Of a DNA stretch of 64,000 nucleotides, positions 1-64,000 are shown one piece after another (the first letter of the stretch is position 1; each line of letters begins with the position of its first letter). The stretch lies in assembly GCA_965216875.1 (NCBI GenBank), contig OZ244207.1, forward strand, positions 8,192,001 through 8,256,000, in the 5' to 3' direction. The position numbers were made by a program, and so were the translations under genes. A model generated the notes under the pieces. It was given only the letters and a program-made list of their open reading frames with translations, did not search any database and was not told the DNA's origin. The stretch is from Rubripirellula sp. GTDB taxonomy: Bacteria; Planctomycetota; Planctomycetia; Pirellulales; Pirellulaceae.

Positions 1-108
1 GCCAAGCGGCGCGACGTGGATGCCACACAGGCTCGCCGTCTGCTCGCTGATGCCGGCGGCCATTTGCGGACGGCAATCGAGGACCCAAACGTGGAACGTA
101 CCCAATGA
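1..108 (+). CDS. murQ: N-acetylmuramic acid 6-phosphate etherase, C-terminal end (partial)
   Basis: Frame 1 reads AKRRDVDATQARRLLADAGGHLRTAIEDPNVERTQ*, like the MurQ C-terminal helix; ATGA overlap with the downstream amino-sugar kinase. Confidence 0.6.
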   Translation, partial: AKRRDVDATQARRLLADAGGHLRTAIEDPNVERTQ

Positions 109-1034
109 GCGACCTGGTGCTTGGCGTCGATGGTGGTGGTAGCAAGACGATGGCCATGTTGATGAAAGAGGGTCAAGTCTTGGGACGCGGCGTTGCAGGA
201 GCGTCAAATGTTCAAATGGAACAGGACGTCGCGTTCAAGGCGATCGATCAGGCGATTGCCGGCGCGTTTGCTGACGCTGGCACAAGCCGCCGCAAACTGC
301 GATCGGCATGCCTTGCGCTCGCGGGAGCCGGCCGGCCTGCGGATCGCGTTCGTGTTGAGACTTGGGCTGGCTCGATTGAGATGGCAGAGCGTGTGGTCGT
401 GACCGACGACGCGCTGCCCGTGATCTATGCGGCGCAGCCCGATGGAGTTGGCGTTGCACTGATCTCTGGCACAGGCTCGATGGCACTCGGCAGAGTCGCG
501 GGAGGGCGCACGGAACGATGCGGCGGATGGGGACCGGTTTTGGGTGATGAAGGGAGCGGCTATCAACTTGCAGTCAGCGCTCTGCGCGCGGCCGTTCGCA
601 GCGACGACGGACGAGCGGCTCCAACAAAACTGCTCGCCGATATCTTGACGCATTTCGGCCTTCGAAAGGCGAGCGATTTGATCGAGGACATGCGGCGTCA
701 TGATCGAGGGCGGAGCGAGATTTCGCAACTCGCGCCGCTGGTTGTCGCCGCGGCCCAAGACGGTGATCCGACGGCCGACCGGCTTGTGTCCGAGGCCGCC
801 GAGGAGCTTGCACTCATCGTGAAGGTCGTCACTCGGCGCCTGGAGATTTCAGCCGACTACACGCTCGCGATGGCTGGAGGGCAACTCGCAAATTCAACGA
901 CAATGCGATCTCGGGTAATCGACAAACTTGATCAGTTTGATGTGTCACCGAAGCGAACGGTAGTCGTTAGCGAGCCAGCAATAGGCGCCGCATTCATTGC
1001 AGATGCCAGGCACGGTCTCGAAACCCGAACTTAA
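105..1034 (+). CDS. BadF/BadG/BcrA/BcrD-type N-acetylglucosamine/N-acetylmuramate kinase
   Basis: GVDGGGSKT, ISGTGS and GGWGPVLGDEGSGY motifs. Confidence 0.85.
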   Translation: MSDLVLGVDGGGSKTMAMLMKEGQVLGRGVAGASNVQMEQDVAFKAIDQAIAGAFADAGTSRRKLRSACLALAGAGRPADRVRVETWAGSIEMAERVVVTDDALPVIYAAQPDGVGVALISGTGSMALGRVAGGRTERCGGWGPVLGDEGSGYQLAVSALRAAVRSDDGRAAPTKLLADILTHFGLRKASDLIEDMRRHDRGRSEISQLAPLVVAAAQDGDPTADRLVSEAAEELALIVKVVTRRLEISADYTLAMAGGQLANSTTMRSRVIDKLDQFDVSPKRTVVVSEPAIGAAFIADARHGLETRT

Positions 1035-1182
1035 TTCGTTCTCGCATAGCACTCCTCCCGTTCACGCGAGGGGCCTTGATCACTTGACGGTCTTTTTCGC
1101 GTTTGACCTTCGAGAGTTCTTCGGCCAACAGAGAAAAGGCAATGTCTCTCTCGACAGCAATGCGGGCCAGTAGGAACCTGCC

Positions 1183-2916
1183 CTACTTGCGTTCATTCTC
1201 CCAGAAAGCGATCTCCGTCGACACCATCAACGCCATCGCGCCGCCACGGTCGTCCGCCCCGAGTATGGCCGTGCGGTCATAGTAATTGCGGAGGTCTTTC
1301 TGTTTCCCGGTTCCGGTGCAGACGTCGACCAACCTGCCCTTCGGTCCAATCCGTGATTTGATGGCGCGCCATGCTCTTCTAGCAGCCGGCGCCCATTCCT
1401 CTTCTTTCAGCCATCCGCGTCGCATCCCTCGAACAATCGCAAACGTGATCATGCACGTCGAAGTGAATTCGCGATAGCTTTCCTTGCGGTCGATCACCTG
1501 ATGCCAGGCCCCCGTCGGGTCCTGATGCTGCCGGAGCGCGTCGAGGTGCGAGCGATAAGCACTTAAAAAAAACTCAAAAGCCTCCGAGTTCTCCGGTAAC
1601 GCACTCAGCGAAAGCGCCATCCCAAGCGCAGGGAATCCGTTGCCGCGCCCCCAGGCTGCCTCGTCGAGTGGAGAGTGCCTGTAAATTCCGTCGTCGCGGA
1701 GACAGAGATTCTGCATGAACTTAAAATGGCGAAGGCACTGATCGAAATATTTCTCATCGCCGGTCAAAGCGCCGACTTCGGCGAGAATCACGCACCCCAT
1801 GAAAACCGAGTCGCTCATTTCGTTGTGAAATGGCATCGACTCCTTCGGCTGTCCGTTGGCGTGGAATCCGCAATCTGCCGCCTTCTTCGCCGGCGGCGTC
1901 CAGTTGTCGTCGCGAGACCGGCGGGCAAGCTCCGAGAAAATCAGATGCCCGGATAGTGTGCTGCCGTTGCCTTTTGCCGGCATGCTTTCCTTGTCGCCCC
2001 GCCGAAACGGCGCCGCCAGATGTTCGGCATCGCGGAGACGGGCTGCGTCTCCGGTTAGTTCTCCCAGTCGCATTCGGCCGATCACAGCGAGCGATGGGAT
2101 GTACATGATTCGATCGAGTTTGCCTCCGTACACCTTGGCCAGTTCCTGTGCCACCTCAATCGGCGAACGTGCGATGCGGCGGTTGATTTCCTTTCGCGCA
2201 TTGGAACGTGGAAGAGGATTGAAGTGACCATCCATTGCCGTGGTCAACAGAAGCAAGGGCGACTTGCCGTCGGATTGAAGTGCGGGGATCGAACCAACTT
2301 CGGAAGGTGCGCCCTGGCTCAGCGCGGCAACCAAAGTTGCCTTATCCGTCGTCTCCCTACTGGTACCTGGAATCGCCGTGCGGATTGCATCGAGCATCTC
2401 CGCCGGTTTATCCGGCCAGGTCCACGCAGAATCGTTCTCGGACCGAACGTCGATGACAAGGTCTGGAGCATGCATACCGATCCAGCGCCAGAGATAGTGC
2501 GTTTCATCGTTTTCGGCTTGGTTGTATGCGTTTCCTTCCGGCGGGAATTTGGGCTCTGGCGGATTGCTTTGACCGACGGCATCTGGCCGAGCACAGGGCA
2601 CGCAGGAAACCGAGTATCGCTTCTGCAATTCGGTTTCGCCCTGGAAATCGGAAAGGGCACTCATTGCCAGTTCGACCGAACCCGCTTTACCATCAAGTCC
2701 ACCGACAATGAGGATGCGAAACTTTGTTGTCCGGGGATCGAAATGGTCTTCTGCGATGAAACAGGGAATCGCGGTTCCCTGTCGTGTCACTCCGATTGCC
2801 GATCGAATCAGGCCGCCGAGCGGATAGCGGTCCAATATCTTGCTCAGCTCGGAATCATCGCCAAGACAGGTGTTACACGTGACGGCGAGGAACATGAGAA
2901 AGACGAAATGTTTCAT
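1183..2916 (-). CDS. Secreted GH105/GH88 unsaturated glycuronyl hydrolase-like protein with N-terminal degenerate M14 carboxypeptidase-like domain
   Basis: Signal peptide; C-terminal DSVFM, WGRGNGF, QDPTGAWHQVID, GRLVDVCTGT; N-terminal ILIVGGLDG, VPCARPD, PDLVIDVRS. Confidence 0.75.
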   Translation of the reverse strand: MKHFVFLMFLAVTCNTCLGDDSELSKILDRYPLGGLIRSAIGVTRQGTAIPCFIAEDHFDPRTTKFRILIVGGLDGKAGSVELAMSALSDFQGETELQKRYSVSCVPCARPDAVGQSNPPEPKFPPEGNAYNQAENDETHYLWRWIGMHAPDLVIDVRSENDSAWTWPDKPAEMLDAIRTAIPGTSRETTDKATLVAALSQGAPSEVGSIPALQSDGKSPLLLLTTAMDGHFNPLPRSNARKEINRRIARSPIEVAQELAKVYGGKLDRIMYIPSLAVIGRMRLGELTGDAARLRDAEHLAAPFRRGDKESMPAKGNGSTLSGHLIFSELARRSRDDNWTPPAKKAADCGFHANGQPKESMPFHNEMSDSVFMGCVILAEVGALTGDEKYFDQCLRHFKFMQNLCLRDDGIYRHSPLDEAAWGRGNGFPALGMALSLSALPENSEAFEFFLSAYRSHLDALRQHQDPTGAWHQVIDRKESYREFTSTCMITFAIVRGMRRGWLKEEEWAPAARRAWRAIKSRIGPKGRLVDVCTGTGKQKDLRNYYDRTAILGADDRGGAMALMVSTEIAFWENERK

Positions 2917-3153
2917 CGAGAGGCTTCTTCTCCGTTACATCGCATTGAGAATTCGTTTTGACCCGATCTCCGGTGAAGATCATAGCTCGATGCGTGAGCG
3001 AGGACTGCCGATTGAATGCTTCGCTTTCGCCTAGGGCTCCGAAGTCGATTGCAAATTCCTCAGCTTAGACCGATCATCCCTCGACGGCGTGAAATGCGGC
3101 AGGCATCATCTCCTATTCAGCGCGCGGCTTGTCCTATGTGTTGGAGAGTGCAT

Positions 3154-3194
3154 AAAAAAAAGGGGCCGCCGCAATCTGTTGCGTCGGTCCCTTT
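3154..3194 (-). terminator. Rho-independent terminator downstream of tRNA-Leu
   Basis: Minus strand: GGGACCGACGCAA-CAGA-TTGCGGCGGCCCC followed by T8. Confidence 0.75.
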
Positions 3195-3203
3195 GGGTTG
3201 GAG

Positions 3204-3287
3204 TGCGGATGAGAGGATTTGAACCTCCACGCCCTTGCGGGCACTAGAACCTGAATCTAGCGCGTCTGCCAATTCCGCCACATCCGC
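3204..3287 (-). tRNA. tRNA-Leu(CAG)
   Basis: GCGGATG..CATCCGC-A acceptor, CTAGA-TTCAGGT-TCTAG anticodon arm, long variable arm, GTTCAAATC; no encoded CCA. Confidence 0.97.
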
Positions 3288-3520
3288 TTTTTGTTTGGCC
3301 GTTGGGAAAGAGGTGCTCGAGCAGTTTTGGGTTCGCTCGGCTGGTTTCCCAACGTTTTGGCTGGGGCGAAGGATACGCGTTTGATCGCCATGTCGCAAGG
3401 ATGGTTTGCGAGGAGACAAGCGGAGTGGCAGACTGGTGGCGGTGCGGAGATCCGCGGCTAGCGGAGAGACACCAGGAACGGTCTCTGCAGAACAACTTCT
3501 TCTGCAGCTAGGCAGTGCCC

Positions 3521-3650
3521 GTGAGCCGCTGGCCGTGAGGCCTCGGGCCCAGGCTAACCGCAGCTATGGCACACCACAGCTATGGCACAAGGCGGCGAAG
3601 ACCCACGGCGGCTAGGATTAAGGCCCGGCCGCTTACGCGATCGCGGCTCA
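3521..3650. repeat. REP-like doublet (GTGAG-type palindromes in inverted orientation)
   Basis: 3521-3549 is the exact reverse complement of 48639-48667; GCCCGGCCGCTTACGCGATCGCGGCTCA recurs at 62082. Confidence 0.8.
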
Positions 3651-3764
3651 GTTGCTGCTCAGGCTGGGTGTGCGATGAGCAGCACGAACCCTCTCCGGGC
3701 CTGAGAGCCCGACTCTCCCAAGGGAGAGTGTTTTCTAATTACGCAGAGTGAGTTGGATTGAACG

Positions 3765-4514
3765 ATGTTGCTTCATTGCCTGGGGACGGTTGGTTATCAC
3801 CCGAATGAATCGCGGCATACTTCGTGTTATTTCTTGCCCGAGTCGGGGATCGTTCTCGATGCAGGCTCGGGGATCTTTCGGTTGCCGAAGCTGATCGAAA
3901 CCAACACGCTCGATATCCTGCTGAGCCACGTGCACCTCGACCACGTCATGGGGCTAACCTTCCTCTTGGATGTCCTCTATCAGCGGCCCGTCGATCGACT
4001 GCGCATTTGGGGTGAAGCGGCGAAGCTCGAGGCAGTCAGGACGCATCTCTTTAGTGAGCTGATTTTTCCACCGCAGCTCGATGCGGAGTGGATGGAGATC
4101 GACGAACTGGGTGAGTTTCAAGTTGGTGATGTGACGGTGGCGTGGCGGCCACAGGATCATCCGGGAGGTTCGGTCGCCTATCGGCTCGATTGGAAACATC
4201 CCGAGAAGAGGCTGGTTTACGCCACCGATACGCGGGGCGACGTCACTGCGGAGCATGCGCGGTGGTCGGCTGATGCGGATCTACTGATGCACGAGTGCTA
4301 TTTTCGTGATTCGGCGGCCGATTGGGCGGAAAAGACGGGGCACAGTTGGACCAGCCGCGTCTGCGAGGTCGCTGAACTTTCCCAGCCAAAGCGATTGCTG
4401 GTGACGCACATCAATCCTCTCGAGGGGGCGGCCGACCCGGTCGATTTGCCGGAGATTCGGAAGCGGGTCGGGGATGTGATGCTGGCTGAGGATGGGTTGG
4501 TTGTGGAGTTTTGA
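3765..4514 (+). CDS. MBL-fold metallo-hydrolase, RNase Z/ElaC-like (short, no exosite)
   Basis: LGTVG, LDAGSG, SHVHLDH, YATDT, HECY, GHS and THI motifs. Confidence 0.85.
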   Translation: MLLHCLGTVGYHPNESRHTSCYFLPESGIVLDAGSGIFRLPKLIETNTLDILLSHVHLDHVMGLTFLLDVLYQRPVDRLRIWGEAAKLEAVRTHLFSELIFPPQLDAEWMEIDELGEFQVGDVTVAWRPQDHPGGSVAYRLDWKHPEKRLVYATDTRGDVTAEHARWSADADLLMHECYFRDSAADWAEKTGHSWTSRVCEVAELSQPKRLLVTHINPLEGAADPVDLPEIRKRVGDVMLAEDGLVVEF

Positions 4515-4530
4515 GAGCGGAAGAGGTGAA

Positions 4531-4684
4531 CCACGGATTGCTCGGATCGCACGGATGAAGAGATAGGTGTGGGGAAGCGGGAGCCACGAATGGGGCGAAT
4601 TGCACGAATGAGGGTGTGGGTAGGAAGAAGTACACCACGGATTGCTTGGATCGCGCGGATGAAGAGATAGGTGTGGGGAAGCGG
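4531..4684 (+). repeat. 50-bp direct repeat (2 mismatches) flanking a CCACGAAT..CACGAAT variant unit
   Basis: CCACGGATTGCTYGGATCGCRCGGATGAAGAGATAGGTGTGGGGAAGCGG at 4531-4580 and 4635-4684. Confidence 0.85.
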
Positions 4685-4791
4685 TGGAAAATTGGGGGCT
4701 GAACCGGGGCGCGGGAGCGGGTGTCTTGGTAGCAGCGTCGTTTGTGATCGGCAAATCCGGGCTTGTCCCGAAAAAACCGGGCAATTCCGTC

Positions 4792-4819
4792 TTGTCGCAA
4801 ACGGTTGGATCGCTACACT
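4792..4819 (+). promoter_or_regulatory. Putative sigma70 promoter of the tRNA-tuf cluster
   Basis: TTGTCG-16 nt-TACACT about 80 nt upstream of tRNA-Thr. Confidence 0.4.
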
Positions 4820-4896
4820 CTGCCCTTCCAAGCCTCTGAATTGGGCGGAGAGCGATATCGGCTTCTCGGCACCGGTCCGAGAGGTGACGACGTCAC

Positions 4897-4969
4897 GCCA
4901 CTGTAGCTCAATTGGCAGAGCAGCTGATTTGTAATCAGCAGGTTAAGGGTTCGATTCCCTTCGGTGGCT
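4897..4969 (+). tRNA. tRNA-Thr(TGT)
   Basis: Cloverleaf; GCTGA-TTTGTAA-TCAGC anticodon arm; GGTTCGATTCC. Confidence 0.97.
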
Positions 4970-5062
4970 CTTTTGGCTCAAAACAATTCAAAATCAGCCT
5001 CACGGTAGAGAACACGACAGAACGATAAGAGACGAACCAACACGTTAAAGTTGGACAGATTT

Positions 5063-5144
5063 GGGGGTTTGCCCGAGTGGTTAAAGGGGGCGGACTGTAA
5101 ATCCGTTGGCTACGCCTACACAGGTTCGAATCCTGTAGCCCCCA
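5063..5144 (+). tRNA. tRNA-Tyr(GTA)
   Basis: GCGGA-CTGTAAA-TCCGT anticodon arm; long variable arm; GGTTCGAATCC. Confidence 0.97.
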
Positions 5145-5300
5145 TTTTTATTCGCCGCGATGGCGGTTTTTGACTGAGACCGGATCTCCAAAAGAAGAGA
5201 ATGCCGGCTTCGGGCAAAGAGAACCGCGAGTGAGGCGAAAGAAAAGGCAAGGGAGACGTTTGTGAGCCCCCAGCGGCCTCGCGACGTTTCCACGAGCAGT

Positions 5301-5371
5301 GCGGGTGTAGCTCAATGGTAGAGCAGCAGCCTTCCAAGCTGAATACGAGGGTTCGATTCCCTTCACCCGCT
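5301..5371 (+). tRNA. tRNA-Gly(TCC)
   Basis: GCGGGTG..CACCCGC acceptor; anticodon TCC in CAGCCTTCCAAGCTG. Confidence 0.97.
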
Positions 5372-5378
5372 TTGCCCC

Positions 5379-5454
<76 letters not shown>

Positions 5455-5823
5455 TTCAGTGGGCCAATTGCAAACCGAATGACATTCGGCGACAACTATG
5501 GCCAGACGCGGTTAGCGGCGTGCCCGTGCGGCACCGACGCACCGCGAAAACTGAATACTTTCCAAGCGATTTTGCGGCCTGCCAAGACGTTGGCCCGCTG
5601 CGAAAAGAACCGCTTGAGACTACCAAATACAAGAGGTCCGTGTCCCACGGTGGGATGCGGATGTTTCATTTCGTTTCGATTCTTAGTTGAACGATATTGA
5701 CCATTGCGGCCAGGTAATTGGCGAATCAACCGTGGGTGTGAACGCGGTCGCTGGCTATTTGGGCTGAATGAGAGCGTATCTCTGTTCAGTAGTGGCACGG
5801 TCATTTGTAGGTGAAAAAGAGAA

Positions 5824-7017
5824 ATGGCTAAGGCAACTTTTGAACGGACCAAGCCTCACGTTAACGTCGGCACGATTGGCCACATTGACCACGGCAAAAC
5901 CACAACCACCGGTGCTATCCTGGCTGTGCAAGCCGCAAAGGGATTGGCTGAGGCAAAGGGTTACTCGGACATCGCCAAGGGTGGTACGGTTCGTGACGAA
6001 ACCAAGACCGTGACCATCGCCGTGGCTCACGTCGAGTACGAGTCGGATAAGCGTCACTACGCTCACATCGACTGCCCGGGCCACGCTGACTTTATTAAGA
6101 ACATGATCACCGGTGCCGCCCAGATGGACGGTGCGATCCTGGTGGTTTCGGCCGCTGACGGCCCAATGCCACAAACCAAAGAGCACGTTCTGCTTGCTCG
6201 CCAGGTTGGTGTTCCTTACATCGTTGTCTTCTTGAACAAGTGTGACTTGGTCGACGACGAAGAACTGCTTGAGTTGGTCGAACTGGAAGCACGCGAGCTG
6301 CTCAGCCGCTACGACTTCCCAGGTGACGACGTTCCTGTCGTTCGCGGTTCGGCTCTACCTGCATACAACAGCCCTGCTGACCCAGACGCCAGCGCTTGCA
6401 TCAGCGAGTTGATGGACGCACTGGACGCCAACATTCCTGATCCTGTTCGTGAAGACGACAAGCCGTTCTTGATGGCCATCGAAGACGTCTTCTCGATCGA
6501 AGGTCGTGGTACGGTTGCTACCGGTCGTATCGAGCGTGGTGTGATCAAGGTTGGTGAAGAAGTCGAAATCGTTGGCTTGAAAGAGTCGACCAAGACGACC
6601 TGCACCGGCGTTGAAATGTTCCGTAAAGAAATGGAACAAGGCCAAGCTGGTGACAACGTTGGTTGCTTGCTCCGTGGTGTGAAGCGTGAAGACATCGAGC
6701 GTGGTCAAGTTTTGGCCAAGCCAGCCAGCATCACTCCTCATACCAAGTTCGAAGCAGAGGTTTACTGCTTGAGCAAGGATGAGGGTGGTCGTCACACACC
6801 ATTCTTCAGCGGCTACCGCCCACAGTTCTACTTCCGTACCACTGACGTGACCGGAACGGCAAACTTGGTCGACGCTGAAATGTGCATGCCTGGCGACAAC
6901 GTCAAAGTGACTGTCGAGCTGCACAAGCCAATCGCTATGGACGATGGTGTCCGCTTCGCGATTCGCGAAGGCGGCCGTACCGTCGGTTCGGGTGTTGTCT
7001 CGAAAATCCTCGAGTAA
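5824..7017 (+). CDS. tuf: Elongation factor Tu
   Basis: [37 protein letters not shown]. Confidence 0.99.
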
Positions 7018-7299
7018 GCCCAGAGCGAGTTTTCGCACGAGCCACAACCGGCGAGGCAACGGGAGCATCCCTGAGTCTCGCTGGTCCGATGGGTGGGGCT
7101 GGAGCCGGATCTGTCTTGCCAAACAAGCCAGTCTGACTTCAGCCCCACTTTTGGGTTCCAAAGGTCTCGTTGGTCATTGGCTTTTTCCGCCATTTTCGGT
7201 ACCATCTCGAGATTCACCCAAGAGCGGCGTGGCCAGCACGAAGTTCTTGAAGGGATAGGAATGCCACCAGCCTCGGTATTTCCGCCAAAAGTCCCACCC

Positions 7300-7372
7300 A
7301 GGGGTGTAGCTCAATTGGCAGAGCACTGGTTTCCAAAACCAGCGGTTGCGGGTTCAAGTCCCTCCGCCCCTG
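7300..7372 (+). tRNA. tRNA-Trp(CCA)
   Basis: AGGGGTG..CGCCCCT acceptor; CTGGT-TTCCAAA-ACCAG arm; usual position before secE. Confidence 0.95.
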
Positions 7373-7540
7373 CTTTGATGGCTTGATATTTGAATGAATT
7401 GGGTTTTGGGCCGGCTTTTTCGACGGTTTGCCTCGATTGGGGTCGATCGGAATCGCAAAAGCGTTCAAAACCACAGAAGCACCGGACACCACGGACGGTG
7501 AACCGACCCTTTTTTTGATGTACTGAACAGGAGCAGACGG

Positions 7541-7984
7541 GTGTCTCGAGACATTGCAGGATCCAACAGCGCCCCGCTGACGTCAGAACTGTTTCAAACT
7601 TCGGTTTACAAACCCAATCAGGGACGCATCGTTCGTCAACTGACCGCGCTGGCGATTTGGGTGATCGTTGCCCTTGGTTGTTACCGCCTGTACAGCTCGC
7701 TGCAGGGTGCAGCCGACAGTGCAACGTGGACGACGATCCTGCCGGCCGTTTTGTTGGCGGGTGGAGCCTGGTTTGGATTCCGAGTGGTTAACTGGCCTCG
7801 ATTCGCCGACTTTTTGATCGCGGTCGAAGCCGAAATGAACAAAGTCACATGGCCGAGCAAGGATGAGTTGATCCGCGCTTCGATCGTTGTGATGTTCACG
7901 ATCTTTTTTCTGGCCAGTTCGTTGTTCCTTTTCGACATCGTTTGGCAATTCGTTTTCAGCACGATTGGCGTGACTTCCTCCTAG
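7541..7984 (+). CDS. secE: Preprotein translocase subunit SecE (3-TM type)
   Basis: FLIAVEAEMNKVTWPSKDE motif followed by a TM helix; synteny. Confidence 0.95.
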   Translation: MSRDIAGSNSAPLTSELFQTSVYKPNQGRIVRQLTALAIWVIVALGCYRLYSSLQGAADSATWTTILPAVLLAGGAWFGFRVVNWPRFADFLIAVEAEMNKVTWPSKDELIRASIVVMFTIFFLASSLFLFDIVWQFVFSTIGVTSS

Positions 7985-8040
7985 TATTAAACGCCTCGAC
8001 CTGTTGATCCCATCCTCACTTTGCCGAACCCGGTGTAAAC

Positions 8041-8838
8041 GTGAACGAAGCTGACACCTCCGACGACATCAAAGAACCCAGCGAGCCAGAGGCCGAAACG
8101 GTTTCGGGCGCAACGCCTGATGACGCAGCTTCGCAGGAAGCACCGGCCGACGATGCGGCTGGACAAGACGAGGTAGCCGGCGGAAGCGAAGCGGTCGCCG
8201 AAGAGAGTGCGGCACCAGAACCTCCGCCTGCCGCTCCAGAGCCTCCGCCAGCGGCACCCGCAACCGCACCGCCGCCAGCAGCGACTGATGACGAAGCGGT
8301 GATGGATTGGTACATCCTGAAGGTTGCCTTCAACCGCGAAGATTCCATCGCCGACGCGCTTCGCAAGCGAGTCAAGATGGAAGGCATGGACGAGTTCTTT
8401 GGCGAAATCGTTGTGCCGACCGAAGATGTCGCAAGCTTTACCCGTGATGGAAAACGTCGCATCAGCAAACGCAAGCTGCTGCCGGGCTACATCATGGTCA
8501 ACATGATCATCAACGATGACACGTGGTTCCTCGTCCGCGAGACCAACGGCATCAGCGACTTTACCGGCGCGGCAGGCAAGCCGATGCCAATGGAACCGTC
8601 GGACATCGAGCGGTTCGTCAAGAAACCAGACGTCGAAGACGACGAAGATACCCCCATCAAGACAACGATTCCGTTCAAGGTGGGCGATCGCGTTCGCGTC
8701 AAGGAAGGAAACTTCGAGAACCAAGAAGGCGATGTCGATGCCGTCGACGAAGCCAACGGCCGCGTGACGGTGATCATCAACATCTTCGGCCGCAGCGTGC
8801 CGATGGAACTTGATCACTGGCAGGTCGAACCGCTGTAA
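8041..8838 (+). CDS. nusG: Transcription termination/antitermination factor NusG with acidic Pro/Ala-rich N-terminal extension
   Basis: [17 protein letters not shown]-like [24 protein letters not shown]. Confidence 0.97.
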
Positions 8839-8947
8839 GAGACGACCGGCTGCCACGCCCTCGAGAAGGGCTGTGCATCAAACGCCACGTCGAATTCAGT
8901 ATCCGAACAAAAATCGAAACACCCAAACATTATTCAGTAGCCCAATC

Positions 8948-9373
8948 ATGGCAAAGCAAGTTACAGGACAAGCGAAGTTTCAAGTTCCCGGTGGACAAGC
9001 AACGCCTGCTCCTCCCGTCGGTACTTCGCTCGGTAAATTCGGTGTGAACCTTGGCCAGTTCGTCCAAGCGTTCAACGATCGCACCAAGGAATACAACGGC
9101 ACGCCGATTCCAGTCATCGTCACGGTCTACAACGACCGTAGCTTCGACTTTATCACCAAGAGCCCACCTGCAGCATCGATGCTCAAGCAAGCCGCTGGCA
9201 TCGCAAAAGGCAGCGGTGTGCCGAACCGCGACAAGGTCGCCAAGGTCACTCGCGCTCAATGCGAAGAGATCGCCAACAAGAAGATGGCTGACCTGAATGC
9301 TCGCAGCGTCGATCAAGCCGTTCGCATGATCGAAGGCACTGCTCGCAGCATGGGCATCGAAGTCGAAGGCTAA
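8948..9373 (+). CDS. rplK: 50S ribosomal protein L11
   Basis: [20 protein letters not shown]; start moved to the ATG at 8948 (141 aa). Confidence 0.98.
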
Positions 9374-9414
9374 GCTTCGTTCCCTGAAGCCGCTTTGCGT
9401 TTGGTGATCGAGTC

Positions 9415-10026
9415 ATGCTTGTCGATATTGAATTGCCAGACGCCGTCGATCTTCCCGCACCGGCCGACGAGTCGATGCGGTTGATTACCGAGGCGAACGA
9501 ACGTGTGGATGCCTTCACGCGTTCGCACCGTCCGCGGATCGACAACTTTGTGGTGTGCGACTTTCCGTTGGTCGATTCTTGCCTGCAATGGATCGTCGCC
9601 GAGAACCTGCTCAGTGGTGACGCGTTCTGTGAATGGGGCAGCGGCTTTGGCGTCGTCACGCTGCTCGCTGCACTCCATGGCCTTGATGCAAGTGGCATTG
9701 AGGTCGAGCCCGATTTGATTGATCAAGCGGTGCTGCTTGCCGAGGACTTCGAGATCGAAGCTCAGTTCGGTTGCGGGAGCTTCATTCCGGATGACGATCA
9801 AGGGATGGTCGAAACGTTCTCAGAGATTGATCACGTCGATACCGAGAGCCGAAGCGGCTACGACGAAGTTGACAGCGACCTTGTCGACTTTGATCTCTTC
9901 TTTGCGTTTCCGTGGCCAGGAGAACATCATTTCTTTGAGAGTGTGTTCGAGCGGCACGCTGCTGACGGTGCGATGCTGTTGACCTTTCTAGGAATCGAGC
10001 AATTGCGTTTGCAACGCAAGGTGTAG
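9415..10026 (+). CDS. Class I SAM-dependent methyltransferase-like protein
   Basis: Motif I FCEWGSGFG, acidic GIEVE, GSF, DLFFAFPWPGE. Confidence 0.7.
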   Translation: MLVDIELPDAVDLPAPADESMRLITEANERVDAFTRSHRPRIDNFVVCDFPLVDSCLQWIVAENLLSGDAFCEWGSGFGVVTLLAALHGLDASGIEVEPDLIDQAVLLAEDFEIEAQFGCGSFIPDDDQGMVETFSEIDHVDTESRSGYDEVDSDLVDFDLFFAFPWPGEHHFFESVFERHAADGAMLLTFLGIEQLRLQRKV

Positions 10027-10082
10027 GTCATGCTGTGCATGACACCACCCAGACCTGAACTGCTTTGGACGTAATACCGGCC

Positions 10083-10584
10083 GCTAGTTCGTAGTACCGA
10101 GCTTTAGCCGGAATCTTCTCATGAACCGCCCAAAGCCTGGACTGCAAACAACGCCGCAATCGCGTAAGCGGCCTAGCGTTCTACTCGTCTTGCGCAACTT
10201 TAGTGGGGCCCGGCGCTAGCGCGTACGGCTCACGGGGAAAGGCCGGATTATTTGAGCTGCTAGTTCGTAGTACCGAGCTTTAGCCGGAATCTTCTCGAAA
10301 ACCGCCCAACGCCTAGACGGCAAACGGAGCCCTGATCGGGTAAGCAGTTCGGCCTATTACTGTTCTTGCGCAACTTTAGAAGGGCCCGACGCTAGCGCGT
10401 ACGGCTCACGGGGAAAGGCCGTGATTATTTGAGCGGCTAGTTCGTAGTACCGAGCTTTAGCCGGAATCTTCTCACAAACCACGCAAGGCTGGACTAAAAA
10501 TAACGCCGTGATCGCGTAAGCGGCCCAGCGTTTTACTCGTCTTGCGCAACTTTAGAAGGGCCCGACGCTAGCGCGTACGGCTCA
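10083..10584 (+). repeat. Three tandem ~176-bp composite REP units
   Basis: Units start at 10083, 10259 and 10436; each has GTAGTACCGAGCTTTAGCCGGAATCTTCTC and ends with CGCTAGCGCGTACGGCTCA. Confidence 0.92.
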
Positions 10585-10627
10585 GGCCAAGAGGCCGCGA
10601 AGCGTACGTTGCGACGCGGAGTATGAG

Positions 10628-11578
10628 CTAAAGCTCGATGGTGAGTGATTGGCCGTTGGTGGTTCCGAAGACAACTCGGTTCGGCTCGGTTGGATCGACA
10701 TCGACTGCGTACAACCAACCTTCACTGACCTCGATCGTCTTCACCACATTGACGGTCGTCGGGTCGATCAACCGCGCCGATCCATCGCTGCATCCTGCGA
10801 CCAACATTTCGCCTTGTTGAACCCACGCGATGCAAAGTGGGGTCGCGGGGAGACGTGCGAACCGAACCATCCGCCCGATCGTCGGTTGCCAAAACCGAAC
10901 GCTGCGATCCTTTGATGCGGACGCGATCATTGGCAAGCCGTCCGTGGTTGGCCGGTTCGCCAATGCGGTGACATCACGTGAGTGGTGGTGAAGTGTTCGT
11001 TTCGTGTCGCCGTTGTCTGCGTCCCAGACTCGCAACGTTTGATCGCGTCCGGCCGAAACGATGGTTGAGTTGTCAGCGAGCCAGACACTCGCCGTGACGG
11101 CTCGCGAATGCTTGGTGTAACGCAGCGCCGGTTGTTTGGATTCGACCAAGAAAACGCTGCACACTTCATCGCCTCCGGCGGCGACCAGACGTTTGCCATC
11201 CGTTGTGACGCATAGGTCGTACACGACATCGCTACCGAACTCGGTTCGATGAACGACTTGACGTGTCTTGGTGTCGAGCAGCGCGACGCCTCCGAATTCG
11301 CCGGGTGTGCCGCCGGCGATTGCGATGTGATTGGATTGGCCGACGCGACTGATCGAGTGGATGTTGTCGAAATCAACGTCCTGGAGGTGAACCACGTCGC
11401 CCGACTTGGCCGACACCCATTCCAGCCCCGATTGTGAGCCACGGAAGATCGTTTCACCATCATGGCTGAACGCGACCGCGGTCACGGGAGGGTTGGTTCC
11501 CGCAGCGAAAGCCGGGCGAGAGAACGCGGTCGCGCCCATCAGGGTGATCGCCGCGCGTCGAGAGCAAGCAACACTCAC
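10628..11578 (-). CDS. WD40-repeat protein with Tat-like signal
   Basis: SRRAAI N-terminus; H..VSAGRDQTLRVWD and ASASKDRSVRFW repeats; 4-nt overlap with the DUF1501 gene. Confidence 0.85.
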   Translation of the reverse strand: MSVACSRRAAITLMGATAFSRPAFAAGTNPPVTAVAFSHDGETIFRGSQSGLEWVSAKSGDVVHLQDVDFDNIHSISRVGQSNHIAIAGGTPGEFGGVALLDTKTRQVVHRTEFGSDVVYDLCVTTDGKRLVAAGGDEVCSVFLVESKQPALRYTKHSRAVTASVWLADNSTIVSAGRDQTLRVWDADNGDTKRTLHHHSRDVTALANRPTTDGLPMIASASKDRSVRFWQPTIGRMVRFARLPATPLCIAWVQQGEMLVAGCSDGSARLIDPTTVNVVKTIEVSEGWLYAVDVDPTEPNRVVFGTTNGQSLTIEL

Positions 11579-12903
11579 GCAATCAACTCATCAATCACGG
11601 AACCGTCGCGGTTGATTTGCACGGGGCGGCCATCGCCTGTGTGCAGTTCGTGTTCACCCGAAATGCCTAGCAGGTGATAGACCGTGTGCGCCAAGTCGGA
11701 TGGTGTGACGGGGCGGTCCGCCGGGCGTTCGCCATGTGCGTCCGAACTGCCGATCACTTGCCCGCCACGAACACCACCGCCAGCCAACGCGACGCTAAAG
11801 GCACGCGGCCAGTGGTCGCGCCCGCCACGGGGATTCAACTTGGGAGTCCGACCGAATTCACCCATCACCATCACGAGCGTCGATTCGAGCAATCCACGTT
11901 GATGCAGGTCTTCAATCAACGCAGAGTAAGCGACGTCAAGTTTTGGGATCTTGCCAACGCTGCCACCGGTGTATCCCTGTCGAAGTCGTAGATCAAGTTC
12001 TTCGTGGGTGTCCCAGCCTCGATCGGTTACCGTAACAAACCCGGCGCCGGCCTCGATCAATCGCCGTGCCATCAAGCAAGACTGCCCGAGTTGGTGACGC
12101 CCATAGCGGCCGCGAGTGTCTGGTGTTTCTTTCGTCAGGTCAAACGCATCGCGGGCTCGTGTGGATGCGAGTAATCGGTAAGCCTGTTCAAAGGAGTCGT
12201 TGGCCGGCAGTTCACTCGCTTCCATTCCTTTGGCCAATTGATCGACCGCGCGGCGCATCGATTGCCGACGTTGAAGTCGTTGCTTGGAGAGGATGCCTGC
12301 GGAGGAAAGGTCTTGGACTTGGAAGTCTGGTCTGGATGGATCGCCCTGCACAACAAATGGCGAGGTCGATTGATCAAGGTACCCTGGGCCAGCCATCGCA
12401 TTGGGGCGCTGAAGTGCGATATTCACCGGCAGCGTTTTGTGATTGCCTCGCAACTGAGTCATGACCGAAGGCATGCCGGGATAGACGAGCGCCGGCGTCG
12501 GCTTGTATCCGGTCAACAGGTAGTGACTGGCAAAGTTGTGTTCGCCAAGGGTGGACGTCATCGAGCGAACGATCGCGATCTTGTCGAGTTGTGTTGCGGT
12601 TCGCGCCAAGTGCTCGCTGATTTGAATCCCGGCCACGCTAGTCGCAATCGGTCCGAATGGACCGCGAACTTCCGTTGGCGCGTTGGGCTTGGGGTCAAAC
12701 GTTTCCAAATGACTCGGGCCACCGTCAAGCCAAATCAAAATGCACGACGTCGCTCGTGGAAGACTTGATTCCGCCCCCTGTGCCCGAAGATTGAGCCAGT
12801 CACTTAGCGTCAATCCGAAGGCAGTGAGTCCACCGACATGCAAGACGTCACGTCGAGTTACCGCGTCACAGCGACGGTTCCAATGGTTTGTACCATTCAT
12901 CAC
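11575..12903 (-). CDS. DUF1501 domain-containing protein
   Basis: TRRDVL, GGPSHLETFDPKP, GWDTH, GEFGRTP, GRDHWP. Confidence 0.92.
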   Translation of the reverse strand: MMNGTNHWNRRCDAVTRRDVLHVGGLTAFGLTLSDWLNLRAQGAESSLPRATSCILIWLDGGPSHLETFDPKPNAPTEVRGPFGPIATSVAGIQISEHLARTATQLDKIAIVRSMTSTLGEHNFASHYLLTGYKPTPALVYPGMPSVMTQLRGNHKTLPVNIALQRPNAMAGPGYLDQSTSPFVVQGDPSRPDFQVQDLSSAGILSKQRLQRRQSMRRAVDQLAKGMEASELPANDSFEQAYRLLASTRARDAFDLTKETPDTRGRYGRHQLGQSCLMARRLIEAGAGFVTVTDRGWDTHEELDLRLRQGYTGGSVGKIPKLDVAYSALIEDLHQRGLLESTLVMVMGEFGRTPKLNPRGGRDHWPRAFSVALAGGGVRGGQVIGSSDAHGERPADRPVTPSDLAHTVYHLLGISGEHELHTGDGRPVQINRDGSVIDELIA

Positions 12904-13207
12904 AAGCTCGCACGCATTGTTTGTTCACCAACCAATTGCTGCCCGCAACGGCCCAGATAGGTTGTGCCTTGACGCAGGCACACCGATCGGACCGGTCACG
13001 TCAGTCTAACCGATGCAAATTGACGAAGGTACAAGTTATGACGGTTATCCGCGGCCTACGACATCGGTTATGGCGCTCAATTAAGGGGTATAATTCATCC
13101 TAGAGTGAGCGTTGTTTGCGGGGCTCGTCGAGCTCGTTGAACTGTTGGGGCTCTTTGGACCGTTGGGGGCTTTTTGGAAAGTTTGTTTGTTTGCCGAGGT
13201 GTGATCA

Positions 13208-16200
13208 ATGACTAGTCGATCACCCAACAATTGGGTCGCGCCTGGACTTGCTCTGTTGCTCGCGCTGCTCGCGGTGACAACGTTCTTCACGACGGTTGTG
13301 TTCGAGGGGGTTACCGGCGCCGTCGGCGCTCTTCACGGTTGGCTCGCGGTTGCCACAGCCATCGTTGCAATCGTCAGCCTGGTCTATTCGCTAGCCAAAC
13401 GCCATGAGATGAGCGGGGACCCGGCAAACGAAGACAAGCTTCGCGAAAAGATTGCTGCTCTCGAAGAAGCCAACCGTGCTTTGGTGGGAGACCGCTACCT
13501 ACTTAACACGCTCGTCGAAAACGTTCCGGACGCTGTCTTTTTCAAGGACTTGCAAGGGCGGTTTGTTCGGGTCAACCGCGCGATGGCCAAAGATGCGGGC
13601 ATCGACGATCCTGATGAGTTCATTGGCAAAACGGATGTCGAAATTTGGTCGGGTGATTTACCCGCTGAGGCGGGTGAGGACGAGCGTCGGATCATCGAAA
13701 CGGGCGTTCCGATCCTCAACAAAGAGGAGCAGCCGATCGCGCGGGGCGGGGCACCACGTTGGGTACTTGTCACGAAAATGCCGCTGCGCGACGAATCGGG
13801 AAAGATCGTCGGTACGTTTGGTGTGGCTCGCGAAATCACCAAACAGAAACTAGCTGAACACAAGCTTCGTGACAGCGAAACTCGTTTTCGCTTGCTGGTC
13901 GAACATTCGCCTGACGCAATCGTGATGCTTGACATTGACGAGGGAGTGTTTGCCGACGCCAACGCGCAGGCCGAAGCTCTCTTCAAGATGTCTCGAGACG
14001 AAATCACGAGGTGCCACCCGGTCGACTTGAGTCCGCCGATGCAACCCGATGGTCGCCCTTCGGTTGAGATGGCAGAGGAAATGATCACGAGCGCACTGGC
14101 CGGTCAGCGGATGGTCTTTGATTGGGTCCACCGTGATGCGGACGGACGTGATATTCCATGCGAAGTGCGTTTGGTGCCCTTGCCCGGCGGCAAGCGAAAA
14201 CTGCTTCAGGCGAGCATTGCAGATATCACGAAACGCAAGCAAGCAGAAAAAGATCTCACCGATGCGCGCGACGCTGCGCAAGAAGCCAATCGCGAACTCC
14301 GCCGCGCTCGCGATGCTGCGGAAGATGCGAACCGTGCCAAGAATGATTTCCTGGCAAACATGAGCCACGAGATCCGTACTCCGATGAACGCCGTCATCGG
14401 AATGACCGAACTGGTTTTGGACGGGCAATTGGAACCGACCCAGCGCGACTATCTCAACACCGTCGCCGAGTCGGCTGAATCGCTGATGTCCGTCATCAAC
14501 CAGGTGCTCGATTTTGCAAAAATCGAGGCGGGCAAACTCGATCTCGAGCCGGTCGACTTCGACCTTCGCGACGAAATCGGCAAGACGCTCAAGTCCCTTG
14601 GGTTGCGGGCGCAGGCGAACGAAACAGAACTGGTATGGCGCGTTGATCCGAAGGTGCCGCATTGGCTTCACGGCGATTCGGCGCGGCTGCGTCAAATGTT
14701 GGTCAACCTGGTTGGCAACGCGATCAAGTTCACCGAGGAAGGCGAAGTCTTTGTCGACGTCACGTGTGATGACCAAGCCAGCGACAAGGTGACGCTGCGA
14801 ATCACGGTACGGGACACAGGTATCGGGATTCCGCAGGAGAAAATCGACTCGATCTTTTCGGCCTTTGAGCAGGTCGATACATCCACGACGCGCGCCTACG
14901 GAGGCACTGGACTCGGGCTCGCGATCACCGCCAGGATTGCCGGTGCGATGGACGGCAATGTTTGGGTTGAGAGTACGCTCGGCGAAGGAAGCGACTTCTA
15001 CTTGAAACTTCAGCTTCCAATCTCCGAGCGCGAAGACGATCTTGCGAAGTCGGAATTGGAAACCTTGCGAGCACTCGTTGTCTGTGATCGCAAACGCAAC
15101 CGCATGATCCTTGGTGAACTGTTGGAGTCGCGAGGAATTGAATTTGATGCGGCGAACTCGATCGATGCTGCGCTGGCAAAAGTGAGTGAACTTGGCAGTA
15201 CGCGTACCGTCGTTGTTGCTGACTTGCACGATGGATTCGAATTGGCTGAACAATTGCGACGCGATCCCGCGGCGCCTCGAGTCCCGATCGTGTTGCTGAC
15301 CACCGCGGTGCAGATCAACGACGTGCGCCGTTGTCACGAACTTGATATTGATACACAGTTGATGAAGCCAGCTCGGCACCGGGAAATCATCAATGCGATT
15401 GTACGAGCCTCAGGCATCTCGCTGAGTGATACGGCTCGCCATGACGAAGATGGCCAGCGACTTGAACGCAAGTTGCGGGTGTTACTTGCCGAAGACGGCA
15501 AGACGAATCAAATGATGGCGACCGGCATGCTCGGTAAATGGGGACACAATGTCGACATCGTCGAAAATGGCTTGGACGCCGTAAGGCATTGGCAGGACCA
15601 TCACTACGATGTGATTTTGATGGACATTCAGATGCCGTTGCTTGATGGGCTTGATGCGACGCGGCGGATCCGACAGATGGAATCAGGCTCGCGAATCCCG
15701 ATCATTGCGTTGACCGCACATGCAATGAAGGGGGACCGCCAACGCTGCCTCGACGCGGGAATGGATGACTATGTGTCGAAGCCGGTTCGCCAAGCGGATC
15801 TCCAAGAGGCGTTGTACCGCGTGCTCACTGAGCCCGCTGATGAATCATCCGAGCAGGAAGACGCTGCGAGTGATCCCGGTCTGCCTGAAAATCTCTCGCC
15901 AGTGATCGATTGGCAGCTGGGAGTAAGCAATCTCGGAGGAGACGCTGATTTTCACCGCAAGTTGCTTGAGTCGGCCATTGTCGAGGTCAAAGAGCTTTAT
16001 CCCAAGTTAGTCGCCGCACTCGAGAGCCGTGTCCGCGAGGAGTCGCAACGCCTGGCCCACACGATCAAAGGTGCTGCTCGCGCGGTGTCGGCAGTGCAGA
16101 CGACGGAAGCGGCCTTCGAGATCGAAAAAGCCGCGGGCGAAGGGGACTTCGAACTTGCTGAAAGCCGGCTGCCTGCCCTGGCCGATTCGATCGAAGCGTT

Positions 16201-16231
16201 CGACCGCGAACTTCTCGCCCGATCGCATTGA
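13208..16231 (+). CDS. Hybrid sensor histidine kinase (2 TM, 2 PAS, HisKA, HATPase, 2 REC, Hpt)
   Basis: FLANMSHEIRTPMN, NLVGNAIKFT, DTGIGI, GGTGLGL, MDIQMP, AHTIKG. Confidence 0.95.
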   Translation: MTSRSPNNWVAPGLALLLALLAVTTFFTTVVFEGVTGAVGALHGWLAVATAIVAIVSLVYSLAKRHEMSGDPANEDKLREKIAALEEANRALVGDRYLLNTLVENVPDAVFFKDLQGRFVRVNRAMAKDAGIDDPDEFIGKTDVEIWSGDLPAEAGEDERRIIETGVPILNKEEQPIARGGAPRWVLVTKMPLRDESGKIVGTFGVAREITKQKLAEHKLRDSETRFRLLVEHSPDAIVMLDIDEGVFADANAQAEALFKMSRDEITRCHPVDLSPPMQPDGRPSVEMAEEMITSALAGQRMVFDWVHRDADGRDIPCEVRLVPLPGGKRKLLQASIADITKRKQAEKDLTDARDAAQEANRELRRARDAAEDANRAKNDFLANMSHEIRTPMNAVIGMTELVLDGQLEPTQRDYLNTVAESAESLMSVINQVLDFAKIEAGKLDLEPVDFDLRDEIGKTLKSLGLRAQANETELVWRVDPKVPHWLHGDSARLRQMLVNLVGNAIKFTEEGEVFVDVTCDDQASDKVTLRITVRDTGIGIPQEKIDSIFSAFEQVDTSTTRAYGGTGLGLAITARIAGAMDGNVWVESTLGEGSDFYLKLQLPISEREDDLAKSELETLRALVVCDRKRNRMILGELLESRGIEFDAANSIDAALAKVSELGSTRTVVVADLHDGFELAEQLRRDPAAPRVPIVLLTTAVQINDVRRCHELDIDTQLMKPARHREIINAIVRASGISLSDTARHDEDGQRLERKLRVLLAEDGKTNQMMATGMLGKWGHNVDIVENGLDAVRHWQDHHYDVILMDIQMPLLDGLDATRRIRQMESGSRIPIIALTAHAMKGDRQRCLDAGMDDYVSKPVRQADLQEALYRVLTEPADESSEQEDAASDPGLPENLSPVIDWQLGVSNLGGDADFHRKLLESAIVEVKELYPKLVAALESRVREESQRLAHTIKGAARAVSAVQTTEAAFEIEKAAGEGDFELAESRLPALADSIEAFDRELLARSH

Positions 16232-16260
16232 TCGGTGTGTGGTTTGTTTGCCGAGTGTTT

Positions 16261-16450
16261 GTAGTACCGAGCTTTAGCCGGAATCTTTCGTGTCTGCCGT
16301 CTCGTGGCGGGACGATCTAGCAGGGCGGCCCTCTGTGCCGGATCAGCGTCGCTGTCGCTCCTTGATCCGGCCTACGTGTTTGTAGTACCGAGCTTTAGCC
16401 GGAATCTTCTTGCCGGATCAGCGTCGCTGTCGCTCCTTGATCCGGCCTAC
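16261..16450. repeat. Two REP heterodoublets between convergent genes
   Basis: GTAGTACCGAGCTTTAGCCGGAATCTT at 16261 and 16382, each followed by GCCGGATCAGCGTCGCTGTCGCTCCTTGATCCGGCCTAC (16337, 16412). Confidence 0.9.
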
Positions 16451-16454
16451 CGAG

Positions 16455-19400
16455 CTACTCTGGCAGGTTGTTGCCAAACGCCGAGCGGAATGCTGCGAAG
16501 TCGAACAGGTTCACTGTGCCATTTCCGTCGCTGTCGAGTGCGGGCAGGAATTCAGCGTTTCCGGTCGAGCGATTGAAGGTCGAACGGAACGCGGCAAAGT
16601 CAAACAGGTTGACCGCCCGGTCGCCGGTTTCATCTCCGTAGAGTCGGAAGAAGTCGTCGTTGTTCGGCTGACCACTTGCTGTTTGACCAAAGACATAGTC
16701 GGCTGCCATGGTTGCGCCGCCTGAGCTCGCGACGACTTGCGCGGCCGCGACATCCAAACGGTAATCACCATCGGCGAGTGAGTTGGCCAATAGCCCCGGT
16801 CCCGGTCGATCGACAACCGAAGTTCCCGAGCTGAACGTCAACTCGACGCTGGTTTTGCCGTCTGCATTGACCGGGATGCCGACAACGACCGAGGTGACGA
16901 CTTCCGCGGTGTCGTTGTTGGTCAACGTAAAGGCATTTGCCAATCCGGCGTGCTCGACTTCTTCGCTAAACGTGACGAGCACCGAAGTGATCTGAGAGCG
17001 TGTGGCCGAGCCATCGTTGATCTGGACCGATTCGACGGTCGGTCCTGCCACGACAGGTTGTCCTTGCAGCCGAATGTTGTCCCATCCGGCGAAGTCGCTG
17101 CCGCCATTTTGAATTCCGTCAAGCACAAGACGAACGCCAATGTCCGTGTCGGGAATCGCAGCCGTTACCGTTGTCCAGGCATCGGTGTTCTTGTTGAGGA
17201 TCACGTTGTCGTGTCCAGCAAGCGCCGAGAAGTTCACACCGTCGGAGCTTGTCAAAACGGTGTAGCGGAGTTCGTCGGATGTATCGAAGCCATCTGTGAA
17301 GTAATCAAATTTCAATTCGACGTCGTTGAAGGCGGACACATCACCGTCGGCGAAAGTAAGCGTGTGGTCAAACGCGCCTCCACCATTGGGGTTATCCAAG
17401 TCCTGCATCCCCCAGAAGTTGGCTCCTTCCGAAGGCAAGGTCAGTGTGCCGCCAAGTGTGTCTTTCACCGCCCAAACGTCACCGCCTACCTCGTAGGACG
17501 CGGGGTCTGCAGTAAAGGCCCAGGTGTCGCTTGGAGCACTCTCGAAGGATTGGAACAGAATCTGTGTCGCTGGAGCACCATCGTTGTCTTCGACAAACAC
17601 CACGACGTCAGGAGCCGTAAGGCCTTGGAAGTTGACGTCGGTCGATGCAACCGTGAATGAGATCAGCGACTGAAGCGTCCCATCTTCGACCGCATCGTCA
17701 TTTGCAAGGACGGTTACGGTTTGAGCGGTGTTGGCCGTGGCTGGTGTGAAGGTCAGATCGATGGCGACACCAGCACCGGAGCCAAGGTCGATTTCAGTGT
17801 TATTGGGTGTGAGCGTGACGGTCACATCTTGACCGGGCGATCCGATCAGTTGGACGTCGATCGTGTCACCCGCGCCGCCTTCGACGACGCGCGTGTCGGC
17901 GCCGGTTTCGGTGACGAGCAATTCGGCTGCAGCTGCAACGGGGTTTTCCGACCCAATGTGGTCGAGAGCCGCGCCGCCCAAGCTTTGCGGAACGGTTTGT
18001 CCAAGCAACAGCGAGAAGTTGGGAGCAACACCTTCGATTCCGCCCGCTCCCCAATCAGCAGCCGTCGATCCGGTGGAATTCCCAAGCCGTCCGACCCAAT
18101 TGGCTGCGTTGACACCCGTGTCAACAATCACCGCTCCTGCGGGCGAAAGGATCGTTTGGTTGGTCGTGTCCTCTGCAAAGACGATGTTGCTGTAAGCATA
18201 TTCCGTTGCGTCGTCATCATCCAAGACGCTGACGGAGTCCAAGATCGTCCAGCCGTCAAACACGGTTCCGTCGGGCACGCCATTGTCGTCGCTGTCGATG
18301 TCATCATCGTTCGACGGCGCGACGCCGGTCTGCACTAAGAAGAAGGTCGCACTGGTGTTTTCTTGGTCGCCATCACCCGCGTTAACTTCCGATGCTGCTG
18401 GGTCGATGGCGAACGTGTTGGCGACGTTGGTCAGAACAAGGAACCCGTTTGAACCGAACGTCATGCCGGAGAGGTCGATGAACTCATTCACGTCACCAGG
18501 GGCAGTTGAATCGCCTTCGATGTTCACGAAGTAAGTCCCTGCTGCAACGACTGCGTTGGCAGGTCCACGAAGTTCGATGTATTCGTTTGGCTGGTCGATG
18601 CCCGGGGGATTGAAGAGCACTTCGTTGATAAACAATGGCTGCGCGGTGACGTCGTTGTCGGCGATCGAAACCGTTGCCGCAGGCACAGTGAGGGCGTTGT
18701 AGGACGCGTCCGTGCTTGATGTGGTGAAGTTGATCAGGCCAGTGTGTGGTCCTTCCGAATCCATGTCATCGACGGCCGTGACAGTGACAGTCTGAAGGAC
18801 ATTCCATGGCGTTGCCCCACCACTTGGCGTGAACGTAAGCGTTGGTTGGTCAACGGTCGTTTGCCCATCACTGATCGTCAACGTGACCGTGACGTCGCTG
18901 GTTGGTTCGGTCGTTAGCGAAACCTGGAACGTCGCTGTCGCTCCACCCTCTTCGGTGGCCAGCGTGCCTGTTGGAAGCGTGATGGTCACGCCAGGATCGA
19001 GGACGCCGGGATTCGCTGCGCCGATGTGATTGAGCAGTTGCCCTTCTTTGGTGGCAGGTGTGGTCGCACCCACCGCAAGGGAGAAATTGGGAGCGGTACC
19101 AGCGATCTCGGCACCCACCCAATCGCCTTGAGTCATGCCAATCGAGGTCGCGTTTCGAGCGACGTAGCCGAGCGGCGGAGTTACCGAATCGAAATAGTCG
19201 AAAACGATACTGGAATAAACCAGGTCGCTACCGTCGGTGTCTCGTACCGCGACGCTATCGAGTAGCGTCCAACTTGTCGCGAGAGCGCCGTCTGCAGTGC
19301 CATCGTTGTTCGCGTCAATGTCGTCGTTGATGTCGGGTGCGGTGTCGGAGTGGACCAGCAAAAAAGTATTGGTCGCATTCTCGATTTGGTTGGCTGCAAC

Positions 19401-21578
19401 ATCAGAGGTAAAGAAAGGCAATCCGCCAAAGTCGCCAGTCGAACTTGTGATGACGTTGGCGTCCGTATCAAAGGTGTAGCTATTACCGTCTTGGGCAAAG
19501 ACCAGATAGCCGTTGCTGCCGAAGGATAAGCCAGACAAATCAAAGATATTTGAGATCTTTCCGGGACCAAATCCACTAGAGAGATCACCCTCGATGTTAA
19601 GCAAGTAAGTTCCAGGGGCGATCACACTGCTGGCGTCCCCGCGAAGTTCAACATATTCACTCGGCGTGTCGGTGCCGGCGGTGTCAAACAGGATTTCGTT
19701 GATCAAGACCAGGGATGAAAAAACGAAATCGGTCCCCGGTGTCGCACCGCCAACGTTCCACGTCGCTGAGAGGTTTTCGGAGGTCTCGTCCGATCCGCCG
19801 ACGCCATTGCCACCCGTGGTGGTCTGAGCGCCCTCGGTGAAATCGATGCGCTGGTAGGAGGATCCACCGTCATGGGTGACGGCTGAAATGATCTCTTGGC
19901 TTGCGATCGGAGTGTCAGCGGCGTAGGCGGTCGTCGCCGAGTCAGCGTCGGGGCCATCGATGGCAACACCGGTTTTATCGACCGCTTCATTTGTGTCGCC
20001 CCAGAGTGCGTAGTCGACATCGGTCACGGTGTCTGCGATGCCGTTCCAGTGGTAGAGCGCGACCATCTCGCCGCCGTTGCTTAAGCCGCCTTGGTTGTTG
20101 ATTGAGCCAGGCAACGCTTCACGCATGACGGATTCAGAGCCATTGATGCCGTCGTCAAACAACTCGTAGGTCGGCGAGACGCTGTAGATCGTTTCAAACG
20201 CGTCCGAGCCCCCTAGCGCAATCGTTTGGTATTGGCCCGGCGCGATCGACGCTCCGATGGGGAACCGTGCATGGAAGTCACCAGCGAGACCGCCGCCTGC
20301 ATTCGATCCTGTAACGATGTGCTGATAGAACGTGCTCGAGGAGGCAAACGTTGCATCTGTGATGTAGTAGTCATCGAGGCTGATCGAGCTCGATCCAGGG
20401 TTGTAGATTTCGATGAACTCACCATCGCCCGGCGTGACGGCGATTTCGGTGAGCAGCAGTTTTTCAGGTGTGCTGACCGACGCAAGGATTTCCGCAGAGA
20501 GATCAAACGTGTAAGGGTTTTCGTTGGCGTCGTCGTTGGCGATTGAAATGGTTGCCGTCTGCAATCCGGCAGTGGTTGGGTCAACGGTAACACCGAACGT
20601 GGTGAACGTTGATGGGCTTATCGAATTACCGAAAGGCTGCGCTGTGATCGAAAAGTCGCTTGATCCGCTAATCGTGACAATTGGAGTGCCTGTCAGATTA
20701 AGCAGGTTGACGCCGTTGTTTTCAATCTCGAAGGTGAACGACTTGTTTGCGTCGCCGGCGAGGAACGTTCCAAAGTTCGTCCCGTCAGCAAGGCTGGGCG
20801 TGGTGTCGCCAGAAAGGATGTCGACACTGTTGCCGGTGATGTTGATCTCGGGGCCCGTTGGTGTGCCCGCGGTAAAGGCCGTTGCATTGAACGGCAAGAC
20901 GGCTTCCCCGTCCGTTGCCTCTGTTGTCCAGTTGGCCAGCGTTGCGATCTCGGCGAGGTAGTCCGCAAACGCCGCTGCACTACCACGCGAACCAGAGTAT
21001 TGACCGCCGTCATCGTTCGCGCCGTTGGTGATCGTGATCGCAGTTGAACCTGCGACAAGCCCGGATCCGGTCAAGTCGCCAAGGTTTCCAACTTCGTTCT
21101 CGAGTGCGTGAAGGAATGTTAGCGATGAACCGGTGTCTTGGTAGGCGATCAAACCATCGCCGCCAGCTGCAAGGTTCATGCTTCCGGATACCGAACTGAG
21201 CGATCCAGAACTTGCCGTTCGCGCAGAGGTGGATGTGTCGGTGAAGACAACAACGGTCCCCGCGGCAATCAATCCGGCACCGCTATCCCATTCGATGATC
21301 CCTTCGCTGTCGACCAGCCCACCGGCGCCATCGAGTTCGGTGTCGGTGAATCGAATCTGTTGGTCGACAATATCGGTCAACGCAACGATGGCAAAGTCAT
21401 CGCCGCCGTCAACGTTGTAGCCGATGAACGCGATGTCGCCCGTGGCCAAGTCGGTCGCAAGCAATCGGCGGCGCTCAAGCACTTCGACTTGGTGGCGTCG
21501 CCGAAGGCGGGCGGTGTTGTGTCGGCGGCGGGGGGAAACGGACTTCAAGACAGACCGTCGGATTCGATCCAAACGCAT
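16455..21578 (-). CDS. Large secreted protein: Planc_extracel leader, choice-of-anchor-D-like Ig domain, three lamin-tail-like domains, C-terminal dockerin-like repeat
   Basis: RRRHQVEVLERRRLLA; LTEI..EFIEIYN, INEI..EYVELRG, INEV..EYIELRG; YGDETGDRAVNLFDF / DSDGNGTVNLFDF; start moved to the ATG at 21578. Confidence 0.8.
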   Translation of the reverse strand: MRLDRIRRSVLKSVSPRRRHNTARLRRRHQVEVLERRRLLATDLATGDIAFIGYNVDGGDDFAIVALTDIVDQQIRFTDTELDGAGGLVDSEGIIEWDSGAGLIAAGTVVVFTDTSTSARTASSGSLSSVSGSMNLAAGGDGLIAYQDTGSSLTFLHALENEVGNLGDLTGSGLVAGSTAITITNGANDDGGQYSGSRGSAAAFADYLAEIATLANWTTEATDGEAVLPFNATAFTAGTPTGPEINITGNSVDILSGDTTPSLADGTNFGTFLAGDANKSFTFEIENNGVNLLNLTGTPIVTISGSSDFSITAQPFGNSISPSTFTTFGVTVDPTTAGLQTATISIANDDANENPYTFDLSAEILASVSTPEKLLLTEIAVTPGDGEFIEIYNPGSSSISLDDYYITDATFASSSTFYQHIVTGSNAGGGLAGDFHARFPIGASIAPGQYQTIALGGSDAFETIYSVSPTYELFDDGINGSESVMREALPGSINNQGGLSNGGEMVALYHWNGIADTVTDVDYALWGDTNEAVDKTGVAIDGPDADSATTAYAADTPIASQEIISAVTHDGGSSYQRIDFTEGAQTTTGGNGVGGSDETSENLSATWNVGGATPGTDFVFSSLVLINEILFDTAGTDTPSEYVELRGDASSVIAPGTYLLNIEGDLSSGFGPGKISNIFDLSGLSFGSNGYLVFAQDGNSYTFDTDANVITSSTGDFGGLPFFTSDVAANQIENATNTFLLVHSDTAPDINDDIDANNDGTADGALATSWTLLDSVAVRDTDGSDLVYSSIVFDYFDSVTPPLGYVARNATSIGMTQGDWVGAEIAGTAPNFSLAVGATTPATKEGQLLNHIGAANPGVLDPGVTITLPTGTLATEEGGATATFQVSLTTEPTSDVTVTLTISDGQTTVDQPTLTFTPSGGATPWNVLQTVTVTAVDDMDSEGPHTGLINFTTSSTDASYNALTVPAATVSIADNDVTAQPLFINEVLFNPPGIDQPNEYIELRGPANAVVAAGTYFVNIEGDSTAPGDVNEFIDLSGMTFGSNGFLVLTNVANTFAIDPAASEVNAGDGDQENTSATFFLVQTGVAPSNDDDIDSDDNGVPDGTVFDGWTILDSVSVLDDDDATEYAYSNIVFAEDTTNQTILSPAGAVIVDTGVNAANWVGRLGNSTGSTAADWGAGGIEGVAPNFSLLLGQTVPQSLGGAALDHIGSENPVAAAAELLVTETGADTRVVEGGAGDTIDVQLIGSPGQDVTVTLTPNNTEIDLGSGAGVAIDLTFTPATANTAQTVTVLANDDAVEDGTLQSLISFTVASTDVNFQGLTAPDVVVFVEDNDGAPATQILFQSFESAPSDTWAFTADPASYEVGGDVWAVKDTLGGTLTLPSEGANFWGMQDLDNPNGGGAFDHTLTFADGDVSAFNDVELKFDYFTDGFDTSDELRYTVLTSSDGVNFSALAGHDNVILNKNTDAWTTVTAAIPDTDIGVRLVLDGIQNGGSDFAGWDNIRLQGQPVVAGPTVESVQINDGSATRSQITSVLVTFSEEVEHAGLANAFTLTNNDTAEVVTSVVVGIPVNADGKTSVELTFSSGTSVVDRPGPGLLANSLADGDYRLDVAAAQVVASSGGATMAADYVFGQTASGQPNNDDFFRLYGDETGDRAVNLFDFAAFRSTFNRSTGNAEFLPALDSDGNGTVNLFDFAAFRSAFGNNLPE

Positions 21579-21799
21579 GCGAAATCTTTCCGAAAACTCG
21601 TGGTGAAAAACATGTGCCGGTAGCGCCCCAGGGTCCAGACGTTTTAACCATAGAAGCTGGGCGGCCAATCGTAAATCATGCGGTTAACACAATCTTCAAC
21701 GCAACCGGTGACGCGTTCACTTACGGACGCTTCCTGTGTGATCCGATCGACCTCGGTTGGGCGTGCGACAGTTCGACACGGTGGTCGCCTGTAGTGGTG

Positions 21800-23224
21800 T
21801 CAATCTCGCTCGAATTGCCAGCCGATGGGCAAGTCATCGACCATCGCCTCCAAGCTGGCATGACAATGATCCAACGAGTCGCCGATTGCAAGGAATTGTC
21901 CCTTTTGAACCAGGTCCCCCGCACCAAAATTGAAATTCAGTGGCAGGACACCTGAGGTGACCCCCGATCGATACAGGTGTGACGCCTGATTCATTTTGCC
22001 GATCAGTGCTTTTCCAGAGATCGGATCGTGTATCCGAATGTTTCGAAGGAGCCAAGCTCCGGATGGGTGAAAGTGGTTGGCAAGAATGGATGGATAAGTT
22101 GCGCCAGTCACTCGCGCGTTGATTTCGCAGACATAGACTTCGACGCGGTTATCATCCTTTTGCACGACCAAGAAATCGGTGCTCGCAGTTCCCCGATAGC
22201 CAACCGAATGGAGCCAACGACCCGCTTGGCTTGCTTGGCACAATAGTTCGTCGCGCACACTCGGCATCGAGTCCAAGTAACGCGGCGGTGATTCGTTGCC
22301 TTCGTGAATGCTCTGGCTGGAAAGGATTTGTTCGGTAAGATCGAACAGGTAGACCGACGATTCGTCGAGGAACATCTGAACGCTTGGGCTCAAGATGTTC
22401 GTGATGTTTTGGATTCCAGGCTCAAGCCAGCCTTGAACCATTGCGGCACCTTCATAGAAGTAGTGTTCGGGGATTTCAGGCAACGCGTTTTCGTCATCGA
22501 TGGAAGACAACTTCATGATGCCGATACCGGAAGCTCCAATTTGCGACTTGAGCACCGCCGATCGGTAACCTTTTCCAGACAGCTCCTTCACCGCCGTGGG
22601 GACGTCCTTTGCGGCATCGGCCATCACCGTTGTGAAATGAGGAAGGCCCGCTTCGCACAAGAATTGGTGTAGAAGGTATTTGTTGTTTCCGCGGTGGCTT
22701 CCCTCCGGCGTGGTGACGGTTTGCTTGCCCAAATGTTGAGCGATCTTGTGCAACGTTTCGTCCGTGACGTAACCGTCCATTCGCGACGGTGTGCAACCGG
22801 CGACCTGTCCCAGGAAGTGGTTGGCTTGGTCAGCGTCACCTGCGCTGGCCGCGCGACCAGCGTTGACGTAGTTGGCATGAGTCAGGATCTCGATTTCTGG
22901 AAGATCGAGACCGAGGTCGTTGGCAAAGTACTCGCAGAGCGTCTCGTCTGGGCGGCGCTCAAGAATCAACAGGTTGTTTCCACCCCGAAACAGAATGTTG
23001 AGAATGGGAATGAGCCGCCCACCGTAGGAATCGATTTCGCCGACTTGCTTGGAAAGGCAATCGGTTTCATTTTCGTTTCCGAAGAAAAGGGCGAGCAGGT
23101 TGGCGACAAAGGCCACACTGTCATCCCAGAACGGCGGCAGCTCGCCGTCACAAATCCGTACGTCAATCTCACTGGGCATTGGTCGCGTCGTTGACTGCGT
23201 CGCAGGCACCAAGCGGGACATCAT
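21800..23224 (-). CDS. PreATP-grasp/ATP-grasp protein (PGM1-like peptide ligase family)
   Basis: NNKYLL, VLKSQIGASGIG, MVQGWL, HEGN, STDFLV, CEINARVTGATYP. Confidence 0.7.
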   Translation of the reverse strand: MMSRLVPATQSTTRPMPSEIDVRICDGELPPFWDDSVAFVANLLALFFGNENETDCLSKQVGEIDSYGGRLIPILNILFRGGNNLLILERRPDETLCEYFANDLGLDLPEIEILTHANYVNAGRAASAGDADQANHFLGQVAGCTPSRMDGYVTDETLHKIAQHLGKQTVTTPEGSHRGNNKYLLHQFLCEAGLPHFTTVMADAAKDVPTAVKELSGKGYRSAVLKSQIGASGIGIMKLSSIDDENALPEIPEHYFYEGAAMVQGWLEPGIQNITNILSPSVQMFLDESSVYLFDLTEQILSSQSIHEGNESPPRYLDSMPSVRDELLCQASQAGRWLHSVGYRGTASTDFLVVQKDDNRVEVYVCEINARVTGATYPSILANHFHPSGAWLLRNIRIHDPISGKALIGKMNQASHLYRSGVTSGVLPLNFNFGAGDLVQKGQFLAIGDSLDHCHASLEAMVDDLPIGWQFERD

Positions 23225-23281
23225 GATGCTTGGTTAGTGGACATAGTTTATCACAACGCCAACGGGGGTGATCGGCTGTAG

Positions 23282-24346
23282 CTACTGATTCAGTTGCTCC
23301 TCGATTTCTTCATTGGCTGCCGCCGTTCCCAATGCGCCCCAAAGTCCGTAGGGGCTTTCGGCCGAAGTCAGATTTGGATCGGTTGCGTCATAGGGTTGGT
23401 GCGATGAATCACCGCAATCGATGGAGTCGGAGACGAAGATGACCGCTCCACTGGTCATCAAGATGTGACAACCACCGGCATGAAAACTACCCGCGCTGTA
23501 GATTCCATCGACCGCCTCCAGGCCACCGACGGCACAGCTCGGAGAATTGGGTGGCAAGATCGTATTGACCAAGGAGTGGCCCGCTGCGCCATCGGCCCAA
23601 CGGCCGCCGCGTCCAAGAACGCTCAGAGGCACCGAGTCGCTGTAGAAACTCGGGCGCTGCGGATCGACAACGTCTCGGCAGTGAATGGGTGAATCGAGTA
23701 TCGCCTCGGCTTGAGTCACCGCAAACTGTCCCTTGATCGAATGGTCGACCTTGTTACCAATCTCGGTCATCGCGATCGTGTTGGCGAGTCCGTCGATGAT
23801 GTCGCGAAAGCGGGTGATTTTGGCACCGGCCAAGGCACCGCGAATTTCTTTGGGGTGATGCAGATCACGTGTAACGTCACCAATCGAAAAGGCATAACTT
23901 GTCAGTCCGAAGTCTTTGGGGTTCGCCGGCGAACTTGGGCAAATCAATGTCGGGATCTGGGTCCTCCAGGGATCGAATCTGCTTTCTGCGATTGGTACCT
24001 GCAACGGACCATATCCAATACCGCCAACGTAGTTTGGCGAGTTGACCTCCGACCAAAGCGAGGTTGCCTCCATGTAGGGAACCAGCCACACCAATCCTGA
24101 GAGTCGATCTGCGATTTGCGGCGTCGTCTGAATCGACGCCATCGCGGGCGGCATCGCTTTGTAGGTGGAATGATAGTTGTGAATTGCCAAGCCAATTTGC
24201 TTGAAGTTGTTCGAGCAAGACATACGTCTGGCTGCTTCGCGCGCACCGCGGGTCGCAGGCAAGAGCAAACCTAGAAGCACTGCGATGATCGCGGTCACGA
24301 CCAACAGTTCCAGGATCGTTAGTCCGGCGAATCTGTGACGTTTCAT
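23282..24346 (-). CDS. DUF1559 type IV pilin-like protein
   Basis: [10 protein letters not shown] prepilin site, [34 protein letters not shown]9-SG; start moved to the ATG at 24346 (ATGA overlap). Confidence 0.92.
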
Positions 24347-25050
24347 TCTCCGACTCCCTCGAGAGGAATACCCTTGGCCGATCGAATTTGCCCAGGTGCC
24401 AAACCCGACAATCGCAGCTCGTAGCACAGGATTGGAATCAGCCAGCAACCCCATACGGTTGCTTGATAGGTGATGTCGTTGTCAATTCCAGCCACGATCG
24501 TGGCCCCCGAGACGATTCGCAGTAGCAGTGGGGCCGACAACAAAATGTACGTTCGAGTTGCCCAGCGCCGGTGCTTTGCGAAACGTCGCCTCATCGCCGT
24601 GCGAACGGTTGCGACCGCGGCAAGGCCTGTGGCGATCGAATGCAACGCGAACCCGGTCGCAGCAACACCGCCGGTGTAAGCCTGTGTGGCCATCACCAAA
24701 CCACTCGGCACGATCAACGCCACGAGCAGGATTTGCGAGCGGCCAGCGAGGCGATGCAGTGTGCCGAACCGGGGACGACCGCCAGTCAGCATCAACGCCG
24801 CGCCAAGCAAAATGGTCAGTGGACCGACCGCAATATGAACGTAAAACGCTGCTCGGTAGAGACCAAAGAACGTTGGCTCACGCCCAATCAGAAACGAGGA
24901 GGTGAAGTCAGCGGGAAAGTAAAAGCGATACTCGAAGACGATTTCCCAAAGGACTTCGATCATCAACAGGCCGCAGACCAGTGCAAACAGCATTCGCAAT
25001 CGGTCGACCCGGTCGACTTGCGCAGCTTGAACGATCCGCTCTCGTAGCAT
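24343..25050 (-). CDS. DUF2306-like membrane protein
   Basis: Multiple TM helices; FYVHI, LHRLAGR, HRRWATR. Confidence 0.7.
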
Positions 25051-25155
25051 TTCGGGATTCTCCCCGTCGGTCGAATGGGTGCGATACCTCCATCGAGTCC
25101 ATCGTTATCTACGAGCGATTCCAAAAAGAGTTCACGGTTTGTGAGCCGGCTGTTC

Positions 25156-25299
25156 GTAGTACCGAGCCTTAGCCGGAATCTTCTCACAGGCCGCAGAACG
25201 ACTGGACTACAAAGGGCGTTAGCGCGTGATTCTGATTGTCGCCTTTTGCTCCGCAAAAGTTGCGTTGGTGGACGCTGCTTTCGCGGAGGGAAAGGCGAC
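25156..25299. repeat. REP-like cluster: GTAGTACC-type copy plus GTCGCCTTT..AAAGGCGAC inverted pair
   Basis: 25156 copy has one mismatch to the consensus; 25238-25263 is the exact reverse complement of 48512-48537. Confidence 0.8.
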
Positions 25300-25358
25300 G
25301 ATCGAAGACACGGAAGCTCGGGGGCGGGACTCGTTGCCTCGTCCACTACGGGAGAACG

Positions 25359-26426
25359 CTAGAAGAGATCTGAATCGTCGTCGAGGTCGTGGCCGAAGCC
25401 GCCTTCGTCGAGATCATCATCCATGTCGTCGCTATCATCGATCTCGGAATCCTCGTCGACGTCCTCGCTGCCGCGATCGAGCAACTCGGCCGGCGGCGTG
25501 GTGCCATCTTGAGGCAACCAGCGAATGGTTGGGCGTGGCGGGTCGGTCAAAGAGTCGTAGCATTCCATGACCATCCAAGCGACATCGCCGGGACCGTCGG
25601 CCAGTTCGCCCTCTTGAAAATCCTCTTCGTTCCGAAGCAGGTAAAGCGACGACATGCGCAACAATCTTTCGACGTCGCGCGGTTGATATTTGTTGGTGTC
25701 GTAAATCGCTTCCATGTCGGGAAGGTCGAATTGACCGTTGCCAACCGTATCCATCAACACCCACGGTTCGTCTGCGGGAAAGATTCGCACATTGGTGTAC
25801 ATGTCTAACGGTGGCAGTTCGTGTCGCCAAGCGTAGTTGAGCCCCTCACGTAGTCCGGTTTCGTCTCGAAGGACTTCGCCACCTGGATTGAAGTAACAGA
25901 TCGCTTCGGGGGCTTCCAACACATCGCTTACGGCGCGGGTCAGAAACTTGAGCTCATCCATCGGATCATAGTCCTCTGGAATCAGCGGCACTTCGTCGTC
26001 GCTTTCGTCCTCTTCCGGTTCGTTGGCACCCAGGACGTAACTGACCAACAGACGAACATGCGCGGTATGCGTTTCCGATTCGCTGGCACCTTCTTCCCAG
26101 CCCCATGACTGTTCACCGGCACGTTGCAAACAACCTGGAAAGGCCAAGGGTCCAAACTGTCCAAGCGACCAGGCAACGAAACGTTCGGGCGCAAGTTCGG
26201 GATCGCCCATGTCGTCGGGCCATTGAGCCGATGAAGGTGTGACCAACAGGTGGCCGTTCACTTCGGGACGATATTCAAAGACGAGTGTTTGCCGAGCGTC
26301 ATCATCTTCGATCGATTCGTGCAAACCGACGTACGAAAAGGCCTTCAAGCGTTGCTTGATATCGGCTGTTGAAAGGGGACGCCGAAGCAGAACGCACATC
26401 CCTTGAGTGAACAATCCTTTTGCCAT
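25359..26426 (-). CDS. DUF4261-like protein with acidic tail
   Basis: HTAHV, MDTVGNGQFDLPDME motif. Confidence 0.55.
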   Translation of the reverse strand: MAKGLFTQGMCVLLRRPLSTADIKQRLKAFSYVGLHESIEDDDARQTLVFEYRPEVNGHLLVTPSSAQWPDDMGDPELAPERFVAWSLGQFGPLAFPGCLQRAGEQSWGWEEGASESETHTAHVRLLVSYVLGANEPEEDESDDEVPLIPEDYDPMDELKFLTRAVSDVLEAPEAICYFNPGGEVLRDETGLREGLNYAWRHELPPLDMYTNVRIFPADEPWVLMDTVGNGQFDLPDMEAIYDTNKYQPRDVERLLRMSSLYLLRNEEDFQEGELADGPGDVAWMVMECYDSLTDPPRPTIRWLPQDGTTPPAELLDRGSEDVDEDSEIDDSDDMDDDLDEGGFGHDLDDDSDLF

Positions 26427-26536
26427 GCCGCCAGTCTCATTGTCTCCAAAACGAAGCTCGCTGATCCCTCGTCAGGTGAGAAAACCTCAATGCCGCCGTG
26501 AAGTTGTACTTCAGATCCTTCGCCGCCACGAGAGCT

Positions 26537-27880
26537 CTATTTTGGATCTGCCTTTTCTTGTCCTGCCTTTTCAATGACGGTCAACGTCACTCGTTTTGTT
26601 TCCCCTTCAGCCACTCGAACCGTCTTGGTCGAGCCAACAATGGTGTCGCCGTAGATCGAGACCTTTACATCGACATCCGGCACGACCTCTTGAAACACAT
26701 GCAATCCCGGATGCCGACGGGGGACGGTGTGCGCGGGCTGTGGTGCGACGGTTGACCGATTCGAGGGAGAAAGGGAGGCCGGATGCTTGACGTCGACCCC
26801 AATCCTTTCGTTGGCGTATGGTTTTCCATCGGCATGAACCAGTTGGACTTCGATCCGCCCTGCTTTGCGAAGTGTGACTTTGATTCCCGAGATGTCCTTG
26901 TTCGCCTTGCCAAGGACAATCGCCTCGGCGGGCAACGGCTTTTCGTTAGCCGTCTCTTGGTAATAGGCAATCTCGTCCCAAGAATGCCGAAGTGCGATGT
27001 CACGTATGTATCGCCCTTTGGGAAACTTGAATTCATAGACGCCAGGTTTTCCCTTCACTTCCTTGGCGATGATCGCGTTGACGTAGTCACCGATGTCGCC
27101 GATGGACAGGCGTTGCCCCGTCAACGGCTTGCCTGATCCGTCGACCACATCAACGCGGATCTTGACCGTTTCGGGGGCGGTGATGGTCGCCGGTGGAAGT
27201 CCGCCACGATCGCTCAGGACGTATTCGACCGCATTGAAAGGAAAGGGCAACGATTCGAACGTCATTTTGCCATCGGTGGCGCTATGGAATGTCCGCACTG
27301 GACGAAGGAAGTATTTGCCTGGCGGGAGCGGACGAAACTCAAACGCACCTGTCTCGTCGGTTCGGGCCCAAGTCATCGGAGTCCGTGCCGCTCCATTTGC
27401 TTGAACCATGATGTCGGTCACCGGCGTGCCATCCCGTTCAACGACTCGCCCGCGAATGACGGGCGCCTCACGCAGTTGAATCACCGCTTGCTCGCCGCCC
27501 TTGCCGGTGACGGCGCGCGAGTTGTTTTCGTAGTCATCGGGCAGCCAAAAGATCCGTTGCGGAAACCACTTCTTGCTGACGATCTTGTACCGCCCTTGTT
27601 CGTCAGTTTTGGTGTAGTTGCCGTTCGTAAACCCTTCGCCCCAACCGTGTTTATCGGTGGCGGTCATGACGACAATCCCGACGGCGGGTGAACCGTCGGG
27701 CAAAACGACCTTGCCCGTCACGAGCGGAGCGTTGGGATCAACTTTGGGCTTGGCCGCGCCCGCGTTCGTTGTTTGAGCGTAGGCCGAATCGAGAACGCAC
27801 GACATGCCGAACAAAGAGGCGAACAATGCGACGCATGAAACAAAGCGTTTGGGAAGCTGCGAACCGCGGCCGGACATCAC
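26537..27880 (-). CDS. Secreted protein with carboxypeptidase-regulatory-like (transthyretin-like) repeats
   Basis: Signal peptide; repeated GxVV..DGxP..G, TDEQGRY / TDETGAFEF..LPPGKY. Confidence 0.7.
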   Translation of the reverse strand: MMSGRGSQLPKRFVSCVALFASLFGMSCVLDSAYAQTTNAGAAKPKVDPNAPLVTGKVVLPDGSPAVGIVVMTATDKHGWGEGFTNGNYTKTDEQGRYKIVSKKWFPQRIFWLPDDYENNSRAVTGKGGEQAVIQLREAPVIRGRVVERDGTPVTDIMVQANGAARTPMTWARTDETGAFEFRPLPPGKYFLRPVRTFHSATDGKMTFESLPFPFNAVEYVLSDRGGLPPATITAPETVKIRVDVVDGSGKPLTGQRLSIGDIGDYVNAIIAKEVKGKPGVYEFKFPKGRYIRDIALRHSWDEIAYYQETANEKPLPAEAIVLGKANKDISGIKVTLRKAGRIEVQLVHADGKPYANERIGVDVKHPASLSPSNRSTVAPQPAHTVPRRHPGLHVFQEVVPDVDVKVSIYGDTIVGSTKTVRVAEGETKRVTLTVIEKAGQEKADPK

Positions 27881-28647
27881 GGTGCCTTTTCTTCTGAAGA
27901 TTCTGTGTTGTCGGAATTCTTCGCGTCGGAATCGGGGGCTGCCTTGGCGGCTTCATCAAGTGCAGCGACAACGTGCACGTGGTTCTTTTCAACGGCGAAG
28001 TCGCGTGCGGAATCTCCATCCTTCGTATCACGCAACGTCAGGTCCGCGCCAGCCTCGAGCAACAGTTTGACCACTTCGAGCTGGCCTTCACCAGCAGCGA
28101 ACATGAGCGCGGTAAACCCATCGGCTGTGGTGTCGCGTTCATTGACGACGGCGCCCGAGTCCAACAATAGCTTGACGGTATCGGCAAACGGGCCGGTTGA
28201 TGCAAACATGATCGCGGTGCGCCCGCTCATGTCCTTTAGTTGGATGTCGGCGCCTGCCTTGAGCAAGCGTTTGACCACGGCGGTCTTGCCCTCGAAGGAT
28301 GCCAAGTGCAAGGCCGTCCGTCCGTCGAGGTCGGCATCATTGACGTCGGCACCGGAGGCGATCACCGACTCGACAATCTCAAGTTTGCCCTGCATGGCCG
28401 CGTTGCGGAAAGCGCCCATGCTGTACGTTCGGACCGGCTTTTCTGAGGCTTTCGTTTCGTCCTCTGCAGCGGTTTGCTTGTCCGCTTCCGTGTCGGAGGA
28501 CGAGTCATCGCCCGATTCGGTCGCGGATGGTTTGCTAGCCAGCGAGTCGTCGGAAGAGGAGCTGCATCCAGCGTGCGCCATGATGACGCACAGGCAAGTC
28601 AAAATAGGAAGGATGCGTAGTGGAGTTTTGCGATTCAGAGTGTTCAT
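27877..28647 (-). CDS. Ankyrin-repeat lipoprotein
   Basis: Lipobox-like HAGC; GRTALHLAS, GRTAIMFAS, GFTALMFAA repeats. Confidence 0.9.
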   Translation of the reverse strand: MNTLNRKTPLRILPILTCLCVIMAHAGCSSSSDDSLASKPSATESGDDSSSDTEADKQTAAEDETKASEKPVRTYSMGAFRNAAMQGKLEIVESVIASGADVNDADLDGRTALHLASFEGKTAVVKRLLKAGADIQLKDMSGRTAIMFASTGPFADTVKLLLDSGAVVNERDTTADGFTALMFAAGEGQLEVVKLLLEAGADLTLRDTKDGDSARDFAVEKNHVHVVAALDEAAKAAPDSDAKNSDNTESSEEKAP

Positions 28648-28764
28648 CCCGGTAGTTTACTTGATTCCAGGAGGGGTCGCGACGGAGCGACACTTGGCTG
28701 AGCCCCCGCTCCAGAGGTTGCTGGGCTTTTATGAGACGTCGCGACTTTGGTATTTGGTAGCCTC

Positions 28765-30021
28765 ATGAATGTGATTGCAATCGATACGAACGAGCCACAG
28801 ACGTCACCGGCTAAACCGCTGGCCGGTCTCGACGCCGTTCGCGTCTGCGCTGCCTTCGCCGTCGTGATGCTTCATGCGACCGTGCCCTATCTGCAACATC
28901 GGATGCCAGGCCTCGCGTGGTCGACTCACGATGCGCCGAGTCCCTTGGTCGACGTGATCTCATGGACCATCGAGCTTTTTGTGATGCCTTTGTTCCTCGT
29001 GATCGCTGGCATCTTGGCATGGCGTACGCTCTCTCGTCGTGGCGCATCCGCACTAGTCACGAGCCGCGCCAAACGCCTTCTGGTTCCATTCCTTTTCGGA
29101 TGCGTTGTGATCCTACCGCTTGACCTTCATGTTTGGGTCTTGGGCTGGGTGCTCGACGGAGAGGTGCCATTGGTGAAGCTTCGCAGCTTCAAGTTTGATC
29201 CGAGTGTTGACAAGCACCTTTGGGGAACGAGCCACCTTTGGTTCTTGCAGTACTTGTTTCTGTATGTCGCCGCATTGGCTGGATGTGCGTTGATCGGCTG
29301 TGAACGGATTGCACGAAAAATCTCTTGGCCGGTGAGACGCCCCGTGATCGGATGGTTGATGCTGCTTGCGGCAACCGCAATCGTAACCGCTTCGGTGTCA
29401 CCTGAAGTGGTTTGGGGATTTCAGCATTCCTTCTTGCCCGTTCCGAGCAAGTTCATCTATTCGGCGACCTTCTTTGCATTGGGCGTCTTGATCGCGGTAA
29501 ACGACCCGGAATTGAATTGGCTGCGTGTCAACGCGCACCGGTTAACTTGGTTCGCCGTGCCAGCCACCTTCGTCGCGGTCACCGCGGGACGGGCTTACCT
29601 TGGCGGTGTGCAGTGGGCGTCCAATGAAATGGTCGGATTGGCCACCGTCACGGGCGCTGTCGCCGCCACGCTTGCGACCATCTCGCTGGCGCTTCGGCAT
29701 GTCGAGCGGCTACCGCTCACGTTTCAATACTTGGCGGCCGCTTCGTTTTGGGTCTACCTGATTCATCACCCCTTTGTCGGCCTGATCCACATCGATCTCA
29801 AGCTGCTGTTGCCTGAGACGCCACCGGAACTCAAGTTCGTGCTGACGATGCTGATTGCTTCGGTCTTTTCAGTCGCCACCTACGAAGCCTTCGTGCGCAA
29901 GAGCTGGCTCGGCCGATTTCTCGGCATGAATTGGCAATTTCCGCGGGAGTGCGAGCGGGAACCGGGCAATCAAAAAGAGCGGGAAAAAGCGTGTGAAACG
30001 GGCGAGAACGTGGCTGCGTAG
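28765..30021 (+). CDS. Acyltransferase family 3 (OpgC/MdoC-like)
   Basis: GLDAVR, VMLHA, MPLFLVIAG, RAKRLLVPF, HLWFLQYL, SFWVYLIHH. Confidence 0.85.
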   Translation: MNVIAIDTNEPQTSPAKPLAGLDAVRVCAAFAVVMLHATVPYLQHRMPGLAWSTHDAPSPLVDVISWTIELFVMPLFLVIAGILAWRTLSRRGASALVTSRAKRLLVPFLFGCVVILPLDLHVWVLGWVLDGEVPLVKLRSFKFDPSVDKHLWGTSHLWFLQYLFLYVAALAGCALIGCERIARKISWPVRRPVIGWLMLLAATAIVTASVSPEVVWGFQHSFLPVPSKFIYSATFFALGVLIAVNDPELNWLRVNAHRLTWFAVPATFVAVTAGRAYLGGVQWASNEMVGLATVTGAVAATLATISLALRHVERLPLTFQYLAAASFWVYLIHHPFVGLIHIDLKLLLPETPPELKFVLTMLIASVFSVATYEAFVRKSWLGRFLGMNWQFPRECEREPGNQKEREKACETGENVAA

Positions 30022-30175
30022 CCACGCAGGCGAACTCGGACGGTTTGTCGACCCGCCAAATCGTGGGTATTTTAATAGTCCCGCCTGCATTCATTAGAGG
30101 ATGCCCCATCCCTATTGGCTTACCGCGTGCACTCGCTCCACCTTGCACGTTTTTCGATTCGCCGTTTGAGCTTCC

Positions 30176-31480
30176 ATGACCGCTTCGAAACCCGTCAACG
30201 AAGGCAACCGGAAAGGTGCCAGCCGTCGCAACTTCATCAAAGGAAGTGGCATGATGTTGGCCGGGGGCGCGATGGCAAGCAACCTCCCGGTGGCGCGAGC
30301 CGCACACGCATTCGGAAGTGATGTCATTCGCATTGGTTTGGTCGGATGCGGCCAGCGCGGAACGGCTGCCGCATCCGAAGCGTTGTCGACCGCTGGTGGT
30401 GAGGTCCACTTGGTGGCCATGGCCGACGCGTTCAACAATCAGATTCATTCGTCGTTTCGATCGCTGAAAGGCCGGCATCGCGATCGCGTTCGTGTTGATC
30501 AGAATCGGTTCGTCGGTATCGACGCCTACAAGCAGGTGATGTCGGCCGATGTTGACTTGGTGATCCTCGCAACGCCACCGGCGTTTCGCCCCATGCAATT
30601 CGAAGCTGCGGTCAACGCTGGCAAACACGTCTTCATGGAAAAGCCAGTCGCCGTTGATGCTGCTGGCGTGCAACGAGTCCTCGCTGCGGGAAAGGTGGCC
30701 CAAGAGAATTCGCTTACGGTTCAGGTCGGCCTGCAACGACGTCACCAGATTCGCTATCAGGAGTGCATCGAGCAGTTGCAAGGCGATGCGATTGGCAAGC
30801 TGATCTTTGGACGCGCCTACTGGAACGGAAGCGCGAACAAGGCACTGCCAGGACGCAAAGGTGAATCGATCTTGGCGTCCCAGCTGCGAAATTGGCATCA
30901 ACACGCTTGGCTCGGTGGCGACCAGATTGATGAACGCCACATTCACAATCTTGATGTTTTCAATTGGCTGCTGCGATCACACCCGATCGAAGCGAACGGC
31001 CAGGGTGGACGCAATCCAGAGAGCCATCATTGGAAACGGACGCTCGGTCGAGTGCCGACCGCGGGCCAAGGCGAAGTGTTCGATCACCACATGGTCGAAT
31101 TCACCTATCCGGGTGGCTTCAAGCTTTTTAGCCAGTGTCGTCAAATCCAAGGTTGCTGGAACCACATCGGCGAACACGTTCACGGCGCATCGGGATCATG
31201 TGACATTAGCCGAGCCACCATTACCGGGGCCGATGGCAAACGCCGTTGGAAGTCGTCAAGCCAGGAAATCAAAGGCAAGGGTTGGCAACAAGAGCAGCAT
31301 GATTTGTTTGCCGCGCTCCGCAGTGGAGAGGTGGTGAACGAAGTCGAGTATGCTGCGACGAGTACGATGACCGCGATTCTAGGGCGGAATGCAACCTACA
31401 GCGGACAAGTCGTTCGTTGGGACGAGGCGGCTACCGACATGACGCCCGCAGTCGATGTGGAATCGTTGACGCTCTCGTAG
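30176..31480 (+). CDS. Gfo/Idh/MocA oxidoreductase with Tat signal
   Basis: SRRNFIK, GLVGCGQRG, HVFMEKP, HNLDV. Confidence 0.9.
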   Translation: MTASKPVNEGNRKGASRRNFIKGSGMMLAGGAMASNLPVARAAHAFGSDVIRIGLVGCGQRGTAAASEALSTAGGEVHLVAMADAFNNQIHSSFRSLKGRHRDRVRVDQNRFVGIDAYKQVMSADVDLVILATPPAFRPMQFEAAVNAGKHVFMEKPVAVDAAGVQRVLAAGKVAQENSLTVQVGLQRRHQIRYQECIEQLQGDAIGKLIFGRAYWNGSANKALPGRKGESILASQLRNWHQHAWLGGDQIDERHIHNLDVFNWLLRSHPIEANGQGGRNPESHHWKRTLGRVPTAGQGEVFDHHMVEFTYPGGFKLFSQCRQIQGCWNHIGEHVHGASGSCDISRATITGADGKRRWKSSSQEIKGKGWQQEQHDLFAALRSGEVVNEVEYAATSTMTAILGRNATYSGQVVRWDEAATDMTPAVDVESLTLS

Positions 31481-31690
31481 GTCATGCTCTGCATGACACC
31501 TGCCATCCGCAGCTTCACTTGTGGGCCGAACGCGCTAGCGGCCGGGCCTTGCACTCTTTCGCGCATCTCGAGTGGCCCGAGGCTAGCGCCTACGGCTCAC
31601 GGGCGATTCCTTGTGAGCCGAACGCGCTAGCGTCGGGCCTTGCACTCTCTTGCGCATCTCGAAAGGCCCGGCGCCATCGCGTACGGCTCA
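31477..31690. repeat. REP cluster: GTAG hairpin overlapping a stop codon plus two tandem GTGAG-type doublets
   Basis: GTAGGTCATGCTCTGCATGAC at 31477; similar doublets at 31521-31600 and 31613-31690. Confidence 0.85.
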
Positions 31691-31704
31691 TGGGCATTGA
31701 GCAC

Positions 31705-32472
31705 CTAGAGCGTTTGGCCGCCGTCGACGCTTAGCAGTTGGCCGGTCGCCATCGTTGTGCCGAGAGCAAAGAACAAAACAGCATCGGCGATGTCAGCCGG
31801 TTCCGACGCACGTGGCAACGGGTAGTTGGCCACCATTTCGTTGATGTCCCAGTCGGGGTTTCCCTGTTTGATCCAGCGGCTGTTGATGGGGCCAGGCAAT
31901 ACCGCGTTGACCCGTACTTCGGGGGCGAGCACGCGGGCCAGTGATTTCGTCATCGTGTTCAAGCCCGCTTTTGAAGCGCAGTAGGCGATCGACGAACCTG
32001 ACCCCGTCTCACCCGCGACTGAGCTGACGTTCACAACGCTCCCCTTTCCACCAGCAGCTCTCAAGAGGTCGGCGGCAGCGCGTGTGACAAAGAAGGCTCC
32101 CTTCAAGTTGACCGCCAACATGCGATCCCACATTTCTTCGGTCAAACCTTCCAGGTCCTGGTGTTCGACAAAGGAGGTCGTGGCAGCGTTATTGACCAAA
32201 ACATCGAGCCGCCCGAAGCGATCGGCGGTCGCTGCAATCATCGATCGCGCGTCTTGGTCGGAAGAGACGTCGCATTGATAAAGCAAGACTTCTGCACCCG
32301 CTGCTTCGGCGTCCGCTACAGTCGCCTTGGCGTCTTCTTCACTGCGCGAATAGTTGACGACAACGTTGTAGCCTTGCTTTGCGAGCTGAAGCACACAGGC
32401 ACGACCAACACCGGTTGCCGAACCCGTCACGAGTGCGACGGGTTTGGTAGAAGTCGATCCGTTATCCGGCAT
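31705..32472 (-). CDS. SDR family oxidoreductase
   Basis: TGSATGVG, NNAA, YCASK, VRVNAVLPG. Confidence 0.93.
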   Translation of the reverse strand: MPDNGSTSTKPVALVTGSATGVGRACVLQLAKQGYNVVVNYSRSEEDAKATVADAEAAGAEVLLYQCDVSSDQDARSMIAATADRFGRLDVLVNNAATTSFVEHQDLEGLTEEMWDRMLAVNLKGAFFVTRAAADLLRAAGGKGSVVNVSSVAGETGSGSSIAYCASKAGLNTMTKSLARVLAPEVRVNAVLPGPINSRWIKQGNPDWDINEMVANYPLPRASEPADIADAVLFFALGTTMATGQLLSVDGGQTL

Positions 32473-34205
32473 TACTTGTGAGCCTTTGTCTTGTTGGCGT
32501 TGTTTTTCTTTTTGGCATTGGGGTTGAGCGGCAAGACGTTAGCACGTTCTGCGTAGGCCTGCCACATGTCAGCAAGCTTTTTCGTCCGCTCCGGTTCGGA
32601 ACCCGCCAGATCGTTTTGCTCGCTACGATCTTTGGCAATGTTGTAGAGTTCCCATTTACCTCGGGCTCCTTTGGCAACCAATTTGTAGTTGCCGGCGCGA
32701 ACCGCACGGTTCCCTTCGTGTTCCCAGTAGATCGCCTCGCGGTCGATTGCCTTTCCTTCAAAGACAGGCATAAGGCTCGTGCCTTCCATTGGTTTGATCG
32801 CTTGCCCGTCATGGAAAGTCTTTGGGTATTCGGCCGAACCAACATCAACCGCTGTGGCCATCAAGTCGATAAGATGGCTTGGTGTTGATTCAAGTTCACC
32901 ATGACGGGTGACTTTGTCTGGCCAATGGACGATCAGTGGCGTTGAAATACCACCTTCGTGTGTCCAGTGTTTGTATTCGCGAAACGGCGTGTTTGATACG
33001 GTCGCCCAGCCGCGGCCGTAGCCGATCGCGGTGTCAGGTCCGCCTGCCATCGATCCCTTGCCAGTTCGCATGGGATACCCATCACGCGATTGCTTGGGCG
33101 TCATGTCGGGTTGAAGGTAGTCGGCTGGTAGGGGATCAAGTGTTGGAGCGGCAGCGCGCGGCTTGCCTTCTCCGCCTCGTCCGTAACCTTCGGCACAGCC
33201 ACCATTGTCTTGGAAGAAACAAATCAAAGTGTTTTCGAACTGGCCCGTGTCTTTGAGGGATTCAACGATGCGTCCAATTCCCTGGTCCATGCTGTCGACC
33301 ATCGCAGCGTACACTTCCATGTTCCGCTTGTCCCATTCCCAGTGCTTGGTCTCTTTCCACTCTGGTTTGATTGGCCAATTGACCGTGGTCTTGGGATCGA
33401 TCACGCCGAGTTCAACCATGCGTTTGTAGCGTGCATCGCGAATCGCATCGTAGCCGGCGTCGTATTTGCCTTCGTATTTCTTGATGTCCTTTTCCAACGC
33501 ATGCATGGGCCAGTGAGCAGCGGTGAAGCTGACGTACATAAAGAACGGTTTGTCGTCTGATTCGTAGTGGTGCTCGGTGATGTAGCGAACGGCGTGATCC
33601 GCGATTGCGTCCGTGTAATAGAATTCGCCGTTGGCCATCTTCTCGGCCGGATACTCTTCGTCGGTCAATGGCGACACGTATTCGTTTTCTCGGGTCAACG
33701 TGTTGGGGTCAAAGAAGCTCCCGGCGCCGTGGATCGTTCCGTAGAAACGGTCGAAGCCCCGCTGCCGAGGCCAGTTATGTTTGTCGGCATCGCTTTGTGG
33801 CTTGATCACTTTGGTCACATGCCACTTGCCAGCCATGTACGTTCGATAGCCAGCGGTGCGCAGGACCTCGGCGATCGTGACACAGTTCCGATTGAGGTCA
33901 CCGCGGTAACCGTCGTGCCCTCGGTCGTTCATCATGTGACCAATTCCCGCTTGATGCGGGTAAAGGCCTGTCAACAAACTTGCTCGCGTTGGGCAGCAGC
34001 GCGCCGTGTTGTAGAACTGAGTGAAGCGAAGTCCCGAAGCGGCGAGCAGGTCGAGATTGGGGGTTTCGATTTCGCTACCGTAACAGCCGATGTCGGAATA
34101 CCCCATGTCATCCGACATGATGTAGATGATGTTGGGGCGATCTTGGGCGAAGGCGGTGCAAGCGAAACAAGCGAGCAGAAGTGTGGTGGCAATACGCATT
34201 TGCAA
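32472..34205 (-). CDS. Arylsulfatase (Cys-type, family S1)
   Basis: DDMGYSD, CCPTRASLLTG, GKWH, HWP, DNG; signal peptide. Confidence 0.95.
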   Translation of the reverse strand: MQMRIATTLLLACFACTAFAQDRPNIIYIMSDDMGYSDIGCYGSEIETPNLDLLAASGLRFTQFYNTARCCPTRASLLTGLYPHQAGIGHMMNDRGHDGYRGDLNRNCVTIAEVLRTAGYRTYMAGKWHVTKVIKPQSDADKHNWPRQRGFDRFYGTIHGAGSFFDPNTLTRENEYVSPLTDEEYPAEKMANGEFYYTDAIADHAVRYITEHHYESDDKPFFMYVSFTAAHWPMHALEKDIKKYEGKYDAGYDAIRDARYKRMVELGVIDPKTTVNWPIKPEWKETKHWEWDKRNMEVYAAMVDSMDQGIGRIVESLKDTGQFENTLICFFQDNGGCAEGYGRGGEGKPRAAAPTLDPLPADYLQPDMTPKQSRDGYPMRTGKGSMAGGPDTAIGYGRGWATVSNTPFREYKHWTHEGGISTPLIVHWPDKVTRHGELESTPSHLIDLMATAVDVGSAEYPKTFHDGQAIKPMEGTSLMPVFEGKAIDREAIYWEHEGNRAVRAGNYKLVAKGARGKWELYNIAKDRSEQNDLAGSEPERTKKLADMWQAYAERANVLPLNPNAKKKNNANKTKAHK

Positions 34206-34433
34206 ACGCTAGAGCGGGGTGAGGTGGAGGGGAAAGAGGGCAGTCTATCCCAAACCCCACGTGTTCGCTTCCCTTTCGCGGATGAAACGACGCGTTTGCC
34301 GCTCGCGCTCGAATGAATTCACTCCATTCACAAGCGACTTGAGATTTGCACCATCGCCTTGAGATTCTTGACGCCGATGCCCCCGATGCCGATGACCCCG
34401 ACGCAAAATCCTGCTCGACATCCGGCGTCCGCG

Positions 34434-34745
34434 CTACTCCAGCAAGTCGGTCTCGGCCGTTTCAACAACTTCGCTCATCAAACCAGCAGAAACCTCCGTC
34501 GCTTCCACCACGTTTTCTTGCTGGTCTTGGTTCGGCAGCCAACCGTTCTTCTTGGCGATCCGTTTCATTTCTTCCGTGCGTTCCTTGGCGTACTGCGACT
34601 GGATCAGCATGCGGTCGATGTCTTCTTGGCTGGTTCGAAATGGTGCGTATTCTTCTTCGGTCGCAACGATCTCCGGCTCCGGCGGTCGTTCGCATCCAAC
34701 AAAGAACAACGCCCCCATTACAAACATCCATCCAAACCGTGTCAT
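34434..34745 (-). CDS. Small hypothetical lipoprotein
   Basis: Hydrophobic leader ending FVGC, then an acidic helical body. Confidence 0.55.
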   Translation of the reverse strand: MTRFGWMFVMGALFFVGCERPPEPEIVATEEEYAPFRTSQEDIDRMLIQSQYAKERTEEMKRIAKKNGWLPNQDQQENVVEATEVSAGLMSEVVETAETDLLE

Positions 34746-34852
34746 GAAAGGTCTCACTTAGTTGTAGGCTCCGCCCCGGATACAAATCTGATCAAACGTC
34801 AGTCACATGAAAAGTGAACATATGCAAGCTAGCACCTGAACAAACGATCGCT

Positions 34853-35266
34853 CTACGACGACATTCTGCGAAGTCGGTGCAGTTCGCCGCGATTGGGTTT
34901 GGCAAGTCGATTGCTCTTTAAAAACAGGAGAAAGCGATAGGCATCAATGGGGTGTCGGCGATGGGTTGTTGGCCATTCGTTAGTGGCAAAATACCGGAAC
35001 GTTTCTAACCCTTGGTCGCCAAGAGCGGCTGTGCTTTCTGGTGCCAATTCACACACTTCATGCCATCGTTTCACGAGCAGTGTTTCGGCTTGCTCTTCAA
35101 GTTGTGCGTGATCGATTGCAAGAAATGCCGGAATTGAATTCGTGTCGACACGCAAATGTTTGGCAACGAATTCTGGGGATTCAGCAAATTCGTCTCTTAG
35201 AGTCTGGCTTGAAAGCAGTCGTGCAAGTGCTGTCACAAAGTCGATTGGCGCCTCGGAATCATCCAC
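34853..35266 (-). CDS. Small helical protein, putative MNIO partner
   Basis: 8-nt overlap with the DUF692 gene; QAxxLxxKR..P..LG..F..DAxxF pattern resembling DUF692-associated partner domains. Confidence 0.6.
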   Translation of the reverse strand: MDDSEAPIDFVTALARLLSSQTLRDEFAESPEFVAKHLRVDTNSIPAFLAIDHAQLEEQAETLLVKRWHEVCELAPESTAALGDQGLETFRYFATNEWPTTHRRHPIDAYRFLLFLKSNRLAKPNRGELHRLRRMSS

Positions 35267-36044
35267 GCAGATTCTCCAGGGCCTTCAAGTCTGCTTCGAT
35301 TTCGTCCAACGCATCCAGTCGCAGGTCTCGTTCAAGCGTCACGGCTTCAACGCCACTGTATTGGATGACTTCAGCGACCAATTCCAGCAGGTCGTCCTGG
35401 ATGCGGGCCGAATGATGATCGTGGTAGCGTCCGTTGCGAATGCTGTAACCGACGACGTGCAATTGTCTGATGCTTTTGCGGTCAACCTCGTGAAGCCATG
35501 CGATCGGATCATAGCCATGGTTCTTGGCGTTGATAAAGAGGTTGGTGACATCGAGCAACAGGCCGCAACCCGCACGATCGCACAGTCGATTGAGGTACTC
35601 GGTTTCACTGAAGTCGCCGGCCAACTCGAGCGAGGTTGTGATGTTTTCAAGAATGATCGGTTTTTCACACCGTTGGGCAACTTCCACTGCGTGGTCGACC
35701 AGAACAGAAAGTGATGATTCGTCGCGTTGCACGGGATTCAGGTGGCCCAAATCGACTTCGTGAGAGCGCGTGAACGCGACGTGTTCGCTAACCCAATCGG
35801 CATCTGCAGTCTTGGCCACGTGTGTGAACTTTTCGAGCGTTTGTTCGCAAAGCGGCCCCGGAGTTCCAAGGGAAAGACCGAGTCCGTGCACAAAGATCGG
35901 GAATTGCTGTGTCAATTCACGTAGCGTTTCGTCATGTCCGTCGAAGAAATGTTCCGCGGTCACCTCGAGGCTTCGCACCAAATCGGCGCTGTCGAGGATC
36001 CACTCGTGCAATGCTGGTCGGTAACCGACACCTAGCTGCCGCAT
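35259..36044 (-). CDS. DUF692 family multinuclear non-heme iron-dependent oxidase (MNIO)
   Basis: GVGYR, EVTAEHF, HGLGLSLG, WVSEH, LENI, LLLDVTNLFIN, QLHVVG, DHHS, LERD; start moved to the ATG at 36044. Confidence 0.93.
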   Translation of the reverse strand: MRQLGVGYRPALHEWILDSADLVRSLEVTAEHFFDGHDETLRELTQQFPIFVHGLGLSLGTPGPLCEQTLEKFTHVAKTADADWVSEHVAFTRSHEVDLGHLNPVQRDESSLSVLVDHAVEVAQRCEKPIILENITTSLELAGDFSETEYLNRLCDRAGCGLLLDVTNLFINAKNHGYDPIAWLHEVDRKSIRQLHVVGYSIRNGRYHDHHSARIQDDLLELVAEVIQYSGVEAVTLERDLRLDALDEIEADLKALENLRG

Positions 36045-37093
36045 CCGCCACAACCTCCTCCGCCGCCACATCCCCCGCCGCAACTGCTGCAGCTACTGCA
36101 CCCGCTACAGCTCGAGAATCCAGATGACCCACAACTTCCGCCGGACGAGCGGGGCAGTTCGCCGGTCACCTTGTAGTACACCAAAATCCCAACAAAGAAG
36201 AATCCAAAGTAAAGCAGAGCCCCCATTTTGACAACGATTCGTCCCATGTCTTCTACGTAGAAGACGGACCAGATCGCAAGTCCGGCCAGTGAGTACAAGA
36301 CGACCGCTGGGATCAACGCCATTCCTCCGAGGTCGTTTCGAAACACCTCGCCCTCGTCTGGCGTGTCGGTCTGTGTGAACACCAGTGTTGCCGTTGAAAC
36401 GAGCAAACCGAACACCAGGAAGCCGACTCGGGTGTGGCCGTTTGCGAGGGAGTCGATCAACTGGGCGATTCCCGTTCCGCTAACAACAATCAAGGCGGCG
36501 TGGTTGATGATGTCGGCGTCGATCCAAAGGGCGCGCACGACGAGATTGGCGACACATGCAACGACAAAGGCGGCAAAAAAGAAATTCAAGAACGTTCGCC
36601 CGTCGACATCACGCAATGCCAGGAACGAGACCGTCGCAACGGCCGCGGCACCAACGTAGATCGCACCAGCAACCACATACTCGTTCGACAACAGACTCAG
36701 GCTCTTTCGCTCGGGGCGAGAGACATCCAGTTTTCGCCCCAGCTTTTTGTGGTAGCCACAGTGGATGCAAACAACAGCACCTTCGGCAATCTTTTTGCCG
36801 CAGGTTTCGCACGGCACTTTTTTCTCGGGGTGAGACTTGAGCGCAGGTGCCGAGGCCGCGGCCAAGAATGCGCCTGCAGTTGCCGCCGCCGATTGCGCCG
36901 GCGTGCTTTGCGAAGGATCGCGTTTGAGTCCTGTGGTTTTCTTTTCCGTCTGGGGCGTTTCGCTTTGTCCTTTGATCTTTGGAACAGAAAACGATTCACC
37001 ACACCCGGGGCATTTCGCTCGCTTTCCCGAATGGTGCGCGGGAACGCGAAGTTTCTTGCCGCACTTGCATCGAAGTTTCAACATTCCGCTCAT
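36032..37093 (-). CDS. Zinc-ribbon/multi-TM membrane protein with C-terminal Gly/Ser/Cys tail (TIGR04222-like, putative MNIO substrate)
   Basis: CKC..CPGC and CETC..CIHC; about 6 hydrophobic segments; tail SSGGSCGSSGFSSCSGCSSCSSCGGGCGGGGGCGGCGS; GGAGG upstream of the ATG at 37093. Confidence 0.8.
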   Translation of the reverse strand: MSGMLKLRCKCGKKLRVPAHHSGKRAKCPGCGESFSVPKIKGQSETPQTEKKTTGLKRDPSQSTPAQSAAATAGAFLAAASAPALKSHPEKKVPCETCGKKIAEGAVVCIHCGYHKKLGRKLDVSRPERKSLSLLSNEYVVAGAIYVGAAAVATVSFLALRDVDGRTFLNFFFAAFVVACVANLVVRALWIDADIINHAALIVVSGTGIAQLIDSLANGHTRVGFLVFGLLVSTATLVFTQTDTPDEGEVFRNDLGGMALIPAVVLYSLAGLAIWSVFYVEDMGRIVVKMGALLYFGFFFVGILVYYKVTGELPRSSGGSCGSSGFSSCSGCSSCSSCGGGCGGGGGCGGCGS

Positions 37094-37869
37094 TCGTCCT
37101 CCCCGGTGACTTCGAGCAATGTGACCTCTTCGGGAATCGCGTCGATCGCTGCGGCGGCTTCGGCAACCCACTGAATCATCGTCGCATAGATCGTTCGAAC
37201 GGCATCGACGTTCGCGAGATCGCTTTCGGCAACATCGCAGATCCGTTCGATTGAATCTTGTTCAAGATCGAATCGGCTTGCTGCTTCGATTAAGGTTTCA
37301 CGCGCACCCTCAGGCCGTGCGACGGGATCGGACTTCAATGCCAGAGCTGCGCCCAGCGTTCGAGCCAACGCGGCGTGATCGCGTTTGAATTTAGGCATCA
37401 GGTCGCGTGCACGCTTGTGTCGAGTCAGGTACGCGCTTTGCATTCGCAGCAACAGGTTCTTTAGCTCCTGCTCACACCTTAGCCTGAGGTGGCTCGAATC
37501 GATTTGAAGACCTTCCAGTACATCCTCACCAGTAATCAGCTGGTGGCAGCGTTTCATTTCCAAAAACGTAATAGGGAAAACGTCGGTTGAGGCCCGCATC
37601 TCTTCGGGAGAGTGCACCATTGGCGTGATGCGTTCGCTCCCCTGGACGAGGTCGTAGGCAGACGCCAATTTCTCGAGCGTGCTTGAATGAACGTTGTCGA
37701 TGACGATCAACACATGAATTGGAATTGATTCGTCAGCGACCACATTCTGCTGAGCATGCGGTCCGTGAAGGATGATGGAAACGAGCGAGGGGCCCATCGC
37801 TGTCGGAATCGTTTCCTTGAGCGATTGGATCACCGTGGCTTTCGATGCCGGTCGTCTACGAAAAAACAT
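37090..37869 (-). CDS. Nucleotidyltransferase-fold protein (degenerate active site)
   Basis: LVSIILHGP, DVFPITFLEM, GEDVL, LRLRCEQELK; GS and DxD motifs not retained. Confidence 0.6.
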   Translation of the reverse strand: MFFRRRPASKATVIQSLKETIPTAMGPSLVSIILHGPHAQQNVVADESIPIHVLIVIDNVHSSTLEKLASAYDLVQGSERITPMVHSPEEMRASTDVFPITFLEMKRCHQLITGEDVLEGLQIDSSHLRLRCEQELKNLLLRMQSAYLTRHKRARDLMPKFKRDHAALARTLGAALALKSDPVARPEGARETLIEAASRFDLEQDSIERICDVAESDLANVDAVRTIYATMIQWVAEAAAAIDAIPEEVTLLEVTGEDE

Positions 37870-37983
37870 ATTGCCTCTCAGTTGGAGAATCCCTCTCTAC
37901 TGGACAAGGCAATGATCGTAGCGTTTCAGGGCGCGCAACACCAAAGTGCGCAAATCGCCGACGGGGACGTCCCGAAACGAGAA

Positions 37984-40386
<2,403 letters not shown>

Positions 40387-40431
40387 GACATTCTTCTCGG
40401 TAGGGAAGGCTGGAGGGGGAGTGATCGAGGA

Positions 40432-41568
40432 TCACTCAGGTAGGAGTTCTTTGCGTGACCGTTTTGAGATCGGGCCGCAGAGGACCAACAGCAAAGCAGC
40501 GAGCGCGCCGATTCCACCAACGGTTAGCAATACCGGCACGATGCCCCGGCGTCGACGCTGCGGTTGGGGTGTCTTCACTTCGGGATCACTGCGATAGGTT
40601 TTGTTGTACATCTGGTCCACGGCGGCACCCTCGGCGATCCACCGTTTTTCGTTGGTCGCCAACTCGTCATACCAAACGCTGGCATCTTTCAATTCAGCCT
40701 GCAACTTTTTCTCGACGAACAACACGCTGATGGATTTGGTCGAACCTGACTTGGCGACCTGCAGCGCAAGTGCCTTTTTGGCGTGCGACTGATAGCCTGC
40801 CTTAGCTTCGTCGTCTTCGACTTGGTAGGAAGCGATCAAAAAGCAACGGGCCGCCATGCGTTTGGCATCGACTTCGGGGTCATGGCTCGACAGCAAGAGT
40901 TGGCCCAGTACTTCTAGCAAAATCGGATGATCATGTTTCGAAAAACGCATCATGCCCGTGACACCCTTGATCGCTGCGTCGCGTTGATCATCACTGATCG
41001 CGTCCTGGTCTGATCGTGCGGCGATGAATCTTGGAAAGCTGTCCGCCGTCATGACACCGCGGGCGAGCGGCAGCTTCAGTTCACCGTCTTGCTTGAGTGT
41101 CAGGATGTATTCGACCAACATCTTTTGATACTTCTCGCGTCCGAAGTGAGCATCGGGGTTCACTTCGAGTGCCTTGTCGATGTAGACCAAGCCCTCATCG
41201 TGCTGGCCAGCGTGGATCAAGAAGGTGCCGAGATTGGCCAGCGATTCATAGCGGTTCGGCGTTCGCTCAAGCTGCTCGTTGGCAATCTCGATCGCTTCTT
41301 CGAAACGTTGCAACTTTTCATACGAGACAGCGACATCGTCCAGCAGTCGGTCGTCCGTTGGATTGGCTTTGAGTTTCTCGAGTCGGTCCTCGAGCCGCCA
41401 TTGGTAATAGTCGCTCGAGTGGCGGAGGAACTTGCCCGTAATCAGCTCGAGGATGTTTGGGAACTTCTCGCGTTCTTGGGCCAGTGTTTCCGAATCCCAA
41501 AGGCAGGCAAACAGTCGACCGTTGGTGACCACCACAAACAGGCAAACGAAAAGAAGAGTGTTTCGCAC
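40432..41568 (-). CDS. TPR-containing protein with signal peptide and C-terminal TM anchor
   Basis: TPR-like ANLGTFLIHAG..ALEVNPDAHFGRE; start moved to the GTG at 41568. Confidence 0.65.
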   Translation of the reverse strand: MRNTLLFVCLFVVVTNGRLFACLWDSETLAQEREKFPNILELITGKFLRHSSDYYQWRLEDRLEKLKANPTDDRLLDDVAVSYEKLQRFEEAIEIANEQLERTPNRYESLANLGTFLIHAGQHDEGLVYIDKALEVNPDAHFGREKYQKMLVEYILTLKQDGELKLPLARGVMTADSFPRFIAARSDQDAISDDQRDAAIKGVTGMMRFSKHDHPILLEVLGQLLLSSHDPEVDAKRMAARCFLIASYQVEDDEAKAGYQSHAKKALALQVAKSGSTKSISVLFVEKKLQAELKDASVWYDELATNEKRWIAEGAAVDQMYNKTYRSDPEVKTPQPQRRRRGIVPVLLTVGGIGALAALLLVLCGPISKRSRKELLPE

Positions 41569-41753
41569 GTTTGGACCGGCAATGACAGGAAGTGAATGGC
41601 CACCGGCAAACTTGGTCGCCGCCGGATGACCTCTTTCGAAGTCGAGCTCAACGTGTATTGTAACCATCCGAGGTGTCGCAGCGCCAGCTCACGTTGCTTG
41701 GTAAAAACACGCCGGTTACCCCGTTCGATTTCACCGCATTCCGCGAATTCATC

Positions 41754-42197
41754 ATGTTTTTTATCGATGTACTGTCACGAGTCGTACACGTTGGGACTGC
41801 CATCACGTTGGTGGGCGGAAGCCTGTTCATGTTGCTCGTGCTGATGCCATCCGCAAAAGAGCTCGATGAATCACCACACAAACAGCTCGCCGCTGCTGTG
41901 GGTGGGCGTTGGAAGCGATTCGTTCACCTCGGCATCCTGTTGTTTCTCATCAGCGGGTTTTACAACTACTTTCGCGCGATGCCCAAGCACGAGGGCGATT
42001 CGCTTTACCACGCGTTGGTCGGTACCAAGATCTTGATCGCGATGGTTGTTTTCTTCTTCGCATCAGCCTTGGTTGGCCGCAGCGCCAAGTTCGAAGGAAT
42101 TCGGGCCAATCGCAGCAAGTGGCTCTCGATCACGGTTGTGTTGGCAATGATCGTGGTGTGTATCTCAGGCTTCGTCAAAATCCGAGGCCTACCCTAG
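41754..42197 (+). CDS. Four-TM membrane protein (CopD/DUF4149-like)
   Basis: SRVVHV..VGG, LISGFYN, YHALVGTK; four hydrophobic helices. Confidence 0.55.
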   Translation: MFFIDVLSRVVHVGTAITLVGGSLFMLLVLMPSAKELDESPHKQLAAAVGGRWKRFVHLGILLFLISGFYNYFRAMPKHEGDSLYHALVGTKILIAMVVFFFASALVGRSAKFEGIRANRSKWLSITVVLAMIVVCISGFVKIRGLP

Positions 42198-42202
42198 GTC
42201 AT

Positions 42203-43246
42203 CTAAGCGGCAAGTGCGTTGTTGAATTTGGGATGGAGCGGTTTCTTTAACAACTCGCAGATGTCACGCAGCGTGTTGCGCCAACTTTCAGCCCCAGCCG
42301 AATCGCCCAGCTCTGAATAGAGTTTGATCAGCTCGAGAGCTCCGCAAGCCACTTCCCACGTGTAGAGTTCACGATCTCGGTCGCGTTGTTGTTCCAACAG
42401 CACGTCGATCGCCTTGTCCTTACGCCCGGAGGCCAACCAATAGTCCGAGAGAGCCTCGTAGGTTCGATCGGTCAAGGTTTCGCCCATTGGTTTTACCGCA
42501 GCTCGATAAGCGCGCTCGGCACCCGATTGATCGCCCAATCGAGCCAATGCGCTGGCTCGAATCGCATGTAAAGCGCGGTCACACTGCAGGTCTTCCGGCG
42601 CGTTTGACAATCCGAGGTCAGCAAATCGAAGCTGCAACTCATAGTTGGCGTCGAGATGTTCAATAAACGCCATCCGTGCGTATTGCCAGCAGATGTAAAA
42701 ACTCGATGCCCCGCTGCAGGCTTCGGCTGCGACGAATCTGCGGTCCATGTATTCGCGGGCCAACTTGAGGTCGCCCAAATCGAGATACATTTCGCTCATC
42801 GTCGAGAGATAGATGCAGCTATGATCTGATTTTGGCTCGCAGATCCGGTCCAAGTACTCGTAGCTCGCGATGACTTCATTTTGGTATCCGTGCGGATCGC
42901 GACTTGCCATTCGCGAAGCGAGTACGTTGTTCGACATGATGCCAACAGGCATGTGAGCGTATTTGGGATCACGTGCCAAAATCGCATTCTTGACGAGCAA
43001 TGTGTTCGCTTCGGCTGCGCGGCCGATGTCCTCGAGCGATTGTGCGAGGAAGTGCCTGATCCACAGTCCGAATTCGTCCTCACCCGCCAGTTGCAGCGAT
43101 TGCTCGTAGTACTGGACACTCTCTCGCGCGTTGCCGTGATGGAAACCACGCGCGAAGACTGTGAACATCTGCTCGACGACGTGGGGGCAATCGGGGGCGT
43201 TTCGTCGGCGATCACAGTATTCCTCATACCAGTCCAAAACGTTCAT
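42203..43246 (-). CDS. Helical-repeat (TPR-like) protein coupled to an HSP90 paralog
   Basis: Repeated LG(D)..A helical units; ATGA overlap with the upstream gene. Confidence 0.55.
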   Translation of the reverse strand: MNVLDWYEEYCDRRRNAPDCPHVVEQMFTVFARGFHHGNARESVQYYEQSLQLAGEDEFGLWIRHFLAQSLEDIGRAAEANTLLVKNAILARDPKYAHMPVGIMSNNVLASRMASRDPHGYQNEVIASYEYLDRICEPKSDHSCIYLSTMSEMYLDLGDLKLAREYMDRRFVAAEACSGASSFYICWQYARMAFIEHLDANYELQLRFADLGLSNAPEDLQCDRALHAIRASALARLGDQSGAERAYRAAVKPMGETLTDRTYEALSDYWLASGRKDKAIDVLLEQQRDRDRELYTWEVACGALELIKLYSELGDSAGAESWRNTLRDICELLKKPLHPKFNNALAA

Positions 43247-45072
43247 GGTTGAATCAGTTGAGTCAATGCTTGGTTGAGCGTTTTGAGAGAGTCGACTCCT
43301 TCTTTCGTGTCGAGCTTGGCTTGGCACAGCAAACGAGTCATGTGCACGAGCAAGTTCATCGGCGCATCCTCGAGCTTGCCAGACTCGGCGAGTTCGTTGA
43401 ACTGTTGGATCAATGGCGACGCCGTATTGAGATAGAAGATGCCATCGAGATCAGGAATGGTCGATTCTTTTTGGCTAACCCAGTCGGGCAATATGTCGGC
43501 GATTCCGGGCATCAACGCATCGTCCTCGATCGCTCGCTTTGCGTTTCGCAGCACTTCCGCTTCGGGCGGGTAGCTAACCACGGCACAAAGCTGCGATGGC
43601 TCGAACGAAGCGGTCACAAACCGCTCCTGCAATTCAAGCTGCCCAAATCGATCCAACAAGGCTTGGTACCGTGTACTTGGTGATCGCTTGACCAACGAAT
43701 CCATCACGCTGTCACACGAAACCAATTTGGCTTGTGGATTGTGTTGAGCATATCGATGTAAAAAGGGTTGCACGCCAAACCAGCTTGCGTCGATCACTGG
43801 CGCAGGGTGGGCATTGGCAAGTAGGCGTTCGGCGGGAGAAACGATTGATTGGGAGCGGAAGTATATTTCGCTTGAGCCGCTCAGGCATTGATCGATCGTT
43901 TTTCGTCCCTGCGAGGTTTCAAGTTCAATACTGTCGACAAGCCTTTCAAACAAACTGTCGTCGCTCGACACCCAGCCCACGATCAAGTCAGTGTGTGAGC
44001 GTACGATCTCGTTCCATAGTTCGGGCTTGCTAGTCGAGAGCTCTTCAAGCGTCTTGAGTAACTGTTCTTCGACAGCTTGGGAAACGAGTTCGAAGCCTTC
44101 GTCTTCGTGAATGCTCTCGCGCGAGGCGGTCGGTTGCAGCATCGGACTGCTGACATACGCGCGGACAAATTTCGCCCAGTTCGGCAGCAACGTCCGATGA
44201 TTGCTGCAAATGAACATGTTACGGATGTAGATCGATGCGTCACCGAACTCCTGCAGCGACGCGATGGAGCGTTGTGGAACGTAGAACGCCCCCGACAAAG
44301 GCACTTTGATCGAGTCTAAGTTCAACTGGATGGTCCAATCCCGAAGCGGGAGAACGCAGAGTGGTTTCTGAATCGATCGAGACTCCAAGAAATCGTTCAT
44401 CTCTCGGTCAAATTCGTCGGCCTCCCAAGGTGCTTGGCCGCGATTGGCGGGAACCGATTGCCCTTCGAGATAGATCGGGTGCGGAAGCAGATCGCAGTAT
44501 TCCGTGATCAGGTCACCAAGGACACGCTCGTTGAGTAGATGACGCATCGCGGGTTTGCAAAACAAGCGGATCCGCGTGCCGACGGTGTCGCGACTGCCCG
44601 GTTCCATTTCATACGAGCCGTCGCCGCGGCTGCGCCAGCGAACCGGTTTTCCATCAGGCTTGCCGCTGAGCGTTTCAAGTTCGACCGATTCGGCGACCAA
44701 GAACGCACTGAGGAACCCGAGTCCAAACTGGCCAATCAGCTGATCGAGTTCGCGGCTTTCCCCAAACGCATCCGATTCGCGAAGGTGCCGCGTGTAGCCG
44801 CTGCCAATGGTCGTGAGGTACTCGACAATCTCGTTCTCGGTGAGGCCGGAGCCGTTATCTTCGATCTCAAGCAGGTGAAGCGAGGCATCGATTCGCACAT
44901 CGATTCGCGGTTCGTACACCTGGCCTTCGCTTTCGATTTGTCGCCGCGAGCAGGAGTCGTGGGCGTTTTGAAGCAGTTCACGGACGCCCACGCGGCGATC
45001 CGCGTAAAGATGCTCGGCGAGAACCTGAAGCAAACCGGGGAGGTGAAGTTTGAAATCGTTTTCCGTGCTCAT
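43243..45072 (-). CDS. HSP90/HtpG-family GHKL ATPase (divergent paralog)
   Basis: RELLQNAHD, EDNGSG, IGQFGLGFLSAFLVA, GTRI, LLPNWAKFV, SRESI. Confidence 0.88.
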   Translation of the reverse strand: MSTENDFKLHLPGLLQVLAEHLYADRRVGVRELLQNAHDSCSRRQIESEGQVYEPRIDVRIDASLHLLEIEDNGSGLTENEIVEYLTTIGSGYTRHLRESDAFGESRELDQLIGQFGLGFLSAFLVAESVELETLSGKPDGKPVRWRSRGDGSYEMEPGSRDTVGTRIRLFCKPAMRHLLNERVLGDLITEYCDLLPHPIYLEGQSVPANRGQAPWEADEFDREMNDFLESRSIQKPLCVLPLRDWTIQLNLDSIKVPLSGAFYVPQRSIASLQEFGDASIYIRNMFICSNHRTLLPNWAKFVRAYVSSPMLQPTASRESIHEDEGFELVSQAVEEQLLKTLEELSTSKPELWNEIVRSHTDLIVGWVSSDDSLFERLVDSIELETSQGRKTIDQCLSGSSEIYFRSQSIVSPAERLLANAHPAPVIDASWFGVQPFLHRYAQHNPQAKLVSCDSVMDSLVKRSPSTRYQALLDRFGQLELQERFVTASFEPSQLCAVVSYPPEAEVLRNAKRAIEDDALMPGIADILPDWVSQKESTIPDLDGIFYLNTASPLIQQFNELAESGKLEDAPMNLLVHMTRLLCQAKLDTKEGVDSLKTLNQALTQLIQP

Positions 45073-45263
45073 AAGCCCAGAGTTAGCAAAAAGGTACGAT
45101 TTGCGATTCGAAGTTCATTGGAAGTGATCAGTCAGCACAGGCAAGACAAGACCGAGACCAAACGCGTTCGGGGCTGCCAACGTAAAGGCTTGCCTCTGCG
45201 ACTCGCTCCGGCATCGCGAAAGGAGCAGGCCGCCACCATCGAAGCTACAAGAATGAGTGCAAG

Positions 45264-45770
45264 CTACTTACGAGTGTCGATCACGATGGTGCCCGATAGC
45301 GTGTCATGCCAACCCGTTCGATTGTCGCCGAAGAGAAACGAAAACGGCTCAAAGGGGATCATCCGCGCGGCACTGCGTCCGAAAACTTGACCGAAGCTTG
45401 GTTTGCCACCTTCCGAGTTTGCCACCTTGGTGCCCGTGATGAACTTGGCGATGGTGCGGCCGCAAATGGCTTCAAAGAAAACATAGTAGAAGAGGTACAT
45501 CGAAATCCCGATCAAGCCACCAACAAGATTCAGCATCGTTTCGGTTTCGGGTGTGATTTCGCCGCCACGGGCTGCGACCGACATGCCGTAGGCAATGCCG
45601 ATGCCAAATGCGACCACTGTAATGAAGACACGAACGAGAATGCTGTCGATGATGAAGTTCAGAAACCTCTTGTTCTGTGATGCAACATGGAACGGGCTGG
45701 TTTGAGTCGACGCGTCGAACGTTGGCTCGGAAGGTGTATCGGGCGCTGCGTAGGGGTTGTCGATAGACAT
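45264..45770 (-). CDS. RDD family protein
   Basis: KRFLNFIID, GRTIAK, GWHDTLSGT. Confidence 0.88.
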   Translation of the reverse strand: MSIDNPYAAPDTPSEPTFDASTQTSPFHVASQNKRFLNFIIDSILVRVFITVVAFGIGIAYGMSVAARGGEITPETETMLNLVGGLIGISMYLFYYVFFEAICGRTIAKFITGTKVANSEGGKPSFGQVFGRSAARMIPFEPFSFLFGDNRTGWHDTLSGTIVIDTRK

Positions 45771-45919
45771 TTAATGACTCCGGGATAAGGAACGGGCGCC
45801 GCAATGCACCTGAGTGGGGGACTGCGCACCCCGTGGGGATTATGTCATATCCGACGTGCCGAAACAGCACTGCGGGGATCAAAAACGGTGCCGCAGGAAA
45901 GCCGATTCGCAAACCCGAT

Positions 45920-46954
45920 CTACTCGTGCGCGTGGCGGTCCAGTTTCAAACGCTCGATCGAATCCAGCTCGGGGGCACCGCCACGATTCCCACTGCCTGA
46001 TGCGGTGTAGAGATAGCCGTCAATCACCGCCAACCCGCTCCCGTGCCGACCTCGATTGAGTGACGGCCAGGTTGACCAGGTTTTGGCGACTGGATCGTAG
46101 GCTTCAACTTCGCTATGGGCCGTCTTGCGATTGCCGCTTTCGCCGCCCACGACAACCAGCTTTCCATCCAAGTCAATCGACATCGATCCCGCGCGCTGGG
46201 TCGGTAGCTTGGGAGACGCTTCATCGGTGAGCCAACGTTCCGTTTCAAAATCGAAAACGTCGATGTCATCGATCGTCAAACTAAAGACCTCGCCGGTCTT
46301 GTGCGACGTGCGGCGTCCGCCGGCCGCGTAAAGTTTGTTGTCGATGACAACGGCTTGAAAGTGGTCACGTGCGTTTGGTGCGTCTTCCAGAACATCCCAT
46401 GCGCCTGTTTTCGGGTCGTACACATCGAACCAGTTCTGGCAACCATCCATGTGACCGTTTGTGATACCGCCGATCAAATAGATCTTTCCGTTGTGGTAGA
46501 CCGCGCCGGCGCCACCGCGGCGACGTTGCTCGGGAATGGAATGAACGAACTCGAAGGTATCCGTCTTCGGATGATAAACGACAATCTTCTCAAGTGGTGT
46601 TTCGGTCGGGAAACGTCCCGTCATCGCGCCCATCAAATAGATCTTGTCACCGACCACAACGCCTTGGAAGTGATGCAGTTCAAGAGGCGTCGGGCTCTTT
46701 GATGTCCACGCATTGGTTTGTGGGTCGAAGACGTCGACTGGGTTGATGCGTCTGCCACCGAGCAGAAAGAGTTTGCCTTCGAACCCCACCAAAGCGGCCT
46801 CGTGACGTGCGGTGGGCTCGCCCTTGCACTCGACTGTTTTCCACTGCCAAGCGTTCTCGTGTGCATGCTCGTCACCGGTGGCGTCGAACGAAATAAGGCT
46901 CAGATGAGATGCGAAAAGACAGCAAGTGAGCAAGTATGTGGAGCAGCGTTTCAT
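45920..46954 (-). CDS. Secreted Kelch-repeat protein
   Basis: Six Kelch blades with GG..YDP..W pattern; signal peptide. Confidence 0.88.
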   Translation of the reverse strand: MKRCSTYLLTCCLFASHLSLISFDATGDEHAHENAWQWKTVECKGEPTARHEAALVGFEGKLFLLGGRRINPVDVFDPQTNAWTSKSPTPLELHHFQGVVVGDKIYLMGAMTGRFPTETPLEKIVVYHPKTDTFEFVHSIPEQRRRGGAGAVYHNGKIYLIGGITNGHMDGCQNWFDVYDPKTGAWDVLEDAPNARDHFQAVVIDNKLYAAGGRRTSHKTGEVFSLTIDDIDVFDFETERWLTDEASPKLPTQRAGSMSIDLDGKLVVVGGESGNRKTAHSEVEAYDPVAKTWSTWPSLNRGRHGSGLAVIDGYLYTASGSGNRGGAPELDSIERLKLDRHAHE

Positions 46955-47226
46955 CGATCGATGACTTGAGAAAAGGAGGAGGAAGCTGAGCAGACGTCCC
47001 TATTTGAATCGGCGGCGCTACGTTTGAACACTCCCGACGTCAGACGAGTGAGGAAACAACGCAGGCGATCGCAGGGACCACGGATTGGACGAACCACACG
47101 GATTGGCGGATCTGCCGGTCAGCTTCATCGGGCTCACCGTTCCCGTTAGGATTTGTGCTTCACAGAATCAATCGAGCAAGTTCCGCATCGTCGTATGCAT
47201 GCGGGCCTCATCGCCGCCTCTTTGAG

Positions 47227-48447
47227 ATGTCCAAACACGCCATGTCCACGGACTCCGTCACTCTTTATCCCCAGTACTCCGAACCGTTGACGATCGAACA
47301 GATTGAGCAACTCGCCGAGGGTGCAGAAGTTCACGTGGCCGATGATGGTGCGGTCACGATTGCGTGGGATGATGTTTCCATCGAGCTCCGCTTCTTTCCG
47401 CAGGGCGATGTGCTTGTCGATGATCTGGCTGAATTTCGAAAGTTCGTCCGTGATCGCTCGGGATCAGATGATGAGGCTTCAGGATTGATCGAGGAGATCA
47501 ATCGAACCGAAATGCTGGTTGATTGTGAGGTCTCGCCTGGTTTCGACCAAGACAACAAGGCAAAGAGTTTTGTCGTCTCGATGGCCGTCTCCTTCGAACG
47601 CTGTTTGCTGCTTTGCGACGGAGCGGTGTTCTCGCCCTTTGGCGAACTCTGGTTTGGGCCGCACGGCACGGAGCCTTTCGGAAATCTTGAGGACCTGCGC
47701 GTTCGGAAGCTACCGCTGGTCGATTTTCCAACAATGTCGGATGACCAAAAGGAACGCTTCGAGCGGGTTGGCAAAAAGCTTGAAACACGCGGTGTGCCGG
47801 AGTTGATGAAACGCAGCTGGGTTCCCGATGCTGGGCAGGTCGAGCTTAGGAGCCCAGAGGAAATCGCGCAGCGCGCGTTTGCATTGCATGCGGTCATCTG
47901 TATTGCACGGGGCCGACCGCGCGAGGAAGCGATGCAGGAGCTTCGAGAAGCGGGGGCCGAAACATGGCTAACCCCTTTGGAAGCCGAGTTTCTTGCGATT
48001 GAAGATCCGAGCGAAGAACAACGGGGCGGCATGATCTGGAAGCTCGAGGCTCTTTGGACCTTGATGTGGGCTCTCCATCACATCGAAGCGTTTTCATGGC
48101 CAAACGACATGTGCGATGTCGACGGGTTGCATGAACTGGTGTTTGAAAAGGCAAAGGACGCCGCTCTCTTTGTCTCGCAGGCCCAGTGCCGGACAAAAGA
48201 GTGTTTGCTCGACACGACGCAACTGGTGGTTCAGCTGCAAGCGGTCCTCCGGTCGGCGATGATCGACGAGGAGCCGATTCCATCGAACCTTGATTGGAAT
48301 CATCCTGCCGAAAGCGTTTTGGTGTACGAGTGCCCCGCCCACGCCGTGGTGACGGAGCGTCACTTGGCTTTGAATTGGTTGATCCGGCATGGCGACGCGG
48401 ACTGGGACGATGTGGATGTCCCGACGGTGCCGTTCGCAGTGGAGTGA
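47227..48447 (+). CDS. DUF4272-domain protein with additional N-terminal domain
   Basis: LRSPEEIAQRA, LTPLEAEFL, WKLEALWTLMWAL, ERHLALNWL..DWDDV; start uncertain (47227 or 47242). Confidence 0.7.
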   Translation: MSKHAMSTDSVTLYPQYSEPLTIEQIEQLAEGAEVHVADDGAVTIAWDDVSIELRFFPQGDVLVDDLAEFRKFVRDRSGSDDEASGLIEEINRTEMLVDCEVSPGFDQDNKAKSFVVSMAVSFERCLLLCDGAVFSPFGELWFGPHGTEPFGNLEDLRVRKLPLVDFPTMSDDQKERFERVGKKLETRGVPELMKRSWVPDAGQVELRSPEEIAQRAFALHAVICIARGRPREEAMQELREAGAETWLTPLEAEFLAIEDPSEEQRGGMIWKLEALWTLMWALHHIEAFSWPNDMCDVDGLHELVFEKAKDAALFVSQAQCRTKECLLDTTQLVVQLQAVLRSAMIDEEPIPSNLDWNHPAESVLVYECPAHAVVTERHLALNWLIRHGDADWDDVDVPTVPFAVE

Positions 48448-48475
48448 TCGCGATCCACGCTTGCATTCTTTGAAT

Positions 48476-48667
48476 GTCGCCTTTCGCTCCGCGAAAGTAG
48501 CGTGCGCAACCGCAACTTTTGCGGAGCAAAAGGCGACTATGTTGAAGCTGGGCTAACATGCCGGATCTGCGTCGCTGTCGCTCCTTGATCCGGCCTACCT
48601 CTTTATTCGGATGCTCATCCTCGCTGCACGTTGGCACGGGCCCGAGGCCTCACGGCCAGCGGCTCAC
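48476..48667. repeat. Cluster of three REP-like families
   Basis: Inverted pair 48476-48537; 48560-48598 matches 16337/16412 (1 mismatch); 48639-48667 matches 3521-3549. Confidence 0.85.
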
Positions 48668-49250
48668 AGGCTACTCGCTTAGCATGCGTGGGCCTCCCCA
48701 CAAACGAAGAACGGGATTCCCTGGAAGAAATTTTGGAAATCAGGGAATTCTTTAGCCGCCTCGAGTTCAAAATGGAGCTAGTCCCGCAGCGTCTTTTGGG
48801 GGCACCCAAGGGCGATTCAGGAGGAATAAGCGACCGAATTGAGGTTTCGAACCCCCATTCGGGACGGTTTGGAAGGCCGGATTACGCCGAACGAAACGAT
48901 TTTCGGACCGTCGAGGGAACTTTGGAGGGCCCGAAACGTCCGAAACACTGCGTTTCGTTGACACCCTTCGGGGTGCAATTAGAATCGCAAATCGCTCCTT
49001 GTCCATTCAATTTATCTAGTTCCTATACCCCCAAAGCTGGATGGGCCGGTGCCAGCGAATTGGCGAACGAAAGCGTTTCTAATTACCGATGCTAGACATA
49101 CGCCAATAGCCGCAGAGCTCCCATGACACCTAACTTCACTGTCAATCGGAATCTTCGGCGCCACTATCGGAACCAGACTACCGTAGCGACCCGCACCGGC
49201 TCGAAGAGGCACCCCGTCTCTTCGCCGTCGCCCGTTTGTTGAGACCCTCG

Positions 49251-52200
49251 ATGTTCAAACGAAACGAATCGAAACCAGAGTCATCCCGCCGCCGCGATCG
49301 TAAAGATCGAGTGAATAAGAAACGGCGTCTGCTGATGGAGGACTTGGAAGCACGTCGTCTGTTGGCCACTCTGAATCTGCCGACCTACGACGGCCCACGC
49401 AATGTTGGCACCGTCCAAGCGACGCAATTCCTTGAGTCGGAAACGATTTTGGAAGTCGGACGCAATGACGCGTTTGCCAACGCCGATGTCGTTCCGTTGG
49501 GCACTGGCCCTGGGCAAGACAACACCATCGACGTGATTGGTACGTTGCCTTTCCAGCAAACGACCCAATTCCCACCTCGCTTCACGGTCGACCTTGATAC
49601 CTATGCGGTTGATCTGCGAGCTGGTGACATTCTCGACATCTCGGCCCAGGGGGCGGCCGGCGAATACAGTGTGTTCTTCGAGGACGGAACACTTTGGTTT
49701 GGCGTCAACGACAACCAAGCGATTGGTGCCTACCCTGTTGATTCGCCGTTGCAGGATTTTGGTAACGCGGTCTTTGCTCAAACCGTTCCGCGAGATGGCC
49801 GCTACTTCATCACCGTTTCGCCGTTTGACACTTCGAACACTTACACACTTGGTTTGCGAGCCTATCGTCCGTCGATCGAATCGGCTCCGATCGGAACTCG
49901 GCAAATCATCTTTGTCGACTTTGATGGCGGAACCTATCCCCGAGCCATCTTTAACGACTTCGCTCCGACGCCAGGTATCATTCGCTTGCCTTCGTTGCGA
50001 GAGTCGCTGCCACTCCTCGGCATTCAAGCCGTTGACGACGCTTCGTTTAATCGTCTGATCGATTTGACGATGGCCGAAACGGAGCGAATGTTCAATCACC
50101 TCGGTATTAGCGGGACCAATGGTGACTTCAATTCAACGGGCAATCCGGGCGACTTTGGGGTTACGATCCTGAACAGCCGCGATCATGCGGACCCGGGTCT
50201 GAACAATCCGCTGGTCACGCGTGTGATCATCGGTGGTACCGTTGCCGATTCGGAAATCGCCACGATCGGTATCTCATCAACGCTTGACGTTGGTAACTTC
50301 AGCATGGACGACATCGTGATCGGCCTGTTGGACGGTGTGCTTGGCGTTGTTGGGGGTGTCCCATTAGCTCCGACCGCGTCGATCATTGACCAGATGGGTG
50401 ACTTCCTAGCCTTCTTGGTCGCGCACGAAGCAGCCCACTCGTTTGGTATGCGGCACACGGCATCGGCCATGTCGCCTGCACCTTTCCCCGACAATGAAAT
50501 CACCAACATCATTGACGAAGGTCCTGGTGCTGACTTCGGCCAAGTGATCGGTGCGGGGCCTGACGGTATCTTCGGGACGATCGACGACGTCGACGTCAAC
50601 TTTGTTGAAGACCGCTTCTCGTATCGGGAAGGTTTGGTTGGGCAAAATCACACCGATGACAGCCTTTCGCAAACGCTCGCAACCGGTACTCGCGGTGGTG
50701 GGATCACAGGTTTTGTCTTTAACGACAGTAACTCCGATGGCCGCAGCGACAACGATGACGGCATTGCCGGCGTCTCGGTCTTTGCTGACATCAACGGCAA
50801 CGGTGTTCGTGACAGCGACGAGCCTTTCTCGGTCACCGCAGAAGGCGGTATTTACACGCTGATCGCGACTCCTGGCGACTACAACATCGTCGTCAACGTG
50901 CCGCCAAACGTGACTCCCACGACCCCATCGATCGTGCCCGTTTCGGTTTCCGACAACCAACAATCGAGCGTTGTTGTCGACTTTGGTCTGACCTCGATCC
51001 TTGGCGGAACCACCGGTTTTGCCTTCAGCGATAACAACGGAAACGGCACTCGCGAAGCGGGTGAAGTTGGCGTTGCAGGTATCTACCACTACATCGACCT
51101 TGATCGCGACAACCGACCTGACCTTGGTGAACCAAGTGCAGTCAGTGGCGCCGACGGCAGCTACAACATCGACTTCCCAGGTGCAGGTAACTACACGGTC
51201 CGCCAAGTCGTCCCACCTGGATTCACTCAAACCTCACCCGTTTCAGGCGAACACACTTTCCAATTCGATGGTGTTTCGCTGACGCAGAACTACAACTTCG
51301 GCTTGCTCCCATCGCGAGACTTTGGTGACGCTCCCGATACCTATGGCACCACCATCGCCGCCGATGGTGCGAGCCACGGCATCACCGATGGACTCTACAT
51401 CGGACTTGTTGATCCCGATCGTGACAGCGATGGTCAACCAAGCGATGACGCTCGAGGTGACGATGACAACGGACGCATCTTGCAAACAGGTGCGATCGAA
51501 GATGATGAAGACGGCGTCTTCCAGGTCGATCCACTCGGCCCAGGTGCGCGAGCTGAATTCCGCATCACCGTCACCAACACCAGCGGAAGCCCTGGCTACC
51601 TGCAAGGCTTCATGGACTTCAACGATGACGGTGACTTCGAAGATGCTGGCGAACAATTCCTGACCGACATCTTCATCCCCGTCGGAACGCAAGACCGCGT
51701 GCTCGACGCGAGTGACGGAATCTTCGTCGACGTCCCAGCCGATGCGGCAACGGGCTCGGTATACGCTCGCTTCCGATTGGCTCAAGAATCAGGATTGGGA
51801 CCAAAGGGCAGCACGGACACCGGTGAAGTGGAAGATTATCGCTTTACCGTTTTGGACGAAGCCTCGATCGTTGTTGACGACAACTTCTCCGTCTCGCGTA
51901 ACAGCCTCGCCAATCGCCTCGATATTCTCGGCAACGACTTCCAAACCGATGACTTCGAGCTGTTCATCAATGCAACCAGCCAACCGATCGGTGAAGTTGT
52001 CATTGCTCAAGACGAAGGCTCGATCTTCTACACCCCACCAAACGGCTTCACTGGCCGAGACGCGTTCACTTACTCGGTGAAAGATGCTTCTGGCAACGTC
52101 ATCCTTGACGACAACAACCAGCCTTTGGAAGCGTTGGTCATTGTAAATGTCAACTTCCAATCGGCTGTGCCAATCGCTCTGGACGACTCGTTCGAGGTTC

Positions 52201-54308
52201 CAGAAAACGCCGTCAACCGTGCGTTGAACGTCTTGGACAACGACGTTCCAAGTACCTCCGGTGGCCTTTCGATCATCAGCGTGACGCCCGGCAGTGCGGG
52301 AGGCACCATCCGCATCATCGGTGGTGGCCAATCGCTTCGATACACACCACTGCCAGGCTTCAACGGTACTGAGCAATTCACCTACGCCGTTCAGGATTCG
52401 GCTGGTTTGACGAGCACGGCTCAAGTGACCGTCAACCTGTTGCCTGGCACGCGAAACGACGACGTTGTTGATTTCGACGTCTCGGTTCTCAGCCCATTGA
52501 ACACCAATCAAGAATTGGACAACGTTCAAGTTGGCGACAAGTTCCTTGTTCGGATCACGGTCGACCACATCGAAGCATTCGCCAACCCACGTGGCGTTGC
52601 CTCGGCATTCCTTGACCTGCTTTACAGCGATCAACTGGTTGGTGTTTCGACCACGGGTCAAAACGTCAACTTCCCATTCGACATCGCCTTCGGTGACCAA
52701 TTCTCTGGTGCTGGCACACTGCAAAGTGGTAACGCCGACATCCCAGGTTTGATCGACGAGGTCGGTGGTATCCAGTCGATCAACGCAAGCATTGGCGACA
52801 AGGCTCATGACGAACCGATCGTCTTGTTCGACCTGATGATGGAAGCACTCAGCCCGGGTGTTGCTGTCTTCTCGGCTGACCCCGCCGATAGCAACATCAG
52901 CGAAACGACCACGCTCGGATCGGACACGGCATTGCCAGTGAACGCCCTGCGACTGGGGTCGACTGAGCTGTTGATCGTGCCACGAACCGATAACTTCGCC
53001 TCAGCGATCGATGATTCCTTCGCCGACGGAAACGATTCCAACGGTAACCCATTCTCAAGTGGCGTTGCTTCGACCCTCGATGTTCTCGAAAACGACATTC
53101 TTGGTCCAACTGGCATCGTCCGCGAGTTTGGCTTGGTGACGAACCCATCGAAGGGCTCGGTAACCATCAACACCAACGGCACGACGACGCTGAACGATGA
53201 CACGTTCACCTACACGCCAGGCTTGAACCAAAGCGGACTCGATTCCTTCACCTACGTGCTTGTCACGGATGATGGAATCCGCAGCACCGCGGAAGTGACC
53301 ATTCCACTTGGTGGTGGTGTCGCTCAGGATGTTGAAATCAGCTACCGATTGGTTGACGAAAGTGGCAACCCGATCCCAAGCAACACCGTCAACGTTGGAC
53401 AACGCTTCGGCGTCGAAGTGGTGCTGGAAGATACCCGCTTCAATCCAAGCTTTGTCTTCGCCGCCTTCCACGACTTGACCTACACCTCGAGCGTGATTTC
53501 GACCACCGACACGGTTTCAACCGATGGGTTTGACTTCGATGTCGACATTGAAAACGGGTACAGCGAAAACGCAGCGGTTGGCACCAACGCACGCGTTGGC
53601 CTGATCGACGAGTTTGGAACCCTGTTCTCGCAGGCGACGTTCCCAAGTAGCGATGTCAGCCACTTGAACCCAATCACGATGGCGACCATCTTCTTCGAAG
53701 CGACCACAACGGGTACGGCTCGCATCGTTGGTGGCCCAGCCGATACGTTCCCAGCACACGAAACGTTGCTGCTGCGTGAAGACGATCCTGTGGCAATCGA
53801 GAACATCAAGTACAACGTTCTTGAGATCAACGTCGAGGGTGCACTTGGACCACAGCAGAACCTTGCCTTGCCGCAAGACGTGAATGCTGACGGTGAAGTC
53901 ACGCCACGTGACGCCTTGATCGTTATCAACGCCATGGAACGTCAATCGAACTTGTTCCAAGGCGACTCGCCAGGTGCTCCGCTTGCCAGCGAGTTCTACA
54001 CGGACGTCAATGGCGACACCCGCTTGTCGGCTCTGGACGCGTTGCAAGTGATCAATTACTTGGCGATTCAGTCCAACCTGCAAACCGTTCAAGCGGAGCA
54101 GGTTGAGACGGGTACCGATCTTGGTTCGTCGTCCAACGCGGATGCAGCCTTCGCGATCCTCAACGATTCGGACCTGGTCGTCGACGCTTCGGCCCCATCG
54201 TCTGACGCGGTGGTCGAGTCGAGCACCGGCAGCGATGCTGGAGACGACGATGAAGACGATGACGTCCTCGCACTGTTGGCAAATGATGTTGCCGACGCTT
54301 GGAACTAG
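49251..54308 (+). CDS. Giant secreted protein: Planc_extracel leader, metzincin-like HExxHxxGxxH domain, SdrD-B-like repeats, GEVED, Ig/cadherin-like repeats, cohesin-like domains, dockerin
   Basis: MEDLEARRLLA; HEAAHSFGMRH; FNDSNSDG..; DFGDAP..GEVEDY; GFTGRDAFTY; DVNADGEVTPRDAL / DVNGDTRLSALDAL. Confidence 0.85.
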   Translation: MFKRNESKPESSRRRDRKDRVNKKRRLLMEDLEARRLLATLNLPTYDGPRNVGTVQATQFLESETILEVGRNDAFANADVVPLGTGPGQDNTIDVIGTLPFQQTTQFPPRFTVDLDTYAVDLRAGDILDISAQGAAGEYSVFFEDGTLWFGVNDNQAIGAYPVDSPLQDFGNAVFAQTVPRDGRYFITVSPFDTSNTYTLGLRAYRPSIESAPIGTRQIIFVDFDGGTYPRAIFNDFAPTPGIIRLPSLRESLPLLGIQAVDDASFNRLIDLTMAETERMFNHLGISGTNGDFNSTGNPGDFGVTILNSRDHADPGLNNPLVTRVIIGGTVADSEIATIGISSTLDVGNFSMDDIVIGLLDGVLGVVGGVPLAPTASIIDQMGDFLAFLVAHEAAHSFGMRHTASAMSPAPFPDNEITNIIDEGPGADFGQVIGAGPDGIFGTIDDVDVNFVEDRFSYREGLVGQNHTDDSLSQTLATGTRGGGITGFVFNDSNSDGRSDNDDGIAGVSVFADINGNGVRDSDEPFSVTAEGGIYTLIATPGDYNIVVNVPPNVTPTTPSIVPVSVSDNQQSSVVVDFGLTSILGGTTGFAFSDNNGNGTREAGEVGVAGIYHYIDLDRDNRPDLGEPSAVSGADGSYNIDFPGAGNYTVRQVVPPGFTQTSPVSGEHTFQFDGVSLTQNYNFGLLPSRDFGDAPDTYGTTIAADGASHGITDGLYIGLVDPDRDSDGQPSDDARGDDDNGRILQTGAIEDDEDGVFQVDPLGPGARAEFRITVTNTSGSPGYLQGFMDFNDDGDFEDAGEQFLTDIFIPVGTQDRVLDASDGIFVDVPADAATGSVYARFRLAQESGLGPKGSTDTGEVEDYRFTVLDEASIVVDDNFSVSRNSLANRLDILGNDFQTDDFELFINATSQPIGEVVIAQDEGSIFYTPPNGFTGRDAFTYSVKDASGNVILDDNNQPLEALVIVNVNFQSAVPIALDDSFEVPENAVNRALNVLDNDVPSTSGGLSIISVTPGSAGGTIRIIGGGQSLRYTPLPGFNGTEQFTYAVQDSAGLTSTAQVTVNLLPGTRNDDVVDFDVSVLSPLNTNQELDNVQVGDKFLVRITVDHIEAFANPRGVASAFLDLLYSDQLVGVSTTGQNVNFPFDIAFGDQFSGAGTLQSGNADIPGLIDEVGGIQSINASIGDKAHDEPIVLFDLMMEALSPGVAVFSADPADSNISETTTLGSDTALPVNALRLGSTELLIVPRTDNFASAIDDSFADGNDSNGNPFSSGVASTLDVLENDILGPTGIVREFGLVTNPSKGSVTINTNGTTTLNDDTFTYTPGLNQSGLDSFTYVLVTDDGIRSTAEVTIPLGGGVAQDVEISYRLVDESGNPIPSNTVNVGQRFGVEVVLEDTRFNPSFVFAAFHDLTYTSSVISTTDTVSTDGFDFDVDIENGYSENAAVGTNARVGLIDEFGTLFSQATFPSSDVSHLNPITMATIFFEATTTGTARIVGGPADTFPAHETLLLREDDPVAIENIKYNVLEINVEGALGPQQNLALPQDVNADGEVTPRDALIVINAMERQSNLFQGDSPGAPLASEFYTDVNGDTRLSALDALQVINYLAIQSNLQTVQAEQVETGTDLGSSSNADAAFAILNDSDLVVDASAPSSDAVVESSTGSDAGDDDEDDDVLALLANDVADAWN

Positions 54309-54339
54309 TCTCCCGTTCACTGAGAACCCGATTTCCCAC

Positions 54340-54374
54340 AAAACACCGATGGCAATTGTCATCGGTGTTTTTTT
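54340..54374 (+). terminator. Rho-independent terminator
   Basis: AAAACACCGATG-GCAATTGT-CATCGGTGTTTT followed by further Ts. Confidence 0.8.
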
Positions 54375-54425
54375 GTTGGGGTGGTGACTTGGTTTGTCGA
54401 CCCAAATCTCGGGCCGAAAAGTGTG

Positions 54426-54452
54426 AAGATTCCGGCTAAAGCTCGGTACTAC
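54426..54452 (-). repeat. GTAGTACC-type REP copy
   Basis: Exact reverse complement of GTAGTACCGAGCTTTAGCCGGAATCTT. Confidence 0.85.
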
Positions 54453-54518
54453 AGACGTGAGTGGCAGGTGAGCGGCAAGGCGATGGCCGCCGGGGCATCG
54501 ATCGCAGCGGGGTTTATC

Positions 54519-54590
54519 GAGCACGAGCACCGCTTTGCTGAGCACGAGAACGAGAACGAGAACGGGCACGAGCACGAGAACGAGAACGGG
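54519..54590 (+). repeat. GAG(C/A)AC hexamer tandem repeat
   Basis: GAGCAC GAGCAC cgctttgct GAGCAC GAGAAC GAGAAC GAGAAC GGGCAC GAGCAC GAGAAC GAGAAC. Confidence 0.85.
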
Positions 54591-54737
54591 TTGATGCGTT
54601 AACGCTCTGTGCTCCCCGTGCCCTCTGTGGCTTTCCCCGTGAGTCTTGCAAGGCCCGGCAGTCGGACGCGGCACATTCTCCGCTAAGATGAACCGGAGGA
54701 TGATCCGCTGTGTCTATCAGGAAGCTGGCTTTCGCCA

Positions 54738-55199
54738 ATGAAGTACACCTTTGAATTCGAGATTGAAGCCCCCTGTGATTTTGTGGTCAAGCTGCACTCC
54801 GATCGCCAGACGCTCAAGGATTGGCAGCCTGAGTTGACCGAGGTCATTGCCGATGACGACGAGCGGCGTGAGGGAGGTGAGTGCACGCTGATCTACCACC
54901 TTAACGGGCGACGCGTTGAGATTCGGGAGCGAGTGGTTCGCTACGATCCGCCCCACGAGTTATCGGCGGTCTACCACACGCAAGGCATGCAGAACCATGT
55001 TGTCAATCGGTTTGCTGAGATCAATCCAGATGTCACCTACTGGCAGCACGATTGCCGCTGGGAGTTTCCGGGGTTCCTGCTGAAGATCGTCGGCTGGTTC
55101 GCACCTCAAGCTTTTCGCAATCAGTCTTGGCGCTACTGCAATCTATTCAAGGCTTACGTCGAACGGGCCTATCGCGAGCACGCGGATGATGGTGGATGA
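54738..55199 (+). CDS. SRPBCC (START-like) family protein
   Basis: IEIEAP..V..WQP, VRYDPP, C-terminal FKAYVE helix. Confidence 0.75.
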   Translation: MKYTFEFEIEAPCDFVVKLHSDRQTLKDWQPELTEVIADDDERREGGECTLIYHLNGRRVEIRERVVRYDPPHELSAVYHTQGMQNHVVNRFAEINPDVTYWQHDCRWEFPGFLLKIVGWFAPQAFRNQSWRYCNLFKAYVERAYREHADDGG

Positions 55200-55885
55200 A
55201 CTCGGGGCATCCGGTCGACGACCGCCAGCGGGCTCTGTGGATGGCGCTGGACGAATGCCAAGACGCCGAGCAGCGGAGCCAATGTCTTGGGATACTGGCA
55301 GACCACTACGACGATCTTGGTGACAGTCGCGCGGCCGAGTACCTGCGGTTGCGACTCTCCGGAAGCCAGGGCGGCTCAGGCTACCTCGACAATGTGCGGC
55401 TCCGTGCGCTCTTGAACGAGTTGGACAAGCGGTCCTTGCGATTGTTCGCATGCGACTGCGTGGATCAAGTCGACGCAGCCGTCGACGATGAATTGACGGC
55501 CGCGACGTTGCGGATTGTCCGGCGACATGCGTTCGGATTGGTGAGCGACCAAACGCTTCACCGTGCACAAGAATTGACCTACGAGCGTTGGGAAGGTGCC
55601 GCCAATGGTGTCGACTACGAGGCTGGCCTCTCCAAACGCGCGCGGCTTTGGGCGTTGACCCGCGCGACGGGACTGGTTTCACGCCGCCGCAGGACGTCCA
55701 ATCCAGTGGCGGATGCGTTCTACACGGCAAACGGCGCCGCTGCAGGGCACCTTGTTGCCGTTCCGAATGTCAAACAGCGACGCGAGGACCAGATTGTCCT
55801 GGCACGCGAATACGTTTTGCTTGGCCGGTCGTACGATGCATGCGCCGATATCATCGAAATCAATCGCGAGCTGCTCAAGCGTTAA
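55196..55885 (+). CDS. Hypothetical protein with TIGR02996-like N-terminus
   Basis: ILADHYDDLGDSRAAEYLRL; RLFACDC; ATGA overlap with the SRPBCC gene. Confidence 0.5.
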   Translation: MNSGHPVDDRQRALWMALDECQDAEQRSQCLGILADHYDDLGDSRAAEYLRLRLSGSQGGSGYLDNVRLRALLNELDKRSLRLFACDCVDQVDAAVDDELTAATLRIVRRHAFGLVSDQTLHRAQELTYERWEGAANGVDYEAGLSKRARLWALTRATGLVSRRRRTSNPVADAFYTANGAAAGHLVAVPNVKQRREDQIVLAREYVLLGRSYDACADIIEINRELLKR

Positions 55886-55890
55886 CGCGA

Positions 55891-56892
55891 TCACATTTGC
55901 ATTTCGCAAATTTTGATCGCGTCGGCTGCGTTGTTAGCATCGAGAATGGGTGAAAGCGTTCCGTCGTCGACACACGCGGCGGCAGCATCGATTTCGGCGA
56001 TGAAGGAAGCAACGGGATCACCATCCCCGCAATCTGGTTTCTCAATCGAACCGTCATTGTGAAAGATCGTGACAGGGATCAAGGAAGTCGAGCCATCGGC
56101 GTAGGCTGCAAAGTCAAACTGCACGGTCGCCTTTTCGAAGGAGACCTCGTAGCCATGGGTGAATGGTCGGGCACCAGAATCGATCACACCGCCGGCGGCC
56201 GACACGATCAGGTCAGGATCGTCGAAGCGAAAAATCGTTTCGTAGTACATCGGCACACCCTCTTTCTTGCGACTGACCGAGTCGACTGAGTTTGGCATTC
56301 CAAACAAGAGTCGAATCAGGTGGGCGTCGTGCACGTGAAGATCGATCAGTGGGCCACCAACGGTGTCGCGGTTGTAAAAGTCGGGGATCCAATCGGGCGG
56401 GCCAATCGTTCGCTTGAAACGCCCCGAGATGACCTTGCCCCACCGTCCGTCTGCGTTTGCTTGGGCAAGCAACGAGAACTCAGGCATCAGTGGCAAGATG
56501 TGGGCCACCATCAGTTGTCCCGGTTCGGCTTCGGCGGCGAGGGCGGCGGCCGTTTCGCCATCGAGCGCAAGCGGCTTTTCGCAGAGTACTTTTTTGCCGG
56601 CCGCAAAACAGGCTCGAATCGCATCGGCATGCAACGCAGGTGGCAAACAAATGTCGATCAAATCGATCGAATCGTCGGCCAGCATTTCGTCAAGGGTTTC
56701 GTAGACGTTGAGCCCGGCGACATCGATCTGTTCGCCCGGAGGTCCGAAATTTCCGCGAATTTCTCGCCAGTCACCGGCACGTTTCTTGGGATCACGGCTG
56801 CAGAACGACACCAACTCGGCTTTCTCGCTTCGCTGGTATGCGAGATAGTGAATCCAGCTCATGAAGCCAACGCCTACAATCCCGGCTCGCAT
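55891..56892 (-). CDS. Gfo/Idh/MocA oxidoreductase
   Basis: GIVGVGFM, VLCEKP, GGPLIDLHVHD; start moved to the ATG at 56892. Confidence 0.9.
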   Translation of the reverse strand: MRAGIVGVGFMSWIHYLAYQRSEKAELVSFCSRDPKKRAGDWREIRGNFGPPGEQIDVAGLNVYETLDEMLADDSIDLIDICLPPALHADAIRACFAAGKKVLCEKPLALDGETAAALAAEAEPGQLMVAHILPLMPEFSLLAQANADGRWGKVISGRFKRTIGPPDWIPDFYNRDTVGGPLIDLHVHDAHLIRLLFGMPNSVDSVSRKKEGVPMYYETIFRFDDPDLIVSAAGGVIDSGARPFTHGYEVSFEKATVQFDFAAYADGSTSLIPVTIFHNDGSIEKPDCGDGDPVASFIAEIDAAAACVDDGTLSPILDANNAADAIKICEMQM

Positions 56893-57051
56893 TCGACCCT
56901 CCGCCCTTTTCGCTAAACGCGTGTTTTGTGTGCAACGACGTCGGGTATGATCGTCGATCGGCGGCGGGTAAGAAAGACGGCACCAAAGAAAACGTCTGCC
57001 AGCCGCGACAACGATTGGGGCCACGAACGACACACAACACTGCGATTCATC

Positions 57052-58356
57052 ATGCTCCCTGAATACCTCGTCCGCTCGAAAGTCCCGATGGGGCTGTTCT
57101 TTTGCATTGTCGCCAGCGTGATTGCGATCCCAGCCCTTGCCGACTGGCCAAATTGGCGTGGGCCCAACGGCGACAACCACGCCAGCGATCAGACCATCGC
57201 GCCGCTACGTTGGGACCTCGATTCGGGATTGAACGTTATTTGGAAGACGCCTTTGCCGGGGCGTGGCCATTCGACCCCCGTCGTGATCGAGGACATGGTT
57301 TTCTTGACGACCAGTGACACCGAAAAGCAAACCCAGTCGCTGCTGAAGTTCAATCGAACCAATGGAAGGTTGGTCGATCAGTGGGTCCTTCATCGCGGCA
57401 CCTTGCCCGAACGCATTCACTACAACAATTCACATGCTTCGCCGACTCCTGCCTACGACGGCGAAAAACTTTTCGTCGTCTTTCACACAGCGGATGCGAT
57501 TTGGTTGACGGCCGTGACGACGAGCGGTCGCGAAGTGTGGAAGAAAAAGGTATGCGACTTCAAACCATCGGCGTTTCAATTCGGTTACGGCGCAAGCCCT
57601 TTGATTGAAGACGACCTTGTGATCGTTGCGGGCGAATACGACGGCGCGGCGAGTGGGCTGTACGCTCTCGACCGCAGCACCGGTAAACCGGTTTGGAACG
57701 TGCCGCGTCCCGAGAACCTTAACTTTGCTTCTCCGATCGCGGCCACGATCGCGGGGCAGCGTCAGTTGCTATTGGCGGGTGCGGACACCGTCAACGCGTA
57801 TGACCCAACCACGGGGCGCAAGCTCTGGAGTGTTCGCGCTGCGACCGAAGCGATGTGTGGCACCGCGGTCTGGGATGACCGTCGCGTTTTTGTCAGTGGC
57901 GGTAATCCGGTTGCTGGTACATGGTGCGTCGCGGCCGATGGCTCGGAGCAACTCCTTTGGGAAAAGCGGGTGATGTGCTACGAGCAATCGTTGCTGGCCT
58001 TCGACGGCTTCGTCTATGCGATTGCCGATAACGGTGTCGCCTACTGCTGGCGAGGTCACGATGGTGTGGAAATGTGGAGCAAGCGTCTTTTCGGTGGTCG
58101 CGTCAGCGCGTCGCCGCTGCTGGTCGGTAAGCGGCTTTACATTGCTAGTGAATCGGGAACGGTGTTTGTGGTTGCCGCCTCGCCCGATCGGTTCGACTTG
58201 ATTGCGGAAAACCCCTCGGGGGATTCGGTATTTGCGACTCCCGTTGCAGTGGATGACCGCCTTTATCTGCGTACAGGGGTGGGGAAAGGAGCACAGAGGC
58301 AGGAGTTCCTCGTATCGATCGGTCAGGTGAACGACCGTAGCGGGAACACCGATTGA
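57052..58356 (+). CDS. PQQ-binding-like beta-propeller protein (BamB-like)
   Basis: ADWPNWRGPNG, repeated SP/TP..W blades; start uncertain (57052 or 57088). Confidence 0.88.
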   Translation: MLPEYLVRSKVPMGLFFCIVASVIAIPALADWPNWRGPNGDNHASDQTIAPLRWDLDSGLNVIWKTPLPGRGHSTPVVIEDMVFLTTSDTEKQTQSLLKFNRTNGRLVDQWVLHRGTLPERIHYNNSHASPTPAYDGEKLFVVFHTADAIWLTAVTTSGREVWKKKVCDFKPSAFQFGYGASPLIEDDLVIVAGEYDGAASGLYALDRSTGKPVWNVPRPENLNFASPIAATIAGQRQLLLAGADTVNAYDPTTGRKLWSVRAATEAMCGTAVWDDRRVFVSGGNPVAGTWCVAADGSEQLLWEKRVMCYEQSLLAFDGFVYAIADNGVAYCWRGHDGVEMWSKRLFGGRVSASPLLVGKRLYIASESGTVFVVAASPDRFDLIAENPSGDSVFATPVAVDDRLYLRTGVGKGAQRQEFLVSIGQVNDRSGNTD

Positions 58357-58447
58357 CTTGGGCCGGACGCTCCAAGAGATTGGGCAATTCTCCAAAGAAG
58401 AGATTTGCCTCTCGGCTGCCCCAATTGCCCTCGTCGCAGGACGGTTC

Positions 58448-60079
58448 ATGCTCGTTCGAATTGCTTGTCTTATCTTGACGCTGTTGCTCGGTTCATCGGT
58501 TGCTCTGCGAGCAGCGGACCCGGTTCACGATCCGATTCGTGCCATGCAAAGCTTGGGGCATCAGAGCGGTAAGTCGTCTGGTGTGCACTGGGGAACGAGC
58601 AAGAAGAAATACAGCTCGTGGACCGACCATAGCAACCGATTGGTTCCGATGTACACGTTCGGAATCAATCTCGATTCACTGCGCGACGAAGGCAGTGTTT
58701 ACAGCGACCCAAAGCGTCTGCAAAAGCTGTACGGGCACGTTCCCGAGGGAACGGTCAATCCGACAGCGGTCTACTACGACCAAACCGATATCTACCGCTT
58801 GCAGATGGCCGCGGTGGAGGCTGGTTATAGCAACATCATCTTGATGGTCTTTGACGGCATGGATTGGCAGACCACTCGGGCTGCAGCGCTCTACAACAAA
58901 GGCAAGAACTACCAGAGCGGTCGTGGCACCGGCCTTTCCTTTCTTGACGAACGGCGCACCTACACTGATTTCGGTTTAGTCGTGACGAGTCCGCGATCGG
59001 ACACACCGAAGTTAGACGTTGATGCACAGATGGTGCTTGATCCGCCGGCTTTGACAGGAGGCTACGACTTCCTCCGTGGTGGCGAGGCTCCATGGCATGA
59101 ACGTGTGGACCACAAGTATTTGATCGGCGAAGACCGCGAGCGACCGCACACCGTAACCGACTCGGCTGCGTCGGGGACAAGTTTGACCACCGGTATCAAG
59201 ACTTACCGCGGCGCAATCAACGTCTCGCTTGATGGCCGCCACGTCATTCCGATTGCGCGTCAATTGCAAGACGAACAGGAGTTTCGGGTTGGCATCGTCA
59301 CCAGTGTTCCAGTCAGTCACGCCACCACCGCGTCAGGTTACGCAAACAATGTCTTGCGAAAAGACTATCAAGACATTTCACGTGACATGCTGGGCTTGCC
59401 TTCGTCATCGCATCGCAGCAACCCACTTGCGGGTGTCGATGTTTTGATTGGAGGTGGCTGGGGCGAACATGCCGACAAGGATGAACTACAAGGCAACAAC
59501 TTCCAGCCTGGCAACAAGTACCTGCATAAGAACGACATTGCTCGAGTCGACGCGAACACGGGCGGCGACTATGTCGTTGTGCAACGAAAGTCAGGTCGGT
59601 CGGGAAAAGAGCGTTTGCTTGCTGCAGCCCAGAAGGCAGCCGATGAAGACTACCGACTACTCGGGTTCTTTGGCGCTGACGGAGGTCATCTTCCCTATCG
59701 AACCGCGAACGGCGATTACCTGCCCGCAGAGGATGGTGCTGGGCAAGAGGGCTATACCGAAGCCGACGTGATCGAGAATCCAACACTTGCCGAAATGACC
59801 CAGGCGGCATTGTTGGTGCTCGAGCAGTCGATCGAGGGCTTTTGGTTGATGGTCGAGGCAGGAGATGTTGATTGGGCAAACCATGCCAACAACATCGACA
59901 ACAGCATTGGAGCTGTGCTCAGCGGCGACGAAGCGTTTCGCGTGGTGATGGATTGGATCGACGAAAACAACGCGTGGGGATACACCGCTGTCATCGTGAC
60001 GGCCGACCACGGGCACTTCTTGGTGATCGATGACGCCGACAAAATCATCGAATCGGGGGCCGCGGATCGCCGCAAATAG
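58448..60079 (+). CDS. Alkaline phosphatase (apparently circularly permuted)
   Basis: Signal peptide; NIILMVFDGM, TDSAASGT, HAT, VEAGDVDWANH, VTADHGH. Confidence 0.88.
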   Translation: MLVRIACLILTLLLGSSVALRAADPVHDPIRAMQSLGHQSGKSSGVHWGTSKKKYSSWTDHSNRLVPMYTFGINLDSLRDEGSVYSDPKRLQKLYGHVPEGTVNPTAVYYDQTDIYRLQMAAVEAGYSNIILMVFDGMDWQTTRAAALYNKGKNYQSGRGTGLSFLDERRTYTDFGLVVTSPRSDTPKLDVDAQMVLDPPALTGGYDFLRGGEAPWHERVDHKYLIGEDRERPHTVTDSAASGTSLTTGIKTYRGAINVSLDGRHVIPIARQLQDEQEFRVGIVTSVPVSHATTASGYANNVLRKDYQDISRDMLGLPSSSHRSNPLAGVDVLIGGGWGEHADKDELQGNNFQPGNKYLHKNDIARVDANTGGDYVVVQRKSGRSGKERLLAAAQKAADEDYRLLGFFGADGGHLPYRTANGDYLPAEDGAGQEGYTEADVIENPTLAEMTQAALLVLEQSIEGFWLMVEAGDVDWANHANNIDNSIGAVLSGDEAFRVVMDWIDENNAWGYTAVIVTADHGHFLVIDDADKIIESGAADRRK

Positions 60080-60347
60080 GTGATGCCCCTCGAAAACTCG
60101 ACAAGCATTGCTGGCCAATGGTGCGACCAAACGTTACGCTAGAACGGTCGTCGCACACCGGCGGTCGGGAGTTGCTTCACCGAAGAGTAACCCATGTGCC
60201 CGATCGCCGGCGTGTGACAGGTATCTGATCAAGATTTGTCACCGCGACTCTTACCACACCAAACAACCTGGGGGACGCTATTATGCGCCGCAGGTCTGTC
60301 GTGTGATGGGTTGGTGACTTGTCGAACCATTACCCACCAACCACACC

Positions 60348-61160
60348 GTGAACTCTTCCGAGTTGCCTCCTCCAGGCCACGCAGACGCAACCGAAATCCG
60401 ACTTGTCGACGATGTTGACGCCGGTGATCAAGCCGCCAAGCTGATTCGCTGCCAGCAGATCATCGACTACGAATTCAAAGACGATGCTCTGTTGCTTGCT
60501 GCTTTGACCCATGCCTCGGGCGCTTCGCACCGCTTGGCGAGTAACGAACGTCTCGAGTTCCTTGGCGACGCCGTGCTCGGCCTCGTCGTCTGCAAATGGC
60601 TCTACGAAGAGTATCCCGAGTACAACGAAGGTGATTTGACCAAGATCAAGTCGTCGGTTGTTAGCCGTCGCTCATGCGGCAAGGTTGCCTGCCAACTTGG
60701 GCTGGATGCCTGTCTGATCGTCGGTCGCGGAGTGACTCGCAATCGCAGCTTCCCAAGGTCGCTTGTCAGCGATGTGTTTGAGTCCGTTGTCGCGGCGATG
60801 TACCTCGACAGTGGCTCGGAGTTGGTGACCGACCGCATCAAACGCTGGCTCGCCGCCGAAGTTCGGTTGGCGGTCGAGAGTCAGGGGGCGGGCAACTACA
60901 AGTCGTCGCTGCAACAATATGCCCAACGTGAACTGGCAAATACGCCGATCTACCGACTCGTTCGCGAGCAAGGGCCGGACCATCGAAAGTCCTTTTTGAT
61001 CGCGGCGGTCATTGGCGACCGTCACTTTGCGCCGGCTTGGGGCAGTAACAAGAAAGATGCCGAACAGCGGGCTGCGTCCAATGCGTTGGCCGAGCTTCAT
61101 GAAGAACCGCTGCCCTATCCCGAGCAGCCCGAAACCGATCCGGACCCCGACGCAGAGTAG
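60348..61160 (+). CDS. rnc: Ribonuclease III
   Basis: ALTHAS, NERLEFLGDAVL, DVFES, dsRBD KSSLQQ..GPDH..KKDAEQRAA. Confidence 0.97.
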   Translation: MNSSELPPPGHADATEIRLVDDVDAGDQAAKLIRCQQIIDYEFKDDALLLAALTHASGASHRLASNERLEFLGDAVLGLVVCKWLYEEYPEYNEGDLTKIKSSVVSRRSCGKVACQLGLDACLIVGRGVTRNRSFPRSLVSDVFESVVAAMYLDSGSELVTDRIKRWLAAEVRLAVESQGAGNYKSSLQQYAQRELANTPIYRLVREQGPDHRKSFLIAAVIGDRHFAPAWGSNKKDAEQRAASNALAELHEEPLPYPEQPETDPDPDAE

Positions 61161-61179
61161 GGTCCGTTCACCGGACTTG

Positions 61180-61263
61180 GTTCAAAGGACGCCCCGCATC
61201 GTTCAAAGGACGCCCCGCATCGTTCAAAGGACGCCCCGCATCGTTCAAAGGACGCCCCGTGTC
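61180..61263 (+). repeat. 21-bp tandem repeat x4
   Basis: GTTCAAAGGACGCCCCGCATC three times exact, plus a fourth copy with 2 mismatches. Confidence 0.95.
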
Positions 61264-61383
61264 TTGGAAAGGCAGCCGGGTGAATCGTAGCTGCCTTTGC
61301 CTCGAGATGGTCTGCGAGAGTCATCGCGGTACGCCGCGTTGGTGCGGCGTCGCGACGGATTGGTTTCACGCAGTGATTGCGAA

Positions 61384-61710
61384 TCAGCCAGCCGAATCGA
61401 GGGCTTCTTGAAGGGCCGATTTCGGGCGAACACCAACAAAGCTCTCGGTCACTTCGCCACCTTTGAACACCAACAGGGTTGGGATGCTGTTGATGCCAAA
61501 GCGTTGGGCAACGCCTGGGTTGTCGTCGATGTTGACTTTGCCAATGGTTGCGTTGGGGTTTTCACTTGCCAGCTCATCAATCATGGGAGCGATCTGGCGG
61601 CAAGGTCCGCACCAAGGTGCCCAGAAGTCAACCAAGACAGCGCCGTCGGCTTGCAGTACATCGCTGTCAAAGTTCTCGTCGTTAAACTCTTTTACGGCAT
61701 CAGAAGCCAT
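61384..61710 (-). CDS. trxA: Thioredoxin
   Basis: DFWAPWCGPC, SIPTL; start moved to the ATG at 61710 (108 aa). Confidence 0.97.
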   Translation of the reverse strand: MASDAVKEFNDENFDSDVLQADGAVLVDFWAPWCGPCRQIAPMIDELASENPNATIGKVNIDDNPGVAQRFGINSIPTLLVFKGGEVTESFVGVRPKSALQEALDSAG

Positions 61711-61847
61711 TTCGAAGGTCCTTACTATGCAAAGGTTGGGTTGTTTTTGGGCATCAAATGGGGCTGTTGCGGTGAACCTCCCCTGCACTGACGCTGGGCT
61801 GCCCCGCGTCTGACAGGACATTGCCCCCGTGCTGACACTGCGTCGGA

Positions 61848-61875
61848 ATTGTAGAACCGACTCCCGCCGTGTCAA
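61848..61875 (-). promoter_or_regulatory. Putative sigma70 promoter of trxA
   Basis: TTGACA-16 nt-TACAAT on the minus strand. Confidence 0.6.
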
Positions 61876-61975
61876 TTTGCAGGCCACAAGGGTAACGCGA
61901 TCGTGCCGTTTCCAGTACCCCACGCCTAAAATGCCCCGCCGTTGACGGTGGAATCTGTCACCCCCGACTCCCACC

Positions 61976-62180
61976 CTCGTTACCCCGCTCCGCGTGGTAA
62001 CGCACTCCTCCGGACGCTCCGCGTCCTCTTCGTAGGTTATGCTCCGCATGACGGGCGTCCGCGGTACGCGTCGCGCCAAGAGCCCGGCCGCTTACGCGAT
62101 CGCGGCTCACAGGTGAGCCGATGGCCGGCTGGCCACGGCGTGAAAGAGCGCAAGGCCTGACGCAATCGCGTGCGGCTCAC
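61976..62180. repeat. Mixed REP-like cluster
   Basis: CGTTACCCCGCTCCGCGTGGTAACG palindrome; GTAGGTTATGCTCCGCATGAC at 62032; GTGAG-type copies 62082-62180. Confidence 0.75.
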
Positions 62181-62201
62181 GGGAATTCTCAGCCCGGCTG
62201 C

Positions 62202-62870
62202 TTACGCCGTTTCGGCGAGCGCCGGCGCGGCGATTTCGGCAAGTTCATCCAGGATCATCGCCGTGGCTCCCCAGATTCGATGCGACCCACATTGAATCGC
62301 ACTGGCTGAAAAGGCAATTTCGTCAACAAGCTGTTCGTCTTTCCGCAACGCCTTGCGTTGTGTCATGACGTGTCGATGGCGCGGATCGCACAACGTTTCC
62401 AGTGGCAACATCACCACCTCGGCAACCTCGGTCGGGTCGGGATGCCACGGTTGGGCCGGTGCCTCGATCTCGACCACAAACGAATAAACCACGTTGTTGC
62501 TGGCGTAAACGTACTGCTTCGAAAGCTCGCCAAGTTCACGTTGGACATTTGCCACAACGCCAAGCTCTTCGTGAAATTCTCGGAGCGCTGCCTGCATCGG
62601 CGACTCGCCCGATTCAATGCGCCCGCCCGGCAATGAGATTTGCCCGCCATGATGCTGCAGCACAAATGGCCGTAGCGTCAGAGGAATCACCCATTCACCG
62701 TCTGGGTCGCGGAACATGGCGATCACAACGGCGGCATGCCTCGCATCGGACCTTTCCGGGCCTCGGTGCCGGCCATAAGAAAGCGCGGGCGATAGACGGC
62801 AAGACCGTGCCGCGTGCACCTGCGGGCGCTGGCGAGGCATTCGGTCCGCCAACCGATCAATGAACGTCAT
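62202..62870 (-). CDS. Nudix hydrolase (CoA pyrophosphatase-like)
   Basis: HGGQISLPGGRIESGESPMQAALREFHEELG, IWGATA. Confidence 0.9.
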   Translation of the reverse strand: MTFIDRLADRMPRQRPQVHAARSCRLSPALSYGRHRGPERSDARHAAVVIAMFRDPDGEWVIPLTLRPFVLQHHGGQISLPGGRIESGESPMQAALREFHEELGVVANVQRELGELSKQYVYASNNVVYSFVVEIEAPAQPWHPDPTEVAEVVMLPLETLCDPRHRHVMTQRKALRKDEQLVDEIAFSASAIQCGSHRIWGATAMILDELAEIAAPALAETA

Positions 62871-62975
62871 CGTGATTCACGCTCGATCACCTCCACACTT
62901 CCAGGCTTCGTCACGCTGCCACAACCGCGTGGCAGTTAGGCTCCGTGGGATCGACCCTGGTTGTAGAGCGGCATG

Positions 62976-63725
62976 CTAGAACAAGGTTTCAAGCAGCCGT
63001 CGCAGCTTGCGCAGTTCGACACGGTGGTCGAGCCCTTCCATCGGCGTCATGTGCACCGTCAATGCGCGGTCGTATTTGTCCCGCTCGAGCTGAGTCACAA
63101 GTTTGCCGTAGTCGACTTCACCTTGGCCAACGCTGACTTGAAACGCGTCGGGACGTGAATCGCGCAAATGACAGTTGCAAACAAACTTTAGGATCTTGTC
63201 GAGGCTTTTGCCATTGGCTTGACCGGTGATGTAAACGCTCGGGTCGAGCGTGATGCCCAGGCCGTCGACGTTGTTGCAAAGGACCATCAAGGTGTCAGGG
63301 TCCTCGCTCAAGCAACCCAGTTGGCTGCGAACGGCGACGCGAATCCCTTCCGACTCGGCGATGCTCACTAGCTGCTGGAGCCGTTCAACTTCTTCATTAA
63401 AAGGGGTGCCCTGTTCGGCCGAAGGCACCGTCAAGTTGACCACTTTGGTCGCTTTGGCGATGCGACAAATCCCTTTGAAGTCCTCGTAGTATTGGTCGCC
63501 AGTCGAACCAAGCTCGACGCTGTATCCCGAGATATCGAGACGATGCGTGTGTCGCAAGAGCTGGATGCCGCGATCTGGATCGGCCAACAAGTCACTTGGT
63601 TTGACGTGCGGTGCCGACTCGTGCATCGCAATTTCCACCGCGCGAAAATCGAGGTCCTGCAGGATCTCGATCGCCTCACGCAGTTCAGTGCCGGGAAAAC
63701 ATTCCGTCGAAGCGGCAACAAACAC
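62976..63725 (-). CDS. Sugar phosphate isomerase/epimerase (xylose isomerase-like TIM barrel)
   Basis: AVEI, ITLDPS, CHLRD, GQGEVDY. Confidence 0.75.
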   Translation of the reverse strand: MFVAASTECFPGTELREAIEILQDLDFRAVEIAMHESAPHVKPSDLLADPDRGIQLLRHTHRLDISGYSVELGSTGDQYYEDFKGICRIAKATKVVNLTVPSAEQGTPFNEEVERLQQLVSIAESEGIRVAVRSQLGCLSEDPDTLMVLCNNVDGLGITLDPSVYITGQANGKSLDKILKFVCNCHLRDSRPDAFQVSVGQGEVDYGKLVTQLERDKYDRALTVHMTPMEGLDHRVELRKLRRLLETLF

Positions 63726-63852
63726 CTTGGATTCCTTTCTTTTACAACTCGCTGAAAAACCACTCGTTTACCAGGATCGCCACAGCTTACCGAGATACCG
63801 CGGTGCCGAAAATCCCGATTGATTTCATTAACCCGATTTCATCTTCCGTTCA

Positions 63853-64000
63853 TCACTCGCGATTGCTAGCAAACGCGACGATCCTCTTGGCCACTTCCTC
63901 GATACCAAGGGTTGCGGTGTCGATCCGCAGGTCGGCGACCTCATCGTAAAACGGACGGCGCTGGCTCATCAGGCTTTCAATCTCGGACTCGAAATCAAGG
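63853..64000 (-). CDS. aroK: Shikimate kinase, C-terminal end (partial)
   Basis: Minus strand reads LDFESEIESLMSQRRPFYDEVADLRIDTATLGIEEVAKRIVAFASNRE*, the R.P.Y..AD..IDT pattern. Confidence 0.7.
   Translation of the reverse strand, partial: LDFESEIESLMSQRRPFYDEVADLRIDTATLGIEEVAKRIVAFASNRE

Follow-up and report, generated by a model that had tools for sequence, protein, structure and literature searches.

A Predicted MNIO Cassette for Maturation of a Cys/Gly-Rich Membrane-Protein Tail in Rubripirellula sp.

Within the window, the 64,000-nucleotide stretch of Rubripirellula sp. DNA that we analyzed, four overlapping genes form a cassette that is reasonably likely to be a protein-templated, RiPP-like maturation system converting Cys to 5-thiooxazole on the cytoplasmic tail of a membrane protein. 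The core idea of such a cassette is already in print as an in silico proposal, in which Gly/Ser/Cys-tailed TIGR04222 membrane proteins are substrates of MNIOs acting with “PME-type 2” partners, and in which MNIO modification of integral membrane proteins is posed as an open question (PMC12452194, Microb Genom 2025). The initial annotation had called the modification of TIGR04222 tails uncharacterized, which holds for experiments but not for the enzyme-substrate idea, predicted in 2025 (PMC12452194). Our literature searches found no NTase-fold gene with a TPM/LemA-flanking sister subfamily in such a cassette, no non-TIGR04222 precursors of it and no cytoplasmic (rather than periplasmic) tail.

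The Locus and Its Setting

The initial annotation read the locus as four overlapping minus-strand genes for an NTase-fold protein, a zinc-ribbon membrane protein with an 8-Cys Gly/Ser tail, a DUF692 enzyme with intact His/Glu/Asp motifs and a small helical protein. ORFs and coordinates all agree with this layout (Table 1), genes 1 and 2 sharing ATGA at 37090-37093, genes 2 and 3 overlapping by 13 nt and genes 3 and 4 by 8 nt; the four descriptions also stand, that of gene 1 on weak family-profile matches. The cassette sits in a 3.8 kb insertion, and two genomes of the same genus lack the insertion at this site. A gene for a small predicted lipoprotein in the insertion was rejected as the MNIO precursor because it has one Cys and is not conserved; a search with it as query found no homologue in G001, G002, G007, or G028, and it is probably a passenger. 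Promoter and terminator scans gave signals at shuffle level, and no metal-resistance gene or regulator was seen adjoining the cassette in the loci inspected.

Table 1. Coordinates of the cassette genes and associated features within the window.
Feature	Position	Strand	Remarks
Gene 1, NTase-fold protein	37090..37869	minus	259 aa ORF
Gene 2, predicted precursor membrane protein	36032..37093	minus	353 aa ORF; 8 near-full-length homologues among 33 matches
Two Cys4 zinc-ribbon motifs of gene 2	36758..37069	minus	residues 9-31 and 95-112
Gly/Ser tail with 8 Cys, predicted disordered	36035..36148	minus	pLDDT under 50, residues 312-353
Shine-Dalgarno-like GGAGGAGG	36054..36061	minus	Gly codons of tail; 9 nt before MNIO ATG
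Gene 3, MNIO (DUF692, PF05114) enzyme	35259..36044	minus	261 aa ORF
Gene 4, MNIO partner of “PME-type 2” kind	34853..35266	minus	137 aa ORF, GTG start
Small predicted lipoprotein, inside the 3.8 kb insertion	34434..34757	minus	lipobox-like single Cys

A Membrane Protein With a Cys-Rich Tail

Gene 2 encodes six hydrophobic helices, including a three-helix core related to TIGR04222, and an N-terminus with two Cys4 motifs that give a weak Pfam Zn_ribbon match. Its 17 Cys include eight in these ribbons, all invariant in 9/9 aligned sequences. The ribbon module is common on unrelated proteins in the host's order: its profile matches 123 of 401 order genomes, with a full-length match only in G000 and G028. 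If TIGR04222 membership is defined by an NCBIfam domain score of 43 or more, eight complete true members match the model and none of the 1-, 3-, 4-, or 6-helix relatives does; gene 2 itself has no match at E 0.1. Profile-profile comparison with tails removed links its core to TIGR04222 with 88% probability directly and 96-97% when the 3- and 4-helix forms serve as intermediates, so that the TIGR04222 connection drawn in the initial annotation survives as a homologous three-helix core but not as a match to the model. A fold search with the predicted model (mean pLDDT 64) returned nothing under E 0.001, an Atlas search gave a single match at 0.75 that serves as a lead only, and a metagenome scan with the precursor alignment recovered no loci.

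The predicted core for modification is the Gly/Ser/Cys tail, in which C321, 329, 332, 335, 338, 342, 348, and 351 are followed by Gly (five times) or Ser (three times). C332, C338, C342, C348, and C351 are invariant in 9/9 aligned sequences, and a six-frame translation of the genome contains the terminal C-G(3-5)-C-G-G-C pattern a single time. The tail is probably cytoplasmic. Charge counts bearing on topology are mixed, with a conserved Arg/Lys pair, located in the loop that joins core helices 2 and 3, falling on the predicted outside and uncorrected totals for 3-helix forms of 27 vs. 31; the tails of TIGR04222 proteins have been predicted to be periplasmic (PMC12452194). The ATG of the MNIO gene arises across Gly-Cys codons of the tail, as it does in 10 of the 31 loci where a tail abuts the MNIO, and GGAGGAGG may function as a ribosome-binding-like signal for this start.

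The Predicted Modifying Enzyme and Its Partner

By sequence, gene 3 encodes an MNIO that is intact and most similar to the bufferin-type enzymes. It scores 222.3 bits against PF05114 (gathering cut-off 25), and H53, H88, E133, D165, N168, H196, D209, H211, and E238 are identical to the aligned residues in TglH (8HCI), these nine iron-ligand positions being invariant in a three-member clade alignment. Its NCBIfam scores are 184.8 for BufB (equivalog cut-off 310), 151.9 for HvfB (cut-off 360), 52 for MbnB, and 38 for ChrH, below every equivalog cut-off, and its chemistry could therefore differ. For the bufferin- and HvfB-type enzymes the product is 5-thiooxazole, and FonBC favors Cys residues that are followed by Gly or Ala (10.1101/2025.11.18.689057). 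Three of the 8 tail Cys precede Ser, which was counted against a 5-thiooxazole product.

No small secreted precursor had been evident in the initial annotation, and none was found in the locus or the genome: the cassette flanks hold no small Cys-rich precursor ORF, genome-wide Pfam searches with working positive controls gave no match to DUF2282 or DUF2063, and the genome, which has one MNIO gene, yielded neither a Buf2-like or EGKCG-repeat ORF nor any other candidate substrate for an MNIO. A genome-contig scan with a single MNIO query returned only 2 distant loci.

Gene 4 is assigned, through its position after the MNIO gene, its lack of a DUF2063 signature (0/33 family members match) and a modeled fold related to NGO1945 and TglI, to the PME-type 2 partners. 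The model is all-helical (pLDDT 93.5) and has no RRE domain. Among 48,161 chains ranked by fold, numbers 1, 2, 7, and 24 are NGO1945, TglI, and two MbnC chains, with middling Z-scores of 7.0 for NGO1945 (3DEE; rmsd 2.9, 78 aligned) and 5.5 for TglI (rmsd 3.9, 128 aligned); Foldseek found no match under E 0.001.

Conservation and an Enzyme Swap

The neighborhood analysis suggested in the initial annotation bears out the co-occurrence of these genes. Across 38 clusters of related MNIO loci, chosen by MNIO similarity alone, a Cys/Gly-tail gene lies near the MNIO in 28/32 clusters, a partner gene in 32/33 and an NTase-fold gene in 18/22; among 37 more distant MNIO loci there were three tails (all TIGR04222) and one NTase. 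Gene order is conserved on many unrelated contigs which, together with a terminal tail pattern unique in the genome, argues for more than chance. The upstream (precursor) genes, found in tandem in three loci (L056, L062, L078), encode bodies of one helix (61-93 aa), three helices, four helices plus ribbons, six plus ribbons, or TIGR04222, and the Cys/Gly tail is the sole feature common to them all.

In one genome (G599, 96% complete), an NTase gene and a TIGR04222 tail gene are followed, at the MNIO position, by a radical SAM gene of the SbtM family, which belongs to a thio(seleno)oxazole system (TIGR04082; 458 bits, cut-off 350), the only one among 401 genomes. No MNIO was found in G599 and no SbtM in the host genome. 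SbtM is described as converting Cys to thiooxazoles (PMC11002830). SbtM is an anaerobic enzyme unrelated to MNIO, yet this family member occupies the MNIO slot beside the same kind of tail, and the replacement, a single locus, points to thiooxazole.

The NTase-Fold Protein

Gene 1 is assigned a Pol-beta-superfamily nucleotidyltransferase fold, weakly and by family profile only: the profile gives weak matches to AadA/ANT/KNTase structures (best E 0.0024) and 16 of 93 relatives match NTP_transf_2, whereas the protein itself has no Pfam match. Its Atlas neighbors lie at 0.96. The catalytic motif of Pol-beta NTases is G[SG]-x(9-13)-D-x-[DE]. Gene 1 shows GP and lacks every acidic residue of the motif, and neither it nor any of the 10 rows of its own subclade retains the GS...SDxN motif of the family, the subclade and the subfamilies being delimited on a quick tree. 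Judging from these residues, gene 1 is probably catalytically inactive.

In 41 of 49 loci, whether or not an MNIO is present, the gene next to the NTase encodes a Gly-tailed or TIGR04222-type membrane protein. In 30 of 49 loci, the NTase belongs to a sister subfamily and its neighbor is a TPM-domain membrane protein whose C-terminal tail is rich in Gly; 26 of these 30 also have LemA. Neither TPM nor LemA was found in the host genome or the MNIO loci, and both were rejected as cassette parts. A plasmid search with an NTase homologue gave no match. Literature searches found nothing joining LemA, the TPM domain, and a nucleotidyltransferase, no MNIO-nucleotidyltransferase cassette by title or abstract, and nothing relevant on LemA, DUF2207, and glycine-rich proteins among the matches listed. 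Complex prediction of the NTase with gene 2 residues 283-353 scored 0.00, evidence neither way.

Relation to Known Systems

The TIGR04222-MNIO-PME-type 2 clusters are alike in having a membrane protein free of a signal peptide, with a homologous three-helix core and a disordered Gly/Ser/Cys tail, whose gene immediately precedes those for an MNIO and a short, DUF2063-like partner protein. Gene 2 differs in lacking the soluble insert of ~100 residues and in adding zinc ribbons and three more helices; its tail is predicted to be cytoplasmic rather than periplasmic, and the fourth conserved gene, for the NTase fold, is unnamed in the main text of PMC12452194. A possible overlap is with the Adjamnio-I group of that study (SSN cluster I; 122-293 aa, 8-21 Cys, MNIO, PME-type 2): the cassette fits it in the order of its genes, the kind of partner, and the number of Cys, and gene 2 is longer. 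Bufferins and captophorins (BufABC, HvfABC, FonABC) contain the nearest characterized MNIOs by profile score and share repeated Cys-Gly sites and an enzyme with a partner, but their substrates are Sec-exported soluble peptides, whereas here the substrate would be membrane-bound without a signal peptide, and their DUF2063-RRE partners are ~250 aa long compared with 137 aa. The NTase-TPM-LemA operons resemble the cassette in their pairing of NTase and tailed membrane protein, but have no MNIO nearby, and their tails lack Cys and usually end in Trp.

Proposed Mechanism and Alternatives

The RiPP-like reading put forward in the initial annotation gains from the co-occurring genes, the missing separate precursor and the constancy of the tail. 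Gene 2 would be inserted in the inner membrane with zinc ribbons and tail both cytoplasmic, and the MNIO and its small partner, as in the enzyme family generally, would form a di-iron oxidase. Acting on tail Cys, most likely those in the Cys-Gly repeats at the end of the tail, this oxidase would form 5-thiooxazoles, each conversion removing 4 Da. By analogy, the resulting membrane-tethered array of thiol-bearing heterocycles may bind soft metals such as Cu(I) and may function at the inner membrane face either as a sink or as a sensor. As for the NTase-fold protein, it could be an adaptor that serves the tail protein without catalysis, and not a further tailoring enzyme; we give this role slightly less than an even chance.

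The tail is taken as the substrate because of the gene linkage, its constancy while the body varies and the failure to find another candidate. It is very unlikely that the tail instead binds metal unmodified, metallothionein-like or through Fe-S, with the MNIO acting elsewhere or co-inherited as a passenger: the MNIO start is embedded in tail codons, and an unrelated Cys-modifying enzyme replaces the MNIO in one locus. Such a tail would nonetheless fit the many TIGR04222 genes that have no MNIO (~1/3 of TIGR04222 genomes lack one; PMC12452194, Table 3), the genome in which NTase and tail gene lie on a different contig from the related MNIO and partner (G792), and three loci with no visible tail gene (L070, L091, L104). 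Counted against the tail-substrate model, too, were the MNIO-free TIGR04222 genes, the 8 of 49 NTase loci without a Gly-tail neighbor and G028, where the NTase was not found and the three other cassette genes are present.

The 5-thiooxazole prediction follows from the top similarity to BufB and HvfB and from the SbtM swap, both of which speak against another chemistry (oxazolone-thioamide, a ChrH-like macrocycle, or C-terminal excision as in TglH, ApyH, and MovX). Another chemistry, or a tail that is cleaved and set free as a peptide, for which the membrane body would be the leader, is unlikely, even though the enzyme scores under all equivalog cut-offs, the partners are of the short TglI/NGO1945-like type and bodies of only one helix suggest a mere anchor or leader; as to release, the inspected loci show no recurring protease or exporter gene. 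We give little weight to an active NTase that would nucleotidylate the tail or make a nucleotide signal, yielding two modifications. The NTase gene is closely tied to that of the tail, and 21-22 of the 31 MNIO-linked members and 26 of the 30 TPM-linked ones retain GS with the first Asp, but the second catalytic position is Asp/Glu in 1 of 73, usually being Asn, and the gene is kept in the gene 1 subclade despite complete loss of the motif.

An extension of the thiooxazole reading, which we regard as doubtful, makes the NTase-fold protein a dedicated reader of glycine-rich cytoplasmic membrane-protein tails in a metal-responsive switch. An old NTase/Gly-tail/LemA envelope module would have been rebuilt as Cys entered the tail, MNIO (or SbtM in anaerobes) would form the thiooxazoles, and metal loading of the tail would control pseudo-NTase binding. 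If true, this would be membrane signaling tuned by RiPP chemistry, not a metallophore.

Significance

The cassette family eases a test of MNIO action on integral membrane proteins, since there are natural precursors 61-130 aa long, the partner protein has been identified and a specific outcome can be predicted from the SbtM swap, namely 4 Da lost per Cys and a signal at 305 nm. If the modification is true, RiPP heterocycle chemistry would extend to a membrane-tethered, probably cytoplasmic protein tail, and the cassette would open a first way into a widespread NTase-fold family and the TPM/LemA operons that accompany it.

A discrete and conserved gene cassette

On re-examination of the sequence, the four minus-strand open reading frames (gene 1, NTase-fold protein; gene 2, tail precursor; gene 3, MNIO; gene 4, partner) and their overlaps match the initial annotation exactly. 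They lie in a block of ~3.8 kb, which also includes a small lipoprotein gene and extends from the stop of a CehA/McbA hydrolase gene (37984) to the start of a sulfatase gene (34205). This block is missing at the same site in 2/2 same-genus genomes examined, where the two flanking genes are adjacent, 79-86% identical and separated by 120-130 nt between aligned ends, and neither genome (84% and 97% complete) yielded a match to an MNIO or NTase. The cassette thus forms a discrete unit with a patchy distribution. The metallohydrolase is not counted as part of it, because the genus retains this gene where the cassette is absent. The window also encodes a divergent Hsp90/HtpG-like ATPase with weak HSP90 and HATPase_c_3 matches; stretches of 16 kb that surround the shared flanking genes in G001 and G002 yielded no counterpart.

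Features discussed, in window coordinates unless a locus or genome contig is named
Feature	Position	Strand	Remark
Cassette	34853-37869	-	four overlapping genes
CehA/McbA-family metallohydrolase	37984-40386	-	upstream of cassette
Hsp90/HtpG-like ATPase	42203-45072	-	gene overlaps TPR protein gene
Long Cys-Ser repeat	G000:C1 near 2493024-2493257	-	six-frame stretch, window's own genome
Rearranged cassette	L055:1800-4773		order MNIO, partner, NTase, six-helix tail protein
Zinc-ribbon precursors	L056:3-1634; L062:1920-3480		two in tandem upstream of single MNIO
Split system (G792)	L171:3017-4035; L205		two loci on two contigs
Apparently decayed cassette (G565)	L170:2920-4480		NTase, then truncated TIGR04222-like ORF and partner-like remnant
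Radical SAM locus (G599)	L187:3668-5658		order NTase, TIGR04222 tail gene, SbtM-family gene

The cassette is real and conserved. A metagenome scan based solely on MNIO motifs gave 57 loci, of which the 54 with at least 45% identity formed 38 clusters at 90%. Co-occurrence of the genes in homologous loci, as the initial annotation had anticipated, was borne out: omitting, count by count, the clusters whose flank is too short, the tail gene is found in 28/32 clusters (upstream flank of 150 nt or more), the partner in 32/33 (downstream flank of 100 nt or more) and the NTase in 18/22 (upstream flank of 1.5 kb or more), the tail being present in 20 of those 22. Among 37 more distant MNIO loci serving as controls, mostly short (1.5 kb flanks) and searched with a clade-specific partner profile, there were three tails, two partner-profile matches and one NTase.

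Variation in gene content was also seen. In L066-L069 and L106, in L078, L082 and L099, and in L091, the tail gene is separated from the MNIO by a gene for a predicted lipoprotein; that of L078 has a DUF2207 N-terminal domain. L078 also carries a tandem array of several short tail peptides, and an upstream membrane gene in L078 and L091 was judged by eye to be ion-channel-like. In the split system, one contig bears an NTase and a single-helix peptide of 72 aa containing 9 Cys, and the other a related MNIO and partner, next to which there is no precursor.

The precursor and its tail

Precursors range from single-helix peptides of 61-93 aa up to TIGR04222 proteins, at times in tandem, with the tail as sole common feature. 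As proteins of very different size have only the tail in common, the tail would be the substrate, and this sharing is the main evidence. The long Cys-Ser repeat elsewhere in the window's genome is probably a simple repeat read from its opposite strand.

Gene 2 comprises two Cys4 ribbons, six helices (structure model and hydropathy agree) and a disordered 8-Cys tail. Gene 3 matches PF05114 (222 bits); gene 2 has no TIGR04222 match. With tails removed, profile alignment links the gene 2 family to relatives with four helices (probability 99%) and three helices (98%), links these in turn to TIGR04222 proteins (96-97%, with ~100 residues unaligned in between), and links the family to TIGR04222 proteins directly (88%). 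Such pairwise profile scores on membrane helices can be inflated, but the alignments rest on the common motifs GPxFL, G-x-x-R/K...G and FL. The zinc ribbons are a common module in the order, their profile being matched in 123/401 genomes, over full length in two. All three six-helix homologues of known context (G007, G028, L055) adjoin an MNIO and partner, and two of the three an NTase.

The NTase-fold protein

The family of gene 1 is large, with 2,143 representatives at E 0.001, and shows weak homology to Pol-beta NTases; it was matched at 68 places in 63/401 phylum genomes. Among the 49 neighbourhoods examined, a TPM-domain membrane protein adjoins the NTase in 30 (about half from one family), 26 of these with LemA, and the TPM-linked tails are Gly-rich and Cys-free wherever the gene end is in view. 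A Cys-tail gene and MNIO follow in seven loci, including that of the window, and a Cys-tail or TIGR04222-type gene without adjacent MNIO in four (one with SbtM, one in the split system and two truncated); eight have neither neighbour type. TIGR04222 proteins weakly resemble DUF2207_C, and a DUF2207 N-terminal gene occurs in one cassette; DUF2207 proteins may accompany LemA.

A quick 73-row tree, rooted by midpoint only, has a branch (SH-aLRT 92) that separates 35/35 Cys-tail-type members from the TPM-linked ones. The second catalytic acid of the NTase motif is present in 1/73 rows, most having Asp-x-Asn, and the 10-row subclade holding gene 1 has lost the catalytic motif and kept the gene. The simplest reading is that gene 1 would encode an adaptor without catalytic activity, linked to membrane proteins with Gly tails and not to the MNIO.

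The MNIO, its partner and the likely product

Gene 3 is the sole MNIO of its genome (99% complete), and nine of its metal-site residues align with TglH, confirming that the DUF692 motifs are intact. Its NCBIfam scores (BufB 185, HvfB 152, ApyH 107, MbnB 52, ChrH 38) are all under cut-off. Most other MNIOs of the phylum (L116-L139) come after secreted-looking precursors with Cys-Lys-Gly repeats, which resemble Buf2-type bufferins (family name assigned by eye).

Gene 4 has no Pfam match, and DUF2063 was matched by 0/33 family members. Its confident predicted structure (pLDDT 93.5) gave nothing significant with Foldseek; in a comparison with 48,161 solved chains, NGO1945 and TglI came first and second, at middling Z-scores (7.0, 5.5), and MbnC chains ranked 7 and 24. 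Since three different known MNIO partners top this ranking, the model fits the 'PME-type 2' definition (PMC12452194).

The radical SAM gene of G599 scores above the SbtM cut-off and is the only one among 401 phylum genomes; no MNIO was found in that genome. SbtM takes four hydrogens from Cys to give thiooxazole (PMC11002830). This ring is also the product of bufferin- and HvfB-type MNIOs, and FonBC has a preference for small residues following Cys (10.1101/2025.11.18.689057). As the same tail is seen beside enzymes of two unrelated families that share a known product, we favor 5-thiooxazole as the putative product, on the basis of a single swap locus.

Topology of the tail

Gene 2 lacks a signal peptide, carries its zinc ribbons at the N-terminus and has an even number of helices (six; four in relatives), which would place both ends inside. 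Lys/Arg counts on the tail side versus the other are 6 vs 4 in gene 2 and 11 vs 0 in single-helix forms (5/5). For rows of expected helix number only, they are 44 vs 20 (six-helix, 7/12 rows), 32 vs 12 (four-helix, 7/13) and 12 vs 6 (three-helix, 3/10); uncorrected totals are 61 vs 48, 47 vs 37 and 27 vs 31, respectively. A motif-anchored count (43/61 rows) gives 3.3-5.7 vs 2.3-3.1 per protein. A conserved basic pair in the outer loop of the core is, however, a counter-signal, and on balance we regard a cytoplasmic gene 2 tail as quite likely. True TIGR04222 proteins have an extra hydrophobic segment ahead of the tail (Lys/Arg 111 vs 198) which, if membrane-crossing, would flip the tail outward, in agreement with their predicted periplasmic tails (PMC12452194).

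Relation to known systems

In the literature searched, TIGR04222 occurs in three papers, two of them being the PMC12452194 study, a computational description, and its preprint; only these two combine it with MNIO. The terms nucleotidyl, zinc and LemA are absent from the preprint passages searched. The NTase link was not found described in this literature; subscription journals and the PMC12452194 supplementary PDF could hold such an account. The cassette is a variant of a class known so far from computation only. In the proposed mechanism, tail cysteines of a membrane protein would be converted to thiooxazoles, and overall we consider this, with somewhat better than even confidence, the most likely function of the cassette.
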